This document shows positions 1 through 64,000 of a stretch of DNA of 64,000 nt, piece after piece (within the stretch, counting starts at the first letter, position 1; the number at the start of each line of letters is the position of its first letter). Made by a program: the position numbers and the translations under genes. The notes beneath the pieces were generated by a model. The model was not told where the DNA came from, made no database searches, and saw nothing but the letters and a program-made list of their open reading frames with translations. Origin of the DNA: an uncultured Clostridia bacterium (GTDB lineage: Bacteria > Bacillota > Clostridia > Christensenellales > Pumilibacteraceae); contig CAKQDN010000001.1 in NCBI GenBank assembly GCA_934229275.1, positions 11,596 through 75,595 on the forward strand, written 5' to 3'.

Positions 1-16
1 TTGGAATTTTCGTTAA

Positions 17-442
17 TTACTGCATGCTTTTCAGCACTTCGCTTACCTTTTTCATGTCAACGCTGCCGGCGTACTCGGTTTTGAAGTGTTTCATAACGGC
101 AGGAGTGGACTTGTCGGCGAGAGAAGCGATGACGTTTTTAATCTCTTCGTCGGACAGCATTTTTGGCAAATACGATTGAATGATTTCGATATTGCGTGTA
201 AGTTCTGCGACCTGCTCGTCGCGCCCTGCCTTAATAAAGCCTTCGCGCTCTTCGATAAGTTCTTTTTCGCATTTTTGCAGAACCTTAACGACGTCGGCGT
301 CGCCGAGTTCCTTGCCCTGCGCGCGTGCTTCGATGGTGACGAGCATGAGTTTGGAAATAACCGTGTTGAGCGCGGCGACTTTGGCGTTGTCGTGCTGCTT
401 CATTGCCTGTATTTTTTCTTTTTTGAATTGATCGAGATTCAT
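17..442 (-). CDS. yqeY: GatB/YqeY-domain protein
   Basis: 141-aa ORF; translated sequence resembles the small YqeY/GatB C-terminal-like domain family (conserved helical protein, Lys/Glu rich, typical length). Confidence 0.7.
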   Translation of the reverse strand: MNLDQFKKEKIQAMKQHDNAKVAALNTVISKLMLVTIEARAQGKELGDADVVKVLQKCEKELIEEREGFIKAGRDEQVAELTRNIEIIQSYLPKMLSDEEIKNVIASLADKSTPAVMKHFKTEYAGSVDMKKVSEVLKSMQ

Positions 443-593
443 AATTTGCTCCTTGAATTTGCGGCAGAGCCGTTTTATTTACCCGATAATTATAACTCAA
501 AATAACGCTATTGTCAACAGTGAGGCAAAAAGAATTGACTTTTTTCGCTCGATATGGCATAATTTTACCTGAAAACGAGAAAGGAGAAACGAT

Positions 594-1868
594 ATGATAA
601 CCGTTATCGGAACAGGAACGGAAGCGGGCGACGTAACCGTTCGCGGAAAAAGAGCGATAAAGCAGGCTGACGAGGTTTATTCACGCACGAAAACGCGCTA
701 TAAAAGCGTGCCGCTCGGCGAAAAATTCGGCGACGCGGAGAGTTTCGAGGAACTTGACGAGCGTATATGCGAATTCTTGCTGTCGCGCGAAAAAGAGGGC
801 GCGGCGGTCGCTTTTCTGTCGGTCGGCGACGGATATTCCGATACGGCGGTTAAAAAACTCGCGGCTATGACCGAGGTGGAAATCATTCCGGGAGTTGCGG
901 ACAACCGCGCTAGGCTGCCGGGCTGCGACGTTACGTTCGTTTCGGCTTACGACCTCGAAAAAACGCGGATAGATTCGCGCGTTCCGCTCGTCGTATACCA
1001 GATCGACGGCGTAGATGCGGCGTCCGACGTCAAACTCGCTCTTATGAAGTTCTACGACGACGAAATGCCCGTTCGCCTCGTTTCGGGCGGCGAGGTCATA
1101 ACCGCTTTGCTGTGCGAAATCGACAGGTATAAAATCGCGCAGGGAAGCAGTCTTTATATTGACGGCGACGAGCGGCTTATCGGCAAAAAACGTTACGGTT
1201 TTTCCGACCTTCTATATATAATGAAACGCCTTACCGCTCCCGACGGCTGTCCGTGGGACCGCGCGCAGACCCACGAGAGTATCGCCGTCAATATGATCGA
1301 AGAAGCGTACGAGGCGGTGGACGCCATAAATAAGGGCGACAGCGACAATCTTCGCGAGGAACTGGGCGACGTTCTGCTGCAAACCGTTTTTCACTCGGAT
1401 AAGAGCGAAAAAGAGGGCGATTTCGATATTAACGACGTTATAAACGACCTTTGCGTCAAACTCGTCGGCAGACATACGCACATTTTCGGCGAGGACAAGG
1501 CAACCGACCCCGAAAGCGCGCTCTATTACTGGGAAAAAGCCAAGGCAAAGGAAAAGCACTATTCCACGCTTACCGAGCAGATCGACAGGCTGCCGGATAA
1601 TTTCCCGGCGACCGTGCTTTTGAGTAAATTCGTCAAAAAAGCCAATAAGTCGGGCGCGAACGTCACGCAGGAAGAACTGAAAAAAATAATTTCGGACAAT
1701 CTCGGAAAGGACGACCCGGCTTCGACCGAGGAACTTGTTTCTGCCGCCGTCATGCTGTCCGCTCTTCGCGACTGCTCCGCGGAAGAACTCATGCTTAAAA
1801 AATTCGCCGAACTGAAAAACGTTACCGCGGCGAGCGACCTCGAAAAGGCGGTAAAGGACAAACTATGA
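594..1868 (+). CDS. mazG: MazG-family nucleotide pyrophosphohydrolase fused to an N-terminal tetrapyrrole-methylase-like domain (YabN-like)
   Basis: AAGGAG RBS 8 nt upstream of ATG. C-terminal half carries the MazG motif region (LYIMKRLTAPDGCPWDRAQTHESI...EEAYE). N-terminal ~200 aa methylase-like, as in B. subtilis YabN. ATGA-coupled to the next gene. Confidence 0.8.
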   Translation: MITVIGTGTEAGDVTVRGKRAIKQADEVYSRTKTRYKSVPLGEKFGDAESFEELDERICEFLLSREKEGAAVAFLSVGDGYSDTAVKKLAAMTEVEIIPGVADNRARLPGCDVTFVSAYDLEKTRIDSRVPLVVYQIDGVDAASDVKLALMKFYDDEMPVRLVSGGEVITALLCEIDRYKIAQGSSLYIDGDERLIGKKRYGFSDLLYIMKRLTAPDGCPWDRAQTHESIAVNMIEEAYEAVDAINKGDSDNLREELGDVLLQTVFHSDKSEKEGDFDINDVINDLCVKLVGRHTHIFGEDKATDPESALYYWEKAKAKEKHYSTLTEQIDRLPDNFPATVLLSKFVKKANKSGANVTQEELKKIISDNLGKDDPASTEELVSAAVMLSALRDCSAEELMLKKFAELKNVTAASDLEKAVKDKL

Positions 1869-2791
1869 GCATTAAAATAGGCAACGTAACGCTTTCGGGC
1901 AACGTCATTCTCGCGCCCATGGCAGGTTTCGGCGACGTGGCTTTCCGCAGACTGTGCCGCGATTACGGAGCGGCTCTCACCACGACCGAAATGATAAGCG
2001 CGAAAGGACTGCTGTACAACAGTAAAAAGACCATCGACATGCTTCGGCTCGCGCCCAACGAAACGCCGTCGTCGGTGCAACTGTTCGGACCCGACCCCGA
2101 CGACTTTTATCTTGCGGCGCAGAGAGAGGAACTTGCGCATTTCGACATAATCGACATAAACATGGGCTGTCCTGCAAAAAAGGTCGTTTCCAACGGCGAG
2201 GGCAGCGCGCTCATGCGCGATTTCGATCGGGCGGAAAAGATCATAAAGGCAGCCGTAGCCGGTGCGAACGGCAGACCGGTTACCGTTAAATTCCGCGCGG
2301 GCTTTTACGACGACGATATTTGCGCCGAAGAATTTGCCGTTATGGCGGAAGAGGCGGGAGCGGCGGCGATGACCGTGCACGGAAGAACGGCGGAGCAGGG
2401 CTATTCGGGCTTTGCCGACTGGGATATAATCTGCCGCGTCGCAGGAAAAGTACACGTTCCCGTGTTCGGGAACGGCGACGTTAAGAAAAATAACTTAAAA
2501 GACCGCCTGCTGCTCACCGAAGGAGTCGCGATAGGAAGAGGAGCGATCGGCAACTGCGATATTTTCTCTCCCGGTAAAAAAGACGCGAGCAAAAAACAGA
2601 TGCTGCTCACTCATATCCGCTATATGACCGAGTATTTCGGCAGTCGCTTCACCGCCGTCAATATCCGCAAGCACCTTCCGTACTATTTCGCCGGGAACAA
2701 GGACTTAAAACTGTTCCGCGCCCGTCTTAACACGCTCGAAGACGCCGAACAAATGTACCGCGAAGTGGAAGCGTGCGCCGAGTTCGAGTAA
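1865..2791 (+). CDS. dusB: tRNA-dihydrouridine synthase
   Basis: 308 aa; N-terminus LAPMAGFGDVAFRRLCRDYGAALTTTEM and overall Dus/FMN TIM-barrel signature. Confidence 0.85.
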   Translation: MSIKIGNVTLSGNVILAPMAGFGDVAFRRLCRDYGAALTTTEMISAKGLLYNSKKTIDMLRLAPNETPSSVQLFGPDPDDFYLAAQREELAHFDIIDINMGCPAKKVVSNGEGSALMRDFDRAEKIIKAAVAGANGRPVTVKFRAGFYDDDICAEEFAVMAEEAGAAAMTVHGRTAEQGYSGFADWDIICRVAGKVHVPVFGNGDVKKNNLKDRLLLTEGVAIGRGAIGNCDIFSPGKKDASKKQMLLTHIRYMTEYFGSRFTAVNIRKHLPYYFAGNKDLKLFRARLNTLEDAEQMYREVEACAEFE

Positions 2792-2854
2792 AAAACAGGA
2801 CAAAGTTGCGCTTTGAGCGCGCTAAACAGAGCAATTTTTTACACGCCGTTTCGT

Positions 2855-2883
2855 TTGACCGAAGCGGCTTTTTGCTGTATAAT
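2855..2883 (+). promoter_or_regulatory. sigma-A-type promoter (TTGACC-N17-TATAAT) upstream of the beta-galactosidase gene
   Basis: TTGACC at 2855-2860, 17-nt spacer, TATAAT at 2878-2883; GGAGGG RBS before ATG 2942. Confidence 0.55.
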
Positions 2884-2941
2884 TTATTGTATAAGCGGAG
2901 CGAATCCGCCCCCTTAATAAATAAATTGCGGAGGGCAAAAA

Positions 2942-5830
2942 ATGTTGAAAAACTACTACGAGCAGTACGATTACGTCGGCGTCATGCAGCCGAGATGCTA
3001 TTATATTCCGTTCTCGGATAAAAACGAATGGAGCGAGCAGAGAGAAAAGAGTTCGCGCTTTAAGTCGCTTAACGGCAAGTGGACGATCGCGCCTTATAAA
3101 AGCGTTCTGGACGTTCCGGACGACTTTTACTTAGTTACGCCCGAGCAGCCGATAGACGTTCCGTCGTGCGTACAGTACTACGGCATGGACTGTTTTCAAT
3201 ACACTAATATAAACTATCCGATTCCGTTCGATCCGCCGTCCGTTCCGAGCGAGAACCCGGCTTTCCATTACAGCCGCACGTTCGAAGCGAAAAAGAACGG
3301 CAGAAAATACCTTATTTTCGAGGGCGTGGATAGTTGTTTCTATCTGTACTTAAACGGCAAATTCGTCGGTTTCAGTCAGATAAGCCACAGAGTAAGCGAG
3401 TTCGACGTCACCGATTATATTGTCGACGGCAAAAACAAACTGGACGTGCTTGTTCTCAAATGGTGCGCAGGCACATATTTCGAAGATCAGGACAAATGGC
3501 GTTTTACCGGTATTTTCCGCGACGTTTATATGCTTGACCGCCCCGAAAAACACATCGTCGATTATAAAATAGAAACCAAACAAAACGGCGAAGTGACGTT
3601 TGCTCTTATCGAAGGCGAGGACGCTCTCGTCACGTTCTGCGGAGAAACGAAAAAGGTAAGAGCCGGCGAGAAAGTCTGCTTCAAAGTCGAAAATCCCAAG
3701 TTGTGGAGCGCGGAAACGCCCTATCTTTACGATATGGACGTCGAATGTAACGGCGAGTTTATTCGCGAAAAAGTCGGTATCCGCGAAATAGAAATAAAGG
3801 ACGGCGCGTTCCTTCTCAACGGCAAAGCGATTAAAATGCGCGGTGTCAATCGTCACGATTTCCACCCGACCAAGGGAGCGGCTGTAAGCCTCGACGATAT
3901 CGTGACCGACCTTACGCTTATGAAAAAGTTAAACGTCAACGCGATCCGAACCAGCCACTATCCGTCCTGCCCCGAATTCTATCGGCTTTGCGATAAATAC
4001 GGATTCTACGTCATCGACGAAGCCGATCACGAGTCGCACGGAGCAAGCGCAAGCCGCGACGGAAGAGCGGAAGGGTACCTGTCCGATTGTCCCGAATTCG
4101 AATTCGCGATGCTCGAACGCCAGAAAATGCTGGTCACGCGCGATAAAAACCGCGCCTGCGTTCTATTGTGGTCGATGGGCAACGAATGCGGATGGGGCAA
4201 AAACTTCTATGCCTGCTCGGCTTATATAAAGGCGACCGATTCCACCCGTCCCGTGCATTACGAGCGCGTGTGCGCCGTCGATTACGACGCCGAAACCGGC
4301 GAGAGAAAGCCGAGATTTACCGACTATGCCGAGGCTCCCGTGGACGTCGTCAGCCGTATGTACGCTTCGCCCGAATTCATGGCGAAAGGATTCCTCGGCG
4401 ATAAGGACGAACACCGCCCGTTCGTTCAGTGCGAATACTGCCACGCTATGGGCAACGGACCGGGAGATCTGAAAGAGTATTGGGACGTTATCTATTCTTC
4501 CGACAGATTTATGGGCGGATTCGTCTGGGAATGGGCGGATCACGGCGTTTTGTATAATTCGGACGGATTCCGTTACGGCGGCGACTTCGGCGAAACTCTG
4601 CACGACGGCAACTTCTGCGTGGACGGAATAGTCGCGCCCGACCGCAAAATCAAAACCGGCTCGCTCGAAATGAAAAAGGCGTACGAGCCCGTGCTTATCG
4701 AATATAAAGACGGAAAAGCGGTCGTAACGTCACGCAACTACTTCGCTTCCATGGCTTTTAAAGCCGAAATTATCTGCAAGCAGGGCGAAAAAACCACTTC
4801 CACGCAAACCGTGCAGGCAGTCGTGGAACCCGGCGAGAGTGTGTCTATGGACGTTGCCGACAAAAACGCGTCGGTAGTAAAAGTCAACCTCTACACGATT
4901 GAAGAGGACGGGCTCGTTCCCGAAAATCATCTTTTCGCGTCCGAGGGATTCGAACTTAAACCCCTTTCGCAGCCTTCTCATGCAGCCGCAAAGTGCGAAA
5001 TCAAAGAAAACGGCAGATATTACGTCGTAAAGAACGGCTCCCTCGTCTGTTTCGTAGACAGAGGCACCGGCGTTATAACGTCGCTCGAAAAGAACGGCGA
5101 AAAAGTGCTTTCGGATAATCTCGCGCTCAATATCTGCCGCGCGCCCACCGACAACGACAGAAACGTCAAGTGGGAATGGAAGTCGCAGCGCATGGATCAC
5201 TCGTATGCCGACGCTTACTCGGTCGAAAAAACGGGCGAAAACCGGATAACCGTAAAGGGCAAAATCGTGTCCGAACAGCGCGAACCGATAGTAAAATACA
5301 CGCTCGTGTACGACTTCGTCGAAAGCGGCGTTACGGTTTCTGTCGACTACGAATATAACGCGATGAAAGACGGATGGTTCCTGCCGAGAATAGGACTTAA
5401 AACCGCGCTCGGCAAGTCGTTCGAAAATATGGAATTCTACGGCTACGGTCCGCAGGAAAGTTACGTCGACAAGCGTTTCGCGTGCAGCCGCGACTTCTAT
5501 AAAACCACCGTTTCGGATAACTTCGTGCATTATATAAAGCCGCAGGAAAACGGCAGCCACTACGGCACGAACTACGCGTCCGTCACCGACGGCAAAACGA
5601 CGATAACGCTCGAGAGCGAGCAAGGTTTTTCGTTCAATCTTTCGCCTTACGACGAAGCGACGCTCGAAAAAACCGCTCACGACGACCAACTGCCCGAAAG
5701 CGAGAAAAATTATCTCTACGCCGACTTTTTCATGAGCGGAATAGGCTCCAATTCGTGCGGACCGCGCCTTAACAAACTCTGGCAGACTCCCGGTAAAGGC
5801 AGCGGAAAGATAACCTTAATCGTTAAATAA
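2942..5830 (+). CDS. beta-galactosidase, glycoside hydrolase family 2 (LacZ-like)
   Basis: 962 aa; GH2 hallmarks NRHDFHP, WSMGNECG and EYCHAMGNGPG (catalytic acid/base and nucleophile regions), sugar-binding N-terminus, C-terminal small-chain domain. Confidence 0.88.
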   Translation: MLKNYYEQYDYVGVMQPRCYYIPFSDKNEWSEQREKSSRFKSLNGKWTIAPYKSVLDVPDDFYLVTPEQPIDVPSCVQYYGMDCFQYTNINYPIPFDPPSVPSENPAFHYSRTFEAKKNGRKYLIFEGVDSCFYLYLNGKFVGFSQISHRVSEFDVTDYIVDGKNKLDVLVLKWCAGTYFEDQDKWRFTGIFRDVYMLDRPEKHIVDYKIETKQNGEVTFALIEGEDALVTFCGETKKVRAGEKVCFKVENPKLWSAETPYLYDMDVECNGEFIREKVGIREIEIKDGAFLLNGKAIKMRGVNRHDFHPTKGAAVSLDDIVTDLTLMKKLNVNAIRTSHYPSCPEFYRLCDKYGFYVIDEADHESHGASASRDGRAEGYLSDCPEFEFAMLERQKMLVTRDKNRACVLLWSMGNECGWGKNFYACSAYIKATDSTRPVHYERVCAVDYDAETGERKPRFTDYAEAPVDVVSRMYASPEFMAKGFLGDKDEHRPFVQCEYCHAMGNGPGDLKEYWDVIYSSDRFMGGFVWEWADHGVLYNSDGFRYGGDFGETLHDGNFCVDGIVAPDRKIKTGSLEMKKAYEPVLIEYKDGKAVVTSRNYFASMAFKAEIICKQGEKTTSTQTVQAVVEPGESVSMDVADKNASVVKVNLYTIEEDGLVPENHLFASEGFELKPLSQPSHAAAKCEIKENGRYYVVKNGSLVCFVDRGTGVITSLEKNGEKVLSDNLALNICRAPTDNDRNVKWEWKSQRMDHSYADAYSVEKTGENRITVKGKIVSEQREPIVKYTLVYDFVESGVTVSVDYEYNAMKDGWFLPRIGLKTALGKSFENMEFYGYGPQESYVDKRFACSRDFYKTTVSDNFVHYIKPQENGSHYGTNYASVTDGKTTITLESEQGFSFNLSPYDEATLEKTAHDDQLPESEKNYLYADFFMSGIGSNSCGPRLNKLWQTPGKGSGKITLIVK

Positions 5831-5849
5831 GTCAATATCGGAGGCAAAA

Positions 5850-6713
5850 ATGACTGAGTTTAATTATAATGTGGGTCTTTCGACTGCGTTCGATCTTACG
5901 GAAGAAAATTTCAAAAAGTTGCGGGATGCGGGAATAAGCGCGATAGAAATATCCGTCCCTGCGGAAAAATATGCGGAAATAGATTATGCGGACGTAAAAA
6001 AATTTGCCGACGAATACGGCATAAAACTATGGTCGTATCATCTTCCGTTTTATCCCTTTGAGAAAATAGACATTTCCGCGCTCGACGAGGAACAAAGAAA
6101 GTATACTCTTTCGTATTTTTCGGAAATTATAGAAAAAGCGACTGCCATAGGATTCGATAAATTCGTCGTTCACGCAAGCGGCGAACCTATAGAAGAGTGT
6201 AAGCGAGAAAAAAGAATGTCGCAGGCAAAAAAGTCGCTTGCTTTTCTTGCCGAATTTGCAGGAAAACGCGGTGCGGTGATTGCCGTTGAAGATTTACCTC
6301 GCACTTGTCTCGGGCGAAACAGTGCTGACATAAAGGAACTGTTGTCTGCGGATAAGCGTCTAAAGGTTTGTTTCGATACTAATCACCTTCTCGGCGAAGA
6401 CAATCTCGATTTTATGGAAGCGTTGAAAGATGAAATAATCACCGTTCACGTTTCCGATTACGACCGTGTAAACGAGCGGCACTGGTTGCCCGGCGAAGGC
6501 GTTATCGATTGGCAAAAAATGCTGAAAAAATTTCGCGAGATAGACTATAAAGGCGTGTGGATGTATGAAATTTCGCTTAAATGCCCCAAAACGATTATTC
6601 GCGACAGAGATCTTGATTTCGCGGATTTCCGTGCCAATGCCGATAATATTTTCGCCAACAAACCGCAACCCGTTTTAAGCCGTCATAAGCCCGATCTCGG
6701 TATGTGGGAGTAA
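5850..6713 (+). CDS. sugar phosphate isomerase/epimerase (xylose-isomerase-like TIM barrel)
   Basis: 287 aa, 19 nt after the beta-galactosidase stop with GGAGG RBS; composition and length of the AP-endonuclease-2/xylose-isomerase-like family. Assignment from general similarity only. Confidence 0.5.
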   Translation: MTEFNYNVGLSTAFDLTEENFKKLRDAGISAIEISVPAEKYAEIDYADVKKFADEYGIKLWSYHLPFYPFEKIDISALDEEQRKYTLSYFSEIIEKATAIGFDKFVVHASGEPIEECKREKRMSQAKKSLAFLAEFAGKRGAVIAVEDLPRTCLGRNSADIKELLSADKRLKVCFDTNHLLGEDNLDFMEALKDEIITVHVSDYDRVNERHWLPGEGVIDWQKMLKKFREIDYKGVWMYEISLKCPKTIIRDRDLDFADFRANADNIFANKPQPVLSRHKPDLGMWE

Positions 6714-6731
6714 AAATATCTTACGATAAAA

Positions 6732-6768
6732 GCGCATCGCCATAAACCACTCGGCGGTGCGTTTTTAC
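6732..6768 (+). terminator. rho-independent terminator after the isomerase gene
   Basis: GCGCATCGCC ... GGCGGTGCG stem followed by TTTTT. Confidence 0.55.
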
Positions 6769-6799
6769 GTTGTTTTTTACTCGTTAGTTTTCGCCGCGA

Positions 6800-6828
6800 T
6801 TGACACGCGGAGCGGTTTGTGATATAAT
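6800..6828 (+). promoter_or_regulatory. perfect-consensus sigma-A promoter (TTGACA-N17-TATAAT), upstream tandem promoter of htpG
   Basis: TTGACA 6800-6805, 17-nt spacer, TATAAT 6823-6828; about 175 nt upstream of a second promoter. Confidence 0.5.
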
Positions 6829-6941
6829 TTATTTAATAAAATCCGACGATTTCTTGGCTTTCGTAAAGGGTACCGTCGCCTATAAAACGGCAAAAAGGCG
6901 GCAAAAGACGGCGAACTGTTCAAAAATAACGAAAAGAGGGC

Positions 6942-6969
6942 TTGACAAAAGTCAAAATCGGACTATAAT
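6942..6969 (+). promoter_or_regulatory. htpG proximal promoter (TTGACA-N16-TATAAT) with palindrome TTGACAAAAGTCAA over the -35
   Basis: TTGACA 6942-6947, TATAAT 6964-6969; inverted repeat TTGAC-AAAA-GTCAA spans the -35. Confidence 0.55.
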
Positions 6970-7004
6970 ATATTGCGAAAACTATTTAAGAGAGGCAAAT
7001 GCTT

Positions 7005-8864
7005 ATGAAACAATTCAAAACGCAATCCAAACGAGTACTCGAACTCATGATAAACTCGATATACACCAATCGCGAGATTTTCCTTCGCGAACTTATTTCC
7101 AACGCGAGCGACGCCATCGACAAACGCCACTTCAAGTCGCTTACCGATGGCGGAGAACAGCAGTCGTATTCCATCCGTCTTATCCCGGATAAACAGGCGC
7201 GCACGCTTACTATCGAGGACGACGGCATAGGTATGACGGCGGAAGAACTCGAAAACAACCTCGGCACCATCGCAGAATCCGGAACGCTGGCATTCAAAAA
7301 CGCCGAAAAGGAAAAAACCGAACTTATCGGTCAGTTCGGCGTCGGATTTTACGCCGCGTTCATGGTCGCGAAAAAAGTGGAAGTCACGTCTAAAGCGTAC
7401 GGCAGCGACAAGGCTTTCATGTGGACGAGCGAGGGCGTAGACGGCTACGAAATAGTCCCGGCAGAAAAAGAAAGCGTGGGTACGAGCGTAAAACTGTACT
7501 TAAAAGACGACGACGATGATTGCAGATACGGCGAATATACCGAAGAATACTATCTGCGCATGCTGGTTAAAAAGTATTCCGACTATATCCGCTATCCCAT
7601 AACAATGGACGTCGTCCGCACCAAAAAGGAAGAGGGTTCCGACGAGGAAAAAACCTACACCGAAACCGTGACGCTCAACGGCATGACTCCGCTGTGGAAG
7701 AAACAGAAAAGCGAGATAAAGAAAGAGGACTACGACTCGTTCTACGCCGCCAAATTCCACGACTACGAGCCGCCCGTACGCGTCATTCACGCCAATATCG
7801 AAGGCTCCGTAAACTATACGGCGCTGCTGTTCGTTCCTTCGCACGCCGGCGCCGATTACTATACCAAGGATTACAAAAAAGGCTTGCAACTTTACAGTAA
7901 CGGCGTGCTTATCACCGACTGCTGCGAAGAACTCGTTCCCGACTGCTACGCGTTCGTAAAGGGCGTCGTGGACAGCAGCGATCTGTCGCTCAACATTTCA
8001 CGCGAAACGTTGCAAAAGGACCGCCAACTCAAAGCCATCGCATCCGGAATCGAAAAGAAGATTACGGCTGAACTTACCAAAATGCTGGAAAGCGACCGCG
8101 ACAACTACGAAAAAATGTTTAGTAACTTCGGTTTGTCGCTCAAATTCGGCGCATACAACAACTTCGGCTTCAAGAAAGACCAACTTAAAGACCTTTTGTT
8201 GTTCTATTCCGAACAAAAGCAGAAACTCATAACGCTCAAAGAGTACGTCGCCGATATGAAAGAGGGGCAGGACAGCATTTTCTACGCTTGCGGCTCGGAC
8301 TATAACGCAATCGCCGATATGCCGCAGACCGAACAGGTCCGCGCGAAAGGCTACGATTTGCTGTACTTTAAAGACAGCGTGGACGAATTCGTCGTCAAAG
8401 TGCTTAACGAATACGAAGAAAAGAAGTTCAAAAACGTTCAGGACGGCGATCTCGACCTCGGTAGCGAAGAAGAAAAGAAGCAACTCGAAGAAAAACGCGC
8501 CGAATATAAAGACGTTGCCGAATTCATGAAAGAAAAACTGGAAGGAAAGGCGGAGGACGTTCGCTTTACCGACAAACCCATGAAGAGCGCGGCTTGCCTG
8601 TCCGCGGACGGCGAAATCTCGCTCGAAATGGAAAAAACGTTCAAATCCATGAAAGCGACGTCGCCCGTGCCGGTAGAAGCCAAAAAAGTGCTGGAAATCA
8701 GCCTGCTTCATCCCGTAGCACAAAAACTCAAAACGCTTTACGACACCGATAAGGACAAACTCGCGAACTACGCGAAAGTGCTTTGGGGCGAAGCGTTGCT
8801 GCTTGCCGGATTCGACCTTGACGACACCGCCGAATTTACGAGCCTTGTCAGCGACCTGATGTGA
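7005..8864 (+). CDS. htpG: molecular chaperone HtpG (Hsp90 family)
   Basis: N-terminal ATPase motif ELISNASDAIDK and overall Hsp90 architecture. ORF opens at 6999, but ATG at 7005 has better spacing from the AGAGAGG RBS. Confidence 0.9.
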   Translation: MKQFKTQSKRVLELMINSIYTNREIFLRELISNASDAIDKRHFKSLTDGGEQQSYSIRLIPDKQARTLTIEDDGIGMTAEELENNLGTIAESGTLAFKNAEKEKTELIGQFGVGFYAAFMVAKKVEVTSKAYGSDKAFMWTSEGVDGYEIVPAEKESVGTSVKLYLKDDDDDCRYGEYTEEYYLRMLVKKYSDYIRYPITMDVVRTKKEEGSDEEKTYTETVTLNGMTPLWKKQKSEIKKEDYDSFYAAKFHDYEPPVRVIHANIEGSVNYTALLFVPSHAGADYYTKDYKKGLQLYSNGVLITDCCEELVPDCYAFVKGVVDSSDLSLNISRETLQKDRQLKAIASGIEKKITAELTKMLESDRDNYEKMFSNFGLSLKFGAYNNFGFKKDQLKDLLLFYSEQKQKLITLKEYVADMKEGQDSIFYACGSDYNAIADMPQTEQVRAKGYDLLYFKDSVDEFVVKVLNEYEEKKFKNVQDGDLDLGSEEEKKQLEEKRAEYKDVAEFMKEKLEGKAEDVRFTDKPMKSAACLSADGEISLEMEKTFKSMKATSPVPVEAKKVLEISLLHPVAQKLKTLYDTDKDKLANYAKVLWGEALLLAGFDLDDTAEFTSLVSDLM

Positions 8865-8868
8865 TTTT

Positions 8869-10173
8869 ATGACCCGCGCTTTAATAATTGCAGGTATAAC
8901 TGCGGCTTTAATGGTGTTTTGCGTGCTGTTAAAGCCGTATATTTATGTAAAAAAACTCAAAATCGGACTGTACTGGATGGTCTGCGTCGCAGGCGCCGCC
9001 GTCATGCTTATTTGCGGATGCATATCTTTGTCCGACGCGTGGCAGGGAATAACTGCGCCCACCGCCGTAAATCCGCTTAAAATACTCGCGCTTTTCATAT
9101 CGATGACGCTTATATCGGTATTTTTGGGCGACGCCGGATTTTTCGACGCGTGCGCCGACAAAGTGTTCCGCTCTGCCGGCGGAAGTCAGTTCAAGTTGTT
9201 TCTGACTCTGTATTTCGTCGTGGCGACGCTCACCGTTTTTACGTCCAACGACATTATAGTTCTGACGTTCACGCCGCCCATATGCATGTTCGCGGCAAAA
9301 GCAAAAGTGTCGCCGCTTCCCTATCTCGTGGGCGAATTCGTGGCTGCAAACACCTGGAGCATGATGCTCATCGTGGGCAACCCCACCAACATATACCTTG
9401 CAGGAAGCGCAGGCATAACTTTTTCCGAGTATTTTTCGGTTATGTGGCTGCCTGCCCTCGGCGGAGGACTTACGTCGCTTGCCGCAATGCTGCTCATATT
9501 CGGGAAAACGCTGCGCACTCCGCTCCAAAAGCCCGACGGGGCGGAACAGTCGGGCGTAAAATGCCGCAAAGTGCCGCTCGTCGCCGCGCTCGTTCATCTC
9601 GTCGTGTGCATAGTGATGCTTGCGATTTCCTATTACATAGGCGTCGAAATGTGGATTATCTGCGTCGCTTTAGCGGTGAGTTTAACGCTTTTCAACGTCG
9701 TGTACGACCTTATAACCGAAAAGAGCGTGCGCCCCGTTTTTCGGTCGCTTAAAAAAGCCCCGTACGAACTTATTCCGTTCGTTCTCGGCATGTTCGTGAT
9801 AGTTCTGTCGCTGTCCGAGTGCGGATTTACTTCGCTTGCGGCTCGGTATCTGTCGAGCGGAAAGAAAACCGACGGCATTACTTTCTCTTTTCTGTCCGCG
9901 CTAACGTCGAACGCGCTCAATAACATTCCGGCAGCCGTTCTGTTCGAGCGAATCACCGCCGGCGGAAGCACGGCGTCGGTGTACGGCGCGATTATCGGCA
10001 GCAACATAGGCGCGTACATAACCCCCGTAGGCGCGCTCGCAGGCATAATGTGGACCAATATTTTAGGCGAATACCGCGTTAAAATGAACTTTTTAAGGTT
10101 CGCGTCGGTGGGCGTGGCGGCGGCAATTCCGACTCTGCTCGTTTCGTCGCTCATGCTGCTGATCGTTCTGTAA
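8869..10173 (+). CDS. ArsB/NhaD-superfamily permease (CitMHS/ArsB-like anion transporter)
   Basis: 434 aa, about 12 predicted TM segments; conserved GNPTNIY-type motif of the ArsB/NhaD permease fold. Starts 4 nt after the htpG stop (translational coupling). Confidence 0.5.
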   Translation: MTRALIIAGITAALMVFCVLLKPYIYVKKLKIGLYWMVCVAGAAVMLICGCISLSDAWQGITAPTAVNPLKILALFISMTLISVFLGDAGFFDACADKVFRSAGGSQFKLFLTLYFVVATLTVFTSNDIIVLTFTPPICMFAAKAKVSPLPYLVGEFVAANTWSMMLIVGNPTNIYLAGSAGITFSEYFSVMWLPALGGGLTSLAAMLLIFGKTLRTPLQKPDGAEQSGVKCRKVPLVAALVHLVVCIVMLAISYYIGVEMWIICVALAVSLTLFNVVYDLITEKSVRPVFRSLKKAPYELIPFVLGMFVIVLSLSECGFTSLAARYLSSGKKTDGITFSFLSALTSNALNNIPAAVLFERITAGGSTASVYGAIIGSNIGAYITPVGALAGIMWTNILGEYRVKMNFLRFASVGVAAAIPTLLVSSLMLLIVL

Positions 10174-10238
10174 ACGGCACGCTTAACGAAAATACAATAA
10201 AAGCGTGATTTTGTGCAAATAAAAATCGGCTTAAAACG

Positions 10239-10267
10239 TTGATAAAACCGAAAAGTTGTGTTACAAT
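10239..10267 (+). promoter_or_regulatory. sigma-A promoter (TTGATA-N17-TGtTACAAT)
   Basis: TTGATA 10239-10244; extended -10 TGnTACAAT ending 10267; upstream of the oxidoreductase gene. Confidence 0.45.
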
Positions 10268-10297
10268 ACAATAAAACCGCTTGGGAGAAGTACTCTG

Positions 10298-11533
10298 ATG
10301 AAAGATAAGATAAAAATGTCGGTCGCAGGACTGGGCGCAAGAGGCACGAGCCTTATAAAAGACGTGCTTTGCAACCGTTCGGACGTCGAAATAATCGCCG
10401 TGTGCGACGTGTATCCCGACAGAGTGGAAAAAACAATCTCGCTCGTCAAAGAAAAAACCGGCGTTACGCCTGTCGGATATTCCGACTACCGCGAAATGCT
10501 TATCAAGGCTCGTCCCGACGCCGTGCTTGTTTCCGCCGCGTGGGAGTACCACACCGAAATCGCGATTGCCGCGCTCGAAGAAGGCGTTGCCGTCGCAATG
10601 GAAGTGGGCGGATGCTATTCGCAGGACGAAATGTGGAGGCTGGTCAAAACTTACGAAAAGACCAAAACGCCGTTCATGTTCATGGAAAACTGCTGCTACG
10701 ACAAAGCCGAAACGCTCGCGACCAACATAGCAAGAGCAGGCAAATTCGGCGAAATAGTGCATTGTTCGGGCGCATACTCGCACGACCTGCGCGAAGAAAT
10801 CGCGTGCGGCAACAAAAACAGACATTACAGGCTTCGCAACTACCTTAACCGCAACTGCGAGAATTACCCCACGCACGAACTCGGTCCGATTGCCAAACTG
10901 CTTAAAATAAACGCAGGCAACAAGTTCGTTTCGCTCGTGTCGGTAGCGTCCAAAGCGGCGGGAATGGAGCAGTATATCGCCGATAATAAGGATAAATATC
11001 CCGAACTGGTCGGCAAAAAGTTCGCGCAGGGTGACATCGTGAACACGATAATCACATGTGCCGGCGGTCAGACCGTTCTGCTGCGTCTCGACACTACGCT
11101 TCCGCGTTTTTACGAGCGCGACTTTACCGTAAGAGGCACGAAGGGCTTTTATTCGGGCAACTGCAACATTGCCTTTATCGACGGCGTCGATCCCGACGAA
11201 TTCGACACACTGAAAGCGTATAAAAACATGTTCGGTAGCGGCGAAAGATATTCCGAATTTTTGCCGGAAGAGTGGAAAAACATCACGCCCGAGCAGATGC
11301 AGGCAGGTCACGGCGGTATGGACTGGCTGGAATTCGATGAGTTTTTCGCATGCCTTAAAGAAAACAAACCCATGCCGATCGACGTTTACGACGCGGCAAG
11401 CCTTATGATAGTTTCGCTTCTCAGCGAACAGTCGATTGCATCCGGCGGCACGCCCGTAGCCTTCCCCGATTTCACGGAAGGAAAGTGGCTCGTTCGCAAG
11501 AATAGGGACGTCAACCTGATTACTCGCGGATAA
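10298..11533 (+). CDS. Gfo/Idh/MocA-family NAD-dependent oxidoreductase (possibly GH109-like glycosidase)
   Basis: Rossmann GxGxxG (AGLGARG) at the N-terminus, EIIAVCD motif; about 410 aa, which fits the long GH109-like members. ATG 10298 preceded by GGGAGAAG RBS; the ORF track start at 10256 lacks an RBS. Confidence 0.6.
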   Translation: MKDKIKMSVAGLGARGTSLIKDVLCNRSDVEIIAVCDVYPDRVEKTISLVKEKTGVTPVGYSDYREMLIKARPDAVLVSAAWEYHTEIAIAALEEGVAVAMEVGGCYSQDEMWRLVKTYEKTKTPFMFMENCCYDKAETLATNIARAGKFGEIVHCSGAYSHDLREEIACGNKNRHYRLRNYLNRNCENYPTHELGPIAKLLKINAGNKFVSLVSVASKAAGMEQYIADNKDKYPELVGKKFAQGDIVNTIITCAGGQTVLLRLDTTLPRFYERDFTVRGTKGFYSGNCNIAFIDGVDPDEFDTLKAYKNMFGSGERYSEFLPEEWKNITPEQMQAGHGGMDWLEFDEFFACLKENKPMPIDVYDAASLMIVSLLSEQSIASGGTPVAFPDFTEGKWLVRKNRDVNLITRG

Positions 11534-11697
11534 TTTCCGCTTTGGCGTTCGCTGCTTCCGAAAAAAAGTTCGTGACGTAAATAGGACTTTATATCCGAGA
11601 CAAAACCGCTCGTAAAGTTACGGGCGGCTTTTTTGTTCGTAAAAAGCCGATAATACTCGTTTTGAGAGTAAAGATTTTTTATATTGACCCGAATTTC

Positions 11698-11726
11698 TTG
11701 ACAAATTGCGATAGAAACGTTATAAT
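11698..11726 (+). promoter_or_regulatory. perfect-consensus sigma-A promoter of the TetR gene
   Basis: TTGACA 11698-11703, 17 nt, TATAAT 11721-11726; GAGGAGG RBS 11743-11749. Confidence 0.6.
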
Positions 11727-11754
11727 AATGCGGTAACTATTTGAGGAGGTGCAT

Positions 11755-12351
11755 ATGCGCACGCGTAACCAACAAGAATATACGGATAAGAAAAGGCGTA
11801 TTATGACCGCCTGCTTCGAATGCTATGCGCAAAAAGGTCTGCACGGCACGGGTATTTCCGCGCTCGCACAGGCGGCAGACGTATCCAAAGCGACGCTTTA
11901 TACCTATTTCGCCGACATAGACCAACTCATCGTTCAGTCCACCGAATACTGCATGTCGCAGGTGGAAAACGAATTTATGGAAAAAGCACCCGTAGACGCA
12001 GCCGACGTCGAAAGATTTCTTCTCGAAGTTCCCTATTGGACGGCCAGAGAGCACGGCGCCAAATACAGACTTATGTATCAGGTGTATACGCACCCCAAAT
12101 ATATAGAATACGGCAAAAGATTTTTCGAGGGCGTCAACAAGCGTTACTTCGAATATGCCAGCCTTCTCGAACCGAAAATCGGCTTGCCCAAAGAGGTCAT
12201 CACGCCGCTCATCTTCATTTTCGTGCGCGCGTGCGTTCACTACGCCATGTTCGAGGACGAATACTATTTAAAGACGCAGATCGAAGTGCTTAGAAAAACC
12301 GTTTACCTGTTTCTCGGCGAGTATAAGTCGAAAGAAACGCAAAAGCAATAA
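11755..12351 (+). CDS. TetR/AcrR-family transcriptional regulator
   Basis: N-terminal HTH GLHGTGISALAQAADVSKATLYTYF is the TetR signature; about 198 aa. Confidence 0.8.
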   Translation: MRTRNQQEYTDKKRRIMTACFECYAQKGLHGTGISALAQAADVSKATLYTYFADIDQLIVQSTEYCMSQVENEFMEKAPVDAADVERFLLEVPYWTAREHGAKYRLMYQVYTHPKYIEYGKRFFEGVNKRYFEYASLLEPKIGLPKEVITPLIFIFVRACVHYAMFEDEYYLKTQIEVLRKTVYLFLGEYKSKETQKQ

Positions 12352-12427
12352 TCGTCGATAAAACGTATTCCCGGACTGAGGAAAAGAAAAAAATCGAAAA
12401 AATTTTTTTAAAACCCCCTCAAAACGC

Positions 12428-12456
12428 TTTACAACTTTATCATAATGAAGTATAAT
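12428..12456 (+). promoter_or_regulatory. sigma-A promoter (TTTACA-N17-TATAAT) of the amino-acid ABC operon
   Basis: TTTACA 12428-12433, TATAAT 12451-12456; about 130-nt structured leader before the ATG at 12591. Confidence 0.5.
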
Positions 12457-12590
12457 AAAGGCACGATCGCAGTTCGGTCGTGTTCTTTTTGAAAAAGTCG
12501 CTTCACTGTGATAAAGCGATAAATCAAAAAAAGACCGCTCGAAGCGAGATCGCAAAATTTTGAAAAAAACAAAAAAAGGAGAACTTTAAT

Positions 12591-13451
12591 ATGAAAAAGG
12601 CATTGAAAGCAATCGGAACGGTGGCACTGGCGGTAATAGCCGCATTTACGTTCGCGGCATGTTCGCCGCAGACCGAAAACCTCGCTATCGGTAAAGAAAT
12701 GATTAAATACAATTCGCAACTGGACGCACTCACGCAACTGGACGCAGGCTCGGTAGACGCAGCCGTAATCGACTCTGTAATGGCTCGTTACTATGCGACC
12801 AATGGCGCGTACGCAGGCAAAATCGCGATAATGGAAGGCTCGCTTGCACGCGAACAGTACGGAATCGCCGCAAAGAAGGGCAGCGAAGCGTTCGTTTCCG
12901 AGATAAACAAAGCGCTTTCCGCTCTCGCCGCAAACGGCAAAATGAGCGAAATCGCGGCTAAATACGGTCTTAACGCCGACATCGCGATCACCGCCGACAC
13001 CGAAAACGGATACGAAGGCGCCACCGACGGAAGTTGGGATAAGATCAAGTCGTCGGGTAAAATCATCATCGGTTACACCGTGTTCGCACCTATCGCGTTC
13101 GGTGAGGGCGAAAACTTCACCGGTTACGACATCGAACTTGCCCGCGCGGTTAAAGACTACCTCAACGAAACGTATTCGCTGTCGCTCGAACTCGAATTCC
13201 AGAAAATCAGTTGGGCGTCCAAGGAAGTGCTTATCGAAAACGGCACCATCGACCTTATCTGGAACGGACTGACGATAACCGACGAGAGAAGCGAGGGCTT
13301 CTGTATGTCCAACGCGTACCTCAACAACGATCAGGTCGCAGTCGTGAAAAAGTCCGACGCGGACAAATTCAAAACCGCAGACGATCTCAAAAACGCGGTA
13401 ATCGGAGTTGAGAAAGGCTCTGCCGGCGAAAGCATCGTCAAGGGCGAATAA
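12591..13451 (+). CDS. amino-acid ABC transporter substrate-binding lipoprotein (SBP family 3), apparently circularly permuted
   Basis: Signal peptide plus lipobox (FAAC). Residues ~35-140 match the C-terminal lobe end of canonical GlnH/HisJ-type SBPs (AREQYGIAAKKGSE...EIAAKYGL). Residues ~150-286 match the N-lobe (GYDIELARAV...GLTITDERSEG) and the start of the C-lobe. Confidence 0.75.
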   Translation: MKKALKAIGTVALAVIAAFTFAACSPQTENLAIGKEMIKYNSQLDALTQLDAGSVDAAVIDSVMARYYATNGAYAGKIAIMEGSLAREQYGIAAKKGSEAFVSEINKALSALAANGKMSEIAAKYGLNADIAITADTENGYEGATDGSWDKIKSSGKIIIGYTVFAPIAFGEGENFTGYDIELARAVKDYLNETYSLSLELEFQKISWASKEVLIENGTIDLIWNGLTITDERSEGFCMSNAYLNNDQVAVVKKSDADKFKTADDLKNAVIGVEKGSAGESIVKGE

Positions 13452-13474
13452 ATTAAAAACGGATAAGAAGAGTA

Positions 13475-14155
13475 ATGTTTCCCGAGATAATTCGACATTT
13501 ATTAAACGGTTTTATGACGACACTGGCGTTATTTGCGATAACGCTGGTGTTTGCCGTTCCGCTCGGACTGCCGATAACGCTCGCTTCGCGCTGTAAGTTC
13601 AAGCCGCTGCGTTTCGTTATGCGCGCGTTCGTGTGGGTGATCCGCAGCACGCCGCTCATGCTGCAGGTGCTTGCGGTCAGCCTTTTGCCGAAGTACGTTT
13701 TCGGAGCGGCTGTAAAAGACCTTGCCGCCGCGCTCGGAACAAGCGTAAAATCGCTTAATTTCATATTCGTGTGCGTGGCGTTCGTAATCAACTACGCGTG
13801 CTATTTTTCCGAAATTTACCGCGCCGGCATCGATTCCGTGCCGCAGGGTCAGTACGAAGCCGGAAAAGTGCTGGGGCTTAGCCGCTCCAAGACGTTCGGC
13901 AAAGTCGTCCTCATGCAGGTGGTAAAGCGCATAGTTCCGCCCATGGGCAACGAAATAATAACGCTCGTAAAGGACACGTCGCTCGCGCAGATAATCGGCG
14001 TTATAGACCTGTTGAGCGCGGCAAACGAAGCGGTGAACACGTTCATAACTCTGACGCCGCTGGTCTATGCAGCCGTGTTCTATCTCGTTTTCAACGGACT
14101 TTTGACCGTGCTTTTATCGTATGCCGAGAAAAAACTCGGTTATTTCAAGGTGTGA
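13475..14155 (+). CDS. amino-acid ABC transporter permease (His/Glu/Gln/Arg/opine family)
   Basis: 226 aa, 5 TM segments, EAA-like loop region; directly follows the SBP gene. Confidence 0.8.
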   Translation: MFPEIIRHLLNGFMTTLALFAITLVFAVPLGLPITLASRCKFKPLRFVMRAFVWVIRSTPLMLQVLAVSLLPKYVFGAAVKDLAAALGTSVKSLNFIFVCVAFVINYACYFSEIYRAGIDSVPQGQYEAGKVLGLSRSKTFGKVVLMQVVKRIVPPMGNEIITLVKDTSLAQIIGVIDLLSAANEAVNTFITLTPLVYAAVFYLVFNGLLTVLLSYAEKKLGYFKV

Positions 14156-14156
14156 T

Positions 14157-14951
14157 ATGGCGTATCTCGAAGTTAAAAACTTAAATAAATCGTTCGACGG
14201 CACCGCCGTGCTTAAAGACGTCTGTTTTTCCATGGAGCAGGGCGAGGTCATGACCATAATCGGTTCGTCCGGCAGCGGAAAAACGACTGCTCTTCGCTGT
14301 CTCGTCGGCTTGGAAACGCCCGACGGCGGAGAAGCGTTTATCGGCGGCGAACGCATAATCCCGCGTGATAAAAAACGCATAAGCGACGGCGCCGTGGGCA
14401 TGGTTTTCCAGAATTATAATCTGTTTCCGCAGTACAACGTGCTGCAAAACGTCACGCTTGCCATGAACGTGCGCTCAGAAACCGCGTTAAAGGCGCAGAA
14501 AATCGGCTTTTTCGAGCGTAAAAAACGGCTTAAACGGATTAAAAAGCAAAACGCCGAAGCCGCGCTCGGACTGCTGGAAAGAGTGGGGCTGGGCGACAAA
14601 GCAACCGCCTATCCTTGGCAGTTGTCAGGCGGTCAGTGCCAGCGAGTCGCCATTGCGCGTGCGCTTGCTCTTCAGCCGTCGGTATTGTGTTTCGACGAAC
14701 CTACGAGCGCACTCGATCCGCTTTTAACGCAGGAAGTGCTGGGTGTTATCAAGTCGCTTAAAAGCAAGGACATGACCATGATAATAGTCACGCACGAGAT
14801 GAATTTCGCGCGTGCCGTGAGCGATAAGGTGCTGTTCATGTCGGACGGAGTTATTGCCGCCGAGGGAAGTCCCGACTACGTTTTCGGTGACGATGCACCC
14901 GAGCGTGTCAAGGCGTTCATCGCCGGCGCAAAAAGCGACTACGCCGAATAA
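14157..14951 (+). CDS. amino-acid ABC transporter ATP-binding protein
   Basis: Walker A GSSGSGKTT, signature LSGGQCQRVAIARAL, Walker B LCFDEPTSALD. ATG 14157 immediately after the permease stop; the ORF track start at 14121 would overlap the permease. Confidence 0.85.
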   Translation: MAYLEVKNLNKSFDGTAVLKDVCFSMEQGEVMTIIGSSGSGKTTALRCLVGLETPDGGEAFIGGERIIPRDKKRISDGAVGMVFQNYNLFPQYNVLQNVTLAMNVRSETALKAQKIGFFERKKRLKRIKKQNAEAALGLLERVGLGDKATAYPWQLSGGQCQRVAIARALALQPSVLCFDEPTSALDPLLTQEVLGVIKSLKSKDMTMIIVTHEMNFARAVSDKVLFMSDGVIAAEGSPDYVFGDDAPERVKAFIAGAKSDYAE

Positions 14952-15007
14952 CTTACTTTTTTTGGAGAAAAAGTAAGCAAAAAAACTTTTGAGTTAGGAG
15001 AATAATA

Positions 15008-15062
15008 AAACAAGGTTGGTTTTTCTGCTTAAACATTGCAGGTACCGACCTTGTTTTTTATT
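15008..15062 (+). terminator. terminator-like hairpin module (family E) after the ABC ATPase gene
   Basis: AACAAGGTTGG ... CCGACCTTGTT stem followed by TTTTTTATTGTTGTA; a near-identical module sits at 56786-56840 after dnaB. Confidence 0.55.
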
Positions 15063-15143
15063 GTTGTATGGTGGGCGTACTTTAAAGCCTCTCCCTCCGG
15101 GAGAGGTGCGGCGATAGCCGATGGAGAGGGTAATTTAAATTTT

Positions 15144-15173
15144 CGGACAGCCAACGGACGCCTGTCCCTACAA
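15144..15173 (-). repeat. REP element, variant 1 (5'-TTGTAGGGACAGGCGTCCGTTGGCTGTCCG-3' on the minus strand)
   Basis: 30/30 identical to the copy at 56873-56902; GTAG head plus GGACAG/CTGTCC arms. Confidence 0.8.
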
Positions 15174-15740
15174 AGACGCACAAACTTTGGTGCGTTGAAA
15201 TTGACTTCTTTAAAGCCTCCTTTGCTTTGCAAGGGAGGTGGCTTCGAGCATAGCGAGAAGACGGTGGGATTATTATCGGGAGGGGGAACCCCTCCCCTAC
15301 ATAGTAAACCAAACCGAGTGCGATTAAACAAGCGAAATTTACATACCAACCCTCTTCGTCGCGGTAAACCGCGCCACCTCTCCCGAAGGGCGAGGCTTTA
15401 AATGCGGTCAAAGCAGAGGCACCAAACCTTGACAAAATCGCACACCTGTCTTAAAGTTTTTTTGCCTGTTTTTTAAATAAGCAAGGTTTTTAGCCATGCA
15501 TAAGCAGAGGCACCAAACCTTGACAAAATCGCACACCTGTCTTAAAGTTTTTTTGCATACTTTTTTTCAAAAAAAGTATGGTTTCAAAAAAATTAAAAAA
15601 GAGGGGAGAGGTTGTCCTCGTCCCCTGCAATTGGAATTCGGCAAAAAATATTAAATTTCACGGGCGTGCGGTTTGCACGAGCCTGTCGCTTCCGTTACGC
15701 GTACTCGGGAGCGTAAATTTTCTGCTTTTGCGACTGTGAG

Positions 15741-15821
15741 TTATTTGCAGTTCTTGGTTGCTTTACCGGTAGTCTTATTCGTGGTTTTCTTTGCCTTATT
15801 GGCGGTTTTCTTCTCCGACAT
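15741..15821 (-). CDS. candidate 26-aa Lys/Thr-rich small protein (MSEKKTANKAKKTTNKTTGKATKNCK)
   Basis: Consensus SD AAGGAGGT (minus strand, plus coords 15829-15836) 7 nt upstream of ATG; TAA stop. Lies in an otherwise unannotated 1.1-kb gap; a GGGATATCCC palindrome sits just upstream. No homology assignable. Confidence 0.25.
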   Translation of the reverse strand: MSEKKTANKAKKTTNKTTGKATKNCK

Positions 15822-16031
15822 TGTTTTTACCTCCTTAAAGTATGTACGGGGGATATCCCTTCCTCGGTTATTGTGCGCCGGAGAGTAAAGTATTATCGTA
15901 GAAATTCGCTGTAATTTTATGTAAACGAAGCGCAGTGCGGTCGGAGTGCGTCGACGTGCGTTATAATCGATAAAAAACAGGCGGAGCGAGCAGGATTCAA
16001 CCGTTTTAATGCTCTTCTCCGCGCATTATAT

Positions 16032-16070
16032 AAAAGAAAAAACGCCGCAATAATTTCGTGGCGTTTATTT
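16032..16070 (-). terminator. terminator downstream of ppx (minus strand), bidirectional-looking
   Basis: AACGCCGC ... GTGGCGTT stem flanked by an A-run (plus strand) and T-run (minus strand). Confidence 0.5.
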
Positions 16071-16098
16071 ATACTACTATTGTCGTGGCGGCGTTACG

Positions 16099-16953
16099 CT
16101 AAATCCGTTCGCCTTTCAGCATCAGATAGCCTTCGATATTGTCGTGTTCGGAAACGGTGAGCGAACCGAATCCGAGATAGTCCTGCATAAGCGACAGCAA
16201 AATCGCTCCGTGACCGATAACAACCGCGCGTTTTGCACCCAGAGTGGGGAAACTCTCGGTGAGATTATCGCAGGCGAATATGCGGTCTATCAGGTTTTCG
16301 AGCGCGCCGCGCGTTACGACGTAGCCGTGAACGGCGTTCGCGTCGTACGTTTTTTGTCCGAGCAGCATGGAAGCGACCGTGGTCGCCGTGCCGCCTATCG
16401 CGTATAAAACGTCGGCGCATACCTTATCGAAAGCGGTGATTTTGCTCTTGTAGAACTTTTCGATATCGGCTCTGTTGCCGCCGACCGCGTCGCGGACGCG
16501 TACTACGCCGAGAGGAAGGCTTTTTGCGTACTCGATGACGCCGCTCTTGCCGCTCGTGAGTTCGACGCTTGCGCCGCCGATGTCAATGACGGCGTTGCTG
16601 CCTTTGCCGCCGGTGCAGCCGATATAGCCGATTTTAGCCTCGGTTTCGCCCGAAATTATGTCTACGACCACGGGGATACGGCTTTCTATCGTCTTTTTAA
16701 GCGTTTTGCCGCCCGGATTACGCATGGCTTCGGTGCCGAAAACGTATACTTTGTCCGCTCCCGACGCGATTGCCTCGTCAAAAAAACCCGCTACGGCGTC
16801 TGCCGTGCGAGCCATCGCTTTTTCCTGCAACCTGCCGAAAAGCGCAAGCCCTTCGGATAGTTGAGTGGTGTTCAGTTCTTTCGCGTTCACCGCTTTGCCC
16901 CTGCCGAGGTAAAGGCGAACCGAATTGCTGCCTATGTCTATTACCGCTACCAT
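16099..16953 (-). CDS. ppx: Ppx/GppA-family exopolyphosphatase / guanosine pentaphosphate phosphohydrolase
   Basis: N-terminal VIDIGSNSVRL actin-like ATPase motif typical of Ppx/GppA; 284 aa. Confidence 0.8.
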   Translation of the reverse strand: MVAVIDIGSNSVRLYLGRGKAVNAKELNTTQLSEGLALFGRLQEKAMARTADAVAGFFDEAIASGADKVYVFGTEAMRNPGGKTLKKTIESRIPVVVDIISGETEAKIGYIGCTGGKGSNAVIDIGGASVELTSGKSGVIEYAKSLPLGVVRVRDAVGGNRADIEKFYKSKITAFDKVCADVLYAIGGTATTVASMLLGQKTYDANAVHGYVVTRGALENLIDRIFACDNLTESFPTLGAKRAVVIGHGAILLSLMQDYLGFGSLTVSEHDNIEGYLMLKGERI

Positions 16954-17228
16954 TATTTACCCACGAACAATTCTTCGTTTTCGCCGATATAACCCAGATT
17001 TTCGCGAGCGAACTGATCAACATACAAATCGCTGGACATGTATTCGAGCCGCTCCTCGTTTCTCTCGATTTCGGCGCCAAGAGCCGCTTTCTGCGCTTCG
17101 AGCGAAGAAGCCTGCCTTCTGAGTCCGCCTATCTTGATGAGGTTGATAATAAGCGATACCGCAAGCAGAAAAATGAAAATAATCGTGGATATGGTGACGA
17201 TTTTAATAACTTTTAACTTGTCGGTCAT
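16953..17228 (-). CDS. septum formation initiator (FtsB/DivIC family)
   Basis: 91 aa; single N-terminal TM followed by a coiled coil (LEAQKAALGAEIERNEERLEYM) and DivIC-like C-terminus. AAGGAGA RBS upstream; start overlaps ppx by 1 nt. Confidence 0.65.
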   Translation of the reverse strand: MTDKLKVIKIVTISTIIFIFLLAVSLIINLIKIGGLRRQASSLEAQKAALGAEIERNEERLEYMSSDLYVDQFARENLGYIGENEELFVGK

Positions 17229-17334
17229 GACGCGTTTTTCTCCTTTTTTTGCGTTCCGTTTTCAGTATAACACATTAAGGAGAAAATTTCAAGCAAAAAA
17301 AAGAAAATTTCATGAAAAAACTAGGTCTAAACGA

Positions 17335-17363
17335 TTGACATCTCCGACAAAAAACACTATAAT
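17335..17363 (+). promoter_or_regulatory. perfect-consensus sigma-A promoter upstream of the XRE-cupin regulator / pot operon
   Basis: TTGACA 17335-17340, 17-nt spacer, TATAAT 17358-17363. Confidence 0.55.
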
Positions 17364-17462
17364 TTTCGCGTTTAGTAAAATTAAACCCGACGTTTATTAT
17401 GTTCTAACCTTGTAAACCGCGAGTTTAGCGTCCGGGCTTGATTTTAAGGGAGCGGCAGAAAA

Positions 17463-17996
17463 ATGGAAATAGGCATTAAAATAAGAGAAATGCGACTTAA
17501 AAAGCAGTTGACGCAGGAAGAACTTGCCGACCGCTGCGAACTTACGAAGGGCTATATAAGTCAGATAGAAAACGACCTTACAAGCCCGTCCATCGCAACG
17601 CTTAAAGACATTTTACAGGCACTCGGCTCGTCGCTGTCCGACTTTTTCTCGGAGGACGAGGAAGAGCAGGTCGTGTTCCGCAAGTCCGACTACTTCGAAA
17701 AGGAAGGCGACGACAGCACGATAACGTGGCTGGTTCCCTCGTCGCAGAAAAACGAGATGGAGCCGATAATGCTGCGGCTCGGCGCAGGTGCGTCCACCGA
17801 AAAGGACATGCCGCACGAGGGCGAGGAATTCGGCTATGTGCTTAAAGGGAGCGTTCGGCTGATAGTCGGAAAACGCGAGTATGTCGCCGAAGAGGGCGAG
17901 AGTTTTTACTACCGCGCCAATAAAACGCATTATATAGTCAACCGTGCGGAAGGAGAAAGCGTGCTACTGTGGCTTTCCTGTCCGCCCAATTTTTAA
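17463..17996 (+). CDS. XRE-family HTH plus cupin-domain transcriptional regulator (PuuR-like)
   Basis: N-terminal HTH_3 (LTQEELADRCELTKGYISQIEN) plus C-terminal cupin (GEEFGYVLKGSVRLIVG); sits immediately upstream of potABCD. Confidence 0.75.
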   Translation: MEIGIKIREMRLKKQLTQEELADRCELTKGYISQIENDLTSPSIATLKDILQALGSSLSDFFSEDEEEQVVFRKSDYFEKEGDDSTITWLVPSSQKNEMEPIMLRLGAGASTEKDMPHEGEEFGYVLKGSVRLIVGKREYVAEEGESFYYRANKTHYIVNRAEGESVLLWLSCPPNF

Positions 17997-18010
17997 GGAG
18001 AAGTCAGGCA

Positions 18011-19471
18011 ATGAAAGAACAAGGTAAATTTGATAAAATAATCGAAATTAAAAACGTTACCAAAGTGTTCGAGGACGGCGTTACCGTACTCGACGATATC
18101 AACTTGTCGATAAAACGCGGTCAGTTCGTTACTCTTTTAGGACCCAGCGGCTGCGGCAAGACTACTCTTCTTCGCATGATCGCAGGCTTCACCATGCCCA
18201 CGAGCGGCGAAATTTTCATCGAAAATCAGCCGATAACCGGCGTTCCGCCCTATAAACGCCCGGTAAACACCGTATTCCAGAAATACGCGCTTTTTCCGCA
18301 TCTCAGCGTCTTTAAAAACATCGCGTACGGCTTGAAACTCAAAACGATCGACGATCCGAACGCCAAAGGCGGCAAGAGAAAACTCACCAAGTCAGAGATA
18401 AACGAAAAAGTCAATCACGCGCTGAAACTCGTTAACCTCGAAGACTACGGTCACAGAAACGTAACCAGTCTTTCGGGCGGTCAGCAGCAGCGTGTCGCAA
18501 TCGCACGCGCGATAGTGTGCGAGCCGAAAGTGCTGCTCCTCGACGAGCCTTTGGGTGCGCTCGACCTCAAAATGCGCAAGGAAATGCAACTCGAACTTAA
18601 AAGCATGCACGAAAATCTCGGCATAACTTTCATATACGTCACTCACGATCAGGAAGAAGCGCTCACCATGTCCGACGTCGTCGTGGTAATGAACGACGGC
18701 GTAATTCAGCAGATCGCGCCGCCCAAAAAGATTTACGACGAGCCTGCAAACGCATTCGTTGCCAATTTCATCGGCGAGAGCAACATTCTCTCGGGCATTA
18801 TGGAAAAGGACTTTACGATAAACTTCCTCGGACAGAGCATCGAGTGCGTGGACAAGGGCTTCCAGAAAAACGAACAGGTGGATATCGTCATCCGCCCGGA
18901 GGACATTAAAATCTATCCCGAAAACGCCGAAAAAGGGCAGTTTGCAGGCACCGTTCTTCAAACCGTGTTCAAAGGCACCTACTACGAAATGGAAGTGGAG
19001 TGCTCCGGCTACGAGTTCACCGTTCAGAACACGAAAGAATTCCTGCCCGGTCAGAACGTGCGGCTCGGAATCGCGCCCGACAGTATTCATATAATGAAAA
19101 AACTGCGCACGATAAACGAATTCGAGGGCGAAATATCCGACGAAGAGAACGTGTGGTTCTGCGAAGCCGACTTCCCCGTCGCAAGCACGCAGGGCTTCGA
19201 AAAGAAGGACAAGGTAAAAGTACTCGTCCCCTTCGACGCCGTGGAACTTACCGACTACGAGGACGACGGCACGATAGGCGGCAACGTCGCGCAAACGCTG
19301 TATAAAGGAACTTACTATCAGGTGCAGGTGTACACCGATACCGACGAGGACTTCTACGTCGATACGTCCGACGAATGGGACATCGGCGACCGCGTGGGCA
19401 TCAAGGTAGATCCGAACAAAATAGTTTTGCAGCCTGCCGAGGAGGAAGAAGATGAAGAAGAGAAGAACTAG
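18011..19471 (+). CDS. potA: spermidine/putrescine ABC transporter ATP-binding protein PotA with tandem C-terminal TOBE-like domains and acidic tail
   Basis: Walker A GPSGCGKTT, LSGGQQQRVAIARA, Walker B LLLDEPLGALD. AGGAGA RBS before ATG 18011. About 120 aa longer than typical PotA, ending EEEEDEEEKN. Confidence 0.85.
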   Translation: MKEQGKFDKIIEIKNVTKVFEDGVTVLDDINLSIKRGQFVTLLGPSGCGKTTLLRMIAGFTMPTSGEIFIENQPITGVPPYKRPVNTVFQKYALFPHLSVFKNIAYGLKLKTIDDPNAKGGKRKLTKSEINEKVNHALKLVNLEDYGHRNVTSLSGGQQQRVAIARAIVCEPKVLLLDEPLGALDLKMRKEMQLELKSMHENLGITFIYVTHDQEEALTMSDVVVVMNDGVIQQIAPPKKIYDEPANAFVANFIGESNILSGIMEKDFTINFLGQSIECVDKGFQKNEQVDIVIRPEDIKIYPENAEKGQFAGTVLQTVFKGTYYEMEVECSGYEFTVQNTKEFLPGQNVRLGIAPDSIHIMKKLRTINEFEGEISDEENVWFCEADFPVASTQGFEKKDKVKVLVPFDAVELTDYEDDGTIGGNVAQTLYKGTYYQVQVYTDTDEDFYVDTSDEWDIGDRVGIKVDPNKIVLQPAEEEEDEEEKN

Positions 19472-20342
19472 TTTCTTTAAGCCCGGTCTGTTCGCCGCGC
19501 CCTACATCGTCATCTGCCTGATTTTCGTTGTTCTGCCGCTTATTCTCGTACTCGTGTACGCGTTTATAGGCTCGGACGGCAGTTTCACGCTCGATAACTT
19601 CAAGCGCGTGTTCGTCGGTCAGGAGCAGACCATATACGGAATCGTAAACGAAAACGGAACCATGCAGAACGGCAGTTTCACCGTCACCATTCCCAGCGGC
19701 AACCTCGAATTGCTGTTAAAAACTCTCGGAATAGCCGCGCTTACGACGGTCGTGTGCCTTCTCATCGCTTACCCCGTCGCGCTCGTTCTTGCTTCGGCAC
19801 CGTTTAACAAATACTTCGTTTTGTCGCTGCTGTTCATCATCCCCATGTGGATGAACTTCGTGCTGCGTATCATCGCGCTCAAATCGCTTTTGTACGTTCT
19901 CGGCATATCCGAAGGCTTGTTCTCCGTGATAGTCGGTATGGTGTACGACTTCCTGCCGTTCATGATGCTGCCGATATACACCGTGCTCACCGAAATAGAC
20001 AAAAGTTATTTCGAAGCGTCTGCCGACCTCGGAGCAAACAAATTCACGACCTTTTTCAAAGTCACGCTGCCGCTCTCGGCAGGCGGAATCATGAGCGGAA
20101 TCACCATGGTGTTCATGCCGGTGTTCAGCGCGTACGCGATAACCAATATGCTGGGCGACAGTTCCACGACCGTAATAGGTAACAAAATAAACCCGCTGTT
20201 CGGACTTTCGAGTTCGTGGGGCGTGGGATCGGCTCTGTCGTTCATGTTGCTGCTTTTAGTGCTGCTCACCATGTTTTTAAGCAGCCTCATCGGCAAAAAG
20301 ACGCAAAAAACAAGCAGTGCCGCAAAGGGAGGTAAAGCGTAA
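19452..20342 (+). CDS. potB: spermidine/putrescine ABC transporter permease PotB
   Basis: 6 TM segments, EAA motif region (EASADLGANKFTTFFKVTLP). Confidence 0.8.
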   Translation: MKKRRTSFFKPGLFAAPYIVICLIFVVLPLILVLVYAFIGSDGSFTLDNFKRVFVGQEQTIYGIVNENGTMQNGSFTVTIPSGNLELLLKTLGIAALTTVVCLLIAYPVALVLASAPFNKYFVLSLLFIIPMWMNFVLRIIALKSLLYVLGISEGLFSVIVGMVYDFLPFMMLPIYTVLTEIDKSYFEASADLGANKFTTFFKVTLPLSAGGIMSGITMVFMPVFSAYAITNMLGDSSTTVIGNKINPLFGLSSSWGVGSALSFMLLLLVLLTMFLSSLIGKKTQKTSSAAKGGKA

Positions 20343-21172
20343 TGAACAGGAAACTTTCGGTTTTTTTGCGCTGGGTATTCCTTATCGTAGTGCTTGTCGC
20401 GATCTACGCTCCCATCGCTCTTATAGTTTTGTATTCGTTCTCGTCCGAAAAGGATATCGGCGGAGCAAACGGCTTCGGTTCGTTCACTTTCTCGTGGTAT
20501 ACCAAACTGTTCGAAAACGAAGAGATAATGTCGGCGATGCTCAACACGCTGATTATAGGTCTGGTTTCCGCAACGCTCGCAACCGTTATCGGAACGCTCA
20601 CCGCCGTCGGTCTGCACTACATGACCAAGGGTAAAAAGTTTATAAACTTCATGAGCGAAATAACCGTCGTCAACGCCGAAATAGTCACGGCGGTCGGATT
20701 CTTCCTGCTGTCCATATTCCTGACCAACGTCATCGGGTTGCACGTCGAAAAAGGTCTGTTCTGGCTTATAATCGCCCACACCGTTATAACCACGCCGTAC
20801 GTCATATTAAACGTATCGCCGCGGCTTAACCAACTCAACCCCAATCTCTACGAAGCAGGTATGGATTTGGGAGCAGGACCCGTGCGCAGCCTCGTCACCG
20901 TCATACTTCCGCAACTCGTCGGAGCCATGATTTCGGGATTCGCACTCGCGTTTACGTTGTCGCTCGACGATTTCGTCGTAACCAACCTCAATAAGGGCAG
21001 TAACGGCGTGAACACGATTTCCACGTACGTATACGCAAGTCTGCGCCGTAAACTCAATCCGTCCGTCCGCGCGCTCAGCACGATAATATTCGTAGCCGTG
21101 CTGATAGTGCTGATAGTCGTCAACATCGTCAAAAGCCGCAAAGCAAAAGCGGCGGAAAATACCAATCATTAA
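20342..21172 (+). CDS. potC: spermidine/putrescine ABC transporter permease PotC
   Basis: 6 TM segments, EAA loop (EAGMDLGAGPVRSLVTVILPQ); follows potB. Confidence 0.8.
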   Translation: MNRKLSVFLRWVFLIVVLVAIYAPIALIVLYSFSSEKDIGGANGFGSFTFSWYTKLFENEEIMSAMLNTLIIGLVSATLATVIGTLTAVGLHYMTKGKKFINFMSEITVVNAEIVTAVGFFLLSIFLTNVIGLHVEKGLFWLIIAHTVITTPYVILNVSPRLNQLNPNLYEAGMDLGAGPVRSLVTVILPQLVGAMISGFALAFTLSLDDFVVTNLNKGSNGVNTISTYVYASLRRKLNPSVRALSTIIFVAVLIVLIVVNIVKSRKAKAAENTNH

Positions 21173-21191
21173 ACCATAGGAGGCTATATCC

Positions 21192-22391
21192 ATGAAAAAG
21201 TTAATTTCGTTAATGCTTGCCGTCGTTATGACGGTTCCCATGCTGTCTTTTGCCGCTTGCTCGAAAGGCAACCGCGAAGAGCAACTCAAAATGTACGTTC
21301 CCGGCGAATATATCGACAGCGAAATATTCGAAGGTTTCGAACAGTGGTATAAGGAAAAAACCGGTAAAACCGTAAAAGTGGTCGCTCCGTCCACGTTCGA
21401 CGCGGTCGAAGAAATCATGACCGCGGTCGAAAAAGACCATGCCGACTACGATCTGCTTCTGCCGTCCGACTACGCAGTCGAGCAACTCATCAAAAAAGAC
21501 CTTCTCGTAAAGGTGGATAAACAGCGCGTAAACGTCGCCGAAGTTTTCCGCTCCGAATACGTCGAACGCGCAAAAATCTCCGACCCGACGCTCGAATACT
21601 CCGTACCCTATATGTACGGTACGTTCGGACTTATGTACGACTATTCCAAAACGGGTAAACATCTCGACAGTTGGGAAGCGCTCTACGGCAACGAATTCGC
21701 AGGTAAAAGCGCGAATAAAGACTCCCTGCGCGAAGCGATAACTTCCGCCGCTATCTGGAACAACGCGTCCGAACTTACCAAAGACAATCCTTACGACAAC
21801 AAGAAAATTCAGTCGCTGTACGACAGACTTCCCGATACCTACACGTCGGCAATAAGCACGCTCGGCGCAACCAAGAAAAACTACCTGTGGGGCGGCGAAA
21901 GCATGAAGTTCGATATGGCTTCGGGCAACACCAAAGTGCAGGTCGCGCTCATGTGGTCGTGCGACGCCGGCTACATCATGAACGACTACGAGGACGATAA
22001 CGGAAACGAACATCACGGCAACAGGAACCTGTGGTACGTCGTTCCCAAGGAAGGCGGAAACATCTACCTCGACAACTTCGTCATCTCCAAGTACGGCAAG
22101 AATCAGGAAGCCGCTCAGTATTTCCTCGAATACATCTGCCAAAAGGATATCGCTATTCAAAACAGCGAATACGCAGGCGCGATCAGCCCCGTAAAAGCGG
22201 CTTACGACCAACTCTATGCCGATTATACCGCCGACGAAGGAATAGGCGAAGGCGCAGCGGAAGGCTGGAGAGAAATGTATCTCGACATGCTGTTCCCGTC
22301 CGCTGAAACGCTCGCTCGTTGCGGAACCATGCGTGATTTCGGCGACAGCGACGGCGCGATAAGCGAAGCGTGGAGCAACGTCCGCGGTTAA
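21192..22391 (+). CDS. potD: spermidine/putrescine-binding periplasmic lipoprotein PotD
   Basis: Signal peptide plus lipobox (SFAAC); SBP family 1 PotD/PotF-like length and composition; GGAGG RBS. Confidence 0.8.
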   Translation: MKKLISLMLAVVMTVPMLSFAACSKGNREEQLKMYVPGEYIDSEIFEGFEQWYKEKTGKTVKVVAPSTFDAVEEIMTAVEKDHADYDLLLPSDYAVEQLIKKDLLVKVDKQRVNVAEVFRSEYVERAKISDPTLEYSVPYMYGTFGLMYDYSKTGKHLDSWEALYGNEFAGKSANKDSLREAITSAAIWNNASELTKDNPYDNKKIQSLYDRLPDTYTSAISTLGATKKNYLWGGESMKFDMASGNTKVQVALMWSCDAGYIMNDYEDDNGNEHHGNRNLWYVVPKEGGNIYLDNFVISKYGKNQEAAQYFLEYICQKDIAIQNSEYAGAISPVKAAYDQLYADYTADEGIGEGAAEGWREMYLDMLFPSAETLARCGTMRDFGDSDGAISEAWSNVRG

Positions 22392-22457
22392 TCGTTATAA
22401 AGCGGCGTAAAGAGCAGAGGACGACCTCGTCCTGAATTTATCTAACTTTAATTTTTT

Positions 22458-24332
22458 ATGAATGACGCAACAATCAAAGAATTTTACTACGACGCCGTAG
22501 TGGTGGGCGCGGGACATGCCGGAATAGAGGCTGCTCTCGCGCTTGCCCGTACAGGAAACAACACGCTGGTGCTGTCCGTTTCGCTGGACAACGTCGGCTA
22601 TCTCGCGTGCAACCCCAGTATCGGCGGCACGGCAAAAGGTCACCTCGTGCGCGAGGTGGACGCTCTTGGCGGACAAATGGGCATAACCGCAGATAAAACG
22701 CTCACGCAACTGCGCATGCTCAATTCGTCCAAAGGTCCCGCCGTGTGGTCGCTCCGCGCGCAGGTGGATAAGTACGCCTACCACAACGAGATGAAACGCG
22801 TCCTCGAAACCACTCCCAATCTCACGCTCCGTCAGGGCGAGGCAAAGTCGCTCATCGTCGAAAACGGCACGGTAAAGGGCGTTAAAACGGTGTATAACCT
22901 GATTTACTACGCGCCCGTCGTCGTGCTTGCGTGCGGCGTGTACTTAAAGTCCACGATAATAGTCGGCGACGTGTTTTTAGACCGCGGACCCGTGTGCTTT
23001 GCTCGGGCAGAATATCTCTCCGACAACCTTCGGTCTCTGGGCCTGGAAGTGCGCCGATTTAAAACCGGAACGCCTGCCCGTATAGACGGTACCACGGTCG
23101 ATTATTCCGCGCTCGAAGTGCAGAAAGGCGAAAACGACATATACTCGTTCTCGGTGATGAGTAAAAAAGTAAACGCAACCAAAAGAGTGTGCTATCTCGG
23201 TTATACAAACCAAAAAACGCACGAAATAATAAGAAATAATATAAATCTCGCGCCCAAGTATGCCGGACTTATCGACGGCGTCGGACCGCGTTACTGCCCC
23301 TCCATCGAGGATAAGGTCGTGCGGTTTGCCGATAAGGAACGACATCAGTTTTTCCTCGAACCGGAAGGCGAAGGAACGGTGGAAGCGTACGTTCAGGGAA
23401 TTTCCACGTCGCTGCCGGCGTCCGTTCAGTACGATTTCTATCGCAGCATAAAGGGCTTCGAAAACGTTAAAATCATGCGCGACGCCTACGCGATAGAGTA
23501 CGACTGCATAAATCCGCTCGAACTGTATCCCACGCTCGAAACCAAGAAAATAAAGGGCTTGTTCTGCGCCGGTCAGATAAACGGCACCAGCGGCTACGAA
23601 GAAGCGGCGGCTCAGGGCATAATCGCCGGCATAAACGCTTCGCTCGAACTGCGCGGAAAAAAGCAGATAGTGCTTACCCGTGACAACAGTTACATCGGCG
23701 TTCTTATCGACGACCTCGTAACCGAAGGCACGCAGGAGCCGTACAGAATGATGACCTCGCGCGCGGAATTCCGTCTGTCGTTGCGACAGGACAACGCCGA
23801 TCTGCGCCTTACGGAAATCGGACGGGAAGTCGGACTCGTGGACGACAAACGCTATCGCAAACTGCTTAAAAAGAAGCGTGACCTCGCCGCGGCGGAAAAA
23901 ATTCTGGACACCGTCGTTCCTCCCAAAGCGTACGCGCCGCTGTTCGAAGAGGCAGGCGAGCCGATCGCGAAAACGGGTCTTAAGTACCGCGACATAATTA
24001 AGCGCCACAACGTCACGGCTTCGCTTTTCAACAAGCATTTCGACGTATTCAAGAAAATGTCGCCCGACGCTGAAAACTGCCTGTTCGTTTCGGTAAAATA
24101 CGACGGCTATCTCGCCCGAGCCGAAAAAGCGCGAGCGGAGCAAAAACGCCTCGAAAACACGCCGCTTTCGCCCGACATAAACTACATGAAAGTGGAAGGT
24201 TTGCGGCTCGAAGCGCGCGAAAAACTCAATAAAATCAAGCCGCTGTCCATCGGTCAGGCGGGAAGAATAAGCGGAGTTACGCCCTCGGACGTAAACGTTC
24301 TTATACTTGCAACGGCAAAACACCTCGTTTAA
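22458..24332 (+). CDS. mnmG: tRNA uridine 5-carboxymethylaminomethyl modification enzyme MnmG (GidA)
   Basis: 624 aa; FAD-binding N-terminus YDAVVVGAGHAGIEAALALARTG and full-length GidA architecture. Confidence 0.85.
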   Translation: MNDATIKEFYYDAVVVGAGHAGIEAALALARTGNNTLVLSVSLDNVGYLACNPSIGGTAKGHLVREVDALGGQMGITADKTLTQLRMLNSSKGPAVWSLRAQVDKYAYHNEMKRVLETTPNLTLRQGEAKSLIVENGTVKGVKTVYNLIYYAPVVVLACGVYLKSTIIVGDVFLDRGPVCFARAEYLSDNLRSLGLEVRRFKTGTPARIDGTTVDYSALEVQKGENDIYSFSVMSKKVNATKRVCYLGYTNQKTHEIIRNNINLAPKYAGLIDGVGPRYCPSIEDKVVRFADKERHQFFLEPEGEGTVEAYVQGISTSLPASVQYDFYRSIKGFENVKIMRDAYAIEYDCINPLELYPTLETKKIKGLFCAGQINGTSGYEEAAAQGIIAGINASLELRGKKQIVLTRDNSYIGVLIDDLVTEGTQEPYRMMTSRAEFRLSLRQDNADLRLTEIGREVGLVDDKRYRKLLKKKRDLAAAEKILDTVVPPKAYAPLFEEAGEPIAKTGLKYRDIIKRHNVTASLFNKHFDVFKKMSPDAENCLFVSVKYDGYLARAEKARAEQKRLENTPLSPDINYMKVEGLRLEAREKLNKIKPLSIGQAGRISGVTPSDVNVLILATAKHLV

Positions 24333-24397
24333 GGGGTGTTTTTTCTTATAAGCGTGATAAATATGTAAAAAACATGAAAATATTTTTGAAAAACCTA

Positions 24398-24426
24398 TTG
24401 ATTTTTGTAAAAAACTGTGTTATAAT
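24398..24426 (+). promoter_or_regulatory. sigma-A promoter of spoVG (TTGATT-N17-TGtTATAAT)
   Basis: TTGATT 24398-24403; extended -10 ending 24426. Confidence 0.55.
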
Positions 24427-24483
24427 ACTTAACGAAGCGGAAAAATCCGCAATGCTAAACTAAACAAGAAGGAATCAGGGGCA

Positions 24484-24762
24484 ATGAACATTACTGAAGT
24501 ACGCGTAAGACTGGTAAAAAAAGACGAAGGCAAACTCAAAGCGGTTGCAAGCATCACTATCGACGATTGTTTCGTCGTTCACGACGTGAAAATTCTGGAA
24601 GGCAACGACGATTTCTTTATCGCCATGCCCAGCAAAAAGACGCCCGACGGCGAATATAAGGACATAGTGCATCCGCTCAACACCGAAACTCGCGAACTTA
24701 TCAAAAACGCGGTTTTAACCGAATTCGAAAAAGTAAAAGCGGCAGCCGAATCGGAAGAATAA
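24484..24762 (+). CDS. spoVG: septation/sporulation protein SpoVG
   Basis: MNITEVRVRLVKK...AVASITIDDCFVVHDVKI is the canonical SpoVG sequence. Confidence 0.9.
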   Translation: MNITEVRVRLVKKDEGKLKAVASITIDDCFVVHDVKILEGNDDFFIAMPSKKTPDGEYKDIVHPLNTETRELIKNAVLTEFEKVKAAAESEE

Positions 24763-24849
24763 AATTCGTTTCGCAACGCGAATTACGTTATAGAGCTTAA
24801 AAACTTTTTTCTCCGCAAATGCATATAATTGTGTATGAAGCAACCTTTT

Positions 24850-26151
24850 ATGTGCAAAAAACTGCATTTTATCGGTGCAGGCGGAGTGAGTATGAGCGCG
24901 CTTAAAGACATAGCGGCGCGCTTCGGAGCAACCGTGAGCGGCTCGGACGTCAAGACGGGCGGTCACGACAAGAACAATATTACAGGCAAAGACCTCGTGG
25001 TGTATTCGGGCGCGATCCCGGACGACAACGAGGAATTGTCGTATGCGCGTAAACTCGGCGTTCCGACCATGGAACGGTCCGGGTTTTTGGCTTTAATTGC
25101 GGGATTTTTCGATAAAACCGTTGCAGTCGCAGGCTGCCACGGCAAGACCACGACCACCGCCATGCTGGGCGAAACGCTTGCCGTTTTTCATCCTACCGTG
25201 CATCTCGGCGGAGAGTATAAGTTCGGTTACGAGCCGGGCGAAAATCTGTTCGTCACCGAAGCGTGCGAGTACAGGCGCAGTTTTCTCGCTCTTAAGCCCG
25301 ACGTCGCGGTGATAACCAACATCGACTTCGACCACCCCGACACCTATCGGAACACGGACGAGGTTTTGCAGGCGTTTTCCGCGTTTATCCGAGGAAGCAG
25401 GAAAGTAATATACAACGGAGACGATCCGCTGCTTAAAAAAACGGTCGAAGGCGGCACGAGCGTGGGTTTCGGCAGCGATAACGACTACGTCGTGCGCGTT
25501 TTCGGCAATTCGTTCGATATGTATTACCGCGACGCGTATGCAGGCACTTTCTCGCCGCGCTTCGATCAGCCGTTCAATATCAAAAACGCCGCGTTGGCGA
25601 TCGCCGCGAGTTATTCGCTCGGCACATGTTACCGCGACGTCAAAGCGGGAATAGAGCGGTTCCGCGGAGTTGCAAGGCGTGGCGAAGTCGTGTGCCTGGC
25701 GCACGGCTGCACGGTTATATCCGACTATTCGCATCACCCTGCCGAGATTTCCGAGCGGATTCAGTCGCTTAAAAAGCAGTACGGAGCGGTCGCAGTTATT
25801 TTTCAGCCGCATACGTATTCCCGAACGATCGCGCTCTCAGGCAGGTTTTCCCGCGCGTTCTCGCTCGCCGACGAAACGGTGTTTACCGACACTTTTGCCG
25901 CCCGCGAGAAAAAAGGCGACGACCTTTATATCTACGACCTGTGCCGCGATCACTCCGTATGCTCGTTTGCTCATACGAACGAACTCCGTCCCGAGTACGA
26001 GCGGCTTACGAAAAAATATCCCTGCGTCGCGCTTATGGGAGCCGGCGACTTTCAGGCAAAACTGCTCGAAAAGCGGTCGGATAACGGTGAAATTATGCGA
26101 AAATCGGACGAAAAATCACCGGGGGAAGAAAAAAACGGTCAAATGGGTTGA
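24850..26151 (+). CDS. murC: UDP-N-acetylmuramate--L-alanine ligase MurC
   Basis: LHFIGAGGVSMSALK nucleotide-binding N-terminus, Mur ligase middle and C-terminal domains. Start ambiguous (TTG 24829, ATG 24835, ATG 24850); none has a good SD. C-terminal 25 aa is a non-conserved tail overlapping a downstream promoter. Confidence 0.8.
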   Translation: MCKKLHFIGAGGVSMSALKDIAARFGATVSGSDVKTGGHDKNNITGKDLVVYSGAIPDDNEELSYARKLGVPTMERSGFLALIAGFFDKTVAVAGCHGKTTTTAMLGETLAVFHPTVHLGGEYKFGYEPGENLFVTEACEYRRSFLALKPDVAVITNIDFDHPDTYRNTDEVLQAFSAFIRGSRKVIYNGDDPLLKKTVEGGTSVGFGSDNDYVVRVFGNSFDMYYRDAYAGTFSPRFDQPFNIKNAALAIAASYSLGTCYRDVKAGIERFRGVARRGEVVCLAHGCTVISDYSHHPAEISERIQSLKKQYGAVAVIFQPHTYSRTIALSGRFSRAFSLADETVFTDTFAAREKKGDDLYIYDLCRDHSVCSFAHTNELRPEYERLTKKYPCVALMGAGDFQAKLLEKRSDNGEIMRKSDEKSPGEEKNGQMG

Positions 26152-26176
26152 CAAAATCGCGCTCCTTTGGTAAAAT
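26148..26176 (+). promoter_or_regulatory. sigma-A promoter (TTGACA-N17-TAAAAT) inside the murC 3' end
   Basis: TTGACA 26148-26153, TAAAAT 26171-26176; serves the DUF1858-pth-mfd genes. Confidence 0.5.
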
Positions 26177-26221
26177 CAATAATGCCTGCGGAAAAAGTTT
26201 TTCGGGGCAAGGAGCATACTT

Positions 26222-26425
26222 ATGAACAAGATAAACAAAGATATGACCATCTACGAAGTTATTCAGATAAATCCCGCTCTTGCGGAAGTATTCACCTCTC
26301 TCGGCATGCACTGCGTCGGCTGCGCGATCGCTCACGGCGAAACGGTGGAAGAGGCTGCCGGCGTTCACGGAATCGACCTCGACCTCATGCTGGAAAAACT
26401 CAACGAAGCGGTTGACGCCGAATAA
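26222..26425 (+). CDS. DUF1858-domain small protein
   Basis: 67 aa with CVGCAIAHGETVEEAA motif typical of DUF1858; AAGGAG RBS. Confidence 0.55.
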   Translation: MNKINKDMTIYEVIQINPALAEVFTSLGMHCVGCAIAHGETVEEAAGVHGIDLDLMLEKLNEAVDAE

Positions 26426-26958
26426 TGAAAATAGTCGTAGGACTGGGCAATTTCGGCGATAAGTACGCCTACACTTTTCACAATATGGGTTTTCTCGCCG
26501 TCGAGTGCCTGTGCGACCGATTGGGCTGGAAGTTCGATAAAAAAGAATGCGACAGTCTGGTTGCCGTCGGCTTTATAAAGGGCGAAAAAACCGTGCTTGC
26601 CAAGCCGCTCACCTACATGAATCTTTCGGGCGTGGCGGTAAAGCAACTGCTTGCGAAAAACAAGGCGACGGAAAACGATCTCGTGGTGATTTACGACGAC
26701 ATCGACCTTCCCAAAGGCGCTCTCCGCGTGCGTGAAAAAGGCAGCGCCGGCACGCACAACGGTATGCGCAACATCATTGCCGAAATCAAAACCGAAAATT
26801 TCCGCCGCATACGGATCGGAACGGGCAGACCGCCCGAAAACGTTCCGCTTGCCGACTACGTTTTATCCGACGTACCCAAAGCCGAACGCCCTCTCATCGC
26901 CAAAGCCATCGAGAGCGCGGCGGACGAGGCGGAAAAGTTTATAGGCAATAAATCTTGA
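26425..26958 (+). CDS. pth: peptidyl-tRNA hydrolase
   Basis: MKIVVGLGNFGDKYAYTFHNMGF N-terminus and catalytic His region; 177 aa. Confidence 0.85.
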   Translation: MKIVVGLGNFGDKYAYTFHNMGFLAVECLCDRLGWKFDKKECDSLVAVGFIKGEKTVLAKPLTYMNLSGVAVKQLLAKNKATENDLVVIYDDIDLPKGALRVREKGSAGTHNGMRNIIAEIKTENFRRIRIGTGRPPENVPLADYVLSDVPKAERPLIAKAIESAADEAEKFIGNKS

Positions 26959-29900
26959 ACAAAATAACCGACGTATTCGCTTCCCTTCCGGAAGTGAACA
27001 AAATATTAAACGACAACCGGGACGGTAAAAAAGTCTCGGTTTTCGGCGTACAAACTTTTTCCCGGGCGGTGATAACCTCGCTTATCGGGTCTGCCGTCGT
27101 CGTCTGTTCCGACTTTTTCACGGCAGGCAGATTCGCGCGCGCTCTTCGCTGCTTTTCGGACGGAGTGGTTCTGCTGAAAGAGAGAGAAGAAACGCTGATA
27201 GCCGGCTGTTTTACGCCCTCGCTTCGCGAACGCTTCACCGCTATGGGCGACGCCGTAACCGGAAAAGCGAAATTCGTGGTAACGACCTCGCGCGCGCTCA
27301 TGCAATTGTACCCCCAAAGAGATACGTTCGCGAAAAGGATTATAACGCTGAAAAAAGGCGGACAAGTCGACCCCGACCTCGCCTCCGAAAAACTGGTCGG
27401 TAACGGGTATAAAAGAGAGGCGCAACTGAGCGACGCGTGCAGATTTTCCCGACGCGGCGACATTCTCGACGTCTACCCGGTAAACGCGTCCTCGCCGTAC
27501 AGGATAGAATTCTTCGGCGACGAAATCGACCGTATAACCGTGCTCGACCCGGAAACGCAATTATCGGTAAAATCCGTTGACGAAGTCGAAATTTATCCCT
27601 GTACGGACGTATTCGATCTGCCCGAAGAGGTCAATCATTTAAATAAATACCTCTGTCCGTCGCTCGCCCCCGACTTCAGAGCGAGAGGCGACGAACTCAT
27701 ATCCGGCATAGTTTCGGGCGGAAGCGGCAACGAGCGCGATTATCTTCTGCCGCTTTGTCCGCACGAATCGCTTGCATCTTTCCTGCGCGGCAGAACTTTC
27801 GTTTTCGACGAATGTAAGCGCACTTACGACGCTCTCGAAACGGCGTATTCCGAGCATAAACAGCGATTCGAGTCGCTGTTCGGCAAGGGCGAAACGCTCA
27901 AATTCGCGTTTGAAAGCATGCTTTCGCCAGAGCAGGCGGCGGCAATCGACGAGAAAGAACTGTCTTTCCACGCGATAACAAGCACCAACCGCTTTTTCGC
28001 TCCGCAGGAACTGTACGTTTTCCGCACCATGAACGCTCCGAGATACGTCGGCGACCACGCTCAACTGGTAACCGACACGCAAAACTGGACGAGTAAAGGC
28101 TATAAAGTCTGCGTTCTTTGCGCGAACGACAAACTCCGCGAGCACGTTTCGGAACTTTTTGCCGATAATTATGTGGCTTGCTGCGGCGACTATTCGGGCG
28201 ACGTCACCGTCACCGGCGAGAGCGGCGAGAACGGCGAAATTCTGCACGACTTCAAACTTGCCGTCGTGTGCGAAAACGACCTCGTGGGAGCGAAAAACGT
28301 TTCGGTCAAAACCCGACGCCGCAATAATTTCATCGGCGAACCCAAAATCGGCGAATACGTCGTACACGACGTTCACGGCGTGGGCATGTGTGAGGGCGTT
28401 AAAAAAGTCACCGTGGGAACGGTAACGCGCGATTACGTCGTCGTAGGCTATGCCGGCGGCGACAAACTGTACGTCCCGGTCGAAAATCTCGACAGCCTGA
28501 CCCGGTACGTTTCGGGCGGTACTCCGCGCTTAAACAAGATGGGCGGAGCCGAATTTACCAAGCAAAAACTAAAAGCGCGCGAATCCATTAAAAAACTGGC
28601 GTTCGACCTTAAAAGTCTGTACGCCGAGCGGTTCAAGGCAAACGCCTATCGTTACAGCGACGACGACAGCCTTCTGCATGAGTTCGAGAATACGTTCGAA
28701 TACACCGAAACGGACGATCAGTTGCGCGCAGTAAAAGAGTGTCTGGACGACCTGAAATCGCCCAGAATAATGGACCGACTGCTTTGCGGCGACGTCGGTT
28801 ACGGCAAAACCGAAGTCGCGCTCCGCGTGGCTTTCAAGGTCATAAGCGAGGGTAAGCAAGTCGCTTTTCTGTCGCCTACGACCGTGCTTGCCAAGCAGCA
28901 CTACGCGACCGTCCTTAAAAGAATGAGCGCGTTCGGCGTAAAAGCGGGCAGACTTACCCGTTTCGACAGCCAGGCTGCCGTTAAAAAAACGCTGTCCGAC
29001 CTTGCCGCGGGTAAACTCGACATCGTGGTCGGCACGCACAGACTTCTGTCCAAAGACGTCAAATTTTCTGACCTCGGATTGCTGATTCTGGACGAAGAAC
29101 AGCGTTTCGGCGTCGGGGACAAGGAAAAGATCAAGAATTTAAGGCGCGAGGTAAACGTTTTAACGCTTTCCGCAACGCCCATACCGCGCACTCTGCACAT
29201 GTCCATGACGGGCATACGCGACATGAGCCTTCTCGAAACGCCGCCTATGAACCGCCTGCCCGTTCAGACCTACGTCACCGAGTACAGCGACGCGCTTTTG
29301 TACGACGCGATAACGAGGGAGATGGGTAGAGAGGGACAGACTTTCGTCGTTTATAACCGGGTAGAGGACATAGATCGGTTCGCGGCAAAGGTTAAAACCA
29401 TCGTGCCGGACGCAAAAATAATCGTGGCTCACGGTCAGATGCCGGAGAGCGAACTGGAAAAAGCCGTTGACGCATTCGTTTCGGGCGACGGCGACGTCAT
29501 GGTGTCGAGTACCATCATCGAAAACGGCGTGGATATTCCGCGCGCAAACACGCTTATCGTGGCGGACGCCGACAGAATGGGGCTGAGTACTCTTTATCAA
29601 CTCCGCGGCAGAGTGGGCAGAAGCGATCGCACGGCATACGCTTTCTTCACTTATCGCAGCAATAAAGTGCTTTCAAAAGAAGCGTTCGAGCGGCTCGAAT
29701 CCATCGGTAAGTATACGGAATTGGGCAGCGGCTTCAAAATCGCCATGCGCGACCTCGAAATACGCGGAGCAGGCAATATTCTGGGTGCCGAGCAGCACGG
29801 TCATATGGAAAAAGTGGGCTACGACACCTACTGCGCTCTTCTGGAAGAAGTGCTGGGAGAAATGGACGGAAAACCGCCGGTCGTCAAAAAGGAAGTGCGC

Positions 29901-30317
29901 ATGTCCGTGGACTACGGCACGTTCGTCCCCGACGGCTACGTCACCGATCCCGAATGGAAACTTCGCCTGTACTCGCGCATATCCCGGGTATGCTCGACCG
30001 ATGAGAGAAACGCTCTTCTTAGCGAACTCGCGGACATGTACGGACCGGTTCCCGACGGCGTCAAAAACCTCGTCAACGTCGCGCTTATCAAAAATCTCGC
30101 GGCGGAAGCCGGCGCAAGCGGCGTCGTAATGAACAAAAGAGAAAGCAAAGTGGTGTTCGACCTTATAAAAGACATATCGCCCGACTGCTATGCGGCGGCG
30201 CTTAAATGCGGCGCAAAACTGGCAGGAGAGGAAAAGCCGGCGCTCAGATTCAACAACAATAACGATTTATTGAAATTTTTACGCAATTGTCGTAATTTGA
30301 GGTTGAAAAACGTTTGA
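26955..30317 (+). CDS. mfd: transcription-repair coupling factor Mfd
   Basis: 1120 aa; UvrB-homology N-terminus, RNAP-interaction domain, superfamily-2 helicase motifs (GDVGYGKTEVA, DEEQRFG), TRCF C-terminal domain. ATGA overlap with pth. Confidence 0.9.
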   Translation: MNKITDVFASLPEVNKILNDNRDGKKVSVFGVQTFSRAVITSLIGSAVVVCSDFFTAGRFARALRCFSDGVVLLKEREETLIAGCFTPSLRERFTAMGDAVTGKAKFVVTTSRALMQLYPQRDTFAKRIITLKKGGQVDPDLASEKLVGNGYKREAQLSDACRFSRRGDILDVYPVNASSPYRIEFFGDEIDRITVLDPETQLSVKSVDEVEIYPCTDVFDLPEEVNHLNKYLCPSLAPDFRARGDELISGIVSGGSGNERDYLLPLCPHESLASFLRGRTFVFDECKRTYDALETAYSEHKQRFESLFGKGETLKFAFESMLSPEQAAAIDEKELSFHAITSTNRFFAPQELYVFRTMNAPRYVGDHAQLVTDTQNWTSKGYKVCVLCANDKLREHVSELFADNYVACCGDYSGDVTVTGESGENGEILHDFKLAVVCENDLVGAKNVSVKTRRRNNFIGEPKIGEYVVHDVHGVGMCEGVKKVTVGTVTRDYVVVGYAGGDKLYVPVENLDSLTRYVSGGTPRLNKMGGAEFTKQKLKARESIKKLAFDLKSLYAERFKANAYRYSDDDSLLHEFENTFEYTETDDQLRAVKECLDDLKSPRIMDRLLCGDVGYGKTEVALRVAFKVISEGKQVAFLSPTTVLAKQHYATVLKRMSAFGVKAGRLTRFDSQAAVKKTLSDLAAGKLDIVVGTHRLLSKDVKFSDLGLLILDEEQRFGVGDKEKIKNLRREVNVLTLSATPIPRTLHMSMTGIRDMSLLETPPMNRLPVQTYVTEYSDALLYDAITREMGREGQTFVVYNRVEDIDRFAAKVKTIVPDAKIIVAHGQMPESELEKAVDAFVSGDGDVMVSSTIIENGVDIPRANTLIVADADRMGLSTLYQLRGRVGRSDRTAYAFFTYRSNKVLSKEAFERLESIGKYTELGSGFKIAMRDLEIRGAGNILGAEQHGHMEKVGYDTYCALLEEVLGEMDGKPPVVKKEVRMSVDYGTFVPDGYVTDPEWKLRLYSRISRVCSTDERNALLSELADMYGPVPDGVKNLVNVALIKNLAAEAGASGVVMNKRESKVVFDLIKDISPDCYAAALKCGAKLAGEEKPALRFNNNNDLLKFLRNCRNLRLKNV

Positions 30318-30342
30318 TTTATCAATCGTAATATGGTATAAT
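30314..30342 (+). promoter_or_regulatory. sigma-A promoter (TTGATT-N17-TGgTATAAT) of the PrsA-like gene
   Basis: Extended -10 TGGTATAAT ending 30342. Confidence 0.5.
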
Positions 30343-30423
30343 ACTTTAGGCTGATATTGTCTACCTTGACAGTCAGACGCTTATTCCGCGCACAGGCGCG
30401 ATAATATAGTAAAGAGGAACAAA

Positions 30424-32271
30424 ATGCGTAAAAGAATTATTTGTCTAATTGTTGCAATCGTTATGTGCTGCTCGGTATTCGCCGGCTGCAATCTCGTTAC
30501 GTTCGATCAGGAACGCGACGACAACAAAGTGGTTATCACCGTCGCTTCGTACGAAATCAAGTCGCCCGACGGACAGAAAACCTATAAAACCGAAGAGAGC
30601 AAGATTTACAAAAGCGAGTTCAAGACGGTTTATAATTATTACACTTACTACTATCAGCAGTACTACGGTTTTTCCGCAGAACAGGTAGTCGAATTGCTCG
30701 TCGAAAACCTTGCGACCGAGAAGATCGTGCTTAATCTCGCAAACGCGTACATCGATTTCGGCTATATTTCCATCGATACCTACGATCGCAACACCATCGA
30801 TCAGAACGTGTACGCCGCAATCGACAGCGCGATTTCTTCCGCTCGTACCGAAGTTCTGGAAGAGCGCGGCATAACCGTTCCCGATGACGACGACGATCAC
30901 GACCACGATCATGACGGCGACGACGATGACGGCGACAGCACCACCTATCCCGTAAAGGATCAGACTTCCGGTGCGTACGACGGTATGGCTCGCGACAAAC
31001 TGATCGAAATCTGCCTCGAAAGAGGAATTCTCACCGTTCCGGCAAACGACAAAGAGCAGGACAAGCAGGACGCAATCACCGTTCGCCAACTTAAAAATCT
31101 GCTCACGAAAGACGATCGCAAGCACGTCGAAGCCTGGAAGCCGTCTTTGTCCAAATATCCCGGACTCAACGCATACGATCAGGAAAGCCGCTCGCTCGAA
31201 ATCGAATCGTTCAAGCGTGCGCTCAAAAATATCAAAACCACCGTCCTCGCTTCGCGCAGTATCACCGAAGAACAGAAAAAGGCAGTGGAAGAAGATTACA
31301 AAAACTTCGATAAAATTACCAACGAAAAGGGCGTAAGTTACGTCTACGGCGCGCTTCAGGGTACTACCACGGCATATCTGCTCGCGGGTAAAAACTACGA
31401 AGATCAGCAGAAAATGACTCTTATCGAAGAGTATATAACCGGCACCGTCGAAGTTACCCGCGCAGACGTCGAAGCGGTGTACGCAAGCACGCTCGCCGAT
31501 CAGAAAAAGTCCTATGCCGACGAATCGGCTTACGAAAGCGCGATAAGTAGCGATACCAAACTGCTCTACTTCCGCGACTCGAACCACTTCTTCGTCAAGC
31601 ACATCCTTATTCCGTTCAGCGACGCGCAGACCGCGGCTCTTAAAGCTTACAAGTCCGGCGTCGAAGCGTCCGTCGGCGGCAACTACGAAGACTATCGCAA
31701 TCGTCTCGCAAACGAAATCATGTCGTACGAACACGTTGACGGCGAAAACTACGGCAAACCCGTTTCGCTTAACGTAATCTACAACGAAATCCTCAACAAG
31801 GTCAACGGAGCGGCAACTCTGTACGAAAAGGAACGCGCGTTCGACGACCTTATTTACAAATACAACACCGACCCCGGAATTTTCGGTAAAACTTACGGAT
31901 ATATGGAAAAATACGAACTTGGTTCTTCCACCGAAAGTTATGTTGCCGAATTCGCGGCAGCGGCAAGAAAACTGTACGAAGGCGGCGTCGAAGGCGCTCT
32001 GTCCGAAAAAGTCGTAACCGACTACGGCGTGCACGTTCTCTATCTGTCCAAACTGCCCAAGGCAGGCGAAGTCGTCGGTCTTGACGGATATTATTCCTAC
32101 GGTCAGTACGATTCGGTTTACGCCGCTATGGAAAGCACCGCGCTCACCGCAAAGGAAAACGCAGCGTTCTCGCAGTGGAGAAGCCAGCAGGTCGCTCGCT
32201 ACTACAAAGGCGATGCCGATAACGCAAGCGTGGTTTCCGTAAACGAAAAAGAAACCAAAGCAGTTATCTGA
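30424..32271 (+). CDS. PrsA/SurA-like lipoprotein with parvulin-type PPIase region and an Asp/His-rich acidic tract
   Basis: Signal peptide plus lipobox (FAGC). Parvulin-like segment (FVKHILIPFS ... DYGVHVLYLSK). Acidic tract DDDDDHDHDHDGDDDDGDS at nt 30881-30940. Sits after mfd as in clostridial genomes. Confidence 0.55.
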   Translation: MRKRIICLIVAIVMCCSVFAGCNLVTFDQERDDNKVVITVASYEIKSPDGQKTYKTEESKIYKSEFKTVYNYYTYYYQQYYGFSAEQVVELLVENLATEKIVLNLANAYIDFGYISIDTYDRNTIDQNVYAAIDSAISSARTEVLEERGITVPDDDDDHDHDHDGDDDDGDSTTYPVKDQTSGAYDGMARDKLIEICLERGILTVPANDKEQDKQDAITVRQLKNLLTKDDRKHVEAWKPSLSKYPGLNAYDQESRSLEIESFKRALKNIKTTVLASRSITEEQKKAVEEDYKNFDKITNEKGVSYVYGALQGTTTAYLLAGKNYEDQQKMTLIEEYITGTVEVTRADVEAVYASTLADQKKSYADESAYESAISSDTKLLYFRDSNHFFVKHILIPFSDAQTAALKAYKSGVEASVGGNYEDYRNRLANEIMSYEHVDGENYGKPVSLNVIYNEILNKVNGAATLYEKERAFDDLIYKYNTDPGIFGKTYGYMEKYELGSSTESYVAEFAAAARKLYEGGVEGALSEKVVTDYGVHVLYLSKLPKAGEVVGLDGYYSYGQYDSVYAAMESTALTAKENAAFSQWRSQQVARYYKGDADNASVVSVNEKETKAVI

Positions 32272-32443
32272 CGAATAAACGGTAAAATGCGGGCGTTCCG
32301 GCAAAAACGGAGTGCCCGTTTTTATTCTTAACGAAAGCACGTCGCCCCGATAAAAAGACTATTTTTTGCGGCTATTCGTGCAAATATTCGGTTTTTCGCA
32401 TCCGATTCCGTGATATAATCAAGGAAAAAACGAGGCGCTTAAA

Positions 32444-33544
32444 TTGAAAAAACTGAAAGTCGGTAACGTAAACGCGTACTTCATCGAAAATAACGAAAAA
32501 TTGCCCGATTTGTGCGGTATGCCCGAGGGTATCGCCGCCTGCGTATATCGCGACGACGACTGCTCCGACCTCGACGATATAACGCTTCGCCGCGTTATTT
32601 CCGCCAAATACAGAGTTAAAGAGCAATCGGCGGAGGACGTTCGTTTGCGATTGGTCGTGGCAAGCAAAGCGTTTGTGCGAAAATTCGACCGCGCCGAACC
32701 TATTAAATCGCTTCCGACGGCATATATAGTGCCGAAAGGCGACTGCTTGTCTGCAATTGCTTATATATCGAGCAGGCAAAACGAGGTGACCGACGCCGTT
32801 GTGGTCGATTGCGCTGCGAAAGACCGATATACCGACGCGTCGAATTTCGGTTCGGCTGCCGCAAAACTGCTCGGAGTTGCCGATTACAGAGCCGAGTGTC
32901 TGCTCGGGAGCGAAAAGTACGACCGCGCCGCCGCGTCCGATTTCCGCAAGTGTATTCTTGCCGGCATCGCAAGCGGCAAAGCACCCGACGACTATACTAT
33001 TGCTCAAAAAGCGGCTAAAATCGACTATTTCACGCGCCCGGGAGGAGAGAGTTTCTTCTCCGCCGTGTTAAACGCCATGCTGCGGCACGAAAGCCGTAAA
33101 ACGCTGCCCGAGGGAGTGGCTCGCCTGCTCGCCGCAAACGTGATCGTCGAAACTTACAAACAGTTCGTAATAAGCGATTTCGGACTGATAACGCCGCCCG
33201 ACAACAACGCGCGGATAGAAGCGCTGTGCGACTATCTCGGGTGGGACGAGAGGAGTCTGCTTTCTATCGTTCGGCTCGATCTGACCGAGAATCAGATTAA
33301 ACGCTCGCTTTACGCCGTCAAAAACTGCCGCGCGGAATTACTGGCGGAACTGTGCTACGACGGAGCCGCGCTTGCGGTCGCCGCTCGCAAAATAAAACGG
33401 CTCATGCCCGATTACGGCTACGATTTGTACGGCTCGTTCGGGTTCGACGACCTGCGACTTGCGTTTGCGCTCGCCCCCGATTTCGGCGGAGGAAAAATCT
33501 ACACGCTTATGAAAAGCATGGGGCTTACCGACGCTTTTATTTAG
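32444..33544 (+). CDS. hypothetical protein (no recognisable domain)
   Basis: 366-aa ORF, TTG start with upstream GATATAAT -10 and AAGGA RBS; coding-like composition; occupies the slot after the PrsA-like gene. Confidence 0.45.
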   Translation: MKKLKVGNVNAYFIENNEKLPDLCGMPEGIAACVYRDDDCSDLDDITLRRVISAKYRVKEQSAEDVRLRLVVASKAFVRKFDRAEPIKSLPTAYIVPKGDCLSAIAYISSRQNEVTDAVVVDCAAKDRYTDASNFGSAAAKLLGVADYRAECLLGSEKYDRAAASDFRKCILAGIASGKAPDDYTIAQKAAKIDYFTRPGGESFFSAVLNAMLRHESRKTLPEGVARLLAANVIVETYKQFVISDFGLITPPDNNARIEALCDYLGWDERSLLSIVRLDLTENQIKRSLYAVKNCRAELLAELCYDGAALAVAARKIKRLMPDYGYDLYGSFGFDDLRLAFALAPDFGGGKIYTLMKSMGLTDAFI

Positions 33545-33572
33545 AAAAATTCTTTACACCGGAGATAAAATC

Positions 33573-34349
33573 ATGAACGACAAAATGAAAAAAGTCAAGT
33601 GTTTTCTGCTCGATATGGACGGCACGATCTGCCTCGATAACGACGTTTTCGACGGCGCGGTCGATGCGGTCGAACGCATGAAAAAGCAGGGAAGAGTGCT
33701 GTTTCTGACCAATAACAGTTCCAAAACGCCCGACGGATATTACGAAAAACTCAACAAAATGGGCTTCAACGTGACCATGGACAACATCTATACGTCCGCC
33801 ATGGCTGCGACGGCGTATCTTAAAGCGAATTTTGCCGATAAAAAAGTCTATATTTTCGCAAATAAGGCGGTAAAAGCCGAATTCATAGCGCAGGGAATAA
33901 AGTCGGAAGAAGAGCATCCCGACCTTATTTTAATTGCGTTCAACACCGAATTTCATTATGACGAACTCGAAACGCTTTGCAATTTCATACGCGAAGGCGT
34001 TCCTTTTATATGTACTCACGACGATATCAACTGCCCCACGGTGCGCGGGTTTAAGCCCGACGTCGGCTCGTATCTCGCGCTCATCGAAAAGTCTACGGGC
34101 AAAAAACCGATTGCCGTGTGCGGCAAGCCCTATTCGATCATGGGCGACTGCATCCGCGAAAAATGTCACCTCGGGTGCGACGAAATCGCCATGTTCGGCG
34201 ACAGACTCGGCACCGATATTAAGTTCGGAATTAATAACAATTTCGTGTCCGTTCTCGTCCTTACCGGCGAAACGAAAGCCGACGAAGCAAAGAAAAGCGG
34301 GCTCGACATAACCTTTACTCTGCCTTCCATATGCGAATGGGACGCTTAA
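33573..34349 (+). CDS. HAD-superfamily subfamily IIA hydrolase (NagD/YutF-like sugar phosphatase)
   Basis: DMDGT motif I (FLLDMDGTI), LTNNSS motif II, GD-x-x-x-D motif IV (MFGDRLGTDI); 258 aa. Confidence 0.75.
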   Translation: MNDKMKKVKCFLLDMDGTICLDNDVFDGAVDAVERMKKQGRVLFLTNNSSKTPDGYYEKLNKMGFNVTMDNIYTSAMAATAYLKANFADKKVYIFANKAVKAEFIAQGIKSEEEHPDLILIAFNTEFHYDELETLCNFIREGVPFICTHDDINCPTVRGFKPDVGSYLALIEKSTGKKPIAVCGKPYSIMGDCIREKCHLGCDEIAMFGDRLGTDIKFGINNNFVSVLVLTGETKADEAKKSGLDITFTLPSICEWDA

Positions 34350-34404
34350 ACAAGGCAAAAATTAAATTTTGTCACATTATCGTTGCAAAATTTTCCGTTT
34401 TGTA

Positions 34405-34920
34405 TTATAATAGTACTATTCTTCGACTCGGTAAAATAGTTTTGCGTGCGGAGAATGCTGCGGATATGGCTTTGGCGGCTTTAATCGACAGCGAGTAAAC
34501 GTATCGTTTGTCGGCGTAAACGAGTTCGCTTTTGTCGTTTATCCCGATCGTAGCGATAACCGACCAGTCGCCCACCGCACCCAGATTTTTGCCGTTGGCA
34601 AGTCCCGGGCGTATGGAGCCGCGGAATACGCTCAAAGTACCTTTTTTGCCGTACGGACAAATAGCCGAGTCCACCGCTATGATTTTTCGTCCGGGGTGCA
34701 GTAAACCGATTTTTTCGGTCTCGCTTGAAAAATTCAGCGCGTGAACGGGATTATCGCAAGTACCGTAAACGGGAGCCGGAACGGAAAAGTTCTCGGTTAA
34801 AAGTTTCCCGGTTATCGGACCGAAACTGTCACCCGATACTTTAGGCGAGCCTATGCACAGTATGACGGGCGGAAGGTCCTGATTCAATACGAATTGTCTG
34901 AATAAATAATTTGCGTCCAT
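34405..34920 (-). CDS. YyaC-like (DUF1256) spore-protease-related protein
   Basis: ILCIGSPKVSGDSFGPITG matches the CIGtDrstGDsLGP motif of the YyaC/Gpr family. ORF opens at 35061, but Met-48 (34920) avoids overlap with the divergent cvpA start. Confidence 0.55.
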   Translation of the reverse strand: MDANYLFRQFVLNQDLPPVILCIGSPKVSGDSFGPITGKLLTENFSVPAPVYGTCDNPVHALNFSSETEKIGLLHPGRKIIAVDSAICPYGKKGTLSVFRGSIRPGLANGKNLGAVGDWSVIATIGINDKSELVYADKRYVYSLSIKAAKAISAAFSARKTILPSRRIVLL

Positions 34921-34975
34921 AGATAGAATTTTCGCCTGTATTCGGGCGTTGTATACGACGCAAAAAGGAGGTTGC

Positions 34976-35779
34976 ATGTCTTTTATCGATATAGGAATAA
35001 TTTCCGTGGTCGGCTTGTGTGCGCTTGTCGGCTTGTGGCGCGGAACGGGCAAAACGCTCATAAAACTGCTTTGCTTCGTGCTTGCGCTTTTAACTTGCTT
35101 TTTTCTGTCCGATTATTTTTTGAGATTTCTGCTCGGAGTGGACGCTATCAAAAATCTCGCGCTCGGCGATACGTTTTCCATTTATAAACTGATTAAAGAC
35201 CGTTTCGGCGACGTCGAAAGCGCTACGGGAGTGGCGAAAACGCTGTACGATTCGCTGCTCGTCCGCTATGATGCGCTCGGCGGTGAGGCTGCCTGGGGAG
35301 CAAGCAAACAGGAATTTCTTGCCGTTGCCATGTCGCTTCATATGTTCACGATATTCACGACCGCCGTTCTATACGCCGCGGCAAGAATACTCGCAACCAT
35401 TCTCGGCTACGTTCTTAAAATTATTTTCGTTCACGGCGAACCCAATCTTGTCAGCCGTATTTTCGGATTGGTTATCGGCGCGGCAAAAGGCGTTTTAACG
35501 GTCATGATTTTGTTGTTTGCGCTGTCGGTCGTGTTCCCGTTTTCCGCCGGCATGAACGACCAACTCACCAAAAGCAAGACTTCGCAGATGCTTTGTAACG
35601 CCGAATACGGCTTTTTTTCCGAACGTTTGTACCGTAACAGCACGCTCGAATTTATGCTCGAAAACAAGTTCGGCACAAAAAGCGAGCCGGAAGCCCCCGG
35701 CGGCGAAACAGGTCAATCGGAAGTAAAAACCGCGTATATCGTCAGAGTTACGCCCCCGCAGACTGACGCGAACGTGTAA
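34976..35779 (+). CDS. CvpA-family membrane protein
   Basis: AAAGGAGG RBS plus ATG 34976; 4 TM segments with the CvpA-like N-terminus (MSFIDIGIISVVGLCALVGLWRG). Confidence 0.6.
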   Translation: MSFIDIGIISVVGLCALVGLWRGTGKTLIKLLCFVLALLTCFFLSDYFLRFLLGVDAIKNLALGDTFSIYKLIKDRFGDVESATGVAKTLYDSLLVRYDALGGEAAWGASKQEFLAVAMSLHMFTIFTTAVLYAAARILATILGYVLKIIFVHGEPNLVSRIFGLVIGAAKGVLTVMILLFALSVVFPFSAGMNDQLTKSKTSQMLCNAEYGFFSERLYRNSTLEFMLENKFGTKSEPEAPGGETGQSEVKTAYIVRVTPPQTDANV

Positions 35780-35812
35780 GTCCCAAATGCGTAAAATTCG
35801 ATAAGCAAGTTC

Positions 35813-35843
35813 GACGCAGACCGTAAAAAGTCTGCGTTTTTTG
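35813..35843 (+). terminator. rho-independent terminator after cvpA
   Basis: GACGCAGAC-cgtaaaaa-GTCTGCGT followed by TTTTTT. Confidence 0.6.
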
Positions 35844-35863
35844 CGTGTTGCGGAGCGAAATCG

Positions 35864-35892
35864 TTGATTTTTGTTTGCGCTTATGGTATAAT
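35864..35892 (+). promoter_or_regulatory. sigma-A promoter (TTGATT-N17-TGgTATAAT) of the DMT transporter gene
   Basis: TTGATT 35864-35869, TATAAT 35887-35892. Confidence 0.5.
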
Positions 35893-35973
35893 ATTTGCCG
35901 TGCTTAAAGGGAGCGGCGGTGTCTTCCTAAGCGGCGAGAGACGAGAAAACGGCAACTCTCGGAGGAGAAATTT

Positions 35974-36927
35974 ATGTATTATCTGTTGCTTTTCGCGGCT
36001 TCCGTTTTATTTTCCGTTCAATTCGTATTCACGAAATGTTTCCAGAAAATCAAAGGAGGCGGCTTTTTTTATTCGCTCGTGTTCGGGCTGATCGTGTCGC
36101 TCGTGTCCGTGCCGATTTTTCTTGCCGTCAACGGCTTTAAATTCGAATTCTCTGCGTTTTCGCTTGTCGTCGCCGCGATTTATACCGCTAACAATATAAT
36201 CTTAACCGCGTTTTCCACGAAAGCGCTCACCTGCGCCGACCTGTCGCTTTTCAGCCTTTTTATGCTGCTCGGAGGCATGATAGTGCCGTTTTTATACGGT
36301 ATCTGCGTCGGGGAAAGCGTCAATGCCATGAAAATAATCGGTGTAGTCGCCGTAAGCGCGTCGATGTTCGTCAGCCTTAAACCCGATAAAAACAAGAAAA
36401 ATTCGCTGTTCGCAATCGTCTGCATGATTGTGGTTTTTGTCTGTAACGGTCTTAGCGGCATAATCACCGCATACCATCAGAGCGGCGTCGGAGATGCGGT
36501 CGGTTCGTCCGCTTTTCTCATGCTCCAGAACGTTTTCCGTGCGGGGATTTCGGTTGTAATTCTCGCCGTGATCGCTGTCGTAAATAAAGTAAGAACGGGT
36601 CGCGCCGACGGCGAAACGCTTTCTCCCGAAAACCCGACCGATTTCTCTTCGCCCGATTCGGGTGCCGAAAAGAAACAAACGGCTATAAAAGCGTGGATAG
36701 TCGCGATATCCGTCTCCGCCGGATATGCGGTCGTAAACGGAGCCGGCAATCTCTTCGCGACCGTTTCGGTCGCCGAGTTGCCCGCAGTCGTCGTCTACCC
36801 GATAATAACCGGTTGCGGCGTGTTTTTTTCTACGCTTTTCGGACTGTTTTTCGGCGAAAAAATAGATTTGCGCAAAACTTTGTCCGTTTTGCTCGTAATT
36901 TCCGGAACGGTGCTTATGATGTTCTGA
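35974..36927 (+). CDS. DMT-superfamily (EamA-like) membrane transporter
   Basis: 317 aa, about 10 TM segments in two 5-TM halves; GGAGGAG RBS. Confidence 0.5.
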   Translation: MYYLLLFAASVLFSVQFVFTKCFQKIKGGGFFYSLVFGLIVSLVSVPIFLAVNGFKFEFSAFSLVVAAIYTANNIILTAFSTKALTCADLSLFSLFMLLGGMIVPFLYGICVGESVNAMKIIGVVAVSASMFVSLKPDKNKKNSLFAIVCMIVVFVCNGLSGIITAYHQSGVGDAVGSSAFLMLQNVFRAGISVVILAVIAVVNKVRTGRADGETLSPENPTDFSSPDSGAEKKQTAIKAWIVAISVSAGYAVVNGAGNLFATVSVAELPAVVVYPIITGCGVFFSTLFGLFFGEKIDLRKTLSVLLVISGTVLMMF

Positions 36928-37055
36928 TTGAGCGTATTTACATAAAGCAAATACCGAAAGAACAAAGCCGCTTCGACAAATTCAACCGTAGCCTGTTTTT
37001 TATAGGACAAAAAAATAGCGATAACACAAAAATAGCAGTGGTATTTTAAATCAAT

Positions 37056-37093
37056 CAAAAAACGCACTCGGGTGCTTTGCCGTGTGCGTTTTT
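37056..37093. terminator. putative bidirectional terminator between convergent genes
   Basis: A-run, AACGCAC...GTGCGTT stem, T-run. Confidence 0.4.
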
Positions 37094-37232
37094 TATATGT
37101 CGAATAATAATTTAATTAAAGACTGCTGTTTTTTCGCGGAGAGTGTGCAGATTGCTCGGAGAGTTTTTCGCCGAAAATCGGGGCAGCGAGCGAGATTGCG
37201 TAATAGCGGATAAATACTCCTCGCGAGAAAGG

Positions 37233-38465
37233 CTATTCGGTTTTCCCGGCGGTTTTTTCGGGTTGGGCTTGCGCTTGCTTTTTCTCTTCTTCCGAAAGAT
37301 GAGGGAATTTCTTTTTTAATAGATCCCACATTATGTCCGCCGTTTTTTCCGCGCCGTAATTGTCGTGATGAGCGCGCGCTTTTTCCGCCATTTTTTCGAG
37401 TTCATCGGGATTATCGTAGAAAAACCGCACTTTTTCGGCTGCTCTTTTGGGATTTAATATCGCAATCGCGTTACCGACGTGGTCGATGTAGTAGTGAGCG
37501 TTGTGCTGTTCCATCTGTGTGGCGTAACTCGTGATTATCTCGGGAACGCCGAAAAAGCAAGGTTCGGCGACCGACGACGCACCGCTTTTGCCCATAAACA
37601 AGTCGGCGGAAGCAAGCAACTCTAAAATTCTGTCGGTAAAGCCGAACACGCGGAAATCGACGGTGGGGGAGGGCGTTATCGCCTTTAATTTGTCGTAAAG
37701 TTTGGTGTTTTTGCCGCAAACGGGTATGACCGTTATGTTCATGTCGCTCCGGGCGAGCAGTGCGGCGACTTTGCCCATTTTTCCTATTCCGTAACCGCCG
37801 TCGAACAATACGACTGTGAAGCGGTTTTCGTCCAGCCCGAGCGCCTTACGGTTGACTTTTTTATCGAGCGGAATGGAAAACGCCTCTTTGCGGATGGCGA
37901 ACGGCACGAGCGCGAGATTGTTTTCGTTAAACCGTTTCGGGTAGTGTTTTATAGCGGCGTCGTAGCCCGATTTTGCCGAAACCAGCGTCATGTCGTTGGG
38001 GTAGCAGCACAGCGGAATTATCTCGACGTCGGGAACGTAACTGACGTTTATGGGCTTGGAGTCGCTGTTCGCGACGTAGTAGGCAGTGGACCAGTGAGTG
38101 GACAGGAACATGTCGGCTTTTAAACGGTCGACGTATTCGGTGGCGTACTTGTTGGCATGCGGAACGAAGTTCATTATAAGTTCGCTACACGCCTGTGGAC
38201 CGAGAAGGTGCATGACCGACAGGCTTAAATAGCCGTAAAAAGGCATACGGTTGTACATGCGGACGTTGTTGCATAGCATTTTCTCGAACCGAACGAGCGG
38301 TTTTTTCCCGCTTTCGGCGAAAAAATGCGAGCGTACGACTCTCGTATACTGACCGTATTTTTTCTCGAACGCATCGGCTATGCTGCGCTCGGGCGCTATG
38401 TGACCCATTCCGGCTTCGACGAACGCGAATACGACTTTGGGTTTGTAAAATTTAGGTTTACTCAT
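37233..38465 (-). CDS. GT28-family glycosyltransferase (MGDG-synthase/UgtP-like diacylglycerol glycosyltransferase)
   Basis: 410 aa; N-terminal MGDG-synthase-like domain (VVFAFVEAGMGHIAPERSIADAF) plus C-terminal GT-B glycosyltransferase domain. Confidence 0.7.
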   Translation of the reverse strand: MSKPKFYKPKVVFAFVEAGMGHIAPERSIADAFEKKYGQYTRVVRSHFFAESGKKPLVRFEKMLCNNVRMYNRMPFYGYLSLSVMHLLGPQACSELIMNFVPHANKYATEYVDRLKADMFLSTHWSTAYYVANSDSKPINVSYVPDVEIIPLCCYPNDMTLVSAKSGYDAAIKHYPKRFNENNLALVPFAIRKEAFSIPLDKKVNRKALGLDENRFTVVLFDGGYGIGKMGKVAALLARSDMNITVIPVCGKNTKLYDKLKAITPSPTVDFRVFGFTDRILELLASADLFMGKSGASSVAEPCFFGVPEIITSYATQMEQHNAHYYIDHVGNAIAILNPKRAAEKVRFFYDNPDELEKMAEKARAHHDNYGAEKTADIMWDLLKKKFPHLSEEEKKQAQAQPEKTAGKTE

Positions 38466-39921
38466 TTATTTCCGATTGCGTTTGTCCTTGCGCAGAAGTT
38501 TTTTCTTCTTTTACGTTTTCGCTGAGTACTATATACAGGCAGTAGAACATCGCGAAGTATGGTGAAACGAAGAACACGTCAAGAAGCGACATGCACACGA
38601 GCGACGCGCAGCCTGCCGCGAACATGAGTTTTTCGTATGAATAGTTTTTAACGTACAGACGCACCGACATATAGCGGTGGAACAGGTATCCGATAAGTCC
38701 CACGGCTCCGCAACTGCCGAGATACTGAAGTACGGTGTTGTGAGCCATGCCCGAGAATCTGGTCATTCCGCCCAACCTTAGCGCTTCGAACGCGTTATAA
38801 AATCCCACGCCGAACACGGGTGCCTGTTTGAAAAACTCGAAATAGCCTTTCCATAGGTCGAACCGACCGCGTGACGCTTCCGCCACGTCGCCCGAGCCCG
38901 AAACCGAGTTCTTAATGAAAAAGTCGGTAAATACTTCGATTTTGCCGCACAAAACGATTATAAGCGCGATGAGGACGTATGCAAGCACGAAACACGCCGA
39001 CTGCACGCCGAGTGCCGAGCGCAGGTTTTTGTTCTTTACGAAAGAAATTATCGTAAGAATAACGCACATGGGCGCGCCTACGACCAGAGCCGTCCGCGAC
39101 ATGGTAAAGTACGTTGCCGTGATCGCTATGAAAACGGCGAAATAGTTGAAGTACAAATTGTAATTTTTGTTGATGAGGTAGTATGCTGCCGGGATAAGCA
39201 TGACGAGGAGCGCGCCGATCGTGTTGCTTATTCCCCAGCCTATGTGCATGACCGCTTTCCAGTCGCTGCTCATAATGCCGTAATCGCCGAAGTTGAAAGC
39301 GTAAAAAGCGGCAAGTTCCGCGCTCACCAGCAGCATCACGGCCACCATAGTGCGCGCAAGGTAAATGCGAGTACTCTCTGTGTTGTCGCAGAAGAAAGCA
39401 AACGCCGCATAAAAAGCGAGGAACATTCCGCCTATTCCGAACGCGTACAAAAGCGACGAAAAGTCGTACGGCTTATGGAAAAGTCCGCCTGCGATCGTGA
39501 CGACGAACAGCACGGCGAAAGCAAGTGACATGGGTCTAAGAAGAAGGTTCGCTTTATGATCTCTCGTCTTGTAGATTTTCGCAAAGTAGTATGTAACCGC
39601 ACACGCGATTATAACGACGGCGACGGCAAACGCGACTATCGTAAGCGGAGAAGTGAAGTATTTCATTTCGTCGTCTGAAGAGCCGCTCGAACGGAAGGAC
39701 AACTGAAAAACGAGTGTCAAGAGAGGTGGGAAAGCGTAGCGTTCGTTGTCCGACAGAATAAGCGCCGCCGCGAACAGAACCGCCGAAACGATTACGCCGA
39801 GGCGCGTTAAGCCCGTTACGAAAAACACGAACGCAAGGGCGGTTACAGCCGCGATATAGTAAGGACTTTTGAAAAGCCTTATTATCGTGCCTTTAAGCCG
39901 ATCGTTATCCTTTTTGCTCAT
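38458..39921 (-). CDS. O-antigen-ligase-like (Wzy_C) polytopic membrane protein
   Basis: 487 aa, at least 10 TM segments, large loop with TMSRTALVVG-type motif; GGAGG RBS; 8-nt overlap with the GT28 gene. Confidence 0.45.
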   Translation of the reverse strand: MSKKDNDRLKGTIIRLFKSPYYIAAVTALAFVFFVTGLTRLGVIVSAVLFAAALILSDNERYAFPPLLTLVFQLSFRSSGSSDDEMKYFTSPLTIVAFAVAVVIIACAVTYYFAKIYKTRDHKANLLLRPMSLAFAVLFVVTIAGGLFHKPYDFSSLLYAFGIGGMFLAFYAAFAFFCDNTESTRIYLARTMVAVMLLVSAELAAFYAFNFGDYGIMSSDWKAVMHIGWGISNTIGALLVMLIPAAYYLINKNYNLYFNYFAVFIAITATYFTMSRTALVVGAPMCVILTIISFVKNKNLRSALGVQSACFVLAYVLIALIIVLCGKIEVFTDFFIKNSVSGSGDVAEASRGRFDLWKGYFEFFKQAPVFGVGFYNAFEALRLGGMTRFSGMAHNTVLQYLGSCGAVGLIGYLFHRYMSVRLYVKNYSYEKLMFAAGCASLVCMSLLDVFFVSPYFAMFYCLYIVLSENVKEEKTSAQGQTQSEINE

Positions 39922-41932
39922 TCTTGATTTTCCTCCTGTATTCGCTGGGGACCATGGTAAATATCTGTTCTTCGGTGGCTTTTTCGTCTTCGCTCATGGC
40001 AAGAGTACGCAGTTTTTCGAGTTGTTCGTCGAACTTTTTGCGGTCTATTTCCTGCAATTTGTTGACGAAAACGCCCTCATGAGCGGTTTTATCCACTTTT
40101 TCCTTGTCGTAACGCAGTTCTTCGAACAGTTTTTCGCCGGGGCGCAGTCCTGTTATTTCGATCGGGATATCGACTTCCGGAACCAGCCCGTTAAGACGTA
40201 TAAGGTCGCACGCAAGGTCGTAGATGTACACGGGTTCGCCCATGTCCAGCACGAACACTTCGCCGCGTGAAGCGAACGCTCCCGTCTGAAGAACCAGTCT
40301 TACGGCTTCCGGAATGGACATAAAGTAGCGTTTAATATTGCGGTCGGTAAGCGTTACGGGACCGCCTTTACGGATCTGATCGAGGAAAATAGGCACGACC
40401 GAGCCGTTGCTTCCGAGCACGTTGCCGAAACGGACCGCCGCTATTTTCAGTGAGCCTGTTTTTCCGCGCGTCTGCACGAGCATTTCGGCAATACGCTTGC
40501 TCGCACCCATGACGTTGGAGGGGTTCACGGCTTTGTCGGTGGAGATAAGCACCATCTTGCCTGTGCCGTATTTCTGCGCGCACTCGATGACGTTGAGCGT
40601 GCCGAAAACGTTGTTTTTAATGGCTTCCGTGGGCGCGATTTCCATCATCGGAACGTGTTTGTACGCCGCCGCGTGGAAGATGATTTCGGGGTGATACTGT
40701 TCGAACACTTCTTCGAGTTTGGCACGCTCCCGAACGGTACCGATGACGAGCGTGTAGCGACTGCGGTCGAATTTCTGCATGAATTCCTGATTGAGGAAGA
40801 ACATGCCGTTTTCGTGCATATCGAAAATAACGAGGTGTTTGCAGCCGAACGTCAGTACTTGTCTGCACAGTTCGCTGCCTATCGAGCCTGCTCCGCCGGT
40901 GACCATGACCACTTTGTCTTTAACCGAGCAGTCTATAAGTTCGCGGCGCACTTTGAATTCGTCGCGACCCAAAAGGTTTTCGATTTTAATGTCCTGAATG
41001 GACAGCGAGCCGCTCGAATATTCGTCGGCGTCGAGATAGCCGGGGACGAATTTAATGGGGATGTTAAGCGGTTTGCAAAGGTTGTAAATGTGGCGCAGTT
41101 GCGACTTGTTAAGGCTGATTATCGCGATGACTATGGCGCCTGCCGTGTATTTTTCGGCGACTTCCGCGACGTTTTCGATGGGGCCGACTATGGGTACGCC
41201 GCAGATTTTGGCGTGCTGTTTGTTCTTGTCGTCGTCGAGCGCGGCAACGGGGAGGTAGCCTTCCGAAGGATTCTGCATGAATCGCGTGATTATAAGCGCG
41301 CCGGTGTAGCCCGCTCCGATTATTATCGTGCGTTTGAGCGTGGGTTTATTGGACTTGCCCGTTTTGTTGTAGTACAGAATGGTGTTGATTATTCCGTAGC
41401 GGAAACGCCAACTGCCGCACAGACAGAACGCGAAAAGTATGTACATTAAAATTACCGGAGCCCAGTACGGAATTCCGAAAAATTCGTAAAGCACTATTTT
41501 TGCCGCCCATATGACGACGAGCGCGAAAACAAACGCCGCGATAAACCGCTGAACGTCGTTTTTGCCGGCGTATTTCCACACCGTGCCGTAGCAGCGGAAG
41601 ATAAGCAGCATGACAATCGTCGTTACGACCGAAACCGGCATTATTATCGTCCAGCGATTGGTTCCGTAACCGTACGACGGGTCAATACGATAGTACATTA
41701 TGGCGTCGGCAAGCCAGAACGCCAGCATGCATAGGGCGACGTCGGCAAGCAACGTGAGAATAAACATCAGCCAGAACGGAATCACTCTGTCCGAACCGCT
41801 TACCGCGCGTTCGAAGTTTTTACGCGCTTGTTTTTTATCGAATTGTTCGGGCGTAAAATCGTTATTGCGTCCGACGATTTTTTTGTTTTCGATTTTTTTG
41901 TTTTCGTTTTTGTTGTTCTGTCGGTTATTCAC
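39905..41932 (-). CDS. polysaccharide biosynthesis protein, membrane-anchored NDP-sugar 4,6-dehydratase (PglF/CapD/WbpM family)
   Basis: N-terminal TM segments plus Rossmann VMVTGGAGSIGSELCRQV plus catalytic Y-x-x-x-K region. The ORF is open to 42304 (Arg-rich N-terminus with no RBS); GTG at 41932 with GGAG upstream is proposed as the start. Confidence 0.75.
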   Translation of the reverse strand: MNNRQNNKNENKKIENKKIVGRNNDFTPEQFDKKQARKNFERAVSGSDRVIPFWLMFILTLLADVALCMLAFWLADAIMYYRIDPSYGYGTNRWTIIMPVSVVTTIVMLLIFRCYGTVWKYAGKNDVQRFIAAFVFALVVIWAAKIVLYEFFGIPYWAPVILMYILFAFCLCGSWRFRYGIINTILYYNKTGKSNKPTLKRTIIIGAGYTGALIITRFMQNPSEGYLPVAALDDDKNKQHAKICGVPIVGPIENVAEVAEKYTAGAIVIAIISLNKSQLRHIYNLCKPLNIPIKFVPGYLDADEYSSGSLSIQDIKIENLLGRDEFKVRRELIDCSVKDKVVMVTGGAGSIGSELCRQVLTFGCKHLVIFDMHENGMFFLNQEFMQKFDRSRYTLVIGTVRERAKLEEVFEQYHPEIIFHAAAYKHVPMMEIAPTEAIKNNVFGTLNVIECAQKYGTGKMVLISTDKAVNPSNVMGASKRIAEMLVQTRGKTGSLKIAAVRFGNVLGSNGSVVPIFLDQIRKGGPVTLTDRNIKRYFMSIPEAVRLVLQTGAFASRGEVFVLDMGEPVYIYDLACDLIRLNGLVPEVDIPIEITGLRPGEKLFEELRYDKEKVDKTAHEGVFVNKLQEIDRKKFDEQLEKLRTLAMSEDEKATEEQIFTMVPSEYRRKIKNEQKG

Positions 41933-42182
41933 GGGAAATGCTCCGTCTACGTTGCCTTTTCGCGGCAAACTCCGTATTTTTACTTGCAACCGCATCCGAG
42001 CGGTCGCGCGCACGCGTATCATATTTATGCGTACACGCAATATTATATTATTTTTGATGCGTTCTGTCAAGCCCAAAAGCCTTATACGAAAAAAACGACG
42101 CCGTTTCATGCGAGAAAAGCGTCGTTTTAAGTCTTTTTGTAAATTATGAGTAGCGTGATTGATAAGAAAACTTTGGGGTCGC

Positions 42183-43094
42183 TCAGGCGCGGTCTGGATT
42201 TCGTACTTCGCACGCGCGCAGGTCTTTTCCCGAAAATTCGGCGGCGTAGCAGGTCTTTTTGTCCAGCATGCGGCTCGCGATTCTCTCGCCGTACCGCGCG
42301 GCAAGCCGATCGACGTCGAGATTGCTCGTAAACAGCGTGTGACGTCCTGCGATCTGTCGTTCGTTTATCACGAGGTACAGGTATTCGAGCGTAACGTTTT
42401 TATACACGGCTTCGGTGCCGAGGTCGTCGATGACGAGCAAGTCGCAGTCGAGGTACGGAGCGATCAGCGAGCGACGGTCGGGCGTGAAAGTGGTGTGGTA
42501 TGCCGACGCGTCAGAAACGAACTTGAAAGCCGTGACGAAAGTGGCGGAGTAGCCTTTTTTAAGCACCGCGTCCACGCAGCACGACGCAAGAAAAGTTTTG
42601 CCCGTGCCGCTTTTTCCGAGCAGCGAGAATATCTTCTTTTTGGAAAGCGGAAATTTGTCCGCAAACACCGTTTTAAGGTCGGCGGCGACTTTTATAAATA
42701 CCGCTCCGTCTTTTTGATCGAAAAGCGAATAGTCGATTTCCGAAAAATCGTGCAGGGGAAAGGCGATGTAGTCGTCGAACGACATTGCCTTGACGCACTC
42801 GCACATTTTTCCGCCCGTAAAGCCCTTATCTCCGCATTTGGCGCAGTGAGGAGCGGGGCGAACGATTTTTTTCAGTCCGCTTGCGTCGATGTATTCGTCA
42901 AGAGCGCGTTTTGCTCTGTCGCCGGCTCCCTCGGTTTCGCCTTTTACGTCCGAAAGCACGGCTTTTCGGTAGGCGGCGTCGAGCGCGGCAAGGCGTTCGT
43001 CGCTTGCAAGCAGACGGTAGTAGGCTTCCGACGCGGCAATAAGGTCGCTTTCGCGGCGCGAACGTATGAAGTTAAGCGTTTTTTCGTAGTTCAT
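42183..43094 (-). CDS. dnaI: DnaC/DnaI-family helicase loader (IstB-like AAA+ ATPase)
   Basis: Walker A LLGKSGTGKTFLA, Walker B LLVIDDLGTE, N-terminal Cys-rich zinc-binding region (CAKCGDKG...CEC). Confidence 0.8.
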   Translation of the reverse strand: MNYEKTLNFIRSRRESDLIAASEAYYRLLASDERLAALDAAYRKAVLSDVKGETEGAGDRAKRALDEYIDASGLKKIVRPAPHCAKCGDKGFTGGKMCECVKAMSFDDYIAFPLHDFSEIDYSLFDQKDGAVFIKVAADLKTVFADKFPLSKKKIFSLLGKSGTGKTFLASCCVDAVLKKGYSATFVTAFKFVSDASAYHTTFTPDRRSLIAPYLDCDLLVIDDLGTEAVYKNVTLEYLYLVINERQIAGRHTLFTSNLDVDRLAARYGERIASRMLDKKTCYAAEFSGKDLRACEVRNPDRA

Positions 43095-44521
43095 TACAGA
43101 TCCTCGTATTCGAGATTATCGAAAAGAGCGTTGAGTTGGTCGCTCGTGTAAGTTTTCGTGACTTTGGTTTCCTGCGACGCGGCTTTTTCGAAGCGGAAAG
43201 CGTTTGCTTCGTCGACCGTTTTTACGCCTGCTTTGAACCAGGCGGACAAAAGCGCGTTCATGTGCTGAACGGGAGCGGACGTTCCCTTCGACTTTTCCGC
43301 GGCGAGAGTGATAAGTTCGCTCGTCATGCCCCACGACCCCGTCCAGACGTTGTAACTGTCGCGGTCGCGCGAGGTGACGTTTCTCGTAATTCCCGCAACC
43401 TCGAAAAAAGCCTTGATGAAGTTATCGGTCTGCACGCTCTTGCCGACGAACTGATCGATGCTCGCGGCGGACACGAGACCTTGCTTGTAAAATTTGTCCA
43501 CGACGTCGTTCATGCCTTCGAGCGTACGCACGCCGCGCTTGAAGCAGTAGGTCGCGATAAGCGTTATCGTTTCCTCGTCGAATCCGCATGCTATCCACTT
43601 GGTGATATACGTTTCGATTATAAAATCGAGTTGTTCGTAGTATACGCCGATAATGCGGTTGACGTTTTTTGCAAGCGCGACCAGTTTTTCGCGGTTTGCG
43701 TTGAAGTCCTCGATTTCCTCGAACGACATAAGATGATTTTCGTAATATCGGGTCATAAGAGCGTCCAGTTTTTCCATGCCGCCCTTTTTGACCGTTTTCG
43801 CGACTTTTATTATTGTGGCAGGAGTGTATTCCATGCCTTTCGTCCATTTTATGTAAAGCCGCTTGTCCTCGTGGTCGGGCTTTCGCTTGCTGCCGAGCGC
43901 GGCGAGAACGGGACGTAGTTCTTTTTCGTACGCGTCGAACTGGCTTAACTGCTCGCTCACGCGGTCGAATGTCAGTAGTCCCTGTGCCGCTAGGTTGCGC
44001 GCGACCGCGAGAATGTAGGGGTAGGATATGCTTTCGCCTTTCTGGCGTATGCAGTACGCTATGATGGCGAGCATCGCGCCCGTTTCCATGTGCGTGTCTT
44101 CCATGAGAGAGTAGTACTCGTTGTATTCGCCCGGAAGAACGTTTCTGTTCGGGAGCATGGCGTGCAACTGGTCGTTGAAGTCTTTGTACTTGGTTTTGGA
44201 GAACTTTTGCGCGGAAGGAGTGGCTTCGCGCACGGGCAGGAATTCTATTTCGGGAGTGGCGGACGCGCGTGAAACGGCAATAACGCCCTGATTTTCCCAG
44301 TAGCGCAACGCTTCTTCCACGACCGGCGTATCCAGACTCAGTTTGCTTGCTATGTATTCTTCCGCGTTGTCGCCGACGTTTGCTCCGCTTGCCGCCAGAA
44401 GTCCGCAAAGGTACACTTTAACGTAACTTTCGGGAGCAAACGGCATGAAATTAAGCAAAAACGCGTTGTCTACCTCGGTTTTTCCCGACAACAGTTTTTC
44501 TTTTCCGATCTTCATTTGCAT
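43094..44521 (-). CDS. DnaD-domain replication initiation / membrane attachment protein (B. subtilis DnaB-type)
   Basis: 475 aa with two DnaD-like repeats (YVKVYLCGLL ..., YIKWTKGMEY ...) immediately upstream of the dnaI-like gene, the conserved Firmicutes pair. Confidence 0.7.
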   Translation of the reverse strand: MQMKIGKEKLLSGKTEVDNAFLLNFMPFAPESYVKVYLCGLLAASGANVGDNAEEYIASKLSLDTPVVEEALRYWENQGVIAVSRASATPEIEFLPVREATPSAQKFSKTKYKDFNDQLHAMLPNRNVLPGEYNEYYSLMEDTHMETGAMLAIIAYCIRQKGESISYPYILAVARNLAAQGLLTFDRVSEQLSQFDAYEKELRPVLAALGSKRKPDHEDKRLYIKWTKGMEYTPATIIKVAKTVKKGGMEKLDALMTRYYENHLMSFEEIEDFNANREKLVALAKNVNRIIGVYYEQLDFIIETYITKWIACGFDEETITLIATYCFKRGVRTLEGMNDVVDKFYKQGLVSAASIDQFVGKSVQTDNFIKAFFEVAGITRNVTSRDRDSYNVWTGSWGMTSELITLAAEKSKGTSAPVQHMNALLSAWFKAGVKTVDEANAFRFEKAASQETKVTKTYTSDQLNALFDNLEYEDL

Positions 44522-44591
44522 AAATTCCGCCTCCCTTAAGCGACCGACGAACGTTTTTTGCGTCCGCTCGGCAAAAAATTGCCGAAATCGC

Positions 44592-44620
44592 TTGATTTAA
44601 TCCCCACAATAATCTATAAT
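44592..44620 (+). promoter_or_regulatory. sigma-A promoter (TTGATT-N17-TATAAT) of sbcDC
   Basis: TTGATT 44592-44597, TATAAT 44615-44620. Confidence 0.5.
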
Positions 44621-44720
44621 ATCATTATTCCGTAAATTTTTCAAACGTTTTCGGGCAGTTTTTTAAATATCTATATGTGGTATTTATCGCACGCTACAAA
44701 ACACAATAAGGAGAATGTAT

Positions 44721-46046
44721 TTGAAGATTCTGCACACCGCCGACTGGCATCTCGGCAAAAAAATAGAAGGAAAGAGCATGCTCGCCAATCAGATAGCGGC
44801 TCTCGGCGACCTCGAACGGATAGCGGAGGGCGAAAAACCCGACCTCGTGCTTATCTGCGGCGACGTGTTCGACACAGCCGTTCCGCCTGCCGAAGCCGAA
44901 CGCCTGTTTTTCGACACTTGCGAACGTTTGTCGTCGTACGGCTGCCCGGTAGTGGCGATTGCCGGCAATCACGACGACGGAAACCGGCTGTCCGCCGCGA
45001 GAAGCCTTGCCGCGCGCCACAATATCTACCTTATCGGCGACACCGACAACTCCTTTTACGACGCGTTCGGAGCGGAAAACGGAAAAGGCTGGATCCGCAT
45101 TGATACGCCTTCGGGCAAAGCGTGCATTGCCGCGCTTCCGTACCCCCTCGAAAGTTTTTTTACGGGCTCGTCCGAGAGTGATCCGAACGAAATTCAGTCT
45201 GACGAAAACGCAGCGTCCCGTAACGAAAACGACGGTACGTCTGACGAAAAAACGAACGAAAACGGTGCCGTGAGCGTTGCTCCCGAAAGCGAAAAAGCCG
45301 ATAATAATGATGATAGCAATGTCAAAAACAGTGACGGCGAAGAGCAGTCGGATGAGCCGTTCGACGAGAAATACACCGACAGAATACGCGCGCTTGTGCG
45401 TGAGTGCGAAAAGGGATTTTTGCCCGGCGAGGTCAATATATTCGCGGCGCATATCTTCACCATGCCCGGCTCGGAGGAAAAGACGCTGGGCGGAGCGAAA
45501 ATTCTGCCGTCCGACGTTTTGCCCGATAGCGCGGACTATGCGGCGCTCGGTCACGTTCATAAAAGACTGCGGATAAGCCGCGCTCCCGAGGCGTGGTACT
45601 CCGGCTCACTCGTGCCGTGCTCGTTTGCCGAAACGGGCAACAGGTGCGTAAACATCGTCGAAATAGAGAAAACGGAAAACGGTGAAAAGTCCGTCGCCGT
45701 GAGGTCGGTGACGCTTGAAAACGTAAAAGACCTCGTGAAAATACGCGCGAAAGACTACGACGAGGCGTACGAAAAACTGTCCGCGTGCGACTGCTACGCC
45801 GAAATCGAATACGACTGCCCAACGCCGCTCACTCCGGCTAAAATGAACGCACTCCGCGCACTCCCGGCATTCGTCAAATTCACGCCGTGCTTCGTTTCCG
45901 GCGAGAGCGGATCTCGTTCCGAGCGCAAACTCATGACCGACGAACAACTGTTCGAAGCGTTTTTCGAGCGCAAAAAGGGCAGAAAGCCCGATCCCGACGA
46001 GCAGGAACTCTTTATTAAGGCGGTCGGAAAGGAGGATATTTTATGA
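44721..46046 (+). CDS. sbcD: exonuclease SbcD (Mre11-type phosphoesterase) with acidic low-complexity insertion
   Basis: Phosphoesterase motifs HTADWHLG, GDVFD, GNHD. TTG 44721 has correct spacing from AAGGAGA (ATG 44715 is 1 nt from the RBS). About 70-aa Asp/Glu/Asn/Ser-rich insertion (nt about 45170-45370). Confidence 0.85.
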   Translation: MKILHTADWHLGKKIEGKSMLANQIAALGDLERIAEGEKPDLVLICGDVFDTAVPPAEAERLFFDTCERLSSYGCPVVAIAGNHDDGNRLSAARSLAARHNIYLIGDTDNSFYDAFGAENGKGWIRIDTPSGKACIAALPYPLESFFTGSSESDPNEIQSDENAASRNENDGTSDEKTNENGAVSVAPESEKADNNDDSNVKNSDGEEQSDEPFDEKYTDRIRALVRECEKGFLPGEVNIFAAHIFTMPGSEEKTLGGAKILPSDVLPDSADYAALGHVHKRLRISRAPEAWYSGSLVPCSFAETGNRCVNIVEIEKTENGEKSVAVRSVTLENVKDLVKIRAKDYDEAYEKLSACDCYAEIEYDCPTPLTPAKMNALRALPAFVKFTPCFVSGESGSRSERKLMTDEQLFEAFFERKKGRKPDPDEQELFIKAVGKEDIL

Positions 46047-48661
46047 AACCGTTGCTTCTCGAAATAGAAGGAATAAACAGTTTCCGCCAAAGGCAGGTCA
46101 TCGACTTCCGCGCGCTTTCGAGCGGCAATCTTTTCTGTATATCCGGTAAAACCGGCAGCGGCAAAACCACCGTACTGGACTGCGTCATTTTGGGACTTTA
46201 TCAGAAATTACCGTCGTTTTCGTCGCGCGGTAATATAGAAGATTATATAAATCTCAGTTGCGAAAAGGGTGAAATCAAACTGACTTTCGAACTGGACGGA
46301 AAAGTGTACCGCACCGAGCGCGTCATATCGAGAAAAGGCGCGAATTCCGCGAAAATAGTAGACGCGGAAACGGGCGCTGTAATCAAGGAGAAAAACAACG
46401 AGGCGTTCGCGTTCATCGGCGAAAAACTCGGGCTTAGCGTTGACGACTTCGCTCGGGTCATCGTGCTGCAACAGGGCGAATTCGCGCAGTTTTTGCGTGC
46501 GAACAAGTCGGACAGGAACGCAACGGTCATAAAATTGTTCCGCCTCGACCGCTTTTCCGACGTTCCGCAGCGTTTCCGTGCCGCCGCAAATACGCTTAAA
46601 ATCGAACTCGAAAAAAAGGACGCCGTTCTTGCCGGTTACGAAAACGATACCGCCGAGCGCGAAAAGCAGATTTCGGACGAGATTAAACTGTGTGACGCCG
46701 CGGTCGAAAAGATAACGGCAGAGTATAAATCTGCGTGCGAGATGCTCCTTAAAGCGGAAGAAAATATGCGAACTCGCGAGCGTTACGAAAAAGCGGTTAA
46801 GGATAAAGCGGCTCTATCCGAAAAAGAGAAAGAGTTGCTGCTCCGCGAAAAGAAAGTCACGGAACTCGAAGAGAAAATCGGAAAGGAACAGCCCGAAATC
46901 AAGAAGGAGCAGGCTCGCAAAGAAGAATACCTGCGGCTCTCGGCGAAACTCGAAAACGAGAGAGCGCAACTGACCGACCTTGTCGAGCGGAAAAAACGCC
47001 TGGACGAAAAACGCGCGGAATATTCTAAACTCAACCAAAAATACGCCGAAAAGAAAAAAGAACTCGAACTTATCGACCGCAGTATTGCCGAAACCGAAAC
47101 GCTTTTAGGCGACTATGCAGGTCAGCGAGCGGACGTTTTGTCTGCCAAATATAAAGAATCGGAGTTTAACCTTAAAAATCGTCGTCAGGCGGAAGCGCAG
47201 TTAAACGCTCTTAAAAACGAGTTGTCGGCTGCCGAAAAACGACTTGAAGAAACTGCTAAGCGCGCGCTTACAGCCGAGGATAATTTGCGTAAAGCCGAGG
47301 AAAATCTCTCGCTCGCGAGAAAAAATCTCGACGACGTAAGACTTATTGAGGGCGCGAATTCCCTTAAAAAACAACTGCACGCCGGCGACGTCTGCCCCGT
47401 GTGCGGAGAAATTTTAAAGCAGCAGCCGGTCGTGACCTGCTCGCGTCTGAAAGAGGCGGAAGAGCGCGCGTTAGCGTGCGAAAACGACGCTGCGACTGCA
47501 AGAAAAGAGCAGTCTGCCGCAGCCGCCGCGCTCGCCGCGGATAAAAGCGCACGCGAACAATTGTTTGCAAACTTTTCCGCATGCGAAAAACAATACGCTT
47601 TGCTCCCGGATGCTGACGAAAAGCAAACCGAAACGCTTAAAAAAGCGCTCTCTCTGACTGTCGGACTCGAAAAAACGCGGACGGAAAGGCAAAAAATCGC
47701 ATCCGAAGAGGGCAATATGTCGGCGACTCTTACCGCGCTCGTCGAACAGGGCAAAGAAGATAAAATCGATTACGAAAATCGCCTGAATAAACTGACGTAC
47801 CGCGATTTCGACGCCCTTTCGAAGCAGGAAGATCTCGTCGGTCGCTGCCTTGCCGCAATAAACGCGCGGATAGAGGAGTTCGAGCGCTGCGTTACGGACG
47901 CCGGAAAACTGCGACTGTCGCTCGACAAAGAAAAAGCCGAGAACAAAGCCGCTCTCGAAGCCGCCGAAAAACTGCTCGTAAAGGCTCCCGACCCCGATAT
48001 TCCCGACCCCGAAACGTACCGCGTTCTTTCCGGGAGCAAGGACGAGGAGAAAACTGCCGCCGTGGCGCAGCGAGCCAAACTCGAAAACGCGCTGACGGAA
48101 CTGAAAAGCCGCCTCGAAGTCAAACGCGCCCTGAAAACCGAACGCGCCGAAATAAACAAAAAATACGAAAAAATCAATTGTCTTTCCGTAATGTTTTCGC
48201 GCGGAGAATTCAACGCGTTCGTCGCGACCGAGTACATAAAGGACTTCACGGTTTCGGCTTCCGAAACGCTGCGCGAACTGACCGGCGGAAAGTACACTCT
48301 CTCCTACGACGAGCAGGAAAGCGACTTTTTCGTCACCGATTTTCTCAACGACAACAAAAAGAGAAAGGCGCGCACGCTCTCGGGCGGCGAAACTTTTCTT
48401 GCGTCGCTGTCCATGGCGATCGCGCTTTCGAAGGAAATAGCGAGATTCGGAACGTTCGACTTCTTCTTCATCGACGAGGGCTTCGGAACTTTGCACGACG
48501 CCGCGCTCGATCAGGCGCTCGAAGTGCTGTTCGAACTGAGCAAAACTTCGCTCGTCGGACTGGTCACGCACCGCACCGAACTTATCGGAAGAATACCGGT
48601 AACTTTGCTCGTTTCCGAAGCGGACGGAGAAGCCGGCTCGGTGTGTCGTATCGCCGACTGA
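46043..48661 (+). CDS. sbcC: exonuclease SbcC (SMC-like ATPase)
   Basis: Walker A GKTGSGKTT, long coiled coils, zinc hook CPVCGE, C-terminal signature/Walker B (LSGGETFLASLSMAIAL, FFFIDEGFGTLHD). ATGA overlap with sbcD. Confidence 0.85.
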   Translation: MKPLLLEIEGINSFRQRQVIDFRALSSGNLFCISGKTGSGKTTVLDCVILGLYQKLPSFSSRGNIEDYINLSCEKGEIKLTFELDGKVYRTERVISRKGANSAKIVDAETGAVIKEKNNEAFAFIGEKLGLSVDDFARVIVLQQGEFAQFLRANKSDRNATVIKLFRLDRFSDVPQRFRAAANTLKIELEKKDAVLAGYENDTAEREKQISDEIKLCDAAVEKITAEYKSACEMLLKAEENMRTRERYEKAVKDKAALSEKEKELLLREKKVTELEEKIGKEQPEIKKEQARKEEYLRLSAKLENERAQLTDLVERKKRLDEKRAEYSKLNQKYAEKKKELELIDRSIAETETLLGDYAGQRADVLSAKYKESEFNLKNRRQAEAQLNALKNELSAAEKRLEETAKRALTAEDNLRKAEENLSLARKNLDDVRLIEGANSLKKQLHAGDVCPVCGEILKQQPVVTCSRLKEAEERALACENDAATARKEQSAAAAALAADKSAREQLFANFSACEKQYALLPDADEKQTETLKKALSLTVGLEKTRTERQKIASEEGNMSATLTALVEQGKEDKIDYENRLNKLTYRDFDALSKQEDLVGRCLAAINARIEEFERCVTDAGKLRLSLDKEKAENKAALEAAEKLLVKAPDPDIPDPETYRVLSGSKDEEKTAAVAQRAKLENALTELKSRLEVKRALKTERAEINKKYEKINCLSVMFSRGEFNAFVATEYIKDFTVSASETLRELTGGKYTLSYDEQESDFFVTDFLNDNKKRKARTLSGGETFLASLSMAIALSKEIARFGTFDFFFIDEGFGTLHDAALDQALEVLFELSKTSLVGLVTHRTELIGRIPVTLLVSEADGEAGSVCRIAD

Positions 48662-48695
48662 CGGGCGAAAGCAGGCAACTTTCAAGAAAAATCTA

Positions 48696-48728
48696 CGCGT
48701 GCGCAGGCGAGCGTGCGCGTTTTTTTAT
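48696..48728 (+). terminator. GC-rich hairpin plus T-run terminator after sbcC
   Basis: GCGCAGGCGAGCGTGCGC followed by TTTTTTTAT. Confidence 0.5.
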
Positions 48729-48841
48729 CGCTAATTTTAAAAAAATACGCGCGCACACGCCCGACGAGCCTTAAAACGTTTTGAAAAAGTCGCAAAATGT
48801 GGTAAAATAAAACGTAAGACTTCGATAAAAGGAGAACGGCT

Positions 48842-49387
48842 ATGACTGCGGTGTACACCGACGAAGAAATAGAACGCGCGTTTGCCGAAAGAAAGAAAAT
48901 GCTTATAATATACTGGGCGGCGTTTGCTCTGGTTGCGCTTTTTCTGGTCGCGTTGTTCGTCGTGCATCTCATCCGCGTCGAAACCATGCTCGACCGCACC
49001 TATCAGAAGACGATAATGCTCGTTTCGATAGTCGTCAGTTCCCTTTTCGCGATAGGCTCGGTGTTCTTTTTCGGAGTAAAATACCGCTACACGAAAGCCT
49101 ATTGCAAGTTGTACCGCGACATGACGGACGGACCTAAAGACCGCTGCCGCGGAGAAGTAATCGAACTCGTCCCGGAGCAGAGCGAAAAATACTCGATAAA
49201 GTTCCGCGGAATCAAGGTCAAGTGTCCGCCGGTGAGAAGAGGAGAGGAAAATATCCGCCTGCTGCTCGTCGAGCACGAACACGATATTCCCGAACTCGTT
49301 CCGGGCGTAAAATTCGAATTCATTTCGCAGTCGAACATAATTCTCGGCTACGAAATAACCGGAAACAACGATAACACCGTCAAATAA
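48842..49387 (+). CDS. hypothetical membrane protein (2 TM)
   Basis: 181-aa ORF with AAGGAGAA RBS, two hydrophobic helices then a soluble domain; no recognisable family. Confidence 0.45.
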   Translation: MTAVYTDEEIERAFAERKKMLIIYWAAFALVALFLVALFVVHLIRVETMLDRTYQKTIMLVSIVVSSLFAIGSVFFFGVKYRYTKAYCKLYRDMTDGPKDRCRGEVIELVPEQSEKYSIKFRGIKVKCPPVRRGEENIRLLLVEHEHDIPELVPGVKFEFISQSNIILGYEITGNNDNTVK

Positions 49388-49453
49388 CATTGTCAAAAAA
49401 GAGCGGAATTCGGTTTCCGCGTCGTCAGAATAATCAAAACAAGGAGTAAATTC

Positions 49454-51220
49454 ATGAAAAGATCCGAAGTAGACAAGAAAGATCTGTGGGCGCTCGAGGA
49501 CGTATACGCCTCCGACGACCTGTGGGAAAAAGACTACAAAGAATTGGACAAAAGCGTCGCTTTCCCTGCCGCTTACAAGGGCAAACTCGCAAACAAAGCA
49601 AAACTGCTCGAACTGCTTAAAAAGAGCGACGAAATCGAAATAAAACTGGAAAAACTGTACTCGTACGCGAAAATGAGGCTGGATCAGGACTCGTCCGATA
49701 ACTTCTACGCAGGACTAACCGACAGAGCGCAGTCGTTGTTCGTCAAGTATTCCGCAGTAACCAGTTATATAAATCCCGAACTCTGCTCGCTGGACGAAAA
49801 ATATATCGAAAGTCTTATCGTAGACCCCGATTTCGCCGACTACGACTATATGCTTAAAGGCGTGCTGCGCAGAAAAAAGCACACTCTCGGCGAAAACGAG
49901 GAAAAACTCTTGTCCATGGCTCAGTCGCCGCTGTCGCAGTTCCAGACCGCGTTTACCAAAATCGACAACGTGGACGTGCAACTCGGCTCGGTTAAGGTAG
50001 ACGGCAAAAAAGTAAAACTCACGCACGGAACGTATGCGCAACTGCTGCAAAATCCCGATCAGAGCGTCAGAAAAGCCGCTTTCACCACCTATTACAAGGG
50101 CTACGAAAACCTTTTAAGCACGCTTACCGCCGTATACGCAGGCTCGGTCAAAAGCGACGTGTTCTCGGCGACGGCAAGAGGATATAAAAGTTGCCTCGAC
50201 GCCGCTATGTTCAACGAGAACGTTCCCGAATGCGTTTACACCAACCTTATCGAAAGCGTCAACGAAAACTGCAAGTACGTTCATGATTACGTTGCGTACA
50301 GAAAACAGGCTCTCGGCGTAGAAAGATTTAATATGTACGATATGTATGTGCCGATAGTGGAAGGCGCGGATATGTCGCTGCCCTTCGAAGAGGCGTTCGA
50401 ACTGGTTAAAAAAGGTCTGTCCGTGATGGGCGAAGAGTACGTCGGACTGCTTCAGAAGGCTCGCGACGAACGCTGGATGGACGTTTACGAAACCGAAAAC
50501 AAACGCAGCGGTGCGTACAGTTGGGGTTCGTATTCCACGAAACCGTACGTGCTGCTCAATTACTCGGCAACCATTCACGACATATTTACGATAGCGCACG
50601 AACTCGGTCATTCCATGCACAGTTACTATTCCGATAGCACTCAGCCGTACAGCAAGGCAGGCTACGCCATTTTCGTTGCGGAAGTCGCTTCCACGGTAAA
50701 CGAAGTGCTGCTTCTCAAGTATCTGCTTTCCTCGACCGACGACAAAAAGATGAAAAAATACCTCTTGTCCTACTATCTCGACATGTTCCGCACCACGCTG
50801 TTCCGTCAGACCATGTTCGCCGAATTCGAGAAAATCAGCCACGATATGGAGCAGAAGGGCAAGCCGCTCACGCCCAAGTCGCTGTCCGACGCGTATATGA
50901 AACTCAATAAAAAGTACTACGGTCCCGCCGTTACGCACAATAAGCAGATCGCGACCGAGTGGGCTCGTATTCCGCATTTTTACAACGCGTTCTACGTTTA
51001 CAAGTACGCTACCGGCATCACCAGCGCCGTAAATATCGCCAATTCGATATTGAAAGACAATTCGTTCGTCGCCCGGTACAAGAAGTTCCTCTCCGCCGGC
51101 GGCAGCGATTCCCCCTACGAAATTCTCAAAATCGCCGGAGTCGATCTCGCAACGCGCGCTCCGTTCGATTTCGCAATGAAAGAGTTTAAAGATACTCTGG
51201 AACAACTCAAAGCGCTCTGA
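49454..51220 (+). CDS. pepF: oligoendopeptidase F (M3B family)
   Basis: 588 aa with zinc motif HELGHSMH and downstream Glu ligand region; AAGGAG RBS. Confidence 0.85.
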   Translation: MKRSEVDKKDLWALEDVYASDDLWEKDYKELDKSVAFPAAYKGKLANKAKLLELLKKSDEIEIKLEKLYSYAKMRLDQDSSDNFYAGLTDRAQSLFVKYSAVTSYINPELCSLDEKYIESLIVDPDFADYDYMLKGVLRRKKHTLGENEEKLLSMAQSPLSQFQTAFTKIDNVDVQLGSVKVDGKKVKLTHGTYAQLLQNPDQSVRKAAFTTYYKGYENLLSTLTAVYAGSVKSDVFSATARGYKSCLDAAMFNENVPECVYTNLIESVNENCKYVHDYVAYRKQALGVERFNMYDMYVPIVEGADMSLPFEEAFELVKKGLSVMGEEYVGLLQKARDERWMDVYETENKRSGAYSWGSYSTKPYVLLNYSATIHDIFTIAHELGHSMHSYYSDSTQPYSKAGYAIFVAEVASTVNEVLLLKYLLSSTDDKKMKKYLLSYYLDMFRTTLFRQTMFAEFEKISHDMEQKGKPLTPKSLSDAYMKLNKKYYGPAVTHNKQIATEWARIPHFYNAFYVYKYATGITSAVNIANSILKDNSFVARYKKFLSAGGSDSPYEILKIAGVDLATRAPFDFAMKEFKDTLEQLKAL

Positions 51221-51334
51221 GTCCGACGACGAATAACGGCACGCCTTTGCGCTACGTGCGATATTCGAACGGCAGTCACGTACAGGAAGTACGCTATTGC
51301 AATAAGTCGATAGTGTGTTTATCCGACTTTCGTT

Positions 51335-51375
51335 AACTCAAAAGTTTTTTGCCTACTTTTTTGCAAAAAAGTAGG
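51335..51375. repeat. family-D AT-stem palindrome (CCTACTTTTTTGCAAAAAAGTAGG) with conserved 5' AACTCAAAAGTTTTTT leader
   Basis: Related copies at 14953-14997, 15541-15581 and 59953-59994. Confidence 0.7.
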
Positions 51376-51376
51376 G

Positions 51377-51406
51377 GCGGACAGTCGGGGACGCCTGTCC
51401 CTACAG
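51377..51406 (-). repeat. REP element, variant 2 (minus-strand 5'-CTGTAGGGACAGGCGTCCCCGACTGTCCGC-3'), 67 nt upstream of the RAYT gene
   Basis: GTAG head plus GGACAG/CTGTCC arms; 29/30 identical to the 57123-57152 copy. Confidence 0.8.
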
Positions 51407-51472
51407 TAATAAGTCGAAAGTACGTCTACTTAACATCTCAATGCATGAGAGAATAACGTAAAACGATAAGAA

Positions 51473-51997
51473 ATGAATGACATAATCGAAAACAGAGTGT
51501 TGTCGCAAAGAGTTCCGACACGTTTACGATACTATGACTACAATAACGCAGGCGCGTATTTTGTAACAATATGCACAATGGGCAAAAAGTGCATATTGTC
51601 GAAGATTGTAGGGACAGGCGTCCTCGACTGTCCGCAACCGGAATTGACCGAATACGGGAAAATCGCCGAAAAATACATTAAATCGATGGGCGAGTTTTAT
51701 AAACATATTTCTATCGACGGATACGTAATAATGCCCAATCACATTCATATCATGCTTGTTATAAAAGAGTGCGAAACAATTAAAAACGACAGTCGCTCGA
51801 ACAGCGCGTATTCGCGATTTGTTTCTACGTTCAAACGTTTTTGTAATAAAGAGTACGGTAGAAACATTTGGCAGGCGCGTTCCAACGACCACATTATTCG
51901 TAACGAGCATGACTACGAAAAACACATGAAGTATATTTACGAGAATCCCTTGAAGTGGACATCCGACGAGATGTATATAAACGAGGTGCAATTGTGA
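51473..51997 (+). CDS. REP-associated tyrosine transposase (RAYT; IS200/IS605-like Y1 HuH transposase family)
   Basis: YFVTICT N-terminal motif, HuH motif MPNHIHIML, C-terminal catalytic-Tyr region NIWQARSNDHIIRNEHDYEKHMKYIYENPLKW closely resembling E. coli YafM-type RAYTs. Surrounded by cognate GTAG-headed REPs. Confidence 0.8.
   Translation: MNDIIENRVLSQRVPTRLRYYDYNNAGAYFVTICTMGKKCILSKIVGTGVLDCPQPELTEYGKIAEKYIKSMGEFYKHISIDGYVIMPNHIHIMLVIKECETIKNDSRSNSAYSRFVSTFKRFCNKEYGRNIWQARSNDHIIRNEHDYEKHMKYIYENPLKWTSDEMYINEVQL
51606..51635 (+). repeat. REP element, variant 2, in-frame inside the RAYT ORF (encodes IVGTGVLDCPQ)
   Basis: 5'-TTGTAGGGACAGGCGTCCTCGACTGTCCGC-3' differs by 1 nt from the intergenic copies at 51377 and 57123 (reverse complement). 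Confidence 0.75.
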
Positions 51998-53100
51998 AAA
52001 ACAAAACGATTAAAAAAACGATAGTCTGCATTGTTGCGGCGATTATGATCGTGCTTCCGCTGTTCGGAGGGACGGCTGCAACCGCGAGCGCAGAGGACAA
52101 AACCTACGCGATCGACAAAAATCCGCCCGACACTATCAACTACTACGACCGCAAATACGGATCGCTGCAGTACGTCACTATCGAAATGGTGCTGTCAAAA
52201 GAAACTATCGGCAAACTCAACGCCGACGCCGAAAAAGCGACTGCCGAGGGCGAAAAAATCTGGACGGTGGACGATTATTTCGATACGTTCGCCGAAATCG
52301 AGTCCGCATCCGCTTCGGCTTGCGAAAAAAAGACCGACGGGAACGGTAATACGACTTATGTAATTCCGCTCGTCACGTCCTATTCGTCTCCGCTCGATCA
52401 GAACGACGGCTACACGGTCGAAAAAGGTTTCTATTTCGTCGATTACTCGCTGTCGTACGTCAATCCGCTTATAAAACTGGGTAAAAAACTGTTCGAAAAC
52501 GAGCAGAAGGACTATTCGGGACTGAACGATTGGCAAATAACGCTCGCAGCGGGCTACTATAATCGCTTGCCGGCACTCGTCGAAGCGTTCCCCTGCCTTA
52601 AAACGGCGGACACGAGCAAGATCAACATAACCTATAACCGCAGCGTGCCCAAACTCTATCACGGCGGAAACGCGAACGCCGACCTCGTCACTTACGGCGC
52701 CACGCGTTATATGCGCTGGACCAACGGTACCGACGATTGGCAGACTCTTATGTACACATATTCGCGCCCGTATTCGCTCGGATGGGGCGTGACGATAGTC
52801 ATTATCTCGCTGTGCGTTACGGCAATACTCATATTCGTTTCGGTAAAGAAAAAAGAGCAGCCCTCTTTCGCCGATTACCGTCCGCTCGCAGAAGCGGAAA
52901 CTATGCGCCGGGTCGAAAATAAGATAAACGGCACGACTCCGGACGGCGGAGAAAATGCCGCAGCAGAACCCGAAAATGAGGGAAAAGACGGCTATGCCGG
53001 TCACGGCGTGTTCAACGAAAACGGAAAAACGGTGGACGTGTTCGGTAACGACGCGACTTCCGCTCCCGAAGAAAGAAAGGACGAAAACAACGATAATTAA
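51994..53100 (+). CDS. hypothetical secreted protein with C-terminal TM anchor and acidic cytoplasmic tail
   Basis: GTG 51994 overlaps the RAYT stop (GTGA) with GAGGTG 5 nt upstream; alternative ATG at 51955. Signal peptide, about 270-aa extracellular region, TM helix (GVTIVIISLCVTAILIFVSV), Glu/Asn-rich tail. Confidence 0.5.
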   Translation: MKNKTIKKTIVCIVAAIMIVLPLFGGTAATASAEDKTYAIDKNPPDTINYYDRKYGSLQYVTIEMVLSKETIGKLNADAEKATAEGEKIWTVDDYFDTFAEIESASASACEKKTDGNGNTTYVIPLVTSYSSPLDQNDGYTVEKGFYFVDYSLSYVNPLIKLGKKLFENEQKDYSGLNDWQITLAAGYYNRLPALVEAFPCLKTADTSKINITYNRSVPKLYHGGNANADLVTYGATRYMRWTNGTDDWQTLMYTYSRPYSLGWGVTIVIISLCVTAILIFVSVKKKEQPSFADYRPLAEAETMRRVENKINGTTPDGGENAAAEPENEGKDGYAGHGVFNENGKTVDVFGNDATSAPEERKDENNDN

Positions 53101-53198
53101 GCAAGAATTCGGGCAAAACCATTGATTTTTTGCTCCGATTTAAGATACGCTCGGGCAAACGATGAGACAAACCATAAGTCAAAGAGGATTAGACTAAC

Positions 53199-55031
53199 AT
53201 GAAAGAAAACATAAGAAACGTCGCGATAATAGCGCACGTCGACCACGGCAAAACCACTCTCGTAAACGAACTTTTAAAACAGGGCGGAGCGTTCCGTTCC
53301 AATCAGGTGGTAAACGACAGAGTTATGGACTCCAACGACCTCGAAAGAGAAAGAGGAATAACCATTCTCGCGAAAAACACGTCGGTCAAATACGGCAACT
53401 ATAAAATCAACATCGTCGATACTCCCGGTCACGCCGATTTCGGAGGAGAAGTCGAGCGTATTCTCAAAATGGTAAACGGCGTCGTTCTGCTCGTAGACGC
53501 GTTCGAAGGTACCATGCCGCAAACCCGCTTCGTTTTGCAGAAAGCGCTCGAACTCAATCACCCGGTAGTCGTCGTGGTCAATAAAATCGACCGTCCCGAC
53601 GCTCGTCCCAAGGAAGTCGTGGACGAAGTGCTGGAACTTCTCATGGAACTGGGTGCAAGCGACGAGCAACTGGACAGCCCCATCATCTATTGTAGCGCGA
53701 GAAAGGGTATCGCGTCCGAACGCGCCGACGAGGAAGGAACCAACCTCATTCCGCTTTTCGAGGCGATCGTGCGCCATATCCCGGCTCCTACGGGCGACGA
53801 AAACGCTCCCGTGCAGATGCTTATAAGCGCGCTCGACTATTCCGATTACGTCGGCTCTATCGGTATCGGCAGAATAGAACGCGGCACGCTTACGCAGAAT
53901 CAGCAGGTTGTGCTTACCAACTTCCATCACGACAATCAGATTAAAACCAAAGTCACCAACATATATCAGTTCGAAGGACTGAACCGCGTGGCGGTCGAAA
54001 GCGCGTCCGCCGGCGACATCGTGTGCGTCAGCGGTCTCGAAGGCGTTAAAATCGGCGATACGCTGTGCGATCCGATAGACGTCACGCCCATCGAATTCCC
54101 CAAGATAAGCGAACCCAGCGTGGAAATGACCTTCCTCGTAAACGACAGCCCGTTCGCAGGGAAAGAGGGCAAATTCGTCACTTCCCGTCACCTTCGCGCG
54201 CGCCTTTATAAAGAAGCCGTCCGCGACGTCAGCATACGCGTAAACGACGGCGAAACAAGCGAGTCGTTCAAAGTGTGCGGAAGAGGCGAAATGCACCTGT
54301 CTATCCTTATCGAAAACATGAGAAGAGAGGGCTACGAATTCCAGGTTTCGCAGCCGCGCGTTCTTTATAAAGAAATAGACGGCGTTCTGTGCGAACCTAT
54401 CGACATCATGGTCGCCGACGTACCCGAGGACTGCGTGGGAGCGGTCATCACCAAAATGGGTATGCGTGCCGGCGAACTTAAATCCATGTCGCCTGCAGGA
54501 AACCGCATGAAACTCGAATTCTCCGTTCCGTCGCGCGGACTGTTCGGCTATAAGTCCGAATTCCTCACCGATACGAGAGGAGAAGGCATCATGAGTTCGG
54601 TGTTCGACAAGTACGACAAATACCGCGGCGAAATCACGAGAAGAACGACCGGCTCGCTTATCGCGTTCGAAACGGGCGAAGCGGTCGTGTACGGACTTTA
54701 TAACGCTCAGGAGCGCGGCGATCTGTTTATCGGAGCCGGCACTATGGTTTACGAAGGCATGATAGTCGGATCCAACCCCAAGGGCGGCGACATAGCGGTT
54801 AACGTGTGCAAAACCAAGCACCTTTCCAATACCCGTGCTTCCGGCAGCGACGACGCTCTGCGCCTGACGCCCCCGGTTATAATGTCGCTCGAAAAATCGC
54901 TCGAATACGTCGGCGACGACGAATATCTCGAAATCACGCCCAAGTCCATTCGCCTCAGAAAAATCATTCTCAACACCGAACTGCGCTTGAAGGCGGAAGC
55001 GAAAAGGAAAAAAGCAGCCGACAATCAGTAA
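53199..55031 (+). CDS. typA: translational GTPase TypA/BipA
   Basis: IRNVAIIAHVDHGKTTL G1 motif, DTPGHADF, NKID; EF-G-like domain order without domain IV; 610 aa. Confidence 0.9.
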   Translation: MKENIRNVAIIAHVDHGKTTLVNELLKQGGAFRSNQVVNDRVMDSNDLERERGITILAKNTSVKYGNYKINIVDTPGHADFGGEVERILKMVNGVVLLVDAFEGTMPQTRFVLQKALELNHPVVVVVNKIDRPDARPKEVVDEVLELLMELGASDEQLDSPIIYCSARKGIASERADEEGTNLIPLFEAIVRHIPAPTGDENAPVQMLISALDYSDYVGSIGIGRIERGTLTQNQQVVLTNFHHDNQIKTKVTNIYQFEGLNRVAVESASAGDIVCVSGLEGVKIGDTLCDPIDVTPIEFPKISEPSVEMTFLVNDSPFAGKEGKFVTSRHLRARLYKEAVRDVSIRVNDGETSESFKVCGRGEMHLSILIENMRREGYEFQVSQPRVLYKEIDGVLCEPIDIMVADVPEDCVGAVITKMGMRAGELKSMSPAGNRMKLEFSVPSRGLFGYKSEFLTDTRGEGIMSSVFDKYDKYRGEITRRTTGSLIAFETGEAVVYGLYNAQERGDLFIGAGTMVYEGMIVGSNPKGGDIAVNVCKTKHLSNTRASGSDDALRLTPPVIMSLEKSLEYVGDDEYLEITPKSIRLRKIILNTELRLKAEAKRKKAADNQ

Positions 55032-55124
55032 TCGGCGGCAATTATAGTTTATAAGAAAAGCGTTGTTTTTAACGCCGAAAACAGGCTCGGTCAACGCTTA
55101 TACAGGTAAAAAAAGGAGGTAATT

Positions 55125-56687
55125 ATGCCGTTCGACGCAAAATCGACCGCTCACCCCAACTTGAAAGCGAGAGTGCTTCCGCACAACGACGAAGCAGAGC
55201 AGGCAGTGCTCGGCTGCGTCATGATAGACGAAAACGCTCCGATAACCATTCTCAACGAACTCAAACCCGAGGACTTCTATCAGAATGCGCACAAACTGAT
55301 TTTTCAGGCGATGCAAAACATTTCGCTTGCGGACAAGCCCGTGGACATCGTCACGCTCGTTCAGGAACTGGAAACCATGGGTTGCATGGACAAGACGGGC
55401 GGCATCACATATCTGACTGAATTGAGCAATTTCGTGCCCAGCGCCGACAACTACCGCCACTATCTCGAAATAGTCAAGAAAAACTCGCTTCTGCGCCAAC
55501 TCATTTCGGTAAGTTCCCGGATCGCCGACAACGCGTTCGAGGGCGACCCCGAGGATAAAGCGCTCGAAAAAGCCGAAAGCGAGATATATTCGCTGTCCGA
55601 AAAACGCGATAAAAGTTCGCTCGTGGACATAAAACAGGCGGTAGGCGAGGCGGTGGAGCAGATGGAATACAAGTTCGCTCACCCCAAAGAGGAAGTCAAC
55701 GTCCCCATCAAATTCCGCCAACTCAACTATTTCCTCAACGGTTTTCACCGCACCGACCTCGTGCTTATCGCAGCACGCCCCGGTCAGGGTAAAACCAGTA
55801 TCGGTATGAATTTTATCACCGACGCCGCGCTCGATACGAGCAGAAAAACCGAGGCAGGCGCGACCGATCCGTATAAATGCGCCGTGTTCTCTCTGGAAAT
55901 GTCGGCGGTGCAACTTGCAAACCGTATGCTTGCTTCGGTTGCGAAAGTGGATATGGGCAAGGCTCTTCGCGGCAATCTCGATCCCGACGAATGGCGTCGA
56001 ATCTCCGAAGCGCGCAAACGCCTGTCGCAAAGCAAAATCTACATCGACGACTCGTCGCTTACAACGCCTGTCGAAATACTGTCTAAATGCCGCCGTCTCA
56101 AAAGGGAAATCGGCGGATTGGATCTCGTCATGGTGGACTATCTGCAACTTATGTCGTCGGGTAAAAAGACCGACAGTCGTCAGCAGGAAGTCGCGGACAT
56201 CACCCGTACCATGAAAATCGCGGCGAAAGAACTGGACGTTCCCATTCTGCTCCTGTCGCAGATGTCCCGTGAAGTGGAAAAGCGCAACACCAAGGAGCCG
56301 CAGATGTCCGACCTTCGCGAGTCCGGTGCAATCGAGCAGGACGCGGACATTATCATGTTCATCTACCGCCCTCACAAGGAAACCGACCCCGTTTCCGACG
56401 AGGAAAAGAGCAAAGTGGAAATACATATCGCTAAGCACAGAAACGGCTCGACCGGTAAAGTTCCGCTGCGCTGGAAGGGCAGTTTCGTTTCGTTCGAGGA
56501 CATCGACACCAATCCCGAAACGGAAAGACGTGCCGAAAGCGTTCCCGAAAACAAGGGCAATTTCATCATGGGCGACGATGACGTTCCGCCCGCGCCCGAA
56601 GAGGATATGCGTGCGAAAATGAACATAGGTTCGGGCAGCATGGAAGAAATTCTCAAAGTTTCCGAAAACGACGACGATATAATTTAG
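55125..56687 (+). CDS. dnaB: replicative DNA helicase (DnaB family) with about 70-aa acidic C-terminal extension
   Basis: Walker A RPGQGKTSIGMNF, Walker B LVMVDYLQLM, RecA-like C-domain; AAGGAGG RBS. Tail ...DDDVPPAPEEDMRAKMNIGSGSMEEILKVSENDDDII. Confidence 0.9.
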   Translation: MPFDAKSTAHPNLKARVLPHNDEAEQAVLGCVMIDENAPITILNELKPEDFYQNAHKLIFQAMQNISLADKPVDIVTLVQELETMGCMDKTGGITYLTELSNFVPSADNYRHYLEIVKKNSLLRQLISVSSRIADNAFEGDPEDKALEKAESEIYSLSEKRDKSSLVDIKQAVGEAVEQMEYKFAHPKEEVNVPIKFRQLNYFLNGFHRTDLVLIAARPGQGKTSIGMNFITDAALDTSRKTEAGATDPYKCAVFSLEMSAVQLANRMLASVAKVDMGKALRGNLDPDEWRRISEARKRLSQSKIYIDDSSLTTPVEILSKCRRLKREIGGLDLVMVDYLQLMSSGKKTDSRQQEVADITRTMKIAAKELDVPILLLSQMSREVEKRNTKEPQMSDLRESGAIEQDADIIMFIYRPHKETDPVSDEEKSKVEIHIAKHRNGSTGKVPLRWKGSFVSFEDIDTNPETERRAESVPENKGNFIMGDDDVPPAPEEDMRAKMNIGSGSMEEILKVSENDDDII

Positions 56688-56872
56688 TTATTTTTAAGGC
56701 GCAAATAAGCCGAAAAGAATGTAAAGGTTTTTTTGATTTAAACGATTTATATCTAAAGTAATTGTAAAGAAGCAGTAAACAGCAAAACAAGGTTGGCTTT
56801 TCCGTTTTAACATCGCGGATTGACCAGCCTTGTTTTTTTATTGTTGTAAGGTGAGCACACATTTGACTTCTT

Positions 56873-56902
56873 TTGTAGGGACAGGCGTCCGTTGGCTGTC
56901 CG
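56873..56902 (+). repeat. REP element, variant 1
   Basis: 5'-TTGTAGGGACAGGCGTCCGTTGGCTGTCCG-3'; identical to the reverse complement of 15144-15173. Confidence 0.8.
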
Positions 56903-56908
56903 TTTAAC

Positions 56909-57011
56909 GGGAGGGTGGAGTCCGGGTCGCAATTATAAATTGCTTCCCGCTTTGGCTACGAATAGTCCACCGGACTATTCGCTTAACGCGTCGCGCCCCG
57001 CCCCTACAAAG
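56909..57011 (-). repeat. about 100-nt structured element (GTAGGGG-headed; contains perfect palindrome GAATAGTCC-ACC-GGACTATTC), copy 1
   Basis: About 95% identical to the reverse complement of 59692-59786. Ends (CCCCGCCCCTACAAAGG) resemble REP heads. Confidence 0.75.
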
Positions 57012-57122
57012 GCGCACAAGCCGAGTGCGCTGAATCAGCCGACTTCTTTAAAGCCTCTCACTCCGGGAGAGGTGGCACGGCGCAAGCCGTGACGGAGAGG
57101 GTAATAATAGGCGCGGACAGTC

Positions 57123-57152
57123 GGGGACGCCTGTCCCTACAAATCGGATGAT
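57123..57152 (-). repeat. REP element, variant 2
   Basis: Reverse complement TTGTAGGGACAGGCGTCCCCGACTGTCCGC. Confidence 0.8.
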
Positions 57153-57346
57153 TTCGTTTTGTCCTGTGCGTTTATCCTTATATCGTAGGGGAGGGGTCTC
57201 CCCTCCCGTTTACTTTAAAATCATGACTTCTTTAAAGCCTCTCACTCCGGGAGAGGTGGCACGGCGCAAGCCGTGACGGAGAGGGTAATTGCTTGAAAAA
57301 AATACCGTTCGTACGCCCTCTTTTCACCCACCTCGACCGCAAAAAA

Positions 57347-57402
57347 TCGTCCGAAAATCGTCCGAAAATTGTCCGAAAATCATCCGAAAATCACCCGAAA
57401 AA
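57347..57402 (+). repeat. five tandem 11-bp repeats (NNTCCGAAAAT), iteron-like
   Basis: TCCGAAAAT at 57350, 57361, 57372, 57383 and CCCGAAAAA at 57394: exact 11-bp phasing. Confidence 0.75.
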
Positions 57403-57476
57403 CGCGGCGGCGCGCTCGATTTTTTAAGATCCGGAAAAATACCGAAAATCGGCAAAGTCGCATAAATAAACATTAT

Positions 57477-57578
57477 TCTACTGAAAGACTAAGCGTAAAC
57501 TGCGGGTAACTAAGCGTAAACTGCGGGTCATCCGCACTTTACGCTTAGTCTTTTTCCTTGATTTTTCAGTAAAAATCG
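57477..57578. repeat. 21-bp direct repeat x2 (ACTAAGCGTAAACTGCGGGT) nested in an inverted repeat (TACTGAAAGACTAAGCGTAAA / TTTACGCTTAGTC...TTTCAGTA)
   Basis: Direct copies at 57488-57508 and 57509-57529; inverted arm at 57538-57575; about 80 nt upstream of the lipoprotein gene. Confidence 0.7.
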
Positions 57579-57655
57579 TGTTAAAATTTTAATGTCGAAC
57601 GGAAATCGCGCGAACGTTTGGCAAAAAAATACATCCGAAAAAGGAGAATTAAAAA

Positions 57656-58102
57656 ATGAAAAAAGTAAAAAGTCTGAAAGTTATTGCAGCCGTGCTGTGT
57701 ATGGTTGCCGTGTGCGTCGCTGCTTTGTCGTTCGGCGCGTGTGCAAAAACAAAAGACGACGGTGCTATTGATGCAGGAGTTATACAGCCCGATGATGGAC
57801 GTCCCGATTTTAATAAAATCTACGAAGACCTCGGCTCGCCGTATTGTTGCACCGTCGCAAAAGACGGAAGTTATCTTTCGGTTGATACCAACTGGCTGGA
57901 CAGAGACGATTATTTCGATTCGACCGCTTACAGCATATTATGCCAGGTTGTAGAAAAATTGGGTTTGCCCGAATCTCTGACAGAAGAAATGAATCACACG
58001 AGAGCAATCGACGGCAGGCTGAGTGAAAAGTATACTTATGTAACCGTTTCGTGGTCGTATCATCCGGATAAAGGGCTCGAAGCAACTTTCAAACTTAATT
58101 AA
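57656..58102 (+). CDS. hypothetical lipoprotein
   Basis: Signal peptide plus lipobox (SFGAC); 148 aa; AAGGAGAA RBS. Confidence 0.55.
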   Translation: MKKVKSLKVIAAVLCMVAVCVAALSFGACAKTKDDGAIDAGVIQPDDGRPDFNKIYEDLGSPYCCTVAKDGSYLSVDTNWLDRDDYFDSTAYSILCQVVEKLGLPESLTEEMNHTRAIDGRLSEKYTYVTVSWSYHPDKGLEATFKLN

Positions 58103-58133
58103 AAATGGTCGTAAAATCAAGGAGAATTAAGAA

Positions 58134-59471
58134 ATGATTTGTAACAAATGTGGGGCGGAGAACGAGGAAGGAACCGTTTTCTGCGGAACGTGCGGCGCTC
58201 GTCTTGACGGGAAAATCAAGTGTCCGTCGTGCGGAAAGTACATCGACCCTAGCAACGTTTATTGCCCCGAGTGCGGAACGCGAACGGACGGCAAAAAGAC
58301 CTGCCCGAAGTGCGGCTCGGTGGTCGAGGGTAAGTTTTGTCCGAAGTGCGGTACCGCCGTGGATAAAGCCGGGAGAATAGAGAACGCTAAAACGAAAAAA
58401 ATACTGAGCATAGTGTCTAATGCGCTTTTTCTTTGCGCAGTGGCAGTATCATTGTTGTTTATATTCTTAATCGGATGGGAAAGCAGTTCTTCAACCAAGT
58501 TTACATCGAACAGCGAATCGGCGAATATTTTCTATTTGTTCGGGAAGAAAAACGAATATTTCGATTCATCGTATAATTGGCTCCCGATAACGCTGTACAT
58601 AATTTCGTTATTGCTTGTTATTGGGTTTGCGACGATAGCGGCAATTAAATCCGTTCCTTTGTTTAAAGGTGAAAATAAGGGTGAGATAGTCACGTACTCT
58701 TTTGTGCCGGTAATCGTCTATTTTGCATTCTGTCTTATAGTCAAAATGTTTGTCGGAATGAGCAATAATGGTGATATTGAAGGAATAGCGACGGAAGCAA
58801 GTGTGAAACTTAATCCGGCGACAGTGGCAGGATTGATTATTGCGATATTACTATTTATCGCAGGATTGATATTGCATATTGTGGCAAATAACGAGAATGA
58901 AAACAAAAAGAGATATATGACGAACGCAATAAACGCATGTATCGGAGTCGGTATTGTGTTTGTGCTTATATTATTTATCGGTAGCACCGGAATAGATTTC
59001 AGGACTGATCTTCGTGAAAGGTCTAGTATTTATTCATCATCGTATAATGAGTCTTACATTGAAGGAAGGAACTCAATAGTACGTGTGGCTGCTGCGCTTG
59101 AGAAAAAAAGCCTGGGCTTGACTGCTATGTTGTTTGGCATTGCAGCCGTAGCGTTGGCGGTTTATATCGCGATCGTGGCTTTGAAAAAAACGAATAGCAA
59201 AACCTCGATGTTGAGAGTTATTCTTTCGTCGTTGGAAGTTGCGCTGTCGATTGTTTTTATGATTTTTACTTTAGTACTATCCGGTAAATATGAAAAATCT
59301 TTAAACCCAGACCCCACCTCGTATGTTATATGTACAGGTTCGGCATCTGCGCCGATGTTTGTCGGAGTTATCGTTTTTGCGGTTTTATTGTTGGCTTCGT
59401 CGATAGTTGCTTGCGTTTTGGAAAAGAAAACCGCTAATGCAGCAGGGGCAGATTATAATTACGACATGTAA
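58134..59471 (+). CDS. zinc-ribbon-domain polytopic membrane protein
   Basis: N-terminal 4x CxxCG...CxxCG zinc ribbons (residues 4-75) followed by about 8 TM helices; AAGGAGAA RBS; no further functional assignment. Confidence 0.6.
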   Translation: MICNKCGAENEEGTVFCGTCGARLDGKIKCPSCGKYIDPSNVYCPECGTRTDGKKTCPKCGSVVEGKFCPKCGTAVDKAGRIENAKTKKILSIVSNALFLCAVAVSLLFIFLIGWESSSSTKFTSNSESANIFYLFGKKNEYFDSSYNWLPITLYIISLLLVIGFATIAAIKSVPLFKGENKGEIVTYSFVPVIVYFAFCLIVKMFVGMSNNGDIEGIATEASVKLNPATVAGLIIAILLFIAGLILHIVANNENENKKRYMTNAINACIGVGIVFVLILFIGSTGIDFRTDLRERSSIYSSSYNESYIEGRNSIVRVAAALEKKSLGLTAMLFGIAAVALAVYIAIVALKKTNSKTSMLRVILSSLEVALSIVFMIFTLVLSGKYEKSLNPDPTSYVICTGSASAPMFVGVIVFAVLLLASSIVACVLEKKTANAAGADYNYDM

Positions 59472-60016
59472 ATTATTCAGACACACCACCACCCGTTTTA
59501 AGGCACTCTTGCCCGATGGATAAAATCGGATAGGGGTGCCTGTTTTTTTAAAGTGGGACATGGATGGTCGTCGTCGGAGTTGATCGCGTATCGGAGTGGT
59601 TAAATAACCCTCTTCGTCGGCTGCCGCCGCCATCTCTCCCAGTGGGCGAGGCTTTAAAGAGGACGATTTTAAAGCACCAAGGTTTGAGCGACTTTGTAGG
59701 GGAGGGGCGCGACGCGTTAAGCGAATAGTCCGGTGGACTATTCGTAGCCAAAGCGGGAAGCAATTTATAATTGCGACCCGGACTCCCCCCCCTCCCGAAA
59801 ATAATCCCACCGTCTTCTCGCTATGCTCGAAGCCACCTCCCTTGCATAGCAAAGGAGGCTTTAAAGAGGTCGATTATTTTAAAGTAAGCGGATAGAAGGT
59901 AGCGCCCTGTCCCTACAAAAAAAGTCAAAAGTGCGTTCTCCCAACTTCCCCTAACTCAAAAGTTTTTTGCCTACTTTTTTTCAAAAAAGTACGGTGCTTT
60001 TTTACAAAAAAGTAAG
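59472..60016. repeat. BIME-like mosaic cluster 3 (terminator hairpin, inverted family-A hairpins, about 100-nt element copy 2, truncated REP, family-D palindrome)
   Basis: Hairpin plus T-run 59492-59548, family A (inverted) 59600-59665 and 59833-59880, long element 59692-59786, REP half CCTGTCCCTACAA at 59906-59918, family D at 59953-59994. Confidence 0.8.
59692..59786 (+). repeat. about 100-nt structured element, copy 2 (inverted relative to copy 1)
   Basis: 5'-TTGTAGGGGAGGGGCGCGACGCGTTAAGCGAATAGTCCGGTGGACTATTCG...GGACTCCCCCCCCTCCCG-3'. Confidence 0.75.
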
Positions 60017-60367
60017 TCAGCCGACGAGGAAATCGGTGGCGGAGGAGAAAATATCGTTTACTTTCCGATCGGTCACGGAATAGAAAACGACCTTTCCGTC
60101 GCGTTTGTACTTAACGAAACCGCTGCCGCGAAGCGTTTTCAGTTGGTGCGAAACGGTGGTCTGGTTAAGCCCGAGCAAAAGCGAAATATCCCCCACGCAC
60201 ATGGGCGTAATCGACAATGCCGACAGAATTTTAAGCCGGGTTCTGTCGCCGAGCACGGCAAACAGGTCGGAAAGGCGCAAAAGAGCGTCCTCGCCGGGCA
60301 TGTACTTTTCGACTTTCATGGCGCTGGGCGCGTCGAGCGTAAGGCTTTCGAGAATGTTTTGATTCAT
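60017..60367 (-). CDS. ArsR/SmtB-family metalloregulatory transcriptional repressor
   Basis: Winged HTH LSDLFAVLGDRTRLKILSAL ... DISLLLGLNQTTVSHQLKTLR; AAGGAGAAT RBS. Confidence 0.8.
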   Translation of the reverse strand: MNQNILESLTLDAPSAMKVEKYMPGEDALLRLSDLFAVLGDRTRLKILSALSITPMCVGDISLLLGLNQTTVSHQLKTLRGSGFVKYKRDGKVVFYSVTDRKVNDIFSSATDFLVG

Positions 60368-60783
60368 TTTTATATTCTCCTTATAATAAAATTCGGTCGT
60401 ACGGCATAGAATAAGCGTACGGGTGATTATGTGTACATTATAGCACGCATATTCGTACGCAAAATGTCGATAAATTCACTTTGGAGGCGTATTACGCAGA
60501 AATATGAACGACAAAAACATTTTTAAATTATTACTCGTGGTGCTGCTGATGGCAAACAACCATGGTTCGGGAGGCGACTGCCGCGAATCGACTTTTTACG
60601 GCGGCGCAGGCGACATAATAATACTCGCGCTGCTTCTCGGCATACTCGACGACGGCGAAAACTCGACCTCGCTTCTCTCGACCGACACCACGTTCTGACC
60701 GCGAAAAAGGCGTTATTCCGACTATTTATGAAGTCATTAGCAATCGTTATGCGTAAATCGTCGCGACAAGAGTAAAATTTCTC

Positions 60784-60822
60784 GTCAACATTGTTGACAG
60801 ACCGTGACAAAAGTAGTATAAT
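60784..60822 (+). promoter_or_regulatory. perfect-consensus sigma-A promoter with 7-1-7 palindrome GTCAACA-T-TGTTGAC over the -35
   Basis: TTGACA 60794-60799, 17 nt, TATAAT 60817-60822; drives the large surface-protein gene. Confidence 0.55.
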
Positions 60823-60897
60823 TAGTGTATCATTGCTTGGTGTGAAGTCGGACAGGCTGTCGCGCAGGAGCAAAAAAATCGAAAAGGAGAAAAATAT

Positions 60898-63800
60898 GAA
60901 AAGAAGATTTGTTGTTCTGATCTGCGTGCTTTGCGCCGTGATGATGGCATGTCCGTTTTTCGCTGCCTGTGACGGCACGCCCGGTCAGACGGACGACGAA
61001 AAGACGTACAGCGTCGTGTTCGATCAAACCGAGATGACGCTTGTCGTCGGCGAAACGAAAACGGTCGGCGTTACGTTCAGCGGCGGAGACACGGTTGAAA
61101 TCAAAATTCAGCCGGAAGACGTCGCGTCTTATGCCGACGGTAAGATCACCGCTCTCAAAGCGGGCAACGCAACCGTAACGGCTAAAATCGGCGACAAGAG
61201 CGCAACCATGAAACTCGTCGTCGAGGCTCGGAAATATTCCGTCACGATCGACGGAGTCAAGAGCGAGGTCGATGCCGGAAGTTATCTCGATAAGCCCTCC
61301 GACCCCAAAAAGGACGCAACTACGGAACATGAGTATGTGTTCGACGGCTGGTATATCGCCGGCACCGGCACTAAATGGGACTTCGCGAAAGATACCGTCA
61401 AAAGCGATCTCGTCCTCGAAGCGAAATTCACCGAAAATCCGAGAATGTATTGGATTGCGTTCGGCAGCGAATTCGTTAAAGGTTACTACGGTCAACTTCT
61501 CGAAAAACCCGAAGATCCCACGAAGCCCAACGAAGGCGAAAATTCTTATGTGTTCGACGGCTGGTATATCGTCGGTACCGACACTAAGTGGGACTTCGAA
61601 AAAGACACCGTAACCGGAAAAGTCAATCTCGAAGCACGCTTTACCACGGTAGTCGCACAGTACACTTATACCTACGAAATCAAACTTAAAAAAGAAAACG
61701 TCATGGGCGCGGCGTACGAACTCGGCGTTATAGACTATTCCGCAGTCACGGCTACGCTTGTAAAAGGAGATCAGACCACCGCTCTCGAAGTTAAAGACGG
61801 AAAGGTGGACGTCGTTGCTACACGCGGTCAGTACGACGTTGTATTTGCTTATAAAGGTCAGTCGATAAAAAAATCGCTTTATTTGCAGGCAAACGGCAAT
61901 GCCGATATCGAATTCGAGAACGAAAAACCCGTCCTCGGCGGTAAAGCAGGCGAACTTCCTTCGTTTAACGGCGGATGGACTCGCAGCGACGACGGCAATA
62001 CTCTCACCGTAACCGGAACGTCGTATGTGTATATCCAGAACGCACAGCCCACCGAAACCGTTTATTACGAAGCAAACGTTTCTTTCACTCAGGGCGTCGG
62101 CAGCATGACCGGTTTTATGCCGGCAGCCGAACATAAATCGCTCGAAGGCAACGACGGCGGCAAAAAACTCTTGTTCTCGTACAGCGCCGGAAACAAGATT
62201 TACTATCAGGAAGTCGCAGGCTGGTCGGGCGCCGGAATTACCACAATGACCTCGCTGGCTTCGGCTCAGTATCCTCTCGATAAATTTAAGATGGGTATCG
62301 CGCGTCGCGGAAACGAATATTTCATTTTCATGAACGACAAACCCATGGGTTATTACAAATCCGATTATATCGAAGGCGCGGGAGATTTCGGTTTTGCTCA
62401 GACGAACGGAAGCACGAAAATTACCTACACCGACGTTAAATACACCACAAAAGCAGACGTCGTCGAACAGATTATAGAAAAGAATAAAGCAAATGCTTAC
62501 CTCGGAGGTAAATTCAATTACCCGGACGGCAAAAAATACGATTCGTTCGCTTCCAGATGGACTATCACGAGCGCAAACGGCGGTTACCTTAACCCGACCA
62601 CTTACGTTTATGCAAGCGAGCAGGTCGGAAACGTCTACTATCAGGAAGTTAACTTCTCTGCAGGCGCAGGTTGGGTCGGACTTCTCGTCAACACGCTCGA
62701 CGGTCAGCCTTGCGATAACAAAGGCTGGTACGGCTACGGCGTGCTTTACGGATCTCTTTATCTGCACAAATTCAGCAGTTGGTACGAAGGCGATCCGCTC
62801 GGCGACGTAGGCACAAACGGCAAGGCGTTCAAAATGGGCGTCGCGCGTATTTACGACAGATATTTCGTTTATATCAACGATAAATTTGTTCGCTCCGACG
62901 TCGTAACCGCTTATTCCACCGCGAATAAAGCCAAGGCGTTGCCTGCCGGCAATATGTCCGGATTCGGATTGTTCCGCGGCAGCAACGAAGAAAACCTTAA
63001 TCAGAGAATAGATTTCAGCAATTATTACTACACCACCGATCTCGAAGAAGTAAGCAAAAAGGTGGGAAGTGCCGCTATCGCAACGTTCGACTCGACGGTC
63101 ACCATGACTCAGAACGGTAAAAAGGTTAATAGCGGCGACGTACTCTATGCCGGAATTCCCGTCGAAATGGGCTTCAACGCTCCCGAAGGAAAGGCAATCA
63201 AGAGTTATAAACTCACGCGCGACGGAAAAGACGTCGATTTGAAAATAGACGGAACGTCTTTGTACTTCACCCCCGAAGTAAGCGGCAAATACGTCGCGAC
63301 GGCGGAATTCACCGAAGCAGGCGAAGCAACGCTCGATCTCACGGTTAAACCCGTCGAACGCAAAGCAGGTGATAAGACGTATTCGCTGTATGACATGAAC
63401 GTCGATTACAGCAAAGTACATGTATCCGTTCTCAATTTCACCACTGCAAAGGAAACCACGTTCTATATGAGCGGCGCGAACATGACGCAGAAGGTGACGA
63501 GCGGATATTGCAAGATTACCGTAACGTACAAAGATAACAGTTACGTTAAGTACCTCACGATCGAACCCGGCACGACTTTCGAATATCTGACCTATGTATC
63601 CGAAGTATATCTCGGCGGTAAGATCAACAACATCACCGGCGAGCATCTGTCTTTCGACAAAGCACCCGTCGGCTCGACTTCCGGAAACGGATGGGCGCTC
63701 GTAAACGGCAGACGCGATACGGTTCGCATCACCGGTTACACCTACGCATATCAGAACGGCATCATCGGCAATAAGTATTACGTCGAAGGTACTTTCGACA

Positions 63801-64000
63801 GCACCACGCGACTCGACATCGGCAATAATTTCGCAGGACTTTTGGTAAGCCACGGCGAAAAAGACTTAAGCGGCAACGGCGACAAGAAATTCGAAGTCAC
63901 AATACTCGGCGGAGGAATTTTCGCTCTGTATGTGCCTACGCAGTGGAGCCCCGAAAATATCTTCTCGGTAGGTAACTATGCGGACGTTGTGGGCGTTTAC
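60898..64000 (+). CDS. large cell-surface lipoprotein with Big_2 and tandem Listeria-Bacteroides-repeat (Flg_new) domains; 3'-partial at window end
   Basis: AAAAGGAGAAAAA RBS; signal peptide plus lipobox (FFAAC); Ig-like Big_2 segment (TLVVGETKTVGV...KLVV); two Flg_new repeats (YVFDGWYIAGTGTKWDFAKDTV, YVFDGWYIVGTDTKWDFEKDTV); beta-rich downstream domains; ORF open to window end. Confidence 0.8.

Follow-up and report, generated by a model that had tools for sequence, protein, structure and literature searches.

The gap downstream of an ABC ATPase gene in the window (as we call the whole stretch of 64,000 nucleotides analysed here) is probably a site where small non-coding repeats have accumulated between two convergent terminators; these repeats would operate at the level of DNA, the REPs among them being spread by a RAYT and the repeats of family A forming triplexes. 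As to family A, we see something short of an even chance that it represents a naturally selected intramolecular DNA triple helix, which obeys a purine-motif code including T opposite C-G, is capped by a hairpin and stands beside a REP system with REPs embedded in the RAYT gene.

The proposed course of events is as follows. The RAYT would act on single-stranded DNA hairpins formed by the REPs and spread them in this way; such action on single-stranded hairpins is established for the TnpA-REP of E. coli. Family A, when present as single-stranded DNA, would fold as an intrastrand triple helix of class II (purine motif) composed of a 5' pyrimidine arm, a purine arm, a hairpin-capped turn and a reverse-Hoogsteen purine strand. 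Such structures and repeats would be tolerated where their insertion is harmless, and the repeats could, in turn, promote recombination and rearrangement at the cluster sites.

Composition of the repeat cluster

The five motif classes that a preliminary description placed in this gap are all there and are commoner than chance would give: TTTAAAGCCTC occurs 7 times against 1.7 expected, GTAGGGACAGGCGTCC (REP1) 5 times against 0.18, GTAGGGGAGGGG (REP2) 4 times against 0.05, and AAACAAGGTTGG 4 times against 0.21. Mapping by blastn placed each module, as had been claimed, also at 51.3, 56.8-57.3 and 59.5-60.0 kb of the window. The modules recur beyond the window as well, in related genomes: family A in dozens of MAGs, and D, E, REP1 and REP2 (or REPs akin to these two) and an 85-nt insert in L065, L085 and L248. 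Folding with ViennaRNA, which considers Watson-Crick and wobble pairs only, gives a hairpin for each of the modules. A chain of distinct recurring palindromic modules, the density of which that description regarded as striking for Firmicutes, does stand in this Clostridia (Firmicutes) genome. Its extent and density were somewhat overstated: the repeats are dense, but they make up about 80% of 14952-15630, end near 15592 and leave 15301-15345 as unique sequence inside the cluster, where almost none had been reported.

The core of this cluster (cluster 1) contains two families of GTAG-tagged REPs, three copies of family A and the modules D, E and F. Module D (14952-14998, minus strand) is an AT-rich hairpin, CTTACTTTTTTT..AAAAAGTAAG with GCAAAAAAACTTTTGAG, which abuts the TAA stop codon of the ABC ATPase gene; the hairpin is found at the same position in the 97%-identical strain L244, and in clusters 1 and 4 as well as in L065, L244 and L248 it adjoins a stop codon with unchanged relative orientation. 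Next comes module E (15007-15075, plus strand; z = -4.6), a 14-bp stem enclosing a large loop, with a T-run and then ATTGTTGTAWGGTGRGC behind it, and then copy 1 of family A (15078-15134, plus strand), consisting of TTTAAAG, the hairpin P1 (CCTCTCCC/GGGAGAGG), TG, the hairpin P2 and the purine tail GGAGAGGG (42.1 bits). Further downstream are REP1 (15144-15171, minus strand), module F (15172-15208, plus strand), a variant of family A as copy 2 (15206-15274, plus strand; P1 CCTCCTTTGC/GCAAGGGAGG, tail GGTGGGA; 54.1 bits), REP2 (15277-15300, minus strand) and copy 3 of family A (15346-15405, minus strand; 43.6 bits with the covariance model). Module F, the linker hairpin ACGCAC..GTGCGT that joins REP(-) to A(+), has a weak fold (z = -2.0); it recurs at 57004-57046 and 59661-59700(-), and the composite order REP(-)-F-A(+) was found three times. 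A 121-aa ORF at 15036-15401 is made wholly of repeats, has no Pfam match and was rejected as spurious.

The last part of the mosaic is a direct repeat (15411-15592, plus strand) of two units, 15411-15474 and 15502-15565, which are 95% identical and spaced by 91 nt, the second unit ending in module D(+) at 15536-15580. Tandem Repeats Finder, run on the gap, did not call this 91-nt-spaced repeat as a tandem array.

The 1.1-kb gap had been described as gene-free, which it is not: outside the mosaic it holds a conserved ORF of 26 aa (MSEKKTANKAKKTTNKTTGKATKNCK; 15741-15821, minus strand) with an AAGGAGG ribosome-binding site, whose homologue in the relative L115, located after ppx, reads MSEKKTMNKTAKKTANKSAGKTTKSCKNCK. 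A GC-rich hairpin with a minus-strand T-run at 15594-15630 (minus strand, hairpin 15602-26; z = -4.3), which is not a repeat, is likely the intrinsic terminator of this small ORF; the consensus terminator scan did not call it. Module E, of which a second copy (56785-56853) follows dnaB, is likely the intrinsic terminator of the ABC operon. Both share with rho-independent terminators a GC-containing stem with a subsequent T-run after coding regions, while module E, unlike ordinary terminators of this kind, recurs as a family whose loop sequence (TTTTYCNGYTTAAACAT) is conserved across different loci and species. The mosaic core sits between two convergent terminators, E of the ABC operon and 15594-15630(-) of the small ORF. 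Rfam gave no matches in the window at the gathering score and only chance-level ones at E up to 10, and no tRNA was found by scanning the window.

Architecture and covariation of family A

Our covariance model retrieved 7 copies of family A from the window and 123 from 761 kb, i.e. from the window together with A-bearing genome contigs, mostly of Oscillospiraceae/Clostridia MAGs. This repeat of about 60 nt is spread over gut Clostridia and, apparently, across phyla, its hosts being gut Clostridia and, in addition, MAGs labelled Thermoguttaceae. A pyrimidine arm, a complementary purine arm and a third, purine-rich segment follow each other in this order in each of the 7 copies of the window and throughout the alignment of 123 copies; loop 1 has 3-7 nt, and the second connector, of 14-30 nt, holds the covarying hairpin P2. 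When P2 is closed, the effective turn of family A is made of one T and one base pair. The tail of copy 1 mirrors the 3' arm of its P1 at 8 of 8 positions. An 80-nt stretch covering copy 2 and the beginning of REP2 has 97.5% identity with 59788-59867(-).

Carriage of family A by phages or plasmids was considered and rejected: only one of 2.9 million viral contigs has true copies of A, phages gave one weak match to a fragment, and plasmids gave no match. Family A is also absent from RAYT neighbourhoods (80 loci, 305 kb; one weak match), and therefore nothing ties it to a mobilising enzyme. A search of the literature for its motif sequence or for triplex repeats in Clostridia found nothing relevant.

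P1 and P2 covary, with a score of 0.347 against 0.118 when shuffled, and the tail, which in the parallel register is 92.6% complementary with 106 doubly changed cells, covaries with P1 in this parallel (mirror) register with a score of 0.543 against 0.233 when shuffled; in either case none of 500 shuffles scored as high, although these controls overstate independence, as the copies of family A share descent. Parallel registers that were slid score at most 0.21, and antiparallel registers of the tail give no signal (0.148 against 0.148 when shuffled). An attenuator-like pairing of the tail with the 5' arm of P1 was rejected because no antiparallel register covaries. Position by position, tail and P1 conform to the rules C-G.G, T-A.A or T, and G-C.T, and the triplet code G.GC, A.AT, T.AT or T.CG is obeyed in 775 of 842 cells. 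Changes in the tail follow P1 in one register at four separate positions (1, 3, 5 and 7), the backgrounds of the tracked changes being CCTCTC and GCTCTC, CCCCCC and GCCCCC, and TCTCCC. At mismatched positions of P1, the tail agrees with the purine arm in 25 of 30 cells, against 4 of 30 in which it matches the complement of the pyrimidine arm; this split is partly compositional, since most bases there are G. A small number of ancestral events may account for the G-C.T class; the triple at position 1 is the terminal one, and T.CG counts only as weak among natural triples. The pattern of family A corresponds to the layout of a class II purine-motif intrastrand DNA triplex, in which a hairpin replaces the short second loop.

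It is rather unlikely that family A is, instead, a mere palindrome of two hairpins (a protein site or the end of a MITE), the tail of which resembles P1 due to co-inherited low-complexity words like GGAGG. The arms are nearly mirror-symmetric (CCTCC), so that some resemblance comes free, the subfamilies are lineages, so that covariation can reflect descent, and the triplex of the E. coli repeat TM_ECO was undetected by in vivo DMS footprinting (PMC4666352), all of which would suit such a palindrome. What speaks against it is that positions 1, 3, 5 and 7 all track in one register and in several backgrounds, with no signal in slid or antiparallel registers, and that at mismatched P1 the tail sides with the purine arm in the proportion given above, partly compositional as it is. 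Besides, replication and recombination yield direct or inverted repeats and are not known to produce mirror ones.

Returning to the triplex reading, a role at the level of DNA rather than RNA is indicated by the orientation of family A, which shows no bias relative to flanking genes (18 copies in the same and 18 in the opposite direction), by its location mostly outside ORFs (84 of 123 copies; a greedy call assigns 86% of the loci to ORFs) and by the lack of an Rfam match. RNA-level roles have often been proposed for REP/BIME and for pneumococcal BOX elements, and the modules discussed here might likewise be 3'-UTR terminators, protectors of mRNA against exonucleases or promoter-driven small RNAs; we consider this improbable. 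Indeed, E is a convincing terminator right after two plus-strand genes, the stop codons adjoined by D lie in a constant relative orientation to it, several of the P1 and P2 hairpins have loops resembling UUCG or GNRA, and both units of the direct repeat have one promoter-like site each (TTGACA-17-TAAAGT). However, the number of these sites (2 versus 1.6 in shuffles) is at expectation, and we leave them uninterpreted for this reason, while the missing orientation bias of family A and the missing Rfam matches count against RNA-level modules in general. The earlier suggestion that the hairpins act as terminators or stabilisers fits module E but not the mosaic core, which lies beyond both convergent terminators: REPs, A and F are part of neither transcription unit, since they lie past E on the one side and past the minus-strand terminator on the other. 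In addition, the parallel register of the tail is unusable by ordinary RNA pairing, and according to Holder et al. (2015, PMC4666352) RNA does not form triplexes of the purine motif.

REPs and a RAYT-like gene

REP1, GTAGGGACAGGCGTCC..CTGTCCGC (in cluster 1 GTAGGGACAGGCGTCC..CTGTCCG), and REP2, GTAGGGGAGGGG-N3-CCCCTCCC (in cluster 1 GTAGGGGAGGGG-TTC-CCCCTCCCG), both fold as hairpins and both have the hallmark of REPs, i.e. GTAG at the 5' foot of an imperfect palindrome of 20-40 nt. There are 5 copies of REP1 and 4 of REP2 in the 64 kb, all of them extragenic except one inside a RAYT-like gene. This gene (51473-51997, plus strand) encodes a Y1 (HUH/Tyr) transposase of 174 aa with PNHIH and YIYENP, which displays the features by which RAYTs are recognised: a Y1 protein of the IS200/IS605 type, HUH, the catalytic Tyr and the RAYT motifs. 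The protein matches NCBIfam REP_Tyr_transpos with E = 2.9e-17, at 62.9 bits, which is below the curated cut-off of 80, and Pfam Y1_Tnp weakly (E = 0.098). Its sole significant PDB match is TnpA-REP, 4ER8 (E = 6e-9; the next one, a Cmr2 protein, has E = 0.43), the alignment covering the beta1, HUH and Y-x-x-NP regions, and one source, JGI, labels a homologue as 'REP element-mobilizing transposase RayT'.

An inverted REP1(-) is located upstream of the RAYT-like gene at 51377-51404, and a REP1(+) lies in frame inside it at 51608-51635, where it encodes VGTGVLDCP; inverted cognate REPs are thus found at the gene, as expected of a RAYT, though one REP1 copy is intragenic. An inverted pair of GTAG REPs is present inside the RAYT gene in 52 of 80 metagenomic homologues. 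In 46 of these 52 loci the two intragenic REPs have at most 2 differences in 16 positions, versus an average of 5.8 of 16 for REPs between loci, and in 20 loci the same REP was found outside the RAYT gene too.

By definition, the RAYT of a REPtron binds and cleaves its own REP as single-stranded DNA, and the RAYT-like protein of the window is presumably the mobiliser of the GTAG REPs. In-frame REPs inside a RAYT gene are an unreported gene layout; with its REP pair embedded, the transposase gene might be subject to self-recognition or self-regulation through its own substrate, and the in-frame position makes the control of RAYTs directly testable. In Clostridia RAYTs have been mentioned only in passing and abundant REPs not reported, and for gut Clostridia we found no description of abundant REPs, nor of RAYT/REPIN, in the searchable literature. 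The present data extend the REP-RAYT biology into this group.

Comparison with known repeat systems

REP/BIME-RAYT systems are known from Enterobacteria and Pseudomonas (Nunvar, 2010; Bertels and Rainey, 2011; Ton-Hoang, 2012; Messing, 2012). The window resembles REPtrons (Di Nocera, 2013, PMC3733652) in the GTAG 5' of an imperfect palindrome, in the extragenic and clustered location of the REPs, in the presence of several REP families per genome and in the HUH/Tyr RAYT homologue with adjacent REPs. It differs from them in that classical RAYT genes are only flanked by REPs, while here REPs lie inside the reading frame, and from REP/BIME in that its REPs do not alternate regularly in orientation and its clusters mix REP and non-REP modules. 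The preliminary description had called the cluster BIME-like; ordered recurring palindromic modules, genuine REPs among them, are indeed present, but a BIME in the E. coli sense they are not. In that sense, BIMEs contain two types of REPs that alternate in orientation, are regularly spaced and are joined by defined linker motifs, and they bind IHF, DNA gyrase or DNA polymerase I. In cluster 1, both REP1 and REP2 have the minus-strand orientation at a distance of 129 nt, with F and A between them; as the REPs do not alternate and the commonest unit, family A, is not a REP, the term is fair as an analogy and does not denote membership.

BoxC of E. coli forms a family separate from BIMEs. According to Hoyne et al. 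(2000), as cited in Holder et al. (2015, PMC4666352), the BoxC/PIT/TM_ECO elements of E. coli are class II intrastrand triplex repeats, and TM_ECO was found to fold as a class II triplex by CD and NMR (Holder et al., 2015, PMC4666352). Family A is like them in the succession of a pyrimidine arm, a loop, a purine arm, a turn and a mirroring purine strand, as well as in being G/C-rich, about 40-60 nt long, intergenic, without strand bias and located at rearranged loci. Heterotypic inverted pairs are formed in both cases (17 of 22 tail-to-tail pairs in family A; always type A with type B in TM_ECO). However, the second loop of TM_ECO has 3 nt, whereas in family A its place is taken by TG, the covarying P2 (8-26 nt) and (A)C; TM_ECO loops are N3-6 and N3, while the second connector of family A falls outside the 1-6 nt loops searched by ITxF, which makes it a variant that such loop-limited searches could not find. 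The conserved TTTAAAG leader and the G-C.T class of triples are also features of family A, unlike TM_ECO, and the hosts differ, being gut Clostridia and Thermoguttaceae-labelled MAGs in the case of family A and Proteobacteria in the case of BoxC/TM_ECO. The TM_ECO consensus, CCCTCNCCC N3-6 GGGNGAGGG N3 GGGNGAGGG, has no match in the window. Judged by its sequence, family A is not a member of TM_ECO and appears to be only the same kind of structure.

Family A bears on the question of whether DNA triplexes arise in living bacteria and are of consequence there. The fold of BoxC/TM_ECO has been shown only in vitro, and no function has been found for it; family A adds evidence of another kind, namely three-way covariation seen in more than 100 copies from many genomes. 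If the triplex reading is true, it would be the first comparative-genomic (covariation) evidence of a DNA triplex fold maintained in vivo. A triplex repeat of this type would be a variant not described for gut Clostridia.

Gram-positive bacteria are known to possess short modular extragenic hairpin repeats in variable combinations, such as BOX (boxA-boxB-boxC), RUP and SPRITE, and the repeats of the window share these general traits. BOX and RUP are regarded as MITE-like, RUP having a link to transposases of the IS630 type. Compared by description, the pneumococcal BOX, RUP and SPRITE stand apart from the repeats of the window, having neither a GTAG tag nor a purine mirror tail, and no sequence relation was seen.

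Other clusters and genome rearrangements

Cluster 3 (56785-57289) is composed of E, REP1(+), a long REP2 variant with the 85-nt insert (-), F, A, REP1(-), REP2(+) and A, and cluster 4 (59604-60016) of A(-), F(-), the long REP2 variant(+), a variant of A(-) and D(+), the last with a double hairpin that abuts the arsR stop codon. Synteny breaks coincide with three of the four clusters. In the relatives L245, L247 and L248 the ATPase gene is followed by a plain terminator; there is no cluster after dnaB in L039, nor after the small ORF in L115.

One might also regard 14952-15580 as a single composite mobile element between inverted D modules, or the 45-kb block 14952-60016 as one unit between inverted D and A'+REP2, but we find this very hard to believe. 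The D arms 14958-14989 and 15544-15575 are indeed 91% complementary, the ATPase stop codon is adjoined by D(-) and that of arsR by D(+), and in three relatives the distance between ATPase and arsR genes is only 2 to more than 4.5 kb. However, the inverted D modules flank 14952-15580 without the other marks of a MITE: neither the window nor any locus contains a second copy of the 630-bp unit, there is no visible target-site duplication, and the modules occur elsewhere independently and in other orders. As to the 45-kb block, it holds the core genes dnaB, ppx and pepF, and rearrangement at the repeats is therefore likelier than an element.

We give equally little credence to an assembly artefact, i.e. 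a contig misjoined via shared repeats, which would make the content of the clusters and the 45-kb block chimeric. Short-read assemblies of close strains do break here (the L244 contig ends 27 nt past the ATPase stop codon), a 97%-identical ppx lies on a contig of 1,085 bp, and clusters 1 and 4 have repeats in common. Nevertheless, the repeats in common are short, with lengths of 50-170 bp and identities of 83-97%, similar mosaics were assembled independently in L065, L085 and L248, and L244, too, has D at the ATPase stop codon. These mosaics interrupt the short-read assemblies of abundant gut taxa and serve as markers of synteny breakpoints, and therefore affect both MAG quality and the inference of genome rearrangements.

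Among the relatives of the window, UMGS1795 has a nucleotide identity of 81%, and a ppx of Candidatus Neoclostridium sp. stands at 74%.

Composition and layout of the cluster

The sequence downstream of the ABC ATPase gene (14121-14951, Pfam ABC_tran) is a co-accumulation of GTAG REPs (tagged palindromes) linked to RAYT, the REP-associated HUH/Tyr transposase, of a hairpin-capped BoxC-like triplex motif (family A, a repeat of about 60 nt), and of AT-hairpin and terminator modules. After the ATPase stop codon it reads as the preliminary description had it, and all modules fold as hairpins. The AT-rich hairpin D (14952-14998, minus strand) abuts the stop codon and is followed by the module E (15007-15075), whose hairpin and T-run resemble a terminator. 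The core begins with a family A copy (15078-15134) and continues with REP1 (15144-15171, minus strand), the linker hairpin F (15172-15208), the family A variant A' (15206-15274), REP2 (15277-15300, minus strand), 45 nt of unique sequence and a minus-strand family A copy (15346-15405). Further on lie a direct repeat spaced at 91 nt (15411-15592), with a plus-strand D at the end of its second unit, and a minus-strand hairpin (15602-26, within 15594-15630) followed by a T-run, which looks like the terminator of a small minus-strand ORF (15741-15821; 26 aa, MSEKKTANKAKKTTNKTTGKATKNCK). With E at one end and this hairpin at the other, the core is flanked by two convergent terminators.

The same ORF contradicts the description of the gap as gene-free: apart from substitutions, its sequence is conserved in a relative (L115, 5339-5431), where it also follows ppx (the relative's Ppx is 73% identical). 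Lysine-rich, located downstream of ppx and preceded by a strong ribosome-binding site (AAGGAGG), it looks from its sequence like a real small gene. As to the 121-aa ORF at 15036-15401, it was rejected as a gene, being made of repeats and having no Pfam match. A promoter-like site, TTGACA-17-TAAAGT, is duplicated inside the 91-nt-spaced repeat (15429-15457 and 15520-15548); both copies aim into the convergent minus-strand terminator, and such sites are no more numerous than in shuffled sequences.

The recurrence of the motifs at 51.3, 56.8-57.3 and 59.5-60.0 kb, claimed previously, exceeds the level of dinucleotide-preserving shuffles (TTTAAAGCCTC, 7 observed vs 1.7 expected; GTAGGGACAGGCGTCC, 5 vs 0.18; GTAGGGGAGGGG, 4 vs 0.05; AAACAAGGTTGG, 4 vs 0.21), and blastn of the window against itself agrees, placing every module in these three other gaps as well. 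The composite of a minus-strand REP, F and a plus-strand A occurs in the first cluster and in those at 56.8-57.3 and 59.5-60.0 kb, each time with a different REP, and the A'+REP2 segment of the first cluster is 97.5% identical to its copy in the last one, in inverted orientation. Scans of the window gave no match to Rfam families or tRNAs. To describe the cluster, BIME is a reasonable analogy; in kind, several repeat families have accumulated together here. The assignment of the host to Firmicutes is correct, given the synteny of the window with "uncultured Clostridium sp. UMGS1795" (81% nucleotide identity) and the labels of the ppx and RAYT homologues (Clostridia, Oscillospiraceae or Candidatus Neoclostridium).

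REP palindromes and the RAYT gene

Both REP1 and REP2 carry the GTAG tag, the defining mark of the main REP superfamily (Di Nocera 2013, PMC3733652). The ORF at 51473-51997 (plus strand) matches the NCBIfam family "REP-associated tyrosine transposase" with E = 2.9e-17, a score under the curated cut-off, and the sole significant PDB relative of the RAYT family profile is E. coli TnpA-REP (4ER8), aligned across the beta1, HUH and Y-x-x-NP regions. An inverted copy of REP1 lies 70 nt upstream of this gene, and a second REP1 lies inside it, in frame, coding for the invariant segment VGTGVLDCP.

This in-frame layout is general in the RAYT family concerned. Among 80 metagenomic homologues (31-60% identity), 52 have the HUH strand bracketed by two GTAG palindromes in mutually inverted orientation, both in frame within the gene; the upstream one codes for VG-x-G-x-x-D-x-P and the downstream one for, e.g., NGQSRTPVPT. 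The two palindromes of a gene differ at 0.96 of 16 positions on average (two mismatches or fewer in 46 of the 52 pairs); REPs from different loci differ at 5.8 of 16 and comprise 35 distinct 12-mers. At 20 loci a matching REP was also found outside the gene. The gene of the window retains the first intragenic REP only, the second having been lost. These REPs would be mobilized by RAYT. Published work on RAYTs, as far as searched, mentions those of Clostridia just in passing and associates abundant REPs with groups 2 and 3 alone, of Enterobacteria and Pseudomonas; no description of in-frame REPs within RAYT genes was found in the searchable literature.

In some homologues the REP-coding segments are multiplied in tandem. 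In two REP2 copies (56903-57012, minus strand, and 59696-59795, plus strand) the GTAGGGG(A/C)GGGG and CCCCTCCC arms are separated by about 85 nt of inserted sequence, with two strong internal hairpins, GAATAGTCC..GGACTATTC and GCAATT..AATTGC; this insert is present, 96.6% identical, in another MAG (L085, 1244-1331). Such copies either are long REP variants or have received a nested insertion.

Family A as a putative DNA triplex

Scanning a genome collection with the pattern TTTAAAGCCTC-N9-17-GAGGTG yielded matches in many MAGs of Oscillospiraceae, Lachnospiraceae, Ruminococcus and other Clostridia, and also in contigs labelled Thermoguttaceae. A covariance model built on 46 copies found seven copies in the window, all within three clusters, and 123 in the 761 kb comprising the window and 99 scan loci; searching the other scan loci separately, together with two unrelated loci, added 10 more. 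Both hairpins covary (0.347 vs 0.118 shuffled, a value reached in none of 500 shuffles; slid registers score 0.10 or below).

The covariation is three-way, as each position of the 3' purine tail tracks its counterpart in hairpin 1, in a parallel (mirror) register. Written as 5' arm base - 3' arm base. tail base, position 1 has C-G.G 82, G-C.T 30 and T-A.A 3 times; position 3, T-A.A 102 and C-G.G 15; position 5, C-G.G 94 and T-A.A 11; position 7, T-A.A 49, C-G.G 47 and T-A.T 6. In this register 92.6% of cells are complementary and 106 are doubly changed, the score being 0.543 vs 0.233 shuffled (0/500) and 0.11-0.21 in slid registers, and the changes are seen in several subfamily backgrounds. 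All antiparallel registers of the tail stay at the shuffle level (0.148 vs 0.148). The antiparallel register is the one that an ordinary alternative helix would use. Ascertainment cannot create the tail signal, since the tail lies outside the scan pattern and is unpaired in the model.

In total, 775 of 842 cells fit G.GC, A.AT, T.AT or T.CG. The T.CG triple of the antiparallel purine motif was reportedly described by Beal and Dervan in 1992 and by Dittrich et al. in 1994. T is also the natural base that triplex designers put opposite a C-G inversion in control oligonucleotides (PMC6158708), and an NMR structure of T.CG in the pyrimidine motif is cited in PMC2532714.

From its sequence, family A is predicted to fold as a triplex. 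A class II purine-motif intrastrand triplex consists of a pyrimidine arm, a purine arm and a mirror purine strand, and the E. coli repeat BoxC/PIT/TM_ECO adopts this fold in vitro according to CD and NMR (Holder et al. 2015, PMC4666352). Family A has the same strand order. TM_ECO is always intergenic, without strand bias, often forms inverted pairs of two types, and is associated with rearranged loci (PMC4666352); similarly, 84 of the 123 family A copies lie outside ORFs, although a greedy call assigns 86% of the loci to ORFs, the copies are evenly oriented with respect to flanking genes (18 same, 18 opposite), and among close neighbours (22 tail-to-tail, 10 head-to-head, 7 tandem) 17 of the tail-to-tail pairs combine a C-type with a G-type unit. 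However, family A differs in its second connector, a covarying hairpin of 8-26 nt (beyond the 1-6 nt loops that the ITxF search covers), in its TTTAAAG leader, and in having no match to the TM_ECO consensus. Holder et al. report TM_ECO only from proteobacterial genomes, their main text naming neither Firmicutes nor Clostridia, and its fold went undetected by in vivo DMS footprinting (PMC4666352). Since purine-motif triplexes are stated not to form in RNA (Holder et al. 2015, PMC4666352), and since family A lacks orientation bias and is positioned beyond the terminators, a DNA-level structure is indicated for it. We found no description of this family in the searchable literature.

High-scoring copies, including heterotypic inverted pairs, also lie on long contigs (188 kb, 159 kb; L034, L053) from ruminant guts that are labelled Planctomycetota (Thermoguttaceae MAGs), and others on contigs labelled Gammaproteobacteria and Rickettsia typhi (L058; L072); these reflect either mis-binning or a horizontal spread between phyla. 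True family A copies occur on only one "viral" contig (L117, IMG/VR, 6.2 kb), which has seven of them on one strand within 4.5 kb and is probably a bacterial fragment miscalled as viral.

Association of modules and synteny breaks

Family A and GTAG hairpins tend to lie near each other: a GTAG hairpin is within 90 nt of 29 of the 123 family A copies, vs 7.2 +/- 2.3 at random placement. Their relative orientation is not fixed, and 305 kb of RAYT neighbourhoods gave a single weak family A match, so that the two appear to be independent families gathering in shared permissive gaps. Relatives have D and E too, in similar but not identical orders. D abuts the upstream gene's stop codon, always in one relative orientation, at five independent sites (window 14952, ATPase, and 59995-60016, arsR; L065, 1316; L244, 4796; L248, 7724), which suggests a target preference or a 3' UTR role.

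Some orthologous sites are empty: in three relatives (75-79% protein identity) the ATPase 3' end has a plain unique terminator and no repeats, and L115 has one after its homologue of the 26-aa ORF. A 97%-identical strain (L244) has D at the ATPase stop, its short-read contig stopping 27 nt past that codon. UMGS1795 has no cluster after dnaB, and its synteny with the window ends there. In the relatives L245 and L248 the ATPase gene is 2-3 kb from arsR; in L247 the interval starts alike and reaches GH43 and UDG, the stretch ending before arsR. The arsR 3' end of L248 has its own mosaic of A, REPs including REP1, E and D. By these comparisons at the ATPase, dnaB and arsR ends, three of the four clusters are synteny breakpoints.

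In the window, 45 kb of core genes (ppx, pepF, RAYT, dnaB) separate the ATPase gene from arsR, with junctions exactly at the minus-strand D at 14952 and the plus-strand D at 60016; these inverted D modules abut the two stop codons, and the inverted A'+REP2 copies lie near both block ends. Either the repeats were the site of a rearrangement that separated the two genes, or the assembly is chimeric through them. We infer a causal role of the repeats in rearrangement.

Other repeats downstream of dnaB

Downstream of dnaB and its repeat cluster, an 11-nt unit, AAAATCGTCCG, is repeated in tandem 5.4 times (57343-57401, 91% matches); the array looks like iterons or a protein-binding array. At 57488-57555 a perfect 21-nt direct repeat, ACTAAGCGTAAACTGCGGGTA, occurs twice, and a partial copy in inverted orientation, CTTTACGCTTAGT, comes after it; as the start of a gene, at 57656, lies about 100 nt further downstream, this could be an operator or a leader structure.

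Follow-up and report, generated by a model that had tools for sequence, protein, structure and literature searches.

The window, that is, the whole 64-kb stretch of DNA analysed here, carries one copy of a gene for a Y1 HUH nuclease that resembles the REP-associated tyrosine transposases (RAYTs). Its open reading frame (ORF) is intact, occupies positions 51473-51997 (+), begins with ATG and encodes 174 aa. The codons of the HUH motif (H90-I-H92) lie at 51740-51748 (+), and that of the predicted catalytic tyrosine, Tyr154 within YIYENP, lies at 51932-51934 (+). The stop codon is shared with the GTG start of the downstream gene (GTGA, 51994-51997). The setting is one of housekeeping genes, with pepF (peptidase M3) on one side and a membrane protein gene, bipA/typA and dnaB on the other. 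Scans for promoters and terminators around the RAYT gene performed no better than on shuffled sequences.

The original prediction assigned this ORF to the RAYTs from its HuH motif and C-terminal tyrosine, and proposed two profile searches as checks. The first did not bear it out: Pfam Y1_Tnp (PF01797) scored 13.2 bits (E 0.098) against a cut-off of 23. The second was divided, as the NCBIfam model REP_Tyr_transpos (NF047646) matched the protein with an E-value of 2.9e-17 but at 62.9 bits, below its curated cut-off of 80. A phmmer search of the PDB returned E. coli TnpA-REP (4ER8) as the sole match (E 3.9e-9), with an alignment running from the HUH strand to the YxxxNP helix. An AF2 model of the protein (mean pLDDT 69.6) likewise had 4er8_A as its top PDB match in Foldseek (E 1.6e-7, TM 0.59/0.61), and the IS200/IS605 TnpAs ranked after it. 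Residues H90, H92, Y154 and N158 align with H59/H61, Y115 and N119 of 4ER8, whose roles are described in PMC3479197. Across relatives at 36-60% identity, R13, R17, Y23, Y29, F30, T32, H90, H92, Q134, H140, Y154 and N158 are invariant. When 37 diverse family members were searched, all 37 matched NF047646, always as the best family (best E 2.2e-22), and 11 matched the IS200 model, more weakly than the RAYT model. Motifs restricted to RAYTs, as given in PMC2817692, are a conserved N-terminal threonine and NP(L/V)(R/K)xG beside the tyrosine. The former corresponds to Thr32 in YFVTICT, which is invariant across the family alignments; the latter reads NPLKWT here, with NP-L-K kept, the glycine replaced and a conserved tryptophan next. 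Despite the failed Pfam search we uphold the RAYT identity, giving more weight to the RAYT-specific model and to the structural comparison. The HIH and Tyr154 residues, NF047646 and the sequence and fold matches to 4ER8 thus support placement of the protein in the RAYT (TnpA-REP) clade of Y1 HUH proteins, as originally proposed, and by analogy with that clade it would be catalytically active.

The family to which this protein belongs is large. A word-indexed search gave 6,694 matches, and clustering at 50% identity gave 17,579 representatives. Matches that carry a name come almost all from Clostridia or Oscillospiraceae MAGs, and one member already bears the JGI label RayT. RAYTs are accordingly no rarity in Clostridia; the original prediction had described REP/RAYT systems as known mostly from Proteobacteria. 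Tandem same-strand pairs of RAYT paralogues were also seen, in L004 (5012-6619), L133 (1721-3841) and L191 (587-1963).

We then delineated the REP family of the window. The 16-mer GTAGGGACAGGCGTCC occurs exactly five times, at 15156-15171(-), 51389-51404(-), 51608-51623(+), 56875-56890(+) and 57125-57140(-), against 0.18 expected from dinucleotide shuffles, none of 100 of which reached five. After a spacer of 4-5 nt, every copy runs on into CTGTCCG, and each is predicted to fold into a 6-bp stem, GGACAG/CTGTCC, with a 2-bp inner stem (DNA -7.6 to -9.5 kcal/mol, z -2.8 to -3.5). The loops fall into three variants, GTTGG (15144, 56875), CCGA (51378, 57114) and TCGA (51608), not the two first described.

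Four full copies lie outside the RAYT ORF. One, with a GTTGG loop, is at 15144-15171 (-) in an intergenic repeat mosaic between convergent genes. A second lies upstream of the RAYT gene in inverted orientation (51371-51404, -), 69 nt before the start codon, and has a CCGA loop within an extended palindrome, GTAGGG...CCCTAC. The other two form the single doublet of the window, heads outward, downstream of dnaB: the left half is at 56875-56902 (+) with a GTTGG loop and the right half at 57114-57140 (-) with a CCGA loop, their GTAG heads being 265 nt apart with other repeat families in between. All four fall in non-coding sequence, which makes up roughly 13% of the window. The fifth copy, GTAGGGACAGGCGTCCTCGACTGTCCG at 51608-51634 (+), lies within the RAYT gene itself and is read in frame as VGTGVLDCP (aa 46-54); we call this position site 1. 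Dispersal of a GTAG-headed REP through the window in both orientations is therefore confirmed, with some amendment. Of the six or more copies first reported, five hold the 16-mer. The 'partial' copy at 59906 (GTAGGGACAGGGCGC, 59902-59916, -) shares only the head and first arm (GTAGGGACAGG) with the REP, forms no hairpin (-1.9 kcal/mol), resembles another repeat family and is no full member. The copy listed at 51606 is real (51608), but its position inside the ORF and in frame had been overlooked.

Several further repeats accompany the REPs in the window. A 65-nt double-hairpin repeat, CTTTAAAGCCTCTC.CTCCGGGAGAGG followed by GGCACGGCGCAAGCCGTGAC and then GGAGAGGGTAAT, is present at 15075-15139, 57041-57105 and 57225-57289; two of its copies are 100% identical, and it often abuts a REP, giving BIME-like mosaics. 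In other MAGs, L037 and L081 among them, similar modules adjoin REP copies. An approximately 85-nt repeat, CTTTAAAGCCTCCTTTGC..GCAAGGGAGGTGGCTTCGAGCATAGCGAGAAGACGGTGGGATTATT, lies at 15198-15283 (+) and 59795-59880 (-) in copies about 95% identical. Hairpins of a second family that begins with GTAG are found at 15277-15300 (-) and 57185-57210 (+); they read GTAGGGGAGGGG-loop-CCCCTCCC and have a stem of 8 bp (-9.1 kcal/mol). The window contains no RAYT matching this family, whose presence could be due to a paralogue elsewhere in the genome or to relaxed specificity of the RAYT studied here. Since GTAG-headed families occur in the window without a RAYT of their own there, the assignment of one enzyme to one REP is unproven. 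A repeat of about 110 nt (59684-59797, +, and 56907-57019, -; about 96% identical), which starts TTTGTAGGGG(A/C)GGGG and ends CCCCTCCCG, looks like the same GTAGGGGAGGGG-loop-CCCCTCCC hairpin, its loop enlarged by some 80 inserted nt.

Two copies of a 76-nt repeat, 83% identical, lie at 51301-51376 and 59919-59994 and contain a perfect, A/T-rich palindrome, GCCTACTTTTTTGCAAAAAAGTAGGC. One of the two is immediately adjacent to the REP that precedes the RAYT gene. A tandem duplication (15411-15474 and 15502-15565, 91 nt apart, 95% identical) lies in a 1.1-kb gene-free stretch and carries a promoter-like TTGACA...TAAAGT. Rfam searches at gathering thresholds and a tRNA scan returned nothing in the whole window, including the gene-free stretch around 15411-15565. 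Within ORF 60791-64000, a 98-nt direct repeat (61325-61422 and 61538-61635, 78% identical) probably reflects a repeated protein domain.

The in-frame REP of the RAYT gene led to a wider pattern. VGTGVLDCP is invariant or nearly so among close homologues, most of which have a second conserved peptide, GQSRTPVPT, directly after the HUH strand. This peptide is encoded, in frame, by the reverse complement of the same hairpin: site 1 reads GTA GGG..., translated as VG..., and the second site (site 2) reads ...CCT ACN, translated as ...PT. The two sites bracket the HUH-coding segment of about 140 nt. GQSRTPVPT is missing from the window protein and from P0002, a homologue 70% identical to it. At the corresponding place, the window gene retains a decayed remnant, AACGACAGTCGCTCG at 51785-51799 (+), which corresponds to AACGGACAGTCGAGG in relatives and has lost the CTAC head end. 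In the AF2 model both sites are low-confidence loops, site 1 between strand 1 and helix 1, and site 2 following the HUH strand and leading into the helix whose counterpart in 4ER8 binds the hairpin (PMC3479197).

The generality of this arrangement was measured in an unbiased sample of 80 diverse homologues from metagenomes, at 27-55% identity. Reverse complementarity between site 1 and site 2 exceeded the 95th percentile of a cross-gene null in 43 of the 80, and 41 had a matching GTAGGG-headed hairpin of 19-30 nt at both sites. The orientation of the pair was always '+' then '-', heads outward, with the GTAG heads about 185-220 nt apart, and both positions were held to the same alignment columns across 27-60% protein identity. 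In a separate survey of 95 loci, the middle segment was on the opposite strand in none, and a phase-variable inversion switch is unsupported.

The 41 genes contain 33 distinct stem arms, nearly all of which form perfect 6-9-bp Watson-Crick stems abutting GTAG, and all but one of the 41 site-1 hairpins (40) retain the GTAG head. Two designs recur: a 6-bp stem with a 10-nt loop, RCGYCCYCGR, as in the window, and an 8-9-bp stem with a 3-4-nt loop. P0105, for instance, has GGCGCG/CGCGCC in place of GGACAG/CTGTCC at both sites. At the protein level, the peptides of the two sites vary together, each being what the reverse complement of the other would encode; more than 25 distinct pairs of this kind were seen, such as VGDDAHIVP/GTMWASSPT and VGAGHPAGP/GPAGCPAPT, and in a test of reverse-complement translation 150 of 244 proteins scored at least 7 of 8. 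The window gene matches that of L125 at all 33 nt of codons 45-55, against 58% elsewhere, and that of L205 at 30 of 30 hairpin nucleotides, despite saturated dS and a dN of 0.216 between these two genes. Because synonymous positions are frozen in this way (33/33 nt versus 58%), the constraint acts on DNA or RNA and not on protein. The in-gene copies thus appear to be kept as DNA or RNA hairpins, whose stems change by compensatory substitutions at both sites together. Within genes, the two copies co-vary strongly. Protein and hairpin distances across the 41 genes are weakly related (Mantel r 0.116; 57 of 2000 permutations equalled or exceeded this value). On the strength of these comparisons, the genes surveyed probably represent a very large, chiefly Clostridial and apparently undescribed RAYT branch that typically holds inverted REPs within its reading frame.

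We next compared this layout with the one by which rayt genes are defined, in which two inverted REPs flank the gene (PMC2817692 and PMC8266576). Inverted GTAG pairs flanked none of the genes that have an in-gene pair in this sample, and a canonical flanking pair was present in three genes that lack the in-gene pair (L161, L181 and L176). Among the genes examined, then, the in-gene pair substitutes for the flanking one. The window gene differs from both layouts: it has one inverted REP upstream, the partner inside the ORF and none downstream, and so lacks the canonical flanking pair. L205 shares this layout, with an inverted REP upstream and a site-1 copy, the distance from REP to start codon being 69-85 nt in the window and L205. 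The window gene is a derived form in which site 1 persists intact, site 2 has degenerated and an inverted REP lies shortly before the start codon.

Other relatives depart from the two-copy arrangement in different ways. Some have in-frame arrays of hairpins at either site, of up to 6-7 copies and even in other reading frames. In others the HUH-coding segment between the sites has been deleted in frame; P0197 is the clearest case and P0169 a probable one. P0197 reads IVGTGVPT, which back-translation from the protein indicates could be encoded by GTAGGGACAGGCGTCCCTAC, the site-1 head joined to the site-2 end. In L036 (2191-2332), a RAYT gene breaks off precisely where its site-1 REP ends on the 3' side (...VVGTGVPDCPQSIVN, then a stop) and is followed by unrelated AT-rich DNA, a rearrangement breakpoint at an in-gene REP.

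Dispersal beyond the window was assessed by scanning one genome per species for the exact 16-mer, which yielded at least 120 stretches with at least 156 copies. The matches listed come nearly all from gut MAGs of Clostridia, Oscillospiraceae, Eubacteriales or Acutalibacteraceae. Confinement of the palindrome to its locus, the outcome that the original prediction had set against itself, is not what we found, as it is dispersed both in the window and across these at least 120 listed stretches, nearly all of them from Clostridia MAGs. The dispersed copies are 27-28 nt long. At the listed loci the flanks are unrelated, most copies lie outside long open frames, and a tblastn search found a RAYT homologue in only about 10 of the at least 120 stretches. 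TCGA (90 copies) and CCGA (31) are the dominant loops among the matches listed, and the GTTGG loop of the window was not seen among them. Inverted pairs outnumber direct pairs among these matches (22 versus 10), and inverted doublets 69-87 nt apart recur. A REPIN is an inverted REP doublet with a short spacer that recurs and replicates as a unit; these recurring pairs, and the one doublet of the window with 265 nt and other repeats between its heads, are the observations that bear on such an organisation. Several genomes yield 3-5 loci each among the matches listed, and L205 has six REP copies within 11 kb.

Two side observations concern sequence around and within these copies. TT precedes GTAG in about half of them (TTT, GTT, ATT and CTT together in 77 of the 156 copies listed, L002-L121), and this may reflect a target or cleavage-site preference unlike the CT of E. 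coli. In three Terriglobia/Acidobacteriota MAGs (L016, L066 and L091), the same 16-mer sits in a different hairpin, GTAGGGACAGGCGTCCTCGCCTG(T/C)CC, which may be an unrelated GTAG REP that has converged on a similar arm.

Around the genes with in-gene pairs the picture is different. The flanks of 40 other such loci contain 4 own-type extragenic copies in 213 kb, and no extragenic copy of the P0105 variant hairpin is present in the 14 kb of the P0105 locus. Such scarcity suggests that in many lineages the in-gene pair may persist although no population of dispersed REPs accompanies it. Set beside the dispersal seen in the genome scan, it suggests that the in-gene pair is the constant feature and that proliferation varies by lineage.

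Taken together, these data make it probable that the window encodes a RAYT-clade nuclease with a cognate 27-28-nt GTAG hairpin, that the REPs of this branch lie in frame and are kept as hairpins, and that the window gene is a derived member. The mechanism we propose for it is drawn by analogy. From work on the RAYTs of E. coli, S. maltophilia and Marinomonas (PMC3479197, PMC8266576), and from E. coli TnpA-REP in particular, the protein would bind GTAG and the hairpin on single-stranded DNA, and the bound enzyme would cleave and rejoin nearby, seeding the extragenic copies. The in-gene copies would be the element's own borders, moved into two tolerant loops, and would tie the enzyme to its substrate. 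As a side effect they would create a long-range stem of 29-31 bp that would be expected to limit expression when formed in mRNA and to favour deletion of the HUH segment when formed in single-stranded DNA.

Folding predictions are consistent with such a stem. In L125, a predicted 29-bp stem closes a loop containing the HUH segment (RNA -82.3 kcal/mol, z -8.7; DNA -49.2 kcal/mol, z -9.4). In the window, the upstream REP and the in-gene copy are predicted to form a 31-bp stem (-114 kcal/mol, z -10.8), with 45 codons as well as the start codon and ribosome-binding site in the loop that it closes. This predicted pairing suggests that expression is self-limited and offers a route to the HUH-less deletion alleles. 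It also raises the alternative that the hairpins serve chiefly as an RNA autoregulator, in which a 29-bp mRNA duplex blocks translation or draws RNase III and keeps the nuclease scarce, DNA recognition being secondary. The dominance of the long-range stem in the predicted L125 fold and the placement of the window stem around the start codon both speak for this, as does the holding down of IS200 transposase expression by hairpins (work cited in PMC3733652). An RNA duplex, however, would not need the GTAG head that nearly all site-1 hairpins retain, nor identity with the dispersed REPs of the genome, and no promoter was placed from which the upstream REP would be transcribed together with the window gene. 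We think a primarily regulatory role possible, though on the unlikely side.

The deletion alleles invite an extension of the substrate reading. The canonical gene of this branch could hold its own REPIN, consisting of a GTAG-hairpin, the HUH core of about 140 nt and a hairpin-CTAC, which would act as a master copy that seeds and re-homogenises the genomic REPs; the HUH-less alleles of P0197 and P0169 would then represent self-excision that switches the nuclease off. This is a speculation about which we are doubtful. If it were true, enzyme and substrate would be inherited as one unit.

It could also be argued that the in-gene copies are passive passengers, REPs that insert or convert near their own transposase gene and survive, without a role, where they happen to be in frame in two tolerant loops. 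Both sites do fall in low-confidence loops of the AF2 model, these loops accept long arrays even in other frames, the window gene and P0002 are intact without site 2, and REPs within other genes are documented (PMC3733652). Passengers, however, would hardly be expected to occupy the same alignment columns at 27-60% protein identity, always in the same relative orientation, or to stay matched to one another during sequence turnover, and many loci with an in-gene pair have no extragenic donor copies nearby. We therefore regard this explanation as improbable. We dismiss as very improbable indeed the proposal that the peptides VGTGVLDCP and GQSRTPVPT represent conserved protein motifs of the ordinary kind, with the extragenic copies as relics of decayed RAYT genes: the peptide is invariant in close homologues and a few truncated genes exist (e.g., L036 and L110), but frozen synonymous sites, together with peptides that vary by lineage yet remain mutual reverse-complement translations, reject the motif, and the rarity of tblastn similarity to RAYTs at the listed REP loci, whose flanks are unrelated, rejects the relics.

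The searchable literature describes REPs that flank rayt genes, REPs inside unrelated genes and RAYTs of group 1 in Clostridia. Within that literature, which covers papers readable without subscription, we found no description of REPs inside rayt genes. The presence of RAYTs in Clostridia is thus already known, and REP borders within the rayt ORF appear, on the sequences compared here, to be new relative to this literature. Two questions about these systems are open in the field: the way in which REPs spread, and what keeps a given RAYT matched to the REP that is its own. If the in-gene hairpins are the enzyme's substrate, as we favour, thousands of enzyme-substrate pairs could be read directly from metagenomes, and they would provide a natural series of compensatory changes for studies of specificity, with natural array and deletion alleles. 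The hairpins also explain two annotation puzzles in Clostridia, the origin of the VGTGVLDCP and GQSRTPVPT peptides and the variable length of the gene.

Among known systems, the closest parallel is the REPtron, represented by E. coli TnpA-REP (yafM, 4ER8) and the Proteobacterial RAYTs of groups 2/3. The two share the Y1 HUH fold, the catalytic tyrosine and the YxxxNP region, an imperfect hairpin with GTAG immediately on its 5' side, and an inverted REP pair tied to the gene. As with REPtron REPs and BIMEs, the gene occurs once in the window, in a chromosomal housekeeping setting, and extragenic copies lie in repeat mosaics. Unlike those of the REPtron, the REPs here do not flank the ORF but form a translated part of it, the window gene falls below the curated NCBIfam cut-off and reads NPLKW where NP(L/V)(R/K)xG is the rule, and an identical 27-nt REP is common to many species whose RAYTs are only 55-70% identical. 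The likeness of this branch to the REPtron is drawn from sequence and predicted fold, whereas the E. coli REPtron itself has been characterised biochemically. The IS200/IS605 TnpAs share this fold and likewise work by recognising a hairpin on single-stranded DNA. In contrast to them, the window protein does not reach the Pfam Y1_Tnp threshold, its gene is single in the window among housekeeping neighbours, and it has neither a tnpB nor a multi-copy element with subterminal hairpins outside the gene.

Palindromic repeats in frame within protein genes are also known from Rickettsia, as the Rickettsia palindromic elements. REPs within recB and similar genes (described in PMC3733652) resemble these elements and the present case in that short palindromes are tolerated in frame in coding sequence. 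In both of those systems the host gene is unrelated to the mobilising enzyme, whereas here it is the putative mobilising enzyme itself, with two fixed inverted sites that appear to evolve in concert across thousands of lineages.

Follow-up and report, generated by a model that had tools for sequence, protein, structure and literature searches.

What is a REP sequence doing within the coding sequence of its own RAYT gene? The question is raised by a stretch of 64,000 nucleotides from an uncultured Clostridia bacterium (the window), in which the open reading frame of a RAYT (TnpA-REP-like) gene comprises a 30-mer closely resembling REP copies that lie outside genes in the same stretch. An earlier note, made from the sequence alone, had seen in it either a recent in-frame insertion or recombination footprint, or a means of autoregulation, and had considered both unusual. 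The following sections deal with the identity of the gene and of the repeat, with their conservation in related genomes and with the explanations that may account for them.

The RAYT gene and its in-frame REP

The host gene can be identified as a RAYT because family, PDB and fold matches agree and the GTAG-contact residues are conserved. NCBIfam NF047646 (REP_Tyr_transpos) matches with an E-value of 2.9e-17 and 62.9 bits, under its 80-bit cut-off, and Pfam PF01797, present in the paralogous AIHELP-type clade, scores 13.2 against a cut-off of 23; the window RAYT belongs to a divergent clade. The sole match of a PDB sequence search is the TnpA-REP structure 4ER8 (E 1.1e-8), and 4er8_A is also the top Foldseek match of the AlphaFold model (pLDDT 80; E 2.2e-7, TM 0.59-0.62), with IS200/IS605 transposases ranking behind it (E 2e-5 or weaker). 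The HUH motif MPNHIH (H90-I-H92, 51740-51748) is invariant in a 44-sequence alignment and lies on model strand 90-97. The catalytic Tyr is Y154 (51932-51934) in YIYENP, and Y154-I-Y-E-N158-P aligns to YIYINP of E. coli. N158 thus obeys the rule that in TnpA-REP proteins an Asn stands four residues after the catalytic Tyr (Y115...N119 in E. coli) (PMC6006769). All five residues that contact GTAG in E. coli, i.e., W94, Q95, E100, H101 and R104 (PMC6006769), are matched by the motif W133 Q134 ... D139 H140 ... R143 (51869-51901), as judged from the sequence and the E. coli alignment, with an E-to-D change at D139 that also occurs in subclasses 2.5 and 2.7 (PMC6006769). The statement that reading frame and catalytic motifs are intact is borne out. 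The gene is, moreover, associated with a REP family, with one copy directly upstream and three further extragenic copies in the window (Table 1). A PHROGs search for a phage origin returned only a family of unknown function.

The 30-mer lies within this reading frame and is translated as I45-V-G-T-G-V-L-D-C-P-Q55, as previously described. It is a genuine member of the genome's GTAG-tagged REP family, identified as such because of its GTAG, its hairpin and its dispersed copies. A GTAG stands at the foot of the hairpin, where REPs have 5' GT[AG]G, and is followed by GGACAG...CTGTCC; together with the hairpin core it occupies 51608-51633, corresponding to codons V46-P54. As single-stranded DNA the segment forms a hairpin (-9.1 kcal/mol, z = -3.7) whose stem has 6 bp and then, beyond a purine-purine mismatch, 2 bp more, capped by a loop of 4 nt. 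The fold is the same in the extragenic copies of the window. GTAGGG is invariant among 48 distinct REP variants. The possibility of a known RNA family was discarded, Rfam giving only a chance-level miRNA match (E 0.14, 21 bits compared with an 80-bit cut-off).

Four extragenic copies are found within the 64-kb window, and the 17-nt core GGACGCCTGTCCCTACA occurs five times in it (15156+, 51389+, 51607-, 56874- and 57125+) compared with none in 100 shuffles. The earlier note had counted a single-base difference from two of the extragenic copies. This is correct for the reverse complement of 57113-57142 (given there as 57123-57152, i.e., off by 10 bases), but the reverse complement of 51377-51406 has two mismatches over 30 nt, or one over 29 nt. 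The latter copy and the in-gene copy form a 29-nt inverted repeat that is 97 % complementary, while 56872-56902 and 57113-57142 constitute a head-to-head REP pair. In metagenomes, an unbiased sample of 148 copies of the exact 26-mer comprised 79 outside RAYT genes, 21 inside them and 48 at contig ends; that 79 of the 100 classifiable copies lie outside RAYT genes shows the exact 26-mer to be a dispersed repeat.

Table 1. Features of the RAYT locus and REP copies in the window.
Feature	Position	Strand	Remarks
RAYT / TnpA-REP-like gene, 174 aa	51473..51997	+	ORF, NCBIfam, PDB sequence match, predicted structure
In-frame REP copy	51606..51635	+	30-mer TTGTAGGGACAGGCGTCCTCGACTGTCCGC; basis: sequence, copies, fold, conservation in homologues
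Inverted REP copy	51377..51406	-	67 nt upstream of the RAYT ATG, 201 nt from the in-gene copy
Extragenic REP copy	57113..57142	-	1 mismatch to the in-gene copy; same fold
Extragenic REP copy, loop variant GCGTCCGTTGG	56872..56902	+	Sequence copies, same fold
Extragenic REP copy	15144..15174	-	Loop variant as in 56872-56902; same fold
Possible 8-nt remnant of arm 2, GACAGTCG	51788..51795	+	Site where homologues begin GGACAGTCGAGGACGCCTGTCCCTAC (peptide GQSRTPVPT)

Age and constraint of the intragenic REPs

A recent, private in-frame insertion or a recombination footprint would fit the near-identity of the 30-mer to extragenic copies in the same window, as well as the absence of the segment from distant RAYTs. 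Compared with E. coli TnpA-REP and the REP-less relatives L080, L042 and L079, the segment is indeed a loop insertion, and to this extent the claim that RAYT relatives are shorter holds. However, the alignment of orthologues that had been recommended shows the segment to be shared by close homologues, which are not shorter: among the nearest 120 protein clusters, 116 have the peptide at this site (site 1), 112 have a second peptide at another (site 2) and 109 have both. When the arms are set by alignment column only, eight of eight Watson-Crick pairs are found at site 1 in 64 of 70 genes from other genomes and at site 2 in 62 of 66 genes. The closest relatives of the window gene (66-70 % identity) also carry the first REP, and none of V46, G47, V50, D52 and P54 varies across an alignment of 44 homologues with 60-70 % identity. 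Insertion points differing at codon resolution, as many separate recent insertions might have left, were not seen in these comparisons. The presence of a REP at the same codons across homologues refutes a recent private event, to which we attach hardly any probability; the in-gene REP is an old feature common to relatives in gut Clostridia.

In these relatives the REP has an inverted partner. The first copy (arm 1) precedes the HUH strand, and the loop that directly follows this strand contains the second (arm 2), at a distance of 130-200 nt. The GTAG ends point outward, and the layout of the two inverted REPs is like that of a REPIN. A perfect or near-perfect intragenic inverted repeat of 27-32 nt is found in about 60 of 71 genes from other genomes, with scores of 20-32 compared with about 7.5 (maximum 13) in the codon-shuffle control, and both arms occupy the same codons in about 90 % of genes, in relatives of 36-70 % identity. 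The in-gene REP of the window is arm 1 of this family-wide pair, which marks a large RAYT clade of gut and rumen Clostridia. In distant paralogues these two sites are occupied by other REPs (VGAIHELP/RAIRESPL and IGRGLAPA/AGASPRPT). In addition, an anchored test for reverse-complement compatibility detected perfectly compatible VG.../...PT peptide pairs of more than 20 types in at least 30 of 144 diverse 50 %-cluster representatives, compared with 4 of 432 among mismatched proteins used as controls.

Selection might in principle see only the peptide IVGTGVLDCPQ, which is highly conserved among close homologues, the REP likeness of its DNA being incidental or convergent. However, synonymous positions are frozen only in the arms. 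Where two genes encode the same residue, codon identity reaches 0.87-1.00 within the arms, with about 0.5 at those codons where the stem varies, compared with 0.2-0.6 at invariant catalytic columns (0.28 for the P of MPNH and 0.22 for the R of FKR). Arm 2 is the exact reverse complement of arm 1 and is translated in another frame; radical replacements (L/P, R/G, C/G/A/V/R) occur at loop- and stem-coded positions, and replacements follow base-pairing, as when C to G in arm 1 accompanies Q to P in arm 2. The earlier note had reasoned that orthologues with the same peptide and no REP-like nucleotide signature would speak for conservation or convergence, but peptide and signature go together in the orthologues, and the signature co-varies with the second inverted REP, which the window gene has lost. 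The reverse complementarity of arm 2, the frozen codons and the mostly extragenic 26-mers of metagenomes refute an explanation at the protein level only, which we hold to be extremely improbable. The arms are kept constant as nucleic-acid hairpins, not as peptide.

Each arm maintains its own stem by compensatory changes, with four pair types at each of three stem positions (in a sequence set pre-filtered for pairing). The stem variant is usually common to both arms, the same type being shared in 51 of 66 genes (permutation mean 12.2, maximum 25), and it tracks the RAYT protein lineage: REP types are clade-specific on a protein tree built without the arm columns. Hybrid genes with unlike stem types in their two arms nevertheless persist (among them the sisters L039 and L047), so that the two arms need not strictly be identical.

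The window subclade, RNA pairing and inversion

Loss of arm 2, with retention of an inverted REP just upstream of the start codon, distinguishes the small subclade to which the window gene belongs. Arm 2 is missing in the window gene, L045 and P0002/L201, and its loss left the reading frame unbroken in the window gene, P0002 and P0065. An 8-nt match at the corresponding site (Table 1) may be a remnant, a reading that is suggestive only, since matches of this length lie within the codon-shuffle control (mean 7.4, maximum 10). In L045 and L201, as at the window gene, an inverted REP is located 70-110 nt upstream of the start codon, and its conservation in these two closest relatives is seen even though the surrounding DNA is unalignable. 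The upstream and in-gene copies of the window have their GTAG ends inward, opposite to the intragenic pair of relatives.

If co-transcribed, these two copies are predicted to form a long-range duplex of 31 bp (-113 kcal/mol, z -10.8) that would enclose the ribosome-binding site and the start codon. The arms could accordingly be an mRNA element whose pairing in the transcript, over about 27-31 bp, limits translation or recruits RNase III and so lowers RAYT expression, and the perfect 27-32-nt complementarity in most genes is in line with this idea. However, long-range pairing would not need the hairpin that is conserved within each arm, and hybrid genes combine perfect local stems with broken inter-arm complementarity. 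Moreover, of the genes whose arms differ by T or C in the loop, 10 would form a U-G wobble in the mRNA and 9 a C-A mismatch, hence no preference for inter-arm pairing. A promoter and terminator scan around the RAYT gene revealed neither a terminator nor, in the interval from the upstream REP to the ATG, a promoter that could be used, and gave no evidence that the upstream copy is co-transcribed with the gene. Long-range RNA pairing as the conserved unit was rejected on the loop counts and the local-only stems of hybrid genes, and an mRNA element as the explanation of the arms is unlikely.

Inverted repeats of 27-32 nt flanking a catalytic core also call to mind an invertible switch, in which recombination between the arms would flip the roughly 140-nt HUH-encoding core and turn the gene off and on. 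Yet among 90 head-to-head REP pairs spaced 100-300 nt apart at 200 loci, 78 enclose the core in its normal orientation and 12 enclose something other than a RAYT core; an inverted core was found in none of the 78 classifiable pairs, and the window gene has no second arm. Inversion was rejected on this count, and such a switch is very improbable. The idea that extragenic REPINs are deletion derivatives of the gene was also abandoned, their spacers being AT-rich and unrelated to the HUH core. One exception among the extragenic pairs, L046 18270-18461, is a second RAYT gene.

Cis-acting sites or tolerated passengers

The REP strand that TnpA-REP binds, in single-stranded form, is the one carrying GTAG, and cleavage takes place at CT or CA in the flanks (PMC8266576). 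We consider it somewhat probable, judging from the sequences compared, that the in-gene REP and arm 2 are cis-acting recognition hairpins of the encoded RAYT, constituting an old intragenic pair. The enzyme would bind the GTAG and hairpin of the arms on single-stranded DNA. With the arms inside the gene, enzyme and substrate would be genetically linked and would therefore co-evolve, and the arms may offer the protein a handle on its own gene, through either expression feedback or RAYT-mediated homogenisation of the arms. The nine encoded residues would then be a tolerated passenger in a surface loop. Autoregulation by the in-gene REP, as evoked in the earlier note, may occur.

The main rival to such cis-acting sites holds that the REPs themselves are tolerated passengers. 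They would have landed once in two permissive surface loops, be functionless for the gene and be kept palindromic and alike by mutational mechanisms, such as quasipalindrome template switching, gene conversion of one arm by the other or by genomic REPs, or repeated overwriting by the RAYT, which is conceivable given that the protein is synthesised close to its own gene. In the predicted structure the in-gene REP encodes the turn of a beta-hairpin (strands 43-46 and 55-58), and both sites are surface loops. Quentin et al. 2018 held the same view for subclass 2.4, judging the site-2 loop peripheral to the DNA-binding surface and insertions probably neutral (PMC6006769). In homologues the REP unit is found multiplied in tandem, and in frame, at either site, which indicates local instability; arms are sometimes hybrid or lost, and extragenic REPs of related loci are concentrated within about 100 nt of RAYT genes. 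As to the cis-acting sites, several observations count against them: loss of arm 2 leaves the reading frame intact, hybrid arms persist, and coordinated stem changes could arise unselected, via template switching at quasipalindromes or gene conversion. Most related loci, in addition, have few or no extragenic REP copies within +/-10 kb, and where such copies exist only about half match the in-gene type. Against passengers, hairpins in coding DNA would otherwise be expected to be deletion-prone, and here both are retained at identical codons in about 90 % of genes over the whole range of 36-70 % identity. Furthermore, the REP type follows the protein tree and not random overwriting, and the subclade without arm 2 conserves an inverted partner upstream. 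Passengers kept by mutation may be the right explanation, although we find it rather doubtful.

The cis-acting reading can be extended, still more tentatively, to the proposal that the RAYT gene has itself the structure of a REPIN, in which two functional recognition hairpins of the enzyme, one per strand, bracket the catalytic core and are acted on in cis; in the window subclade the partner would have moved to the 5' leader.

To suppose that an in-frame REP would be unusual was an overstatement, such REPs having been reported inside tnpA-REP genes of subclass 2.4 and some of subclass 2.8 (Quentin, Siguier, Chandler, Fichant 2018, BMC Genomics 19:475; PMC6006769). As here, the REPs of subclass 2.4 belong to the cognate family, leave the frame unbroken and have a canonical GT[AG]G and G-C pairs at the stem base; they are found chiefly between HUH and Tyr in the beta3/alphaC loop, which corresponds to site 2 here, varies in length and contains short DNA repeats (PMC6006769). 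This likeness to TnpA-Y1 subclass 2.4, in the beta3/alphaC REP of relatives and the canonical GTAG REP, is a resemblance and not a class assignment. As far as its text goes, that article describes neither a REP in the beta1/alphaA hairpin, the site occupied here, nor an inverted pair at fixed positions, nor that synonymous sites are frozen, that the arms evolve in concert or that they diverge together with the protein, and its examples are mainly from Cyanobacteria and Bacteroidetes, as opposed to the uncultured gut Clostridia considered here (PMC6006769). A paired, co-evolving layout or a REP at the site-1 loop was not found in the literature searched.

The E. coli REPtron (4ER8; PMC3479197, PMC8266576) has the same fold, catalytic motifs and 5'-GTAG with a hairpin containing an internal mismatch, and its REP copies also adjoin the gene. 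However, they flank it and do not lie within the coding sequence, and E. coli TnpA-REP lacks the beta-hairpin that bears arm 1. Genomes related to that of the window possess extragenic head-to-head pairs with 44-115-nt spacers, comparable to REPINs (Bertels and Rainey 2011; PMC3116915, PMC3337134), whereas in the intragenic pair the 130-200 nt between the arms encode the HUH core and bear no relation to the AT-rich extragenic spacers, and the window gene contains a single arm. In-frame palindromic repeats are also tolerated in protein loops in the case of Rickettsia RPEs and of intragenic GTAG/CGTC REPs (Di Nocera et al. 2013, PMC3733652), but these are lineage-specific and scattered over unrelated genes (PMC3733652), while here the repeat lies in the gene of its own enzyme, at sites conserved throughout a large clade. 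Finally, IS200/IS605 elements (IS608, ISDra2) share the Y1 HUH transposase, sub-terminal hairpins on one strand and a guide tetranucleotide 5' of the hairpin. Their hairpins bracket the whole element on the same strand, whereas the arms described here are inverted and internal, and the bracketed unit is therefore not an autonomous element.

Taken alone, the window gives a modest result, another instance of a phenomenon on record since 2018. For annotation, it should be kept in mind that the peptides VGTGVLDCP/GQSRTPVPT and VGAIHESP/RAIRESPL are repeat-encoded, which explains the length heterogeneity and the tandem "low-complexity" stretches of these RAYTs. For the question of how REPs and REPINs spread and stay matched to a single-copy RAYT, a large natural set of RAYT genes with their substrate in frame, in which upwards of 20 REP variants each change in step between the two arms and along with the protein lineage, provides a compact test system that could reveal cis action, the stem and loop positions that determine recognition, and enzyme-repeat co-evolution. 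If the gene is built as a REPIN, it would exert feedback on itself or constitute a protected master copy, from which the genomic REPs would be seeded and made uniform again, and enzyme specificity and substrate would be forced to co-evolve.

A REP within the coding sequence of a divergent RAYT

The window gene, with a gene for an M3 oligoendopeptidase upstream of it, encodes a RAYT/TnpA-REP-type Y1 HUH nuclease. A sequence search against solved structures returned a single match, E. coli TnpA-REP 4ER8 (E 1.1e-8), and the AlphaFold model (pLDDT 80) has 4er8_A as its top structural match (E 2.2e-7), with IS200/IS605 transposases ranking behind. The protein contains the HUH motif (H90-I-H92) and the catalytic tyrosine Y154 with an asparagine at +4 (N158), and the residues contacting GTAG in E. 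coli, W94, Q95, E100, H101 and R104 (Quentin et al., PMC6006769), have their equivalents in W133, Q134, D139, H140 and R143. Since it scores below the cut-offs of the curated models NF047646 (NCBIfam, 62.9 bits vs 80) and PF01797 (Pfam, 13.2 bits vs 23), this RAYT belongs to a divergent clade. Its TGA stop (51995-51997) and the GTG start of the following ORF overlap (at 51994-51997), an arrangement that suggests translational coupling; the product of the following ORF begins like a signal peptide and matches no Pfam family.

An earlier note had described a REP copy at 51606-51635, translated within the RAYT ORF. This observation was confirmed: the copy is inside the ORF 51473-51997 (+) and is translated as I45-VGTGVLDCP-Q55. 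With up to 3 mismatches allowed, the window contains exactly three matches to the 30-mer, itself included, none being expected from shuffles. Both extragenic copies named in the note are real, one of them at 57113-57142 and not, ten bases off, at 57123-57152. The window has five occurrences of the 17-nt core GGACGCCTGTCCCTACA (15156+, 51389+, 51607-, 56874-, 57125+; 0 expected). Folded as single-stranded DNA (-9.1 kcal/mol, z -3.7), the in-gene 30-mer has GTAG followed by a stem of 6 bp, a purine-purine mismatch, a further stem of 2 bp and a loop of 4 nt, a fold shared by the extragenic copies. The in-gene element is a REP. Its exact 26-mer is a true dispersed repeat, with at least 148 copies among the matches listed in metagenome contigs (120 contigs); of these 148, 21 lie in RAYT genes (11 at site 1, 10 at site 2), 79 elsewhere and 48 less than 150 nt from a contig end. 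Extragenic head-to-head REP pairs also exist, their spacers (44-115 nt) being AT-rich and unrelated in sequence to the RAYT gene.

Repeats in the window and upstream REPs at loci of other genomes (L-numbers)
Feature	Position	Strand	Remarks
REP copy	57113-57142	-	1 mismatch to in-gene 30-mer
REP copy	51377-51406	-	2 mismatches to in-gene 30-mer
REP, loop variant of in-gene element	15144-15174; 56872-56902		repeat search
Second GTAG-tagged REP family, GTAGGGGAGGGG(TTC/TCT)CCCCTCCC	15278-15300; 57185-57207	-; +	8-bp stem, 3-nt loop
65-nt direct repeat, TTTAAAGCCTCTCACTCCGGGAGAGGTGGCACGGCGCAAGCCGTGACGGAGAGGG...	57041-57105; 57225-57289		diverged copy 15075-15139
Long inverted repeat, 110 nt	56913-57022 / 59681-59790		95% complementary
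Long inverted repeat, 88 nt	15199-15286 / 59788-59875		95% complementary
Tandem repeats, intergenic	57343-57401; 57488-57528		11-nt unit AAAATCGTCCG x5.4; 21-nt unit x2
Recurring AT-rich palindrome, AAAAGTTTTTTGCCTACTTTTTT(G)CAAAAAAGTAGG	51340-51376; 59958-59994; 15544-15575; 14958-14989
Third (upstream) REP	L002 9913; L003 9922; L025 5403; L043 9895; L057 4611	+ (all)

The second REP family presumably belongs to another RAYT paralogue, outside the window. The 65-nt repeat, which has nested palindromes and whose two neighbouring copies are 100% identical, belongs to mosaic intergenic repeat clusters (14950-15600, 56850-57300, 59630-59990). The 110-nt inverted pair brackets a 2.66-kb segment with the ORFs 57656-58102 (no Pfam match) and 58134-59471 (double zinc-ribbon N-terminus); this arrangement could be a mosaic repeat cluster, or else a mobile or invertible unit. 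One copy of the AT-rich palindrome abuts the 5' side of the REP upstream of the RAYT gene, and a 76-nt block with this palindrome is repeated at 59919-59994.

Ancient paired arms constrained as nucleic acid

In the AlphaFold model, the in-gene REP occupies site 1, the turn that joins strands 43-46 and 55-58 in a beta-hairpin located after beta1 and ahead of the first helix, a hairpin that E. coli TnpA-REP does not have; site 2 is the loop 98-111 leading from the HUH strand to the next helix. Homologue searches yielded 6,694 clusters at 90% identity and 17,579 at 50% identity (the latter with E <= 1e-3). The site-1 peptide occurs in 116 of the 120 nearest clusters and V46, G47, V50, D52 and P54 never vary among 44 aligned relatives (60-70% identity); together with the hairpin seen in 64 of 70 genes, this refutes the recent insertion private to the window gene that the earlier note had considered. 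A second motif, NGQSRTPVPT, follows directly after the HUH strand in 112 of the 120 and is lacking in the window protein. Because the DNA encoding it (GGA CAG TCG AGG ACG CCT GTC CCT ACA) is the REP reverse complement, most relatives' genes hold two in-frame REPs in inverted orientation, arm 1 at site 1 and arm 2 at site 2. A few relatives (L080, L042, L079) have short loops in place of both arms, and in L042 and L079 a pair of REPs lies close to the gene but outside it. Such armless genes identify the REPs as insertions relative to the ancestral fold, though old ones, and in this respect the earlier interpretation stands. The paired in-gene REPs are ancient in this clade.

REP units can also be multiplied in frame, with 2-5 copies in homologous RAYTs (e.g., TDGPSRTPV repeated, IVGTGVLDCPQNQS.DN repeated), which explains proteins as long as 222-284 aa. 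Tandem copies are found at site 1 in the protein clusters P0005 and P0016 and in L006 and L018 (the peptide two or three times in some), and at site 2 in L013, L020, L033, L040, L057/P0109 and P0103.

Scanning species-representative genomes yielded 80 loci, every one of them in uncultured Clostridia of the gut or rumen (Oscillospiraceae, Acutalibacteraceae and others). When the regions before and after the HUH motif were searched for inverted repeats, the best one was 27-32 nt long and perfect or nearly so in about 60 of 71 genes (score 20-32, vs about 7.5 and at most 13 in codon-shuffled controls), the arms being 130-200 nt apart with their GTAG ends outward. With arms set by protein-alignment column alone and pairing ignored, hence in an unbiased count, all 8 Watson-Crick pairs form at site 1 in those 64 of 70 genes and at site 2 in 62 of 66. 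Among 48 distinct arm sequences, a set pre-filtered for pairing, each of three stem positions shows four pair types, while GTAGGG, the inner C-G/G-C pairs and the purine-purine mismatch do not change. Among sequence pairs that agree in the residue at a column, arm codons have an identity of 0.87-1.00 (arm 1: V 1.00, G 1.00, D 1.00, L 0.96; arm 2: S 0.93, R 0.94, T 0.97, P 0.97), falling to about 0.5 solely where a codon covers a variable position of the stem; the invariant catalytic columns have values of 0.2-0.6 (MPNH P 0.28, FKR R 0.22, G129 0.34). Residue changes track base-pairing, TGT->GGT (C->G) in arm 1 going with CAG->CCG (Q->P) in arm 2, and radical L/P and R/G alternations map to the one variable base of the loop. 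The arms are thus constrained as nucleic acid, not as peptide, and kept as hairpins. Conservation of the protein alone is refuted by the arm-confined codon identity, the inverted-complement arm 2 and the extragenic 26-mer copies.

Each arm also evolves jointly with the other and with the protein. A single stem type is shared by both arms in 51 of 66 genes (permutation mean 12.2, maximum 25, 2,000 trials). Switching types takes four coordinated substitutions, and the types ACCG, ACAG, GGCG, GTCG, GACG, GATG, ACGG and GCGG form clades in a neighbour-joining tree with the arm columns left out. Pairing between the arms in an mRNA duplex is a weaker rival reading: loop-base differences comprise 10 wobble vs 9 mismatch cases, and it is argued against by a few hybrid genes (L039, L047, L053, L062, L067, L069) in which each arm's own stem is still perfect, which points to the local hairpin as the unit maintained. 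Inversion of the core between the arms as a switch is likewise a weaker proposal, as 0 of 78 classifiable cores are inverted.

Other REP types and a subclade with a relocated partner

The arrangement extends beyond this REP type. Same-contig paralogues carry GTAGGGGCAATTCACGAATTGCCC at both loops, read as VGAIHELP and RAIRESPL, or TAGGGCGGGGGCTTGCTCCCGCC, read as IGRGLAPA and AGASPRPT; in 120 clusters of the AIHELP clade, 100 have site 1, 106 site 2 and 89 both. Perfectly reverse-complement-compatible VG.../...PT peptide pairs of more than 20 types occur in at least 30 of 144 diverse 50%-cluster representatives, vs 4 of 432 mismatched controls. Two RAYT paralogues share a contig in L018, L047, L063, L067 and L069 (adjacent in L047, L063 and L069), each with an internal REP type of its own, consistent with REP families being specific to paralogues.

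The window gene is one more member of the family, atypical in keeping the first arm alone. With L045 (66% identity) and P0002 (70% identity) it forms a subclade without arm 2, of which GACAGTCG (51788-51795) at the corresponding spot may be a remnant. All three members have an inverted REP 70-110 nt 5' of the ATG, conserved amid DNA that is not alignable. In the window, this copy and the in-gene REP, separated by 201 nt, constitute an inverted repeat of 29 nt and, if co-transcribed, are predicted to form a 31-bp duplex enclosing the start codon; in a promoter and terminator scan around the gene, the stretch from this copy to the ATG had no usable promoter, and no terminator was seen. Many arm-2-bearing relatives have a third REP about 215 nt 5' of arm 1, in arm-1 orientation as opposed to the inverted one of the window subclade. 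L043 and L057 have an additional inverted REP 3' of the gene, and these flanking copies create a nested (+)(+)...(-)(-) layout.

Possible cis action and relation to known REPs

In single-stranded REPs, the strand with GTAG is the one that TnpA-REP proteins bind; they cut at flanking CT/CA, and the complementary strand is inert (PMC8266576). From this precedent and the GTAG-contact residues retained in the window protein, we infer that the arms may be cis-acting recognition sites of the encoded RAYT; inverted arms have one GTAG strand on each DNA strand. Enzyme and substrate would then be linked and co-evolve, with possible feedback on the gene. We consider this statement as a whole the best reading and a reasonably probable one, and have less confidence in the functional step taken by itself. 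The main rival, which we regard as possible but rather unlikely, holds that the REPs are passengers without function in two loops that tolerate them, with template switching, gene conversion or overwriting by the RAYT keeping them palindromic and uniform; Quentin et al. (PMC6006769) proposed that a peripheral loop tolerates such REPs.

In-frame REPs as such have precedents. They are known in unrelated genes (PMC3733652), and within tnpA-REP genes they were reported as unique to subclass 2.4, generally in the beta3/alphaC loop between HUH and Tyr, where short DNA repeats explain the variable length, with REP insertion also in some subclass 2.8 members (PMC6006769). Site 2 corresponds to this loop, a resemblance to subclass 2.4 in location. 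The literature searched held no description of a REP in the beta1/alphaA hairpin, a fixed inverted in-gene pair, frozen synonymous sites in in-gene REPs, concerted evolution of REP arms or this Clostridial clade. The conserved, co-varying arm pair and its relocated partner in the window subclade make cis action by the RAYT directly testable.
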